Source: Phallusia mammillata (lineage: Eukaryota). Taken from it: DNA of 64,000 bases. The stretch is from positions 25,730,001 to 25,794,000 of the forward strand of contig OZ281497.1 of NCBI GenBank assembly GCA_965637545.1, in the 5' to 3' direction. A program made the position numbers and the translations under genes. Below the pieces are notes generated by a model, which was not told the origin of the DNA, searched no databases, and saw only the letters and a list, made by a program, of their open reading frames with translations. Within the stretch, counting starts at the first letter, position 1, and each line of letters opens with the position of its first letter. Of the stretch, positions 1 through 64,000 are shown piece by piece.

Positions 1-3000
1 AGGTCAACTTGATTGTATTTCAAGACGAACGTATATTCACCAATAGTGTCAAAATACCAGCAGTTTTTTTTTGTATTACGCCAATCCTATATTAAGTGCT
101 AACATATAACAACATAAACAGTTCTGTTATTTTAAATTAGATACAACTTAAATTGCACATTATGCTTGATAAAAACTCGTCAGTTGTGCTGGGCAAGCGA
201 GTCGGATTTTACATTGTATTTCTTACTTGACTTGAAACGATAATTAATAGGGCATGAATGCTTAAATGAGTCGTTAGACATTGTCAAGCGCGACTGGATA
301 AGGTCGTTTTAACCGCTGAATGACACTGCACTATAACATATTGGACTTTTCATTCTTATAAAGTAAATCAAGTATTTTACTCTGACTACAACCTAGCGTA
401 TGGCTTTTTGCGGAAGGGCATATTCTTTTAAATACCGCGCTTTTAACATTTAACTTCATTCTATTCAAATGAGATATTAAAAAAGCCATTGTTTCATTTG
501 AAAAATTCGCCTTTATTTAACTTCACCAAACAACTTACGACATAAAACGCTACATTATCACGTTGCCTGTTTTTAAGTGACTTACGACAAAATGATAATT
601 TCATTTCCATAAAATTACCTGGAACAAACGTACGCTTTTTTCATCTCCCAAATCTTACTACCTGCTGCCTTAACAACCAACTACGAATCAACTTCATACA
701 AAGACTACTAAATTAAATCCAACAACGATACTATCAAAACCAAAAAGGTGGGAAAAAAGCTACAATTTTTGTGCCAGTGACGTATATTTTGACGTCGACT
801 ATTACGTAGCCGCGTCTGCCCTTAGACGGAAGGCGTCGGACTTGCCATGCGTAACGAATCGATCTTTATATCGGATCAAAGTCGGTCTTGTAACTAAACC
901 TTAAGCGGCGTGTTAGCCGAGTCGAGTTATGAAGCACATAACACGCAATTACCCGAAATTACCTTCCATTACAGCTGACCGAACTGATTGCGTATCTTTC
1001 TATGCCGGAAACCTGTAACCGGGGACCCGCTATGGTGCGTTACCCATGTTCCCTGCCATGCAGACATCAAGCCGAGCATCTATCTGATTCACCAGCATTC
1101 CCCAACGCTTAAAATATCGCCGTTTACCGATGTCGCTTTTTATCGGCGCGATTTTAGTTTTCGATTTCAGGGAGAGGGCGCGCCGCTGTTCGCTAAAGAT
1201 TAGTTGTCGCCGTTTTCTTTGATTCTAGAACGCGAAATCGCCTTGCTCTGCCCGCCTTCAGTTACCCCTCGAATCCGCGAACGCACGCCGGACGACCAAA
1301 TGTCATAGGCCGCATCGGTTTCAGATGTTTATAATCATTTCCCAAGCGATTTGCAGCGGAAACAACACCTAACTAGATCCGTAGTTTTTTCTAAGCCTAA
1401 AACTTGTAAATTTCTATTTTTCCACACACGAGAATGTAAAGAGGTACACTGGATAAAACATATGATGCAAGTAGTTTTTACGCATTAGCTTGCAAGTTGT
1501 GTATTTGGTAGGCTAAATACATTCTTTAGCGGGCAATATACATCCAAAACAGATTGATGAATCGCTGTTAAAAATAGCTGTCATTTGTTTAAAAAAACAC
1601 ATGCCCTCATTGCCTTTTTATTAACTTTAATATGAGCGTTCAAGTTTTTCAAAGATTGTCACACAAATCTTGTCTAAACATTTCTCTCCTTATGTCATTT
1701 TTACTCTCCGCAACCTTCTCTTTATTTTCAGCCCCAAAATAGTTTCTAACAATCACCTCGAATTCTTCAAATAGAATCGGCCCACCAAAAAACAACTCAG
1801 CCTCTTACTCCTGCATTCGACTACGGTTAACCTTGAATCGCGGCCCGCCCACCAAAAACAGTTGTGTCAACATGTGCCAGAAACATTACTTGGTCCGTGG
1901 CACGACGGGGCGCCACGCAGAATCGGACGCCAGGCCCTATTGTCTTTCCGGGGCCCTCGCCTGCTGAGTGAGCCGCACGAATGCCTTGTTGATATATATT
2001 TACTGGACGACGGCAATAGTAAACAAAACAACTTGATTATTGGCTGGATTTCTTTCCCAAGCTTCTGACCTTGCCGCGTCCGTTCGGCGGGACTGAAGTC
2101 GCTTTCAACAGCTAACTGGGTCAGACTTTCCTCGGCGTAACGCATTTTTTGTCCTAGTTTTGCATATGACTGTACCCTCGCAATATTTCGACTGGGTAAC
2201 CGAAAACCAACTGCTGCGTCTATTTCGTAAGTCTTGCTGCATTTTTTTCATCTGACCTTTGCCTAACGTTCGCACCTACTATAGGTATTCCAAAGTATGT
2301 TCCGCCCAGTATACGGGCTACTATGGCACATGCATGACGAAATCGACGTTATTTACAAACAAGTCTATGTATTTAAGTTCGTATCAAACTGCGAATACTT
2401 CAAAAGCTGTGATTGAAGTTTTTCAACAAAAACCTGTTGTTTTTAGTGTAGATATTTGTTCAAAGAAAGTTTTTATGTTTTTCAAGTTGCTTACTGAACC
2501 GGCGATAATTAAAATTGGCGGGGGATAGTTTTATTCTACTGAAATTTCTGCTAAACTGACTGAAAAACTTTGAAATTTTTACCGGTAAATTGTTCCAAAA
2601 AACGCCAAATAGTTATATCGTACAAAGCCTCAATCTTTTACCAAGTCCCCATCCAAACTCACTGACTTCGAATTTTAAACCCAGTCAACCTTAAATCTAA
2701 ATAAAGCCAAAGGTTACGCCAGGTCAAAGTCATGAAAGACAGACCTTTCAATCCAACGCACAACCAAATTCGTTTGTATGCGATTAAACAAACAACACTA
2801 ATCCCCGAAAGGAACACCTTTCCAACGATTGCTCTTCTACAGTCATTTCTTTGTCGTTCACTAATCCGCTGTAATCCCATCATTGTTTAAACCGCAATTG
2901 TTCCTTCTTTAATAGGAATGCGGGACCTCTGAGATGCAAGTCCATCCAATAGAATGGACAAAAATCCTAAGCAAACTTTTCGGTTTTTGTGAAATGAATT

Positions 3001-6000
3001 TTTTTCTGTTTTAAGTTGTTAATAAACCTCCGCACATTTAATATGGCTTGGCTTTCATAAGACTTAAAACAATGGCATACAACCTGATTTGTATTTCGCT
3101 ATAACATCAACGTATGCGTCCGCTGACCCAAAAAAAGAGTTCTATCAGCTGGACGAGTGCGTCTTTTGACTTGCAATATAAAATTCCTGCACGCTTGCAG
3201 ACCAAATATGTCATTTTAGACCAGGTTTCCATTCGAAATATCTAACAAATGCACACCCACGTGCGCTGCTGAATAAATTCGTATTCAGTCGACTTTTTTT
3301 CTAAACCAAAACTAGCCACCCCAAACTGTACAATTCCAGTTACCTAAAACTCATCCTGCCCTAAACAACATCTAACATGACAACTATGTACGCCTGAACC
3401 TAAAGTCAAATACTCCAAAGGTGTCGTAATCTTTTCCAAGCCGCGTTTGAAGTTTTTCCGTGCTCTGCGTGCTGGGATCTCAGGACTGAGTTTTGGGCGC
3501 AACACAGCCCAAACCTTCAACGCGCCTGGCTTGAAACATTACACCAGCGAAGCGACGCACATCAAATAGCGACTTTCGTTTTCCCTTCGCCACTTGGGCC
3601 ATCACTACTCGATCCGGTTTCGCTATTCCAACGACCTTGTCCTTACCGGCGCTTCCTGAAGCACTTAAATGTGCAAGATCCCTCAGCAAGGGAAGCGAGC
3701 CCCGCAGCCGCCTGCCCTACCGCTAAACTAACATGCCCCTCAGTGAGTCACATTGTACAAACCCATTGCAAGGGTACCATGTTGAACTATTTTTCTCGTG
3801 CTGTAACAGTCAAGGTAAGGCGGCCCCATTGTTTATGTATAAACCTCCTGGAACAACAAGCCGCCTTCTGTCTGCAGTCCAGCCGCCACGCTTTAAACTA
3901 CGCGGTATTGCGGTCGCTTTTTTGTATCTATGGGCTGCGCAATTCTTGTTAAGCAAGTAAAAGACCGTTCGGCAAAATTGAACTGGGTAACTGACTACGG
4001 ATTAAGATAAGGTCTATAGTTTATACAGAGCTCAATGAGTTTTTAGGAGCAAGAAATAGAAGGAGTCGATATCTTTGGCTTGAACGTTCAGATAGCCAGT
4101 CTGTTGCTACCTGACTGCCATTTTGAACATTACACGTTATATACTAGAGGCCAACAACGTGTCAAAGATATACTTATTTACCAAAACGCTTTCCGGAATA
4201 ACTTAACACTAAAAGCAAAGAAAACGCACAATACATGCTGATTACGCAAATATTTGTATAACGATCAATACAGTTGGTTGCGCTGTTTTCATTTTTACTT
4301 TAAACTCATTTATTTGCTGCTAAATAGGTTTGTACACAAAGGATATCGTTGCACGTCTCAAACAGCTAAAACTGATTGCCTATTGTAGCACCCTTCCAAG
4401 TGGTTTCCAAATGTGACGGTTTTATACACTTCTATGTCTGTGCTGTAAAAATACGTAGAAATAGTATTTTTCTTAAAACTGACAAAAGTAAAAGTCTGAT
4501 TATTTTCCATATCCAACAAAATCGCCCTCTTTGGGTCTGTCCCGATTCACTCAAACCGGAAAAAATCGGAGCAAAAAAACTCTCCATAAGCGAAATGTTT
4601 TGCTTTTCAAGGTTCGTTGAGTCTGACAAAAACCGCGACACGAAACGCGACAACTTCAAAAGATTCTAAACGCGCGCGAGCCAGCACTTCTCGCACCCCA
4701 GAAAACATGCTTTTGATGTTCCCACCTTCGCGCACTGTCCCTCGGCAAACGCTACTTCCAACGCGAGGTAATGAAACACGGTAATAATCACTAAGCAGGA
4801 GAACGGACTGCGCCGAAATCGGACACTATAATCGCCGGATTGCTGCATCGTTTAAGTCCCGCACCGCTCTCTGCTTCTCTGCCTTGCTTGTCATTGCCAG
4901 TAAGCGTTTTGTCAGGTGCAAATCAGCTGGACATTTTCGCAAAGTGCGAGTGAAATCGTAATGTGTGTTACGGTTTCTGGATTTGGGGAAAACCTTATAG
5001 CACAAAACCGCACACTATAATATGATTAAGAGCTCGAAATCGTAAAACCCATTTAAAGCGTAACCTTGATTCATTTATTTTTGGGTTTTGGGATTGTTTT
5101 TAATGATTACGCGTTTTCTGAACTTTTATGGCCAAATCGACTTTTTGGTATAAATTAGTTATTTATGCATAATGTAAAATCGTATAATGTATAATTGTAT
5201 GATATGTATAACAGTAAAAGACATTTACAGGGTAATCTTGAGTCATTTATTTTTTGATTTGGGAATGCCTTTGAACGACCACGCGTTTTTGTAATCATAA
5301 TGCCTAAATCGCCTTTATGGTATGATTTTGTTTTATGAATATACTGTTGCTGCCATGCATAATGTACCAACAAAATTTCAGCTCTTCCGGCAGTTTTTTA
5401 TTTCTAATATGCCAACGTTTCGATGTCCCATACGAAACACCTTCATCAGGGTAATGACATAAATTGCGAACACAAGTATTTAGAAAGCGAAAAGGGCGGC
5501 GAAACACACATACAAAAAAAGGGGGGCGGTGGTAAAAAACGCAGTGCGCACCAATGGTCGAGTGATAACACCTAGCTCAATGGTGCAAAAGCGTTTTATG
5601 TTTATAAAATACGCTCTTTATCAAACCCAGAACCACACGGCTAAACATAAATGGGCGACCAGTTCAATATACACGGTTGAAACGTTAATAATAAAATAAT
5701 CTAATGTCTTGACCCCTATCCGTTGTACATACAAGGTTTTTTGACTTTTTATGTTTCTTTAATGGACTCCCCATTGCAGCGAACTGCTAAAACCCTTAAA
5801 GCGGGAAGAATCCCAGTTTAAACAGCCCAACCCTTTTTCTAACTCGTTTAAATGAAAACGGATCGCTGTATCAGATACTTACATGTGCGTTATACGCAAA
5901 GCCAGTCTAGATCTAGATTCATATTTTCCGATCAGATAAAAATTGTTTTTGTCGCATTTTGTCGTTGCACATGTGCGTTTTGCAGCTTGGCCGGAACCTT

Positions 6001-8352
6001 TAAAAGCTTATCGTATGCCGATGTCTGTCATTTACGCCTCTATATGCCGGTAATTGCTGAAGCCGGGACTGGAATTTAGGCCGTCAATGCTAGATGGAAT
6101 AGCTCTTTGCAAGACTGCATGTGAAGTAGTGGAAGTTGTTTGTAGCCGAAATTCGAAGCGCAGTTATATTTCCCGAAAAAAATCTGTTAAAATTACCATG
6201 TTATAACCGTAATTTTTGGCTTTGTTTTAGATCGGGTTTATATTAAAGTTGAGCGACAAACTTTTGCTACATATTCTAAGAAAGTTGTTCAAATTCATGT
6301 TATAGAGCGATTCGTACTTTACAGTTTACACCCTTTGCTTATGTACGTTTTAAATTTGATTTTTGAAGGTAGCCTACAAAGCCGTTACCAAAGTAAAAAT
6401 ATATAAAAACACGTGTATGGACAGTTTGTCCAACTGTTACTAGCCGAGGGACTGTTCTAGTGCAACTGTGCGATTTGTTTTACCCAGTGCTGGATTAAGG
6501 GTCTATTACTCAGAAAAATTTTGGCACGCGAAGTCTTTACCTCATGGAAATAACAAGTAAATTGGCACGCGCCGCTTAAAACGTTGCCGACTCCTGTTCT
6601 ATCATATAACGATTGATAAGTCCAAATGCTGCATTACAAAACCGTTCCATAACAACAATCTGACGAAGTGGCCATCCACACGTAATTTGACTTGACTCGG
6701 CTTCAGACTTATCCCAAAAATTCTCATCAGGGCAGTAATCTGGTCGTTTATTGCTCTGCTGCAGTTCATTAACTCAGCTGTCTTCCTCCGTAGCATCATG
6801 ACATGGTTTTCCTGCCTCTGTCGTGCTATCATTATGTTGTGCCTTGCCGTTATTAGTCGTGCGTGGCAGAGTCAACTTACAAAGATAACTCCGATATTGT
6901 AGCGGTTTCAATTTCGAGAACCAACGTTTTTTGCGTGGGCACTGTCGGCGATTCCGTAGGATTTGAGAACAGAACGCTTGAATTTTACTCTATTCCAACT
7001 ACTATGTTAAATAATACTTTTTTACAGATAAAGGCGTTATATCAAAGTTCCTATGGCTTTGGAAAGTTGACGTGTTGCGCAAAAAGCTGGTGAAAAGGGT
7101 TCTGCATTGTCGTTTTACGCCTATAGGTCCGCATAGTTTCATAGAACGGTGTTTCAGAGATTAGCGAAAACCAATTACCCAACATAACAATGCATTATCA
7201 ACGTTTTTTGGAGACGGATAAAGGGAAAAGCGGTTATACTCTAAGATTTCAAACAGCGTTTAAATTTTAAGCTCATCGCTGCTTCTATATCAAATAAAAA
7301 AGTAGTGCTTTGTAAAAAAACAAAACAAAATTACGCCGTCTCTACATTTTTTCGAATCTACTTTCTAACTTTCGTCCACACCATGAAGTGTAATACGCCT
7401 TAAAAATCTCTTTAACTTTCAAATCTAAATCAAACATAACTCACATTCCGTAACGACTAGTGACTCTCTGATCTCAACATAGCTCCATGTCGGTGGCATC
7501 CGCCGAAATAAATTTGAACTTATAAGCAACAATATTGACTGCGTTCTTGAGTAGTTCTCGGTCGAGGGGCATGACCAGCGAAATTTCTCATATCCTGTCC
7601 CGCATGCATAAGCTTGAAGCTAAATCGGGTTCGAGTCTCTGACTAGTTTGGTTTTGCAACGGAAGTTCAGGTTTCCAAACAAGGTAAATGAGGGCTTGAG
7701 ATCTAGGCGGACCGCTGATTGTATTTACCCGATGCACTATACGATAGCGTGCGTTTGGACTGTACGACTACACATCAGGGCCTGCTAGGATCACGGAGAT
7801 GTATTTTTGGCATTTGTTACGCCAATTGCAACTGTAAAAACTCGTGTTTGATGAGCTATATAAAGCGCCAATTACATCTCATTTAAACCTTTTTCGTTCG
7901 AACCTAATGATTGCGTAATGGGAAAATGACTAAAATGGGAAATTTAACCGTGGGAAAATTAAGAAATGTTACCTAAAACAATACAATTATTTAACACAAT
8001 GTCATACACAATTTGGTGTTATTTCATATAATACTGTTCTTAATTATGCCATTGGCCCCCCAAAACGTGCAAAATTTACTAGCATGCCATTTTAGAAAAG
8101 TCGACGTTTAACCGATCATAATTTGAATAAGAAAAGCCACAAACGGTTTACAATAAACAAACATGCATATAACCTATCACTGGTTATCATCCAACTGCAT
8201 AATTTCATTTCTATGTGTGGAACTTTTCTTTTTTCTTACAAAGCAAGTTCTGCTTGTCAAATTCTGCTTCTTCTAATCTACACATATTCGCGTCCTGTTT
8301 GACATAAAGAGTCACATCTTACTTACAACAGCTAGCACAAACATGCTAAACC

Positions 8353-8527
8353 CACATAACCACCTTACACAACATACCCTGATGTCCGTATAACATTCAG
8401 TCCTCACCGTAAAGAACGAAAATAACGAAACTGTCTATGTTGTACTAAACTATCAAAAGTCACATTACTACCTTACACAACATCACCATACGTCCGTCTA
8501 CCATTCGCAGCTCTCACTTTAACGAAA
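8353..8527 (+). repeat. Diverged ~110-bp-period duplication
   Basis: CACAT.AC.ACCTTACACAACAT...GTCCGT...CATTC at 8353 and 8461. Confidence 0.55.
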
Positions 8528-11500
8528 GCCTCACTAACCCCGAAACCCTGAACGCAGTGATCCACTCTCCTCGCTTCAGAGCTCGAGTGGGAAGGGAACA
8601 ATCTGGCTGCGGGCGTACAGACATCGTCCCTGCACAAAACATGAGCACTCTATTACACGACCCACAACCTCCAGGCTCTTCTAGGTGCTTCAGTCCTCAT
8701 TCGAGACCCGTGTAACACGCATTCGTATGGAAGGGGTCCGTCCCACTTGACGTTCCATACGCTGATGTGTGGCTGTCGCGAAAAATCTTCTCTCTCTCTT
8801 CACAGCGCGTTGACATTTTCAATCACAAAACTTGGCGTGCCTTAGCTGACCGCAGTGAAGGGATTTTGTGGGGATTTTTTTCGAATTTGTCGTTGTTGCA
8901 AGACAGCGTGTGTATTTCCGCAATTGATTGACCCTGCACCCAGTCTTACTATCAGTAAATTGTACTTTTTCAAGCAAAGCAATTGTACTTGTGTTATGAA
9001 TATGTCGTATTGGACACACGTATCATTGTTTAAAAGGTAAAAAGCTATATCATGTGATTTTATAAACTTACACAGTCAGCAAAGGCTTATTGCAAACGGT
9101 GGCTAGGATTTTGCGTCTAGCCTAAAATTATTTCATTTCTTATGACGCATTATCAAGGCATCCACTTAATATTCAATGGGGAAATCCAATCTTCCACTCT
9201 AAGACTTGTTATCTCGGCCACGAAACAAACCAAGGGGTCTCGTCAACAACAGCCAAGTCTTACAAACGCCATACGAGCCTTTTTTGTTCCCTATTTCTTT
9301 TCGTATACCCTATGGTTGTTGCAGAGCGTCGCGCCAAATTGTCGCATCAAAGATGATATCTCTTGCGACACTCCTATCGCCTTTCTACACTCCCAGTGCT
9401 CTTGGGCCCCGAGCTAGCATCTGTCTGACCAGGTGCGTTACAAGTATTGCCTTTCATTCGATTCATATCGCCAATCCGCAAGTGTCATTGGGTAACATCG
9501 CAGCAGCCTACGCAGCGCTCAGGCTTTAGATTAGCGCTGAATGGGCCACGTTACCATGTAATATAGGGGTTCATGCCCACCCGCTCGCCGCAAACCATTT
9601 ACACGGGCTTATGGTTAGCGCAGGGCCCGCCGTTTTCGGATAAAGAGTCGCCTATGTTAGTTATAAGCCAGACGCCTTAGTTGGGATCCACAAGCACCCA
9701 TCGTGAGCTGTCAGTCAATGCAACTTCCCTAGCGGTGTGGGAACGAATTTTCGGTCTACAAAGTGGCCTTGATGCCTTGATTTTGATGCCGCAGCTTCAA
9801 TGAAAAATTTCCATCAGTAGAAAAGCTTCTAACACAAAGACAAGGCTGCCTTAATTTGTCATGCATTAAAGCTGGTTGTTTTCGAGACGCCATGTTAAAG
9901 TCAGACCAGTTGGCACCGGGTTTATCTCCTACAGTCAAGTTGGACATTTAATGTTCCTCAGAAATTTGAGCGTTTTTAGTTTGGAAGGCTTTGACTCAGA
10001 TCTTTGTTGCTATTTCATACGGCACTGCAAACCTGATACAAACTATATACGCAATTGGACCATTTCATCAATCTTTTTGTTTTAGCGAATATTTTAAAAA
10101 CATACTTTTTACTGTTAATTGTTGCAATGGTGCAAGGTGAATTAAGATTTTAAAAACCACAAATTTTACAACAATGTGGAAAATATAGACTCTATTTTGT
10201 ATTGTCTTTAGTGCAATTCAGTCTAACCTTGGACTCCTACATCGCAAAGAATATTAAAAACACTAATTTATGAGCAAAATCGAAACTTAGTTTCTTGCGA
10301 ACGTTAGGCTTATGTTAAATAGGCTTTTCAACGTTTCCTGATGTGCTGATACTCGTTTAAAGTTAAAACTTTCGAAAAAATCGCTTCAAACATTATCACA
10401 AACAAAACGAAATTCCATTAGCTCTGAAAACATTGGCACACCATAATATCTTAGCCACCTTAAAATCCCTCGTATTATTTTTTGTCTCACTTTGACCTCG
10501 TATTGATTTTGAAACCTAAACTATCATGCCCCGAAGTAAGGCATCTACACTATGTACAACAATGTCCTAACATTATAACATAACTTGTCAACGGAGACGG
10601 GTGGTCAAGTGGTCACATACTTCCGTCCAGCGCGGCCGGACAACTTGTAGCAGCGCATAAGCGGTCATTATGAGATTTGCACGTCGCAAACTTACACAGG
10701 TAACTGTTTCTATTTTCGCTGCCGATTTCGCTTGAATTCTTCTCCGTTTTCCAAGTATGCCTGCCCTGTGAGTAACAGGATGTCACTCAAGGTCACTACA
10801 TGGACGTTTGGTCATTGGCTGTAATTTGGTATTTACTATTTATGACCGCTAGTTGACCACTTGCACTGATTCTGCTCAGCCAGTTAACTTTGTAGCAAAA
10901 CTAGGCTATGCACTATAAAAGTGACCAAATTGTTAAAAAACATCTAACAGAACCTATGTCGCTTTGTACGTTAGTCTATATTGTCCGTTAAATTCGTCAT
11001 TAAACTTATCTAACAAAACTGTCTAATTTTAACGAATTATTCCATATACAGCTAATATATAACAACACTTGGTCTGACCTTCATATTTTTGGTTTGGCAT
11101 TATTTTAACATGAAAACTGATCGTGCAAACAATTCTGTTTGATATTTTACCTCCGACAACTTGTAATATTCGCAACGTACTGTGCTGAAGCAACTTCTGT
11201 TGATAAATTGCCGATTTTAACATAAAAAACAGAATTCAATGCGCCAGAGCATAACGCAGCACTCACAGTGGTGCCGTTGATATATGTGTTATATTGATAT
11301 CTGGTTCCCAAATCCAAATATTATTTACCGCGAAATGTATATCTTTAGTTGACCTACAAGTTTCTACATCAAATAATTGTACTAACCAAACTGAACAATA
11401 TATATCTTCCAAAGTGGCAAACTGAAACAATATTCGTCTCAGATCATTATACCTTTTTACTTTACTGCGTACAATCAACCCCTTAATACATTAAGCAGCT

Positions 11501-14500
11501 AAGATAAACTTCTTCTAAAAACACCTAACATTTCTACTGTAATGCAGCACCCAAAATCAATGCATCGCAGTACAAACAAACTCAAAAGTCTCAGAAAGAC
11601 CCCCGAAGTGCCCTTTCTATTGGGGGACAGCATCGTATGTGGGGTTACGGAAAGAGGGTGTTGACATTCAATTCACCCCTCACGGACCGCCAACGGGGAC
11701 AATAGGAACGCTGTTACTGTCAAGTCTCTCGGCACGCGTAAGACCACGGCGTTTACAAAAGTACCATATAGTGTTATAGTGCTAAGGGCGACGTGTTTAC
11801 AGTTTCGTGTGTGCAACAACTTGTGTCATTGTACTTTGCTGCACGAGACTTTGTTTGCATCTTGTCGTTTTAGGTCGCAACGTGCCTCCATAGTAAGGAT
11901 TAGCCACTTGACGAGGGCGACGGCCTTCAAACTGTGTAAGTTTGATCGATAACCCATGGCATGCTCAAAACGATGATATTTGACGTAAGTTATGTTTTAT
12001 ATACACACAGTTTTAAAATAGTGGCCCCTCAAATCACTGATGATGACATGGAAATTTGCCAAAAAAATTGAATAATAAAGCGTGCCGCTGTTTACGTCTA
12101 TATGGCCGTTAAATTCGTCATTGAACACACAGTTTTGTTTTCGAATTTGATAGTCCATTTGTAAAACGTTGTCCCAATTCCACCCGCAGAACTTCAAAGG
12201 CATTGAAAAACAGCTACGACGGGAGTTGAAAAGCAGTAAAAGTATGTCATCTATGAACCAAATTGGTAATGAAGTGAAAAAAAATAGTTTGTAATTTAAA
12301 CTGATCATTCGCGCTGGTTGGCTCGACTTGCAGTACTTTACCGATGATAACAATATATTTTACACGAATAGGGAATTTCTCACAGCAAAAAATCATAAAA
12401 AAGAATTTCGACCTATAATTGAAAAGCTGGCTTAAGCGCCTGGTAACCTTTCAGTATCTATTTCCAATTTCAACGTCTTTGTCGTTTACGTCAAATGGGA
12501 TTGTTGTTGTCTTAGGTACGCTATTTTAGGTGGGCGTTGGATGCACTTGTGACTTTAAGCTCGATTTGGAGACATGAAAAACTAACCACACATGTACGTA
12601 AGAATAGTGAGCTAAAACAATCTGGTCACTCGAGATTAGGTAAGAACATCACATACAAACATCACTAGGAGGGATCGGTATAACAGGCCTGGGTAAACAT
12701 GATCACCATAGTGCTTTGATTTTTCAGACAAATCAGGACCAAGTTGAATGATACTTTCTCGTGTTGCTTATATTTTGTTATTGGTGACAAATTGATACTT
12801 TAGCAATCGTGTGTATAGGTAACCTCGGTGCCTTTGCCAAAAATACCGATTTTTTCAAGATTTTTGCCGGTTATTGTCATCGCGGAGTCAGAAGCGTGCA
12901 AAAACACCCGGGAAGGAGCGGTAAAAAATGAAAGTCCGAATAATTCGTGACCAAACCATCGAAAACGGAAGCGGCATAACGGTACGCTGTAGCGCTCGAG
13001 TGCGCCGCTACAATCGTTTTTGCCGCTAGCAAACAAACCTCCGTTCGCGAGGGGGCTTCGTGGGTGGGATAGCGGGGGCTCGGGCAGAAAAAGATCAACC
13101 CGCGGGTTTCAGCACACGTGTTCCCGCCATAATTTTACAGTCACGCGGAGGCAATTGTTGACAAAGGCCTCGCAACGTTGCGTGAACGCGGCAGGTGTTG
13201 AGAATTTGGACGATTTTAATTTCAAACATCGCTTCTTTCCCTTTCGTGTTTTCAGCTTTTTAGGTCCAACGGTGCTTTAATTGAAAGCCCTAACGAAAAA
13301 GGGGTCTGTTTCGGTGGTCGCTCTGTCGTGTGGCTTAAATCTTTCGTCCAAATCAGATAGCGAACCACTTTGGTCTTCATTGGACCCTGTCAAAGTATTC
13401 CGGCTTATAGGGCTGGAATGGAAACGTAAAAGTGCTCGCTGCTCTTTTCAGGTTTCACTCTATTGGGTAAAGTTTACGTGAGTCTTTTGCCGGCATGGTA
13501 TTTTTAGCCTAATAAACTGAAATTTAATTGAAATAAAGGATTCGAACAAAAATCTTCTTTTGCACCAATCGACATTAATTATTTCGACTCGAAAAATCAT
13601 TTCTCCGAAGAAACAAATAACTTGCTCTTAGATTGTCCAGACGGTTTTAGTGGCTTTGGTTAAACCACCAACTTGTTGTTTATGTGTATGTTAAGTATAG
13701 GTTTTATGGTTTATTAAGATTTATGGTTGTTCTTAGTTGGTGACATTTAGGTTTGTGCAAATGTGCGATTTTATTTCATACAGTCAATATTTTTCAGGGA
13801 AAAATCTCGTTTTTTCGACAAATGCGGTACCATCGCGGTTAACAACGTATCCTGTCATCCTTCTACCAGTTCAACATAAACACCCACACCTCAAAACCGA
13901 TTCGAAAAATTCCGATCAAAAATTCAATTTTGAGCTCCAACACCCCAACACCCCCTCAAAATACCCTCCTTCCCGCAAGGACCAAAAGCCTATGTCCCAG
14001 TTACCACTTCCCATGACTTCGAATCTCCTCGCATAAACAAGAACCCCGACATGCGATGTTTAGCTGGAAGGGCTGAACCCAAACATGGGCCGCATTGATC
14101 TAACCCCCTTCCTTCATCACCCCTTCAAACCCCATGCAGGGGTCTAGTTCCAATCACAGCTGACGTTTTGTCGTTCTCACTGCCGTTCCGATTGACTGAT
14201 TCGCTGTGACGTAGACATGAAAGTGACGTATTTGATGCTACGACAGATATTTAAAAACGTAAGAATTTTTTGAATTAACAATTAAAACGTGCAATTATAC
14301 CACAACTATCACACAGTTGATCGGAGTTTAAATTTTAAACCAATCTCCGAACGTATACTGGTTTTAAGAATTTCCAAGCAATCGTATCCGTTTAAAACAA
14401 CTTTTTACTTTCGGATTTTCTTTGATTTTGGAGTTATTTCGTAAGTTCAAAGTCATATAGAGGTTAGATTTTTTATTCATAGCAAAACTTCTCGCATTTT

Positions 14501-16361
14501 TTGCTGGTGATGTAAGCCAAAAGATCGAGTATTGAAAATACAATTGGAAAGAGAATGTTAAAGTTAAATTATATTGGATAATTGCTCATATATTTACCTA
14601 AAAAGGTTGTTAAACATGTCTAACATACAAGTGCATGTAAACACACTAGCAAGTTTTGGGAAATAAGTTTATACAAATCGGTCACAAACAACGCACGTGA
14701 AAGTGAAATCTTATCGTGATTCAGCTTTTTATTATCAATCAGATATTGAGGGGGTGGTATAAGCCGGTGGGGTGATCCGTCTATATCGGGCTGTCCCGAG
14801 ACTAATTCGCGTGACGTCTTTCGTCGCTCCCTTTGTTTACCCCAACAAAGCCCATGGACCCGCGGCAGCAAGCAGTTGAAATGAAAAAAGTTTACCAAGC
14901 AAAAATCTGTATTACAAAATTATTCAGTAAATTTTCCATGCGACTAACAAGTCAAGCATTGACAAACTCACGAATAAAGTGGTTGGTTTGGACATTTAAA
15001 CGCTACATGCATACACATTTCGAACTAGCAAACGAAAGAACAGCAAGCACATAACTTTATCAAAAAATACCAAACCGGTTGGCAACTTAAACTTTTTTAA
15101 ACTGGATAATGGTATGGATCAGTTGCTGGCACATCGATATGCATTGTACAATAATTTGTAATATACTATCAAAGGTAGTGTTTGTTTATTAGTGCAATTG
15201 TGTCGATATGTGTTTTTTCATCAAACAAAATATACTCAACTTATAGTAATGTAATGCAAACTCGCCTTAACAGGCATGGATGCAATTTGTAATTATGTAA
15301 AATAAAACGTTTACAGTTTCAACACTTAGGTTTACATATAACCACGACAAGAACAGGCCTATACAGTTTCTGCACACATTCGAATTAAAGCATCATTAAA
15401 CAAGTCAATATAGCCCAGGTGCTTGTGCAGTTACCCGTTAACACTACGAGACGAATCGTGACACAAGCAATCCCAAACCCATGCACTTATCACCTAAATT
15501 ACGGTGACTAAACTCCAGATAAACAAACCTCTACCTCCGTGTAACCCAAATAGGCCTTCATCAGTCAAATGATTCCCTGAATTACTTCTACACTTTCCCT
15601 TTAAGCACAGAACGTGGTGGAATCTTCCAGAACAACGCCGTTTCGGACCCTTTTCTATTTAATCCCTTAAATCCAGTAGCAAATATTTAAGTTAGCTCGG
15701 GTCCTAGGTACACTGTGCGTGTGTCATCTTCGCATCGTGTTGTTGCTTCACTTTAAATGCTAAGGCATGTTACTCTATACCAGTGGTTCTTAACCTTTTG
15801 GTGCTAATACTCCTTAAGCTTTTGTGAAATGAATTCTTACTCCTAGTCCACATTTACCTAAATGAAGCAAATTGAATTATTGTTGATGGCATGAAACTCT
15901 ATGGTAAAATTAACAGCTTTTTACACATTCACTGGTGTTTATGCATGTTGTTCGCTGACAAAGTCATTCTATTTCTGCCTTAATATTCCGCTTATATTTA
16001 TAAAAAAAAATTTACAATGGCAAAAGGGCACAGTTTCACGAACAGTTTTTAAGCTAGCAACAATAGAACTTTTTTGATGATGCTTGTGTCCAGTAATGTG
16101 GTATACCTAACGATTGAAAAGGACTAAAAGTCACAAGCCGGCCTTTATAACAGTGCGGTATCACAAAGTTGTAATCTGGCTTAAAAATTGGGCCCTGAAC
16201 CCGAAATTTTGGTGACCCAAAAGTTGATTTATCAAGCTGAAATTACGATGTAAAGTCCAGTCTAAAACAACACGTTTAATTCTAACTAGAACCCGAACTG
16301 ACCCGGCTTACAAATCTGTAGTAACACACACTACAAAAATTTCTCTGTTACATGTTCTTAC

Positions 16362-16439
16362 TTTTCCTCTCAATACGTAGAACAAACAGCAAGGCAAAGG
16401 CTGATACCCCCAGAATCAAACCCAAGACGAACGATGTTT
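16362..16439 (-). CDS. Candidate exon of an unidentified divergent minus-strand gene encoding a transmembrane helix
   Basis: On the minus strand, CTGAC-AATAG acceptor and GTAAGA donor enclose 78 nt (phase 1-1) reading TSFVLGLILGVSAFALLFVLRIERK. No complete gene model could be joined. Confidence 0.3.
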
Positions 16440-16835
16440 CTATTGTCAGTCAAATCACTTTGTTTTCTTTCGATTTTCCCAAGACCAACATCAACGTTTA
16501 TGACGTGCAGCAAGTTAATGTTGTGACGTCTGTTCGGTCAAGTTCAAGTCGGATCTACGTTTAATGTTCTTTTGTTGCATATTTTATTGCCAAAATTTGT
16601 CTCCTAATCTCTTTTGAATCCTGTGTGGTCTGTATAAAGATGTGGCCAATCCCCGCTTTGCAGAGTTTAACGGTGTTTTTCTAGTACTTTGTTGCTGGCT
16701 TCTGCCATTTGATACCATTTTTGATGATGATAGGCATGTAAGAATGGCCTTTGTTGCCAGTATTGTAAGCAACAGTAACACAAAATGCTTAGAACACACA
16801 TGTTTTACTGAGAAAAGTAATTCATAGAAACGGAT

Positions 16836-16960
16836 CAAGCCAGTAAATGGTAAGTAAGTTGCAAACAGTGCACACTGTTTTGACCTCCTATTAGGTCTTA
16901 TCCGTGCAGCTGGTAACAAGACCTATGCTGTATTGGCTAGTGCTGCCATCTAACGGCTAC
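16836..16960 (-). mobile_element. Longest copy (H3) of the hammerhead-bearing repeat; core decayed
   Basis: Minus strand: GCCGTTAGATGGCAGCACTAGCCAATACAGCATAGGTCTTGTTACC-AGCTGCA-CGGATAA-GACCT-AATAGG-AGGTC-AAAA-CAGTGTGCACTG-TT-TGCAACTTACTTACC. Flanks are shared with H1, H2 and H4. Confidence 0.7.
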
Positions 16961-17468
16961 AGTTTGTTGGGAGGAATAGGCTGAAAGCCATTCCTCACCA
17001 ATCCTGTTCGATGCCACAACTGGGCATAAACCACAGAGAAAACTGGTTCATAATGGGCAAGCAGACAATGCATGCTGTTATATCTGACTTGTCAGCCAAC
17101 AAAAGGCGAACAAACTAAAATACCCATCATAACGCTACCCTGCGACTCTTACACTGACCAACATTTTTTTTGTTTAAGTCGCGTTTTTTATCTTGGTCAA
17201 CTTTATGTGATGTGAACAATTCGTTTCACGGGTTCGCGTAACGTCGCAAATGATTCGAAGAACTTTCTGTTCCTCTCCATGAAGACTTGCATGAACTTAT
17301 TTTCTGCGTCAACATGGAAGAGAAAGATTAATCACTTAGCATAACAAACTAGAACCTATCTTCAAGATAATAATTTTAATGCCAATATCTTTACGATTAA
17401 CCCACATAAACCAGGTAATTATTTTTGCATTTGCAGGTGTATTTTTTCAAATTTAAATTACTTTAAAG

Positions 17469-17881
17469 CAATGGTTCTCAAACTTTTTCATTTTTTTTTC
17501 AAAACGGTCCCTTTGTCATTATTTCTCGCGGTCCTTAAGCCTGAATGTGTATTTCAGAAAAACGAAAGTTAGTTGCAGGATTTTAGCTACATATGCAAAA
17601 TTGTGCATAACAATGATTCAAAGACGACATCACAGACAAGACAAAAAAAACATTACAATTTTGCGCGAACAATTGCATTTTTGTTAGTTGTCATGCAATA
17701 AAGGCTATCGTTTAGAAATGGAGACGGTCTATTCTCACTTTTACTTTGATTTAAACGTATTCAGTGGCACAAACTGACGCCAAATAAGATTATAGAATTA
17801 CTTCAATCTTTTCGCCCCCCCCCCCCCAAATTTGCCTCACGGACCCCAAACGGACCGCGGACCCCAGTTTGAGAACCGCTG
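17469..17881. mobile_element. Charlie-type hAT MITE
   Basis: CAATGGTTCTCAAACT/AGTTTGAGAACCGCTG; perfect TSD CTTTAAAG. Confidence 0.88.
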
Positions 17882-18383
17882 CTTTAAAGCGTCTTGTAAC
17901 TCGGTGATTGTTGCAACTACGCTTGTAACAGGTGATATAGAATCCAGATTGACTCGTCAACATTTGTTTCAATCACAGTCGTATTTGGCACTCTGCTTCA
18001 CATCCTCTCTAGCAAATAAATGGCCTTTTTTATCTCTTGTGTGTGTCTAAATGTATGTTTTAAGCAAGGGCTCAACAAAGTTATTATCGTCTCTAAACTA
18101 AATGCACGCAAGGCTCAAATACTTGGGAGTTTTAAGGCGAACATTTTAATGAAAGGAGTATTGTAGTAAGCAAGCTACTCTTAAAAGTGTGCAACTTTTC
18201 AGTTCGGTCGAAATTAAAGTTGCTTATAGTTTTCTCACATTTAGACTTTCCTTGCGCAACTTTGCAATGCGTCACTTGCATCTTCTCCAAACAGTTAAAA
18301 TTACAGGGTTTTTTTTAAATAGAAAATGACATTTCAGTTTCCCTTTAATCTATCCCTCCCAGCTCGTGCACGTTCGATGACTG

Positions 18384-18470
18384 GGCACATGCGCGTGACA
18401 TCACTTCCGGTTCGGCTTGCACGCAGAGAATACGCCCGGGCGAATACGTAAACACCCGCGCATGCGCAAA
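18384..18470. promoter_or_regulatory. CpG-rich promoter upstream of the PI3K gene (ETS and NRF1-type motifs)
   Basis: CACTTCCGG at 18402-18410 (ETS), GCGCATGCGC at 18458-18467 (NRF1-type), locally high CpG, ~240-300 nt upstream of the ATG. Motif-level evidence only. Confidence 0.55.
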
Positions 18471-18704
18471 ACGAACACCGAGCCACACGTATATAGTATG
18501 GGCACAAAAACAAACCTCGCTTGGCTTAAACTGTACGCCTCAGGAAACAGTCTTTCAAAAAAGGATATTGGCTAGTTTGGGTTGCTTGTTTTGGGAAACT
18601 CAAATCGTTTGTTGCCCTATTACTGGTAACTGTAGTTGGCTGTAGTGTGAGTTTATTGATTCACTGCGTTGCTGAGTAATTAGGGCTGACTCTTGGCAAG
18701 CACA

Positions 18705-33685
<14,981 letters not shown>

Positions 33686-34768
33686 GAGTGGACCTGGTTG
33701 AAATCGATTTGTAAAAGTTTCGCACCTTTTACGTTGCAACGTGTTTTTTGTGTGTTTCACGGGTTTTTATGCACTTATTTTTTTTACTTGCTAGCTGAGG
33801 CAGGCACTTTCTCACCGTGGTAGTGTAGATGATTAAATGGGTGTTCGTTTGTTTTAAAGAAAACTGGTTGAATTAAAGATCATTTTCGCTCGTTTAACGG
33901 GTTATACCTTGATAAATGTCTGACACAAATATCAAGTATATTTTCACACCTTTGAAAACCTAAAAATTACTTCCATTTGTGTCAAGTCGGACAAATTTTT
34001 CGTGCCCTGATAGCAAAATTTATTTCGAACTACATAAAACGCTATGAACAAAAGATGATCTGTATTTTAAGTTGGTCTAAAATTTAGAATTTATTAAATC
34101 AAAATTACGACAATTACTTGACCTAGTAAGTATGGTCCAAATTAAGCCAATGTAATTTATTTAAACTGAAAACCAACACCGACACGAAATGTCTGACTAA
34201 ACTTACAACTTTGATGTATAATATGTATAATGTATAATAACATAACCCTTAATGTTATAGTCTAAAAGCGTGCTTAATTAAAATCCACCCTATTTGTTTT
34301 CAAAACATGACTTTCGCGTTTCCCGTAATAAAAGGCCAGTTTTTGACGTCGCACGTATAGTTATGATATTGCGTAATCGTAGACGTTCAAAGCTTTCCGA
34401 GAGACGGTTTACTTTCAATTGAAACCAAGCCCATCACGATTATGGGACGGTTTTCTTTTCGACCGAACCCTTTCCTATTATGATCAGATATGTTAAGTCC
34501 GACTTCCGACAACTTTCATAATACGTTACATCAAATCACTTCGTACAGCTTGTACAGACGTATTAAGAGCAATGAATTTTTTAACTTATGGCAGAGATTT
34601 GGTTGATTAAAGCAACGATATTCATGCTAACTTTTAATAGACATAAACTGTACACATAGGCCGACAAATATAAATTATTAGAAGCGTCTATGCCGTAAGT
34701 GTTCATCATAGCTGCAATATACAACAGGAGGGAATATAAAACAGGAAAAAAGCCACGTTAAATTTATC

Positions 34769-37700
34769 ATGCAAATCGTGACTACTGTCTGCTTATCAGG
34801 TATGCTGTTTATTATTGACCATGAAGTATTTAATCTAAGCAATGCAGGTGTATCGAAATTGGATCCTAACTGCCTTTGGTGCGTTTAAAACATTAGTTTT
34901 AGAGTGGTTGTTTGTGCTAGTATAGCACAGTTGGTATAAGACGTCAAATCTGAATAGTTATCTGTTGTGGGTTCGAATCCCACCGCTAGATTATTTACAC
35001 TTCACCTTTTATGCGGAAATATTTGCTTAAAGCAGGGGTTCTTAACCAGGGGGTGCGAGAACTGTTCCTAGGGGCTGCGGGGATGCCGAATTCTTAAAGT
35101 TGGTTAGGTCTATTCTATAAAAATACAAAAAACCCAGGGGGTGCGAAAATTGGTTGGTGATTTGAAAGGGGTGCAGCAAGGAAAAAAGGTTAATGACCAC
35201 TGGATTAAAGGCATGAATTCAGGAAGACACCTGACGTTTCAAACCTGTTTAATCTACCTTTAAAGTATGTTTGAACTACAAACTAAGTAACATTACCGCA
35301 ACGAAACCTTATGCCATATACTGAAGTGTTTACAATGCACCTTTAAGAAATTATTCAAACATTTGTGGCTCGCAATAAATTGTTGCTTTGTATTTTCAGC
35401 GTTCCTGGTTGCCAATGCTATTTTGCATGGAGCAGCACAAACAGGTAAAAGCAAACATTTTAGGTCAGAAAATGCGAATGTTTGGGGCTACTCATTTCTA
35501 ACATTTTGGTCAACCAACGATTGTTTAAATTTGTCAGAAATATTGTTTTTTGATCAACTCTATAACGAAACAAATTAAAGTCCTGTATTTTAAAAAAAGT
35601 CCGGTATTAAGTACAACATAACGTCGCCATGTTGTATGTTGTTACAAAAATATAAGTTCTGTTTTGTTTTATTGTTTCAAATAGCTTGTCGAAAAATTAA
35701 GTAACAGTGGTTCCCAAGCGCGCAAGAGGAGTTTTAAAAACTTTAGGGGTGACATTTACTTTGATTTTATAACTTACATGTGGTTTGTAAATAGACACAT
35801 CAGCTTTGGGAACATATCCTGTAAAGTTAATGAAAGGCCCAATTTTAAGTGATATTTGTATGGTTTATCATCTACTAACTTAATTAGTCTGTTGGAAAGG
35901 AATGAAAATGTTTGGAACTGTTAAGGTCAATAATTCGTCGATAAAAGTTGGAACCACTGTCATACAAAATAGCACTTCAAAACACTTTGTTGGTTTCAGG
36001 CTAGTGGAGTTATCGAAAGTATTTTTTATGGGGGGTCGCTGTCAGTTATAAAAATATTTTGTGGTTTGGATTTTTGTAGATTGTGGTAGTTTCTTTTGGT
36101 GGTGCCCCGAAGACGATGTTTGTATATCAATGTTTGGTCGTTGCGATGGCTTGCCCCACTGCTCCGGAGGAAGCGATGAAGTGAACTGTGACGAATGGGG
36201 TGAGGCTAAGTACTTAGTTGACCGCGTGATCGTAAATATTATGATCATCATCATAACAGCCTACCCCTACATCATATTATACGTCCACCACAGAGTTGTA
36301 AGTCGGGTCGGGTTTGGGCTTAGGTTTCTTCAAATAAACGGACTAGATTCGGGCCTGACTTTTTTTTAATAAATTAACTAGCTAAGTAGCGAGTTGCTAG
36401 ACCTGATGTCAAAACAGCCCTAAAACGCCATGTTTAAGACCAATTTCTCAATGTATACGCCTGTCAATCAAACTTTCCGGCCTAAACGGACTTCTTAAAA
36501 ACGATTCTGGTTCGGATCGGGTTTGGGCTCCAATTTCAGGCCTGTTTACAACTCTGGTCCACCATAAGGCTTGAGTTTAAACACTAAGCCCGACGTTCAA
36601 ATTCTCTCAGTCATCTACGGTTTACATTTTGTGAATTTTAAACAAGGTTTTTTTTACCCCACTACAACCCTACGTCTTTTGTGCACCAATATTTACTCCC
36701 AAAGCATGTCAAAATTCCTACATGGGATAAATTTAACTTCGGTTAAAAAGCATTACACTTAAGATTTTGGTTCACAAAACTTTTTTTCAAGAAAGCATTG
36801 TTGTGTAAATTATTATTTTATCAATCGTTTTTCTTCGAAATTATTTCTCAATTTCTATCTGTACAGATTGTTTGCCCAGTCAATGGAAATGTAAGAATTC
36901 GAGCATCTGTATTCCTCAGTTCGCTCGCTGTGACGGGAAACTTAATTGTCCTGACGGGGAAGACGAGTTAAACTGCGAATCTTGGGGTAAGAAAATATAA
37001 TTAGGGTAATGGGCGTTGGTGGAATTCAAATTTGTAGTCAACCGGTTCTATCACAAAAGTCATATTTTTCAGTCGGTTTTGTTACAAAAAGTCTATTGAC
37101 AGTAACCAGTAATGCTAACCGGTTCGCTGATCTCATAGAATTTCTTCAGACGGTTCTATAGAACCGGTGCATCAGCTGAATCCCACACTGGTAATGGGGT
37201 TCAAATTTCCTACCTAACACAGAAAGTTAGTCGTTTTGATATGTCTTGTTCCACAAGTATCTCTCCCATAGTTGTGTTTACCCACAATGCGCCAACCTCA
37301 CTTTTTTGCGAGCCCCGGTCACATAACGCTTTATAATACGTTGTAGCTGCAGCGCGTATAGCCATTATTCACAAATCATGCCCTTCACTGTTTTGCGCTC
37401 CATAACGTTTTGAGGTTGAGTAGCTATTTTCCCGCGAGTTTTATTGCACTTGTATCGCTACGATTTTCTTTCGCTAAACGAAGTAAAGTCATACAACTCT
37501 TTTCAAGTTAATGACATGTGCTTTCCGTAAAACAACTTTCATTGAAGCATAGAGTCCTAACTTACCAAAATTTGTAAATAATGTAAAAAAAACTTGAGTT
37601 TTCGGGTTTGGGTTTGAATTCGGGCTTAAGAGGCGATATTTATGTAATAGTTCAATCTTCGCTATATCGGTTCGGGTTTTGAAATTTAGATTTTGGGTAG

Positions 37701-40700
37701 GGACCGGACTTGGGTCCAAAATTGCGGCCAGTTTGCAACTCTGGTGTGTTGTTTTTAGACTGCTGGTCCAATATGAGGAAATGCAACGACAACAAACAGT
37801 GCTTTTCATCAACGCAGAGGTGTGACGGCGAAACCGATTGCTTCGATTGGTCTGACGAAATAGGCTGTATCGGTAAGAATCCATAAGAAATTTGACGGCC
37901 GCCGTGACTTTGCCGTTCGTACTGATACTAAAGTAGGATTACCCTATCTGCGTGGGCAAAATTCCGGACAGTTTAATTAACTATGTTTGGCGACACCAAA
38001 GTTATGTTACATTGCATTATATGACGTTACCAACTCAAAAAGTGCCATTTTTGATAAAATATCATTACTATCACAGAGATAAAAAGCGTAGTTTCATTTC
38101 TAAATAAGTTACAAAGCAAAGAATTTTACAACATCATTCAGATTCAGAATATTTGTAGCTTTCAATACGCATGTAGTTTCTCATGAATGTGCGTGGTAGG
38201 GTGCATCCTACATCAAAATTAGCACAGATAACAGTTATAATGCAAACCTTCTAGTCACCCATAAAAAATTGTAAAAACTAACGTAGGTTAAGCTACTTGG
38301 CGTTAAAATCCTGGACATTGAGAGTGTTATTGAAAGTTCTTTCCAGACCCAGATTTTACACCTGCATTCCGAACGTTTTGGGAAATTTCCGACGTGTGGC
38401 AACCTTATACGAAAGCAATTTAGATGGTGTTGTGTTTGTGAACATGTTTTATCTGATTTCAGCTTGCACGCCAAAACAAGCATTATGTGAAGATAGCGGT
38501 CAGTGCATTGACGGCTTTCGGATATGCGATGGTGTGCCAAATGATTGCACAGATGGATCCGATGAGAGAAACTGTAACTGTACGTATAAACCAAAATAAA
38601 CCACTTGAATAAAAAATAGCATTAATGACATCCATAGCTTAAAAAGTTCCAAAATGTTGGCCGGTAAATTAGCGTTTGGAGATTTAACGCAAAAATACTT
38701 ATTTAACATGATATTTAGGACTAAAAGTAGAAAGGACAGAAAAAAGGGGTTTTATACATTATTCCATGTTGGTTAATTTGTGTCACTACAAGTTTAACGG
38801 GTAATCGAAAGACTATGCAATGTTATGATTGCTGGATACATATAGTGCGTCAAACGCCAACTAATTGCTTATCTCTTTATGGCCCCAACGATTGATCCTG
38901 GAGTAAAAAAGATAACTTTTTTTGCATTTTTGTTGTTATAGCTATGTGCCTTGCTGATGAGCTACTTCTCAACGACACAGACTTGCAGCTTTCCAATTCT
39001 GGTTAGTTTGAAATAAACCCGTCCCATATAAACCAGTTTCAACAATTTTTTTTTATCGTTCATTTTAGATTCGATTTTAGAATGCCCATTCGGCTCAACA
39101 GGTCCAAATTGTTCCGCGGCGTGTGTCCAATGCCTTCTGCCTCACTGCAAGAGAGATCCATTCCTGCACACAGTCTTTGATGTAACGTTGGGAAATAGCT
39201 CACAATGCGTTCCATTAGCGGCAGAATGGCTCACCATCCGTAACAGCAAGCTTTTCAATCTCACACAAAGCACATTTTGGCAAATCAAAGATCGCATTAA
39301 GTTCCTCAAGCTTAATAGTGTTTCAGCTGCCAACATTGAGACCAATGCTTTTGCTGACTTAAAGATAAACTTTCTGTACTTAAACTACATGGGCTTAACG
39401 ACAATAATTCTACCAAACATTGGTATAACAACTTTGCTAATTTTAAATCTTGACAATAACAGACTTGAAACTATTCCGAACGAACTGGTTTTTACCCAAC
39501 TCATCAGTTTGTCAGTCAATAGGAACAAAATCCAAAACCTTTCTAATAGTTTTTCGGATGGACTGCCAAAATCATTGGAAACTCTGTATTTGCATCACAA
39601 CTGCATTCAGATAATAGGTCTCGTTGCGTTTAAACGACTCACAGAGATCGAACTGTTGGACCTAAGACATAACCAGATTCAAACTCTTGCCCTTGGTCTT
39701 TTTCGCAACCAACGTAGTTTGCGCTTTCTTTACCTACAAGGCAACAACATTAGGCAAATTCCAAGTCTTGTGGGGCTACCTGGTAGAGTGGTATTTTATT
39801 TGGACGCAAACAGCAATTGCTCAGCTTTTCCAGAGAATATTACTGAGTGGCGTTGCCGTCAGTTTCCCAATTCGTTTCCCGACACTGAAAGCTTCTTCCT
39901 AATAGACCAAAGTGACAATTGCAACGGAGTCAACTGTTCACGTGACAACACCTGCGTCGACCTTCTGGGCTCGTATGACTGTCCGGGCACTTGCGAAGTT
40001 TGCAACTTTGATGCTCTTCGTACTGAACGGTAACCTATACAACTATGTTTGTAATAATACAAAGCTTTTCAGATTTGTTTGGTCACTCTACAAAATAGTT
40101 CGATTTGACAAAGTTATATTTGTAATTGTAATTATAGCTTAGGAAATAAGTCCTCTCGGGTCCAAAACTTTTTGCTTTGGTTATCCGTAACTAACAAGTT
40201 TGTTATAGTAATACTGCCAATTTCTGATCCTATCCTTTAAATCACTTTCAAACAAAGGTTTTAAACTTTCAACTATTCCGAACTTTGTCACTTGTTTTAG
40301 AAATTGGTTGTTTTATTTTTTTATTCCGTGTCTTGTAAATTTGATTACGTAATAGTTCAGTGGCTCCAACTTCTTTTATACTTTATGACCCAAATGTTTA
40401 GACCATATCTGTTGGTTGCACATTAGATGCCAAGTTTTAAAAATCTGTGCAGCTATACGGTCACGATTGACTATTACAGCTTTTTTAGCATGTATTAATA
40501 CATTTTTAAATGACTATGTGGGCCACTAAAATGTTTTCATGACCCACTGTTAAACCATGATGTACAGTTTAGAAACCACTCCATTAGACATTTCAGCCCT
40601 GGGTAAAAGTTTGATACCCAACTTAACCAGTGGTGGGATTTAGCCGGTTCCCACCGGTTCGCAGCGGTTCTACAGAACCGTCTCATGAAACTTTATGAGA

Positions 40701-42475
40701 TCAGCGAACCGGTTAGCATTACTGGTTACTGTCAATGGACTTTTTGTAACAGCGGCTGAAAAAGCAACTGGCTGCAAAATATGACTATTGTGATAGAACC
40801 GACTGACAAAAAATTCGAATCCCACCACTGAATTTACCACATATAACTTTCCTATGTTTTCAGCTGTCAAACCGAGATAACCGACATGGAGGGAAACACG
40901 CAGGGTTGTGACCTTCGTTGCTCATGTTCGAATGATACCCTCAGTTGCTCTCACACCAAGTTTGCAAACATCTTTACAGGAGAACTCTGTATTCCGCCGC
41001 ACATAACAAGTCTTCACTTCAACAATGTTTCCTGGAGCGACGATGTCAACCTGCAAACGTTCCTATCGAAAATCGACAACTTAAACTTCACCTTGACGAT
41101 CGAAAACCAAGATGCATTTGACCTTGTGAGCTTTTTAAACCAAAGCAGTTTGTTATTGGGTTTAAAGAAGCTTTCACTTCGGGGTAATAACATTCAATCG
41201 GTCCCTGGAATCCAAATTGATAGTTTGCAGTCATTGGATTTGTCCGGAAACCGTGTTACATCGATATCAAACGGTAACTTTGCTGGTCTACCCAGCCTAC
41301 AAAGACTCAACTTATCTGGAAATGCAATAAACCGAATTGAGGAAGGTGCCTTAATTAACGCAACTCAAATAAGGATTCTAGACATTCGTAATAACCAACA
41401 GTCTTTAGAGTATCCGCACAACTTGTTGAAAGACCTTTCCAAACTCGAAGCAGTCTACGGAGACGTATTTTGGATATGCTGTCTGCCCCTTAGTGTCACT
41501 TCTATTGAATGTGTTTCCCCACAGGATAAGATATCTTCTTGTGATAGGCTGATCCGGGATGAGCCAATCAGGGTGCTCTTATGGATACAAAGCCTTGTCG
41601 CAACTATTGGCAACGTGGTGGTGTTTATTCTCCGGGCTAGAGAATATCGAATGAAAACAAGCAGTTCATCAAGGCTAGACGTCTTATTTATCGCTATTTT
41701 GTCATTAGCTGATTTGTGCATGGGAATATATCTCACAGTAATCGCTTCAGTTGATCAGTTTTACGCTAACGACTTTTACGTACACTCGTCAGCATGGATC
41801 GAAAGTCCGCTGTGCAAATTTTCCGGCGCTTTGTCTTTATTTTCGTCGCAAGCATCGGTTTTTACACTTTTGGTTATAACATTGACTCGGTGTCTCTCAG
41901 TTCTGCGACCCATGTACTTTTTACAGCTAAACAAACGCATTTTTCGTTTTGCCATCGCCTTGGTTTGGTTTCTTGCACTAATAATGGCTACTCTGCCTCT
42001 ATATGTTTTTCCTGACTTTTTCTCTGACTCGGCACTTTGTTTGCCAAAGATTTTCTCCACTTTACAAGACCAGACGTGGTGGTACACTATGATAATAATG
42101 ATTACCAACATGCTAGCCTTTCTGATAATGATAATAGCTTATGTAACACTGGTAACTGCCGCCACTCGTAACAGTTTTAGTTCTGCAGACCGGCGAAGAA
42201 GTGGCCTATCCCAAAACCGAAGTTTGGGATATCGTGTGTTTTTCATAATTGCCACTGATTGTCTTTGCTGGGTGCCAATATGTGCAATGGCGTTTGCCTC
42301 GCTTGGTAATGTTGATTTTTCGTCACAAGAAGCGCTGTTGTACCCCATCACTGCAGTGATTCTATTGCCTATCAACTCGGCAATGAACCCTTTGATTTAT
42401 ACCTTCCTGTCTCATTGTCGTTGTACAAAACTACAACAAACCTTGTCAAAGTACACCACTTCATCACAAAAGTAG
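34769..42475 (+). CDS. LDLa- and LRR-containing GPCR, type C LGR (GRL101/RXFP-like), ~1055 aa, 9 exons
   Basis: join(34769-34799,35400-35444,36080-36199,36867-36986,37759-37872,38463-38579,38942-39001,39081-40029,40864-42475); 3168 nt, phases consistent (an alternative in-frame acceptor at 39069 adds 4 aa). Signal peptide [25 protein letters not shown]; four LDLa exons (CDG...C..GSDE..C); two LRR arrays; hinge CC..C.SP.D.ISSC..LI; 7TM with [40 protein letters not shown], as in the RXFP/GRL101 class. Exons 1-2 and the 60-nt exon 7 are the least certain. Confidence 0.88.
35033..35202. mobile_element. Charlie-type hAT MITE
   Basis: CAGGGGTTCTTAACC/GGTTAATGACCACTG; TSD GCTTAAAG/GATTAAAG. Confidence 0.8.
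35705..35959. mobile_element. Charlie-type hAT MITE family F
   Basis: CAGTGGTTCC...GGAACCACTG; internal similarity to 47445-47696; TSD not found. Confidence 0.7.
36291..36556 (+). mobile_element. hAT MITE family B
   Basis: Perfect 11-bp TIR CAGAGTTGTAA/TTACAACTCTG; perfect TSD GTCCACCA; CGGGYY-type subterminal repeats. Confidence 0.9.
37014..37190 (+). mobile_element. hAT MITE family A
   Basis: Internal sequence shared with the other family A copies; perfect TSD GTAATGGG. Confidence 0.85.
40628..40830 (-). mobile_element. hAT MITE family A (reverse orientation)
   Basis: TIR CAGTGGTGGGATT/AATCCCACCACTG; TSD 6/8 match. Confidence 0.85.
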
Positions 42476-43262
42476 TGTACATTCCATTCAAAGCAACTAT
42501 CTTCTTCAATTTCGGGACGATTTTTTTTTATAATAGGCTGTCTACATTGGAATTCTTTACAGTTTGTGTAGGCTATTTTGTTCAAAATCGCCTTTCTGTC
42601 GTTATGTTTAGCGGTTTTATGTGTTGTCAATATCTGCATGATTGTTGTTGTTTTGTGTTGCTTGTTTTGTTTTGTAGGGAAGCGCAAAGTTTAGTTTTGA
42701 ACCGTTTTCAAAATGAAATAAATTTAACAAAATGATTTAATTATTGCCTAAATTGTAATAATTGTTACCGGATTAACAAACGGAAAGTTTTTTTAATTGA
42801 AAAAACGTAAATAAATGTTTGCATTTTATTGCCACCGGAAATAGTTAGCTACTTTCTCTAGTGGTACGGATCCCGGCATTTGTCAAATGTTTCGTCATAA
42901 TTATGACAACAACGAGAGAAAAGGCGAACAGAAACAGATTAGTTGATTGTTGTAAAAGTCGTTAGTACTTCGAATTTTTTGTTGCATTTGTGGCCGAAAG
43001 CAAAGGTGCTTTCATGTGTTTCAGACCGTTCGTTTGCAAATAACGTAACAAAAGGCAAAAATACAGCGATTAAAAGCAATTGAATTCACTTTCGTGTTTC
43101 GAGCACATAGATTTAATTTTTATTAAGCCAGGTAAAAACAGGAAATCAGACGGTTAACAATGCAATCCTATGGGAGAAGATAGTAATTCAATCACTGGAT
43201 GTTCAATCCCACTAAAATAAGGCCATTTATTTATAAAATAACCGAATTTGGGCTTTGTTAGT

Positions 43263-43767
43263 GGGTAACACTAAAAGCAGAAAAACGGAAAAGGCCGAAA
43301 AGCAGGAAACCAACACTAAACGCAGAAAAGAAAGGAAAAGCAGAAAAAAATGAAATTTGTGTTTTCTAAAAGAGGGAAATAATAATTGCAGAAAAAAAGG
43401 AAAAGAAGGTTATTTGTTTTTTCATAAGATCTCGAAATACAGAAAAAAGGGAAATGTTTCTTTATTTGTATTTTATGTCAATCTAGCTCATAAAAAACCA
43501 TTGGAAAGTGATATAATAGTGTCTACACTGATTTTACACTGATGACTTAAAAAACAATTAAAGAAACAATTTCTGTTTTCTGTATTTGTGTATTTCAAAA
43601 TCTTATAAAACAAGAAATTTCACTCTTTTCCTTTTTTTCTGCAATTATTATTTCCCTCTTTTAGAAAACACAAATTTCCCCTTTTTCTGCTTTTCATTTC
43701 TTTTCTGCTTTCAGTGTTGATTTCCTGCTTTTCCTGCGTTTGCGTTTTTCTTCTTTTAGTGTTACCC
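43263..43767. mobile_element. Mutator/foldback-like non-autonomous element
   Basis: Imperfect inverted repeats of ~210 bp starting GGGTAACACTAAAAG; 9-bp TSD TTTGTTAGT/TCTGTTAGT. Confidence 0.85.
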
Positions 43768-44679
43768 TCTGTTAGTGTTTGAAATTTTATAGGAGTTATA
43801 ATTTAACCCTTTACGATAACACTTTTATGTGTTTTTTTAAATTAATTCCAAAATGATTGTTTTCATATAGTACAGAAAAAAACTAATGTTGCTATCATGC
43901 AAGGGTTTGCGTGTTGATGGTTTCTCAAGGAATGTAATTAATAATTAATAGCATGATGATACAAATTGATTATTTTTAGACAAGTTATTGACGGCTAGTT
44001 TGACATCTTGTTTCGTTTCTAGCACAAGACTTGTGATTACAATGAAAAGTTATTATTTTTTGAAATGTTTACCTCAAACTTAGTTAGCTTTTTATATGTC
44101 CGGAATAAAAAATTGCCACCATGTTGCTGCTTAGCATTATATTTTTACTATCTGTCACATGTTGATCATATAAATGTCATCATCTCTGTCTGTGTGCAAA
44201 TTAATCACATTTAAAGTGCTAAATAAAGGTCAACTGTGTGAAGCAAGACCTAATTTAAAGCTTACTTTGTCAGAGATTTATTCTTCAATAATACTTTTAA
44301 TTAAACCTGACTTTTGAAAATTTGCATGAGATAGATAGTTTTACAACAGTTTAAAAAGATTTGTGTAGAGTTATATCGATATTCTGTGGCATGTTCTCTG
44401 TAGCTAAAGACTGTGATAATAAGCAATGCCACAGTTATGTATTGATGAGCAAATAGCTACTACTACAATGCAGTAGTTTTATTCCAGTTTGTTTATTATA
44501 GTGTTATCTGTACTGTAATCCTGGTGTTGCTTTTATATAGCCTTTCATGTAAAAGAATATGAAATCAAGACCAAGCATAAATTGAGCATACATTTTTGCA
44601 GATTGAGTTTGGGATGTGAGAAGTTTTTATCATACCACCGTTTTTAACCACCTCACCAACAGCTTATTGCTGTACATAA

Positions 44680-61857
<17,178 letters not shown>

Positions 61858-63312
61858 ACCGACAGCGGGAATTTAAGGAGCTGGAAAATGTTTTTTAACC
61901 ATTTTGGATTTTTGCGACAGGGTTTGGTGTCGATTGTTCTGTTCGTTTTTAACAAAAAGACACAAAAACTAGGGTTTTGTATTTAAAACTGTTGCATAAG
62001 CCTAATTTTTGCCCGAAAATGTGTAGATGCTCATAATTTGATAATTTGGTTGTAATGGTAAATCGGTTTTAGCTTACAAATATATTTTTTCCTTAATCAT
62101 GTCTAAATTTTTGTCGCATTTTTGCCTATTGCGGTCTTTAATAATATCTACATGTCGCATTTTGTTCTATCCTTCATTTGCAAACCTTATTAGGAACACC
62201 ATAATTTCTTTGTTATACTTCAACATTTGAAATATGTGGACACATTCGATGACCAAGACAACTTTTCAGCTCAAACGTTTTGGTTTTAACCTCTTAATAT
62301 TTGCGACTTTACTTTTCTGCGATGTTTGCCTTATCTTAAAATAATTTATAAATTGCATTTAATTTGCAACAGTATGAAAAGAGGAAAAACAGTGTGTCTG
62401 TTTTTCGGTATTCCAAACATTTATAAAAAAAATGTGTTTTGTTTTTAGTTTTTGTCTTTATTCTGGTATTTTTATTGGCAGAAACTTGTCAATTTGTTTT
62501 GTAACTAATTGACAAGTCGTGTTTTATTTGATTTAATCTAAAAGTGGCATCCATAATTTCAACAATGCCCTATATTGCCCCTTATGAATCCTATTCAAAT
62601 TTTTCCTACCATGCACCACCAGTCTTTTTGGAAATCTATTTTTGTAGTGGTGTAACGTAAGGGACTTACGTCATAGGTGACGTAATGTGCGTTTTAATGT
62701 TTTCCACTGGGGTAGGACCGCCAAGGTCATCAGCATAGCATTGTGACGTCATACAATCTTTTGTGTTTGGTCGTGTGACGACTTTTGTCCTCGAAAGACG
62801 AACTATAAATTCTGCACTAAGACAAGTCGTAATATTTTTTTGTAAATCGACTTTTTATTGCGCCGTAAGTGATTTTAATAGTGTCAAGTTTTTTTTATGT
62901 ATGTGACACAATTGTGCACTGTTTCCTATAATTAACTCTTAAACCATGAACTACGAAATCGGGCTGTTTGAGGGGTAACGGCCTTTCCAGAAACACCAAA
63001 TTTTGTCCATGCGACAATACGTCTTTCGCTTTAAGCCACGAGAAATTCAAAATCTTAGAAAATACCATTTAAGCATTACCACGGCACAATTTGGTGCAAT
63101 TCAAATCCCCAAGTGCCAAAATCCTTAACGGTGACCAACAATCGCTCGGTGACCTTGAGTTGACCTTCGAATGTGACGTTGGAGGCGTCTCATTGTTGTC
63201 ATTGTGTGTCGTTTCTATTTGAATCGTGTTTCTTCTCTCGCCCACCCCCTAGTGTTCATTCCCATCGCAGTGGTCATTGTGGATCTCCGACGAAAAAAAC
63301 ACCTGATTGTTT

Positions 63313-63446
63313 TTATCGCAGTGTAATTTGTTGAGTATCTTCTGTGGTCAAATCGTAGCGTTGATTTCTACGAAGTGACCATGTCGCCTGATCCCCGTTT
63401 TTAAACCATCTCTTTTTCGCTTTTCGAAAATTGCGGCGTCGCCCAC
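63313..63446 (-). CDS. Possible terminal exon of a convergent minus-strand gene
   Basis: Minus-strand acceptor TATGTACAG| at 63447-63449 followed by GC-richer sequence. The phase-1 frame reads GRRRNFRKAKKRWFKNGDQATWSLRR...TLR*; other phases also give short open frames. Protein not recognised. Confidence 0.2.
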
Positions 63447-63662
63447 CTGTACATAGTTATTTCAAGCACATATACAATAAATGTGAGTGCGCTGCACTGG
63501 TGCTAATGTTTTTCTTATAGTCAGTCAAGAGGTCGGCTCATACAAAGGTTCTTGTAGTGGAATGCTTTACGAGCCTGTTTTCTGGAACTTGCTTTTTTGA
63601 ATAATAGTGCATTTCATTAGGAAAATACAAGCTGTGTGTGTAAACATCAAAAAGTCTCAACA

Positions 63663-63848
63663 TTTACGGCTTTTATCATCAGGTTAAAGAATAGCCTACG
63701 TGATTTATTTTTTTACGGCTTTCATCATCAGGTTAAAGAATAGCCTACTTGATTTATTTTTTTACGGCTTTCATCATCAGGTTAAAGAATAGCCTACTTG
63801 ATTTATTTTTTTACGGCTTTCATCATCAGGTTAAAGAATACTTGATTT
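63663..63848 (+). repeat. 49-bp tandem repeat, ~3.7 copies
   Basis: Unit TTTACGGCTTTCATCATCAGGTTAAAGAATAGCCTACTTGATTTATTTT; the ACGGC anchor recurs at 63666, 63715, 63764 and 63813. Confidence 0.92.
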
Positions 63849-64000
63849 AATTTCAGAACGAGTGTATAGCTTACCGTATTTACCCGATTAGAAGCCGCAT
63901 GTTAAGGTGTCACAAAAGAATGTAAGCTGCATGCGGTGATGTTAGATAATATTTAACCACATTCCTTTATGTTACTACAGAGTACGACTATTTGTCAACA

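What the first reader, a model, noticed from the sequence alone, without database searches (positions are those of the whole stretch)
34769..42475. GPCR with a 4xLDLa - LRR - EGF-like - LRR - 7TM ectodomain
Seen: signal peptide, four LDLa modules, a Cys-rich [10 protein letters not shown] cap, ~9 LRRs, a CNGVNC...[10 protein letters not shown] segment resembling a truncated calcium-binding EGF module, a second N-cap ([14 protein letters not shown]), ~6-7 LRRs, then a type C LGR hinge and 7TM. Known: RXFP1/2 have one LDLa plus one LRR array; snail GRL101 has many LDLa plus one LRR array. Inference: two separate LRR solenoids with an EGF-like spacer may be an undescribed orphan architecture, possibly a two-ligand or pattern-sensing receptor.
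Basis: partly seen in the sequence, partly recalled or inferred. Interest (0 to 1): 0.7.

Follow-up and report, generated by a model that had tools for sequence, protein, structure and literature searches.

The report
Sea-squirt hormone-type receptor with doubled LRR domain
This is a real, intact sea-squirt gene for an orphan relaxin/GRL101-type G-protein-coupled receptor whose outer part carries two leucine-rich-repeat domains joined by an EGF-like piece; the layout is conserved across ascidians, was not found described in the papers searched, and its function is untested.

Summary
Seven GT-AG exons on the + strand (34769-42475) have compatible phases and give a 1,040-codon frame. The order is signal peptide, four LDLa modules (one per exon), a six-Cys cap, about 9 LRRs, a Cys-rich C-flank with an EGF-like module, a second N-cap, about 6-7 LRRs, a type C hinge and a 7TM core.

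It is one gene, not two. The same exon layout, with the same phase-2 intron between the two large exons, occurs in Styela clava (RefSeq XP_039271561, "GRL101-like") and in two unnamed assemblies. A partial Ciona model also spans both LRR blocks.

Among the 150 best relatives in a 1.8-billion-protein library, only the Styela protein has the first LRR block and spacer. The others checked by name and domain map carry an LDLa array, about 6 LRRs and a 7TM core.

The 7TM core sits in type C LGRs, sister to the LRR-less LDLa-GPCR expansion of ascidians. GRL101 versus relaxin subtype is unresolved.

The EGF call is weak in the window's own sequence but is supported by a four-species profile.

The scan had already noted the LRR-less relatives elsewhere in this genome, but not this gene. 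Verdict: a new variant of a known kind. Ligand and the "two-ligand" idea remain untested.

The parts
34769..34847 (+). Exon 1: start codon and signal peptide (26 codons plus 1 base; donor GTGTAT). An earlier GT at 34800 is in the same phase but would leave only 10 residues.
   Evidence: The hydrophobic N-terminus followed by D-x-E-V resembles the Styela N-terminus by eye.
36080..36199 (+). Exon 2: LDLa module 1 (phase 1-1). Weakest of the four; the Ca-cage Asp positions are partly replaced.
   Evidence: Pfam Ldl_recept_a E 4.3e-5, 24.1 bits, exactly at the cut-off; borders.
36867..36986 (+). Exon 3: LDLa module 2 (phase 1-1)
   Evidence: Pfam E 2.7e-10; borders.
37759..37872 (+). Exon 4: LDLa module 3 (phase 1-1)
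   Evidence: Pfam E 3e-7; borders.
38463..38579 (+). Exon 5: LDLa module 4 (phase 1-1)
   Evidence: Pfam E 9.5e-7; borders.
39069..40029 (+). Exon 6 (961 nt, enters in phase 1, leaves in phase 2): the whole first LRR domain with its caps and the EGF-like module
   Evidence: The orthologous single exon exists in Styela (L017 15221-16219), L018 (7830-8759) and L021 (2584-3570). The asymmetric phases mean it cannot be skipped in frame.
39080..39214 (+). Six-Cys N-terminal cap of LRR block 1, with a CxxG[FWY]xGxxC EGF-type motif
   Evidence: All six Cys are invariant in 4 sequences. A profile weakly hits Notch EGF junctions (E 0.004-0.04). No Pfam family.
39215..39784 (+). LRR block 1, about 9 repeats
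   Evidence: Pfam LRR_8 4.5e-23. The AlphaFold model has 9 regularly spaced strands, with pLDDT about 80-94 over most of residues 51-200 and lower (65-77) at the C-terminal end of the block. Foldseek best matches are Nogo receptor and LGR4/5 ectodomains.
39785..39892 (+). C-terminal flank of block 1, with two invariant Cys (the NCS motif and a Cys 12 residues later)
   Evidence: Alignment A2. The same motif is present in the Ciona model.
39893..40027 (+). EGF-like module: five invariant Cys, cbEGF-type start and CxDxxGxYxC core, atypically short after Cys4
   Evidence: Profile of 4 orthologous spacers against the PDB: all meaningful hits are EGF modules, best 3e-4. Pfam is sub-threshold in two orthologues and gives nothing in the window. 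AlphaFold confidence is below 50.
40864..42475 (+). Exon 7: second N-cap, LRR block 2, hinge, 7TM core, C-tail and stop (TAG 42473-42475)
   Evidence: The phase-2 acceptor matches the exon 6 donor.
40904..40999 (+). LRRNT-like N-cap of block 2 (CxxxCxCx6C ... LCIPP)
   Evidence: Alignment A4. No Pfam LRRNT hit.
41000..41440 (+). LRR block 2, 6-7 repeats: the canonical LGR repeat array
   Evidence: Pfam LRR_8 1.7e-16. Aligns to the RXFP1 LRRs (7tmw). It is the best match in this genome to the Patiria GRL101-like LRR+hinge (2.6e-23), and the listed weaker matches stop before the hinge.
41441..41566 (+). Short type C hinge (YGD-x-F-x-I-CC ... C-x-P-x-D-x-ISSC-x-x-LI)
   Evidence: Invariant columns in A4. 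The match to the GRL101-like query runs through the hinge.
41567..42400 (+). Rhodopsin-family 7TM core. D2.50, R3.50, CWxP and NPxxY are present; Thr replaces D/E3.49.
   Evidence: Pfam 7tm_1 3.1e-23; RXFP1 3.5e-49; motif table.

Best explanation
A single seven-exon ascidian gene (34769-42475, + strand) encodes a roughly 1,040-residue orphan class A GPCR of the type C LGR group, the relaxin-receptor/GRL101 kind.

Shown: the ectodomain order is signal peptide, 4 LDLa, six-Cys cap, about 9 LRR, Cys-rich flank plus EGF-like module, LRRNT-like cap, 6-7 LRR, short type C hinge, 7TM. The membrane-proximal LRR block with its hinge is the part that matches the LRR+hinge of GRL101-type receptors, so it is most likely the ancestral part. 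The distal LRR block with its caps is an addition seen only in ascidian-type sequences. It is encoded by one asymmetric exon that cannot be skipped in frame.

Inferred from how RXFP1 and other LGRs work: a protein or peptide ligand binds the concave face of an LRR solenoid, and the LDLa/linker region helps drive the 7TM core, which signals through a G protein (Gs in relaxin receptors). The most likely ligand class is an insulin/relaxin-superfamily peptide; three such peptides are known in Ciona without a known GPCR. The extra, independently capped LRR domain most likely adds a second binding surface or a spacer that extends the ligand-binding arm.

The whole ascidian clade has lost the acidic residue of the D/ERY motif (T-R-x). 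This could alter basal activity, but that is speculation.
For: Domains.

Splice sites, phases and the 3,123-nt frame.

One gene:
- The same exon layout (four one-LDLa exons, one 333-codon LRR+EGF-like exon, one LRR+7TM exon) occurs in Styela clava XP_039271561, in L021 and in L018.
- The intron between the two large exons is phase 2 at the same spot in all four, inside an Arg codon before a Cys in three of them.
- The Ciona H2XRM0 model joins the end of block 1 to block 2 and the 7TM core.
- The second part has no signal peptide of its own.

Conserved Cys framework in both caps and the spacer.

Two separately confident LRR segments divided by a low-confidence linker in the Styela ectodomain model.

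Type C placement:
- RXFP1 is the best solved relative, and the alignment runs from the LRRs to TM7.
- The nearest named non-tunicate relatives are GRL101-like proteins of echinoderm, hemichordate, mollusc, arthropod and brachiopod.
- The tree separates type C from the glycoprotein-hormone receptors at 100/100.

Block 2 plus hinge is the best match in this genome to a GRL101 LRR+hinge, and the listed weaker matches stop before the hinge.

7TM motifs are intact.

Ciona has ILP, relaxin-like and IGF-like peptides with no reported function (PMC12702675). RXFP/LGR3-type receptors are reported lost in urochordates (PMC11863921).
Against: - No transcript evidence was available here, so the junctions are inferred from phases and conservation.
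- The ligand, G-protein coupling and the role of block 1 are inference only.
- The subtype is unresolved. AU tests reject neither a union with the relaxin/Lgr4 clade (p 0.14) nor one with GRL101-like proteins (p 0.30).
- The window's own EGF-like stretch has no Pfam support.
- The Cys-rich parts fold with pLDDT below 50.
Confidence: 0.72

Rival explanations
1. There are two transcription units: a secreted LDLa-LRR-EGF protein (exons 1-6) and a separate LRR-7TM receptor starting at the in-frame ATG at 40886. The single gene would then be a modelling artefact.
For: An ATG lies 22 nt inside exon 7 and opens a 529-codon ORF. No RNA data were available. The 833-nt intron carries a repeat copy.
Against: - The donor at 40029 and the acceptor at 40864 match in phase, and the same phase-2 intron is kept in four divergent sequences.
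- RefSeq joins the parts in Styela, and the Ciona model spans both blocks.
- The exon 7 product alone has a 240-residue ectodomain and no signal peptide.
- Exon 6 has no in-frame stop before its donor.
Confidence: 0.06
2. It is a pattern- or self-recognition receptor. The two capped LRR domains would act like the multi-cysteine-cluster ectodomain of Toll receptors, with output through a G protein instead of a TIR domain.
For: After the Styela protein itself, the best matches to the Styela block 1 + spacer region are Toll and TLR proteins. The sister clade is a large, fast-duplicating LDLa-GPCR family. EST matches to that family in Ciona were mostly from blood cells (PMC2396169).
Against: The Toll/TLR matches are generic LRR similarity (24-32% identity over half of the query). 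The gene is single copy here, unlike diversifying immune receptors. Block 2 and the hinge are those of hormone-type LGRs. There are no expression or polymorphism data.
Confidence: 0.1
3. It is a ligand-independent or non-canonical receptor. Loss of the acidic D/ERY residue would make the core constitutively active or uncoupled, and the ectodomain would serve adhesion or scaffolding, as LGR4-6 scaffold R-spondin without classical G-protein signalling.
For: Thr (Leu in L018) replaces D/E3.49 in all six clade members, whereas most other type C sequences keep D/E. LGR4 is the second-best solved relative (8e-45).
Against: R3.50, D2.50, CWxP and NPxxY are kept in the window, Ciona, Styela, L020 and L021. 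A few GRL101-like proteins also lack the acidic residue (His). Conservation of the 7TM core at 43-48% identity between distant ascidian-type sequences points to purifying selection on a working core.
Confidence: 0.1

Closest known systems
GRL101-type (type C2) LGRs: Lymnaea GRL101 and its bilaterian homologues
   Same: Several LDLa modules at the N-terminus. About six LRRs next to a short Cys-rich hinge. A 7TM core of the type C group. The best non-tunicate sequence matches carry this name. All are orphans.
   Different: GRL101 has twelve LDLa and one array of six LRRs (PMC8286064). Here there are four LDLa and a second, independently capped array of about 9 LRRs plus an EGF-like module inserted between the LDLa modules and the canonical array. 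The 7TM tree does not place the ascidian clade firmly inside the GRL101 group.
Relaxin-family receptors RXFP1/RXFP2 and insect Lgr3/Lgr4 (type C1)
   Same: LDLa + LRR + short hinge + 7TM plan. RXFP1 is the best solved relative, aligned from the LRRs to TM7 (3.5e-49).
   Different: They have one LDLa and one array of about 10 LRRs. The ascidian clade falls outside the well-supported relaxin/Lgr4-like clade (100/99) in the ML tree, although an AU test does not reject a union (p 0.14). RXFP/LGR3-type receptors are reported lost in urochordates (PMC11863921).
Ascidian LDLRR-GPCRs (Kamesh et al. 2008, Ciona)
   Same: Sister clade in the 7TM tree (97/93 and 98/91). Both lack D/E3.49 and share an extra Cys after CWxP. 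Both have LDLa modules.
   Different: Those receptors have many LDLa modules and no LRRs, have long open frames of 1,100-1,450 codons, and number more than 70 in this genome. The window's gene is single copy, has 7 exons and carries two LRR domains.
Ciona ci0100148288, the 'INSL3/relaxin GPCR-like' receptor with five LRRs (PMC2396169), and UniProt H2XRM0
   Same: H2XRM0 is the closest named protein (44-48% identity) and contains the end of block 1, its C-flank, block 2, the hinge and the 7TM core. It is probably the orthologue.
   Different: The published description and the model are N-terminally incomplete: no LDLa, no start of block 1, no EGF-like module and no second N-cap. That ci0100148288 equals H2XRM0 was not checked.
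Toll-type multi-cysteine-cluster LRR ectodomains and Slit-type tandem LRR domains
   Same: Two or more LRR solenoids in a row, each with its own Cys-rich caps. Toll/TLR proteins are the next best matches to the Styela block 1 + spacer region.
   Different: There is no TIR domain, and an EGF-like piece stands in place of a standard LRRCT. The similarity is generic to LRRs. This is an analogy of layout, not membership.

Membership tests
LGR (leucine-rich-repeat-containing class A GPCR) | Rhodopsin-family 7TM core preceded by an extracellular LRR domain in the same polypeptide | tested here: met
   7tm_1 3.1e-23 and LRR_8 1.7e-16 lie in one uninterrupted frame, 40847-42472.
LGR (leucine-rich-repeat-containing class A GPCR) | Core signalling motifs of class A receptors (D2.50, D/ERY, CWxP, NPxxY) | tested here: inconclusive
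   D2.50, R3.50, CWxP and NPxxY are present. The acidic residue of D/ERY is Thr, as in the whole ascidian clade.
Type C LGR | LDLa module(s) N-terminal to the LRRs | tested here: met
   Four Ldl_recept_a hits, one per exon. They are joined to the LRR exon by compatible phases, and the same order is seen in Styela, L018 and L021.
Type C LGR | Short hinge with conserved Cys pattern between the last LRR and TM1 | tested here: met
   Invariant YGD...CC...C.P...SSC..LI in A4. The window's match to the Patiria GRL101-like LRR+hinge query runs through the hinge. The alignment to RXFP1 is continuous into TM1.
Type C LGR | 7TM core groups with type C rather than with the type A receptors | tested here: met
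   A 100/100 branch separates FSHR and an Acropora LHCGR-like receptor from all type C rows, including the window. Type B was represented by a single long-branch LGR6 row, which was dropped from the second tree.
GRL101 type (C2) | Multiple LDLa modules | tested here: met
   Four modules; GRL101 has twelve (PMC8286064).
GRL101 type (C2) | A single LRR array of about six repeats directly following the LDLa array | tested here: not met
   Block 2 fits (6-7 repeats). However, a capped 9-repeat block and an EGF-like module lie between the LDLa modules and it. The other top relatives of 850-2,400 residues that were mapped do not show this LDLa / LRR / EGF-like / LRR layout.
GRL101 type (C2) | 7TM core inside the GRL101 clade | tested here: inconclusive
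   Polytomy in the ML tree. The AU test does not reject a union with GRL101-like rows (p 0.30) or with the relaxin-like clade (p 0.14).
Relaxin receptor type (C1: RXFP1/2, Lgr3, Lgr4) | One LDLa plus one array of about 10 LRRs; 7TM core inside the C1 clade | tested here: not met
   The architecture differs. The window lies outside the 100/99 relaxin/Lgr4-like clade, though the AU test is not decisive. No vertebrate RXFP or Drosophila Lgr3 sequences were in the tree.
Calcium-binding EGF module (Pfam EGF_CA / EGF) | Six Cys in the EGF spacing with a D-x-D/N-E-C start and a C-x-D/N-x4-F/Y-x-C core, reaching the family's score cut-off | tested here: inconclusive
   The window has no hit at E<=10. 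Styela gives EGF_CA 18.2 bits against a cut-off of 27. L018 gives EGF 17.2 bits against 21.5. A profile of four spacers hits Notch and factor VII/IX/X EGF modules, best 3e-4, aligned through Cys4-5 only. Spacing after Cys4 is atypical.
Ascidian LDLRR-GPCR family (Kamesh 2008) | LDLa repeats joined directly to a relaxin-receptor-like 7TM core, with no LRRs | tested here: not met
   The window's protein has two LRR domains. It is the sister group, not a member.

The most novel reading that the evidence does not exclude
The ascidian lineage built a dual-site LGR. The membrane-proximal LRR block would bind an insulin/relaxin-superfamily peptide as in other type C receptors. The added, separately capped distal LRR domain with its EGF-like module would bind a second partner, such as a co-ligand, a carrier protein or a non-self pattern. 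One GPCR would then integrate two extracellular inputs, and this gene would also be the ancestor from which the large LRR-less LDLa-GPCR family of tunicates arose.
Probability: 0.12. Interest if true: 0.75.

Novelty: new variant of a known kind. Interest (0 to 1): 0.45.

Why it matters
Type C LGRs are described as LDLa module(s), one LRR array and a 7TM core. A conserved ascidian form with two capped LRR domains and an EGF-like connector widens that picture.

It also corrects the 2008 description of the Ciona counterpart as a five-LRR receptor.

Urochordates are reported to have lost the RXFP/LGR3-type receptor, yet they keep insulin-, relaxin- and IGF-like peptides whose receptors and functions are unknown. 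This single-copy gene is the only GRL101-like LRR+hinge receptor found in this genome. That makes it the obvious candidate to test against those peptides.

It is also the nearest LRR-bearing relative of the expanded LDLa-only GPCR family, so it helps to root that family's origin.

Tried and rejected
1. Word search with exon 7. It was swamped by generic LRR proteins; the best hit was 34% identical and no orthologue was found.
2. Word search with Styela residues 206-600. It returned only the query and Toll/TLR proteins, so no further full-length models turned up. This is weak evidence of absence, because the index needs shared 5-mers.
3. Word search with the 7TM region alone. It gave three hits and no named RXFP or Lgr3, so the tree lacks vertebrate RXFP1/2 and Drosophila Lgr3.
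4. Pfam on the window's own caps and spacer at E<=10. Nothing useful.
5. AlphaFold of exon 6 with a 4-row alignment and of the Styela ectodomain. The LRR parts are confident, the Cys-rich caps and EGF-like part are below pLDDT 50, and pTM is 0.45, so the relative position of the two solenoids is unknown. Alignment A1 used for the second job misplaced the C-terminal halves of the exon 6-like rows onto block 2.
6. Profile-profile comparison of block 1 with block 2. It aligns only LRRs, at 99% probability, as any two LRR domains would. The idea that block 1 plus its C-flank is a tandem duplicate of block 2 plus hinge stays open; I saw some motif resemblance by eye.
7. AU tests for subtype. Not decisive.
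8. Exact look-up of the Ciona model. Not on record, so the Ciona locus could not be read.
9. My first guess of a cnidarian or mollusc origin was dropped once Ciona and Styela proved to be the nearest relatives.
10. Complex prediction was not used, because there is no candidate ligand sequence in hand.
11. All searches were exon by exon, by reference, and frame continuity was checked only by exon lengths and phases.

Full report
**What is in the sequence**

The only long open frames in the window are 39032-40030 and 40847-42472 on the + strand. Pfam finds three LRR_8 stretches in the first frame (E 4.5e-23). In the second it finds LRR_8 (1.7e-16) followed by a rhodopsin-family 7TM domain (3.1e-23). 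Four small frames upstream each hold one LDL-receptor class A module (E 4e-5 to 3e-10). A six-frame scan finds no further LDLa module anywhere in the 64 kb.

**Gene model**

The exons and their borders are as follows.

| Exon | Coordinates | Content |
|---|---|---|
| E1 | 34769-34847 | start codon, signal peptide |
| E2 | 36080-36199 | LDLa 1 |
| E3 | 36867-36986 | LDLa 2 |
| E4 | 37759-37872 | LDLa 3 |
| E5 | 38463-38579 | LDLa 4 |
| E6 | 39069-40029 | LRR block 1 with caps and EGF-like module |
| E7 | 40864-42475 | LRR block 2, hinge, 7TM core, TAG stop |

- All borders are GT-AG.
- Start phases are 0, 1, 1, 1, 1, 1, 2. The lengths add up to 3,123 nt, or 1,040 codons.
- Exon 6 enters in phase 1 and leaves in phase 2. 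It is therefore not a cassette that could be skipped in frame.
Every search was made exon by exon, by reference, and continuity was checked only by arithmetic.

**Organism**

- A scan of 1.84 billion representative proteins with exon 7 gave a partial Ciona intestinalis model as best hit (H2XRM0, 44% identity). Two unnamed assembly proteins and Styela clava XP_039271561 followed.
- The genome is 240 Mb and holds more than 70 long open frames encoding LDLa arrays joined to a relaxin-receptor-like 7TM core without LRRs. This is the LDLRR-GPCR family described in Ciona (PMC2396169).
- The window is therefore from an ascidian.
- Earlier notes of this scan name the species as Phallusia mammillata. 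I did not test the species.

**One gene or two**

- The Styela protein (1,198 aa) matches exon 6 from the first cap Cys to the EGF-like module (E 2e-30). It matches exon 7 further on.
- On its genomic locus the Styela gene has four one-LDLa exons, one 333-codon LRR+EGF-like exon and one LRR+7TM exon.
- Two unnamed contigs show the same order on one strand. They are L021 from a Logan assembly and L018 from an ENA metagenome assembly.
- In all four sequences the intron between the two large exons is phase 2 at the same alignment position. In three of them it lies inside an Arg codon just before a Cys.
- The Ciona model contains the last four repeats and the C-flank of block 1, then block 2 from its fourth repeat, then the 7TM core. 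It too spans both blocks, although it lacks the spacer and the second N-cap, possibly a modelling gap.
- The exon 7 product alone would have a 240-residue ectodomain without a signal peptide.

Together this makes the two-gene reading unlikely. Transcript data are still missing.

**Anatomy of the extra domain**

- An alignment of the four exon 6 products keeps the following Cys invariant:
  - six in the N-cap, which includes a CxxG[FWY]xGxxC motif;
  - two in the C-flank;
  - five in the spacer.
- AlphaFold on this shallow alignment gives a confident solenoid of nine strands (mean pLDDT of most 10-residue blocks about 80-94 between residues 51 and 200). Confidence is below 50 for the C-flank and spacer.
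- Foldseek pairs the solenoid with Nogo receptor and LGR4/5 ectodomains, which are ordinary capped extracellular LRR domains.
- A model of the Styela ectodomain shows two separately confident LRR segments divided by about 70 low-confidence residues, with pTM 0.45. This agrees with two solenoids but says nothing on their mutual position.

**The EGF-like call**

- The window's own spacer has no Pfam hit.
- The Styela spacer gives EGF_CA at E 0.003, and the L018 spacer gives EGF at E 0.0065. Both are under Pfam's cut-offs.
- A profile of the four spacers searched against all PDB sequences returns almost only EGF modules (Notch, factors VII/IX/X). The best hit is E 3e-4, aligned from the D-x-x-E-C start through Cys4-5.
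- I accept "EGF-like, truncated or atypical after Cys4", not "EGF_CA member".
- The N-cap profile weakly resembles the junction of two Notch EGF repeats (E 0.004-0.04). This is a lead only.

**Which part is old**

- In this genome, the LRR+hinge of the Patiria GRL101-like receptor matches the window's block 2 best (2.6e-23). That match runs to within one residue of the end of the hinge query. The listed weaker matches stop at about residue 165 of 221, before the hinge.
- Exon 6 has no close paralogue here. The next match is 6.8e-10, to an unrelated LRR protein.
- Among the 150 best representatives, only the Styela protein aligns to the caps and spacer of exon 6.
- Crude domain maps of the others show an LDLa array, about six LRRs and a 7TM core. 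The ones I looked up are named GRL101-like or relaxin receptor-like.
- Block 2 plus hinge is therefore the canonical LGR part. Block 1 with its caps is an addition seen so far only in ascidian-type sequences.
- Whether block 1 arose by duplication of block 2 or by exon shuffling is open. hhalign aligns only the repeats.

**Placement of the 7TM core**

- RXFP1 is the best solved relative (3.5e-49, aligned from the LRRs to TM7). LGR4 follows at 8e-45 and TSHR at 1.6e-33.
- In maximum-likelihood trees of the 7TM region:
  - the six double-LRR sequences form a clade (99/97 and 100/98);
  - that clade is sister to the LRR-less LDLa-GPCRs (97/93 and 98/91);
  - both lie within type C, apart from the glycoprotein-hormone receptors (100/100);
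  - both lie outside a well-supported relaxin/Lgr4-like clade (100/99).
- The relation to GRL101-like proteins is a polytomy. AU tests reject neither a union with the relaxin-like clade (p 0.14) nor one with GRL101-like rows (p 0.30).
- Two shared features back the sister relation:
  - the D/E3.49 residue is lost (Thr or Leu in the LGR clade, Phe in the LDLa-only family);
  - an extra Cys follows CWxP.
- D2.50, R3.50, CWxP and NPxxY are intact in the window.

**How it most likely works**

- Shown: an intact, conserved, single-copy gene for a membrane receptor with the stated domain order.
- Inferred from established knowledge of RXFP1 and other LGRs: ligand capture on an LRR concave face, a contribution of the LDLa/linker region to activation, and G-protein signalling through the 7TM core.
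- Candidate ligands:
  - The best guess is the ascidian insulin-, relaxin- and IGF-like peptides. They have no known GPCR or function (PMC12702675; PMC3310001).
  - Urochordates are reported to have lost the RXFP/LGR3 type (PMC11863921).
  - Veenstra has proposed IGF-like ligands for GRL101 (PMC8286064).
- The role of the extra LRR domain is speculation. It could be a second binding site, a spacer or a co-receptor surface.

**Novelty**

- Full-text searches for Ciona with GRL101, for LDLRR-GPCR, and for Ciona with RXFP/LGR terms found only the 2008 Ciona GPCR survey. That survey lists one INSL3/relaxin-receptor-like GPCR with five LRRs and no LDLa. It is probably an incomplete model of the orthologue.
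- The full architecture exists as an unremarked RefSeq prediction in Styela.
- It is a new variant of a known kind, conserved across distant ascidians, and of moderate interest.
- The scan had already flagged the LRR-less relatives elsewhere in this genome, but not this gene.

Noticed in passing
own genome G000, e.g. L006-L016 (C3, C5, C6, C1, C8); not in the window: More than 70 long open frames of 1,100-1,450 codons encode LDLa arrays joined directly to a relaxin-receptor-like 7TM core without LRRs. Ciona has 14-15 such LDLRR-GPCRs (Kamesh 2008), so the family looks several times larger here. It is the sister clade of the window's gene and shares Phe/Thr at 3.49 and an extra Cys after CWxP.
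   Followed up: partly
window 37017-37170 (+) and 40661-40827 (-): Two copies of an interspersed element of about 155 nt lie in inverted orientation in intron 3 and intron 6 of the receptor gene (84-92% complementary). It is probably a common small transposon of this genome. No effect on the exons was seen.
   Followed up: no
L018 10076-11704 versus L020 1658-3136 (both from ENA assembly ERZ27241789): One metagenome assembly holds two different members of the double-LRR receptor clade. The L018 copy is on a long branch and has changed key motifs (CWIT instead of CWxP, NPVIH instead of NPxxY, L-R-A at the DRY site). It may be a divergent paralogue with altered signalling, or it may come from a second species.
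   Followed up: no
P0071 (Ciona intestinalis H2XRM0), residues 100-145: The Ciona model runs from the C-flank of LRR block 1 straight into the fourth repeat of block 2. The EGF-like module, the second N-cap and three repeats are missing. This is either a gap or mis-splice in an old gene model, or a real shortening in Ciona.
   Followed up: partly
window 40886: An in-frame ATG lies 22 nt inside exon 7 and opens a 529-codon ORF covering block 2 and the 7TM core. If an internal promoter existed, it would give a receptor without signal peptide, LDLa modules or block 1. There is no evidence for or against.
   Followed up: no
L018 3978-4930: Reverse-transcriptase (RVT_1) ORFs sit between LDLa exons of the orthologous gene on the metagenome contig, which indicates a retroelement inserted in an intron.
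   Followed up: no
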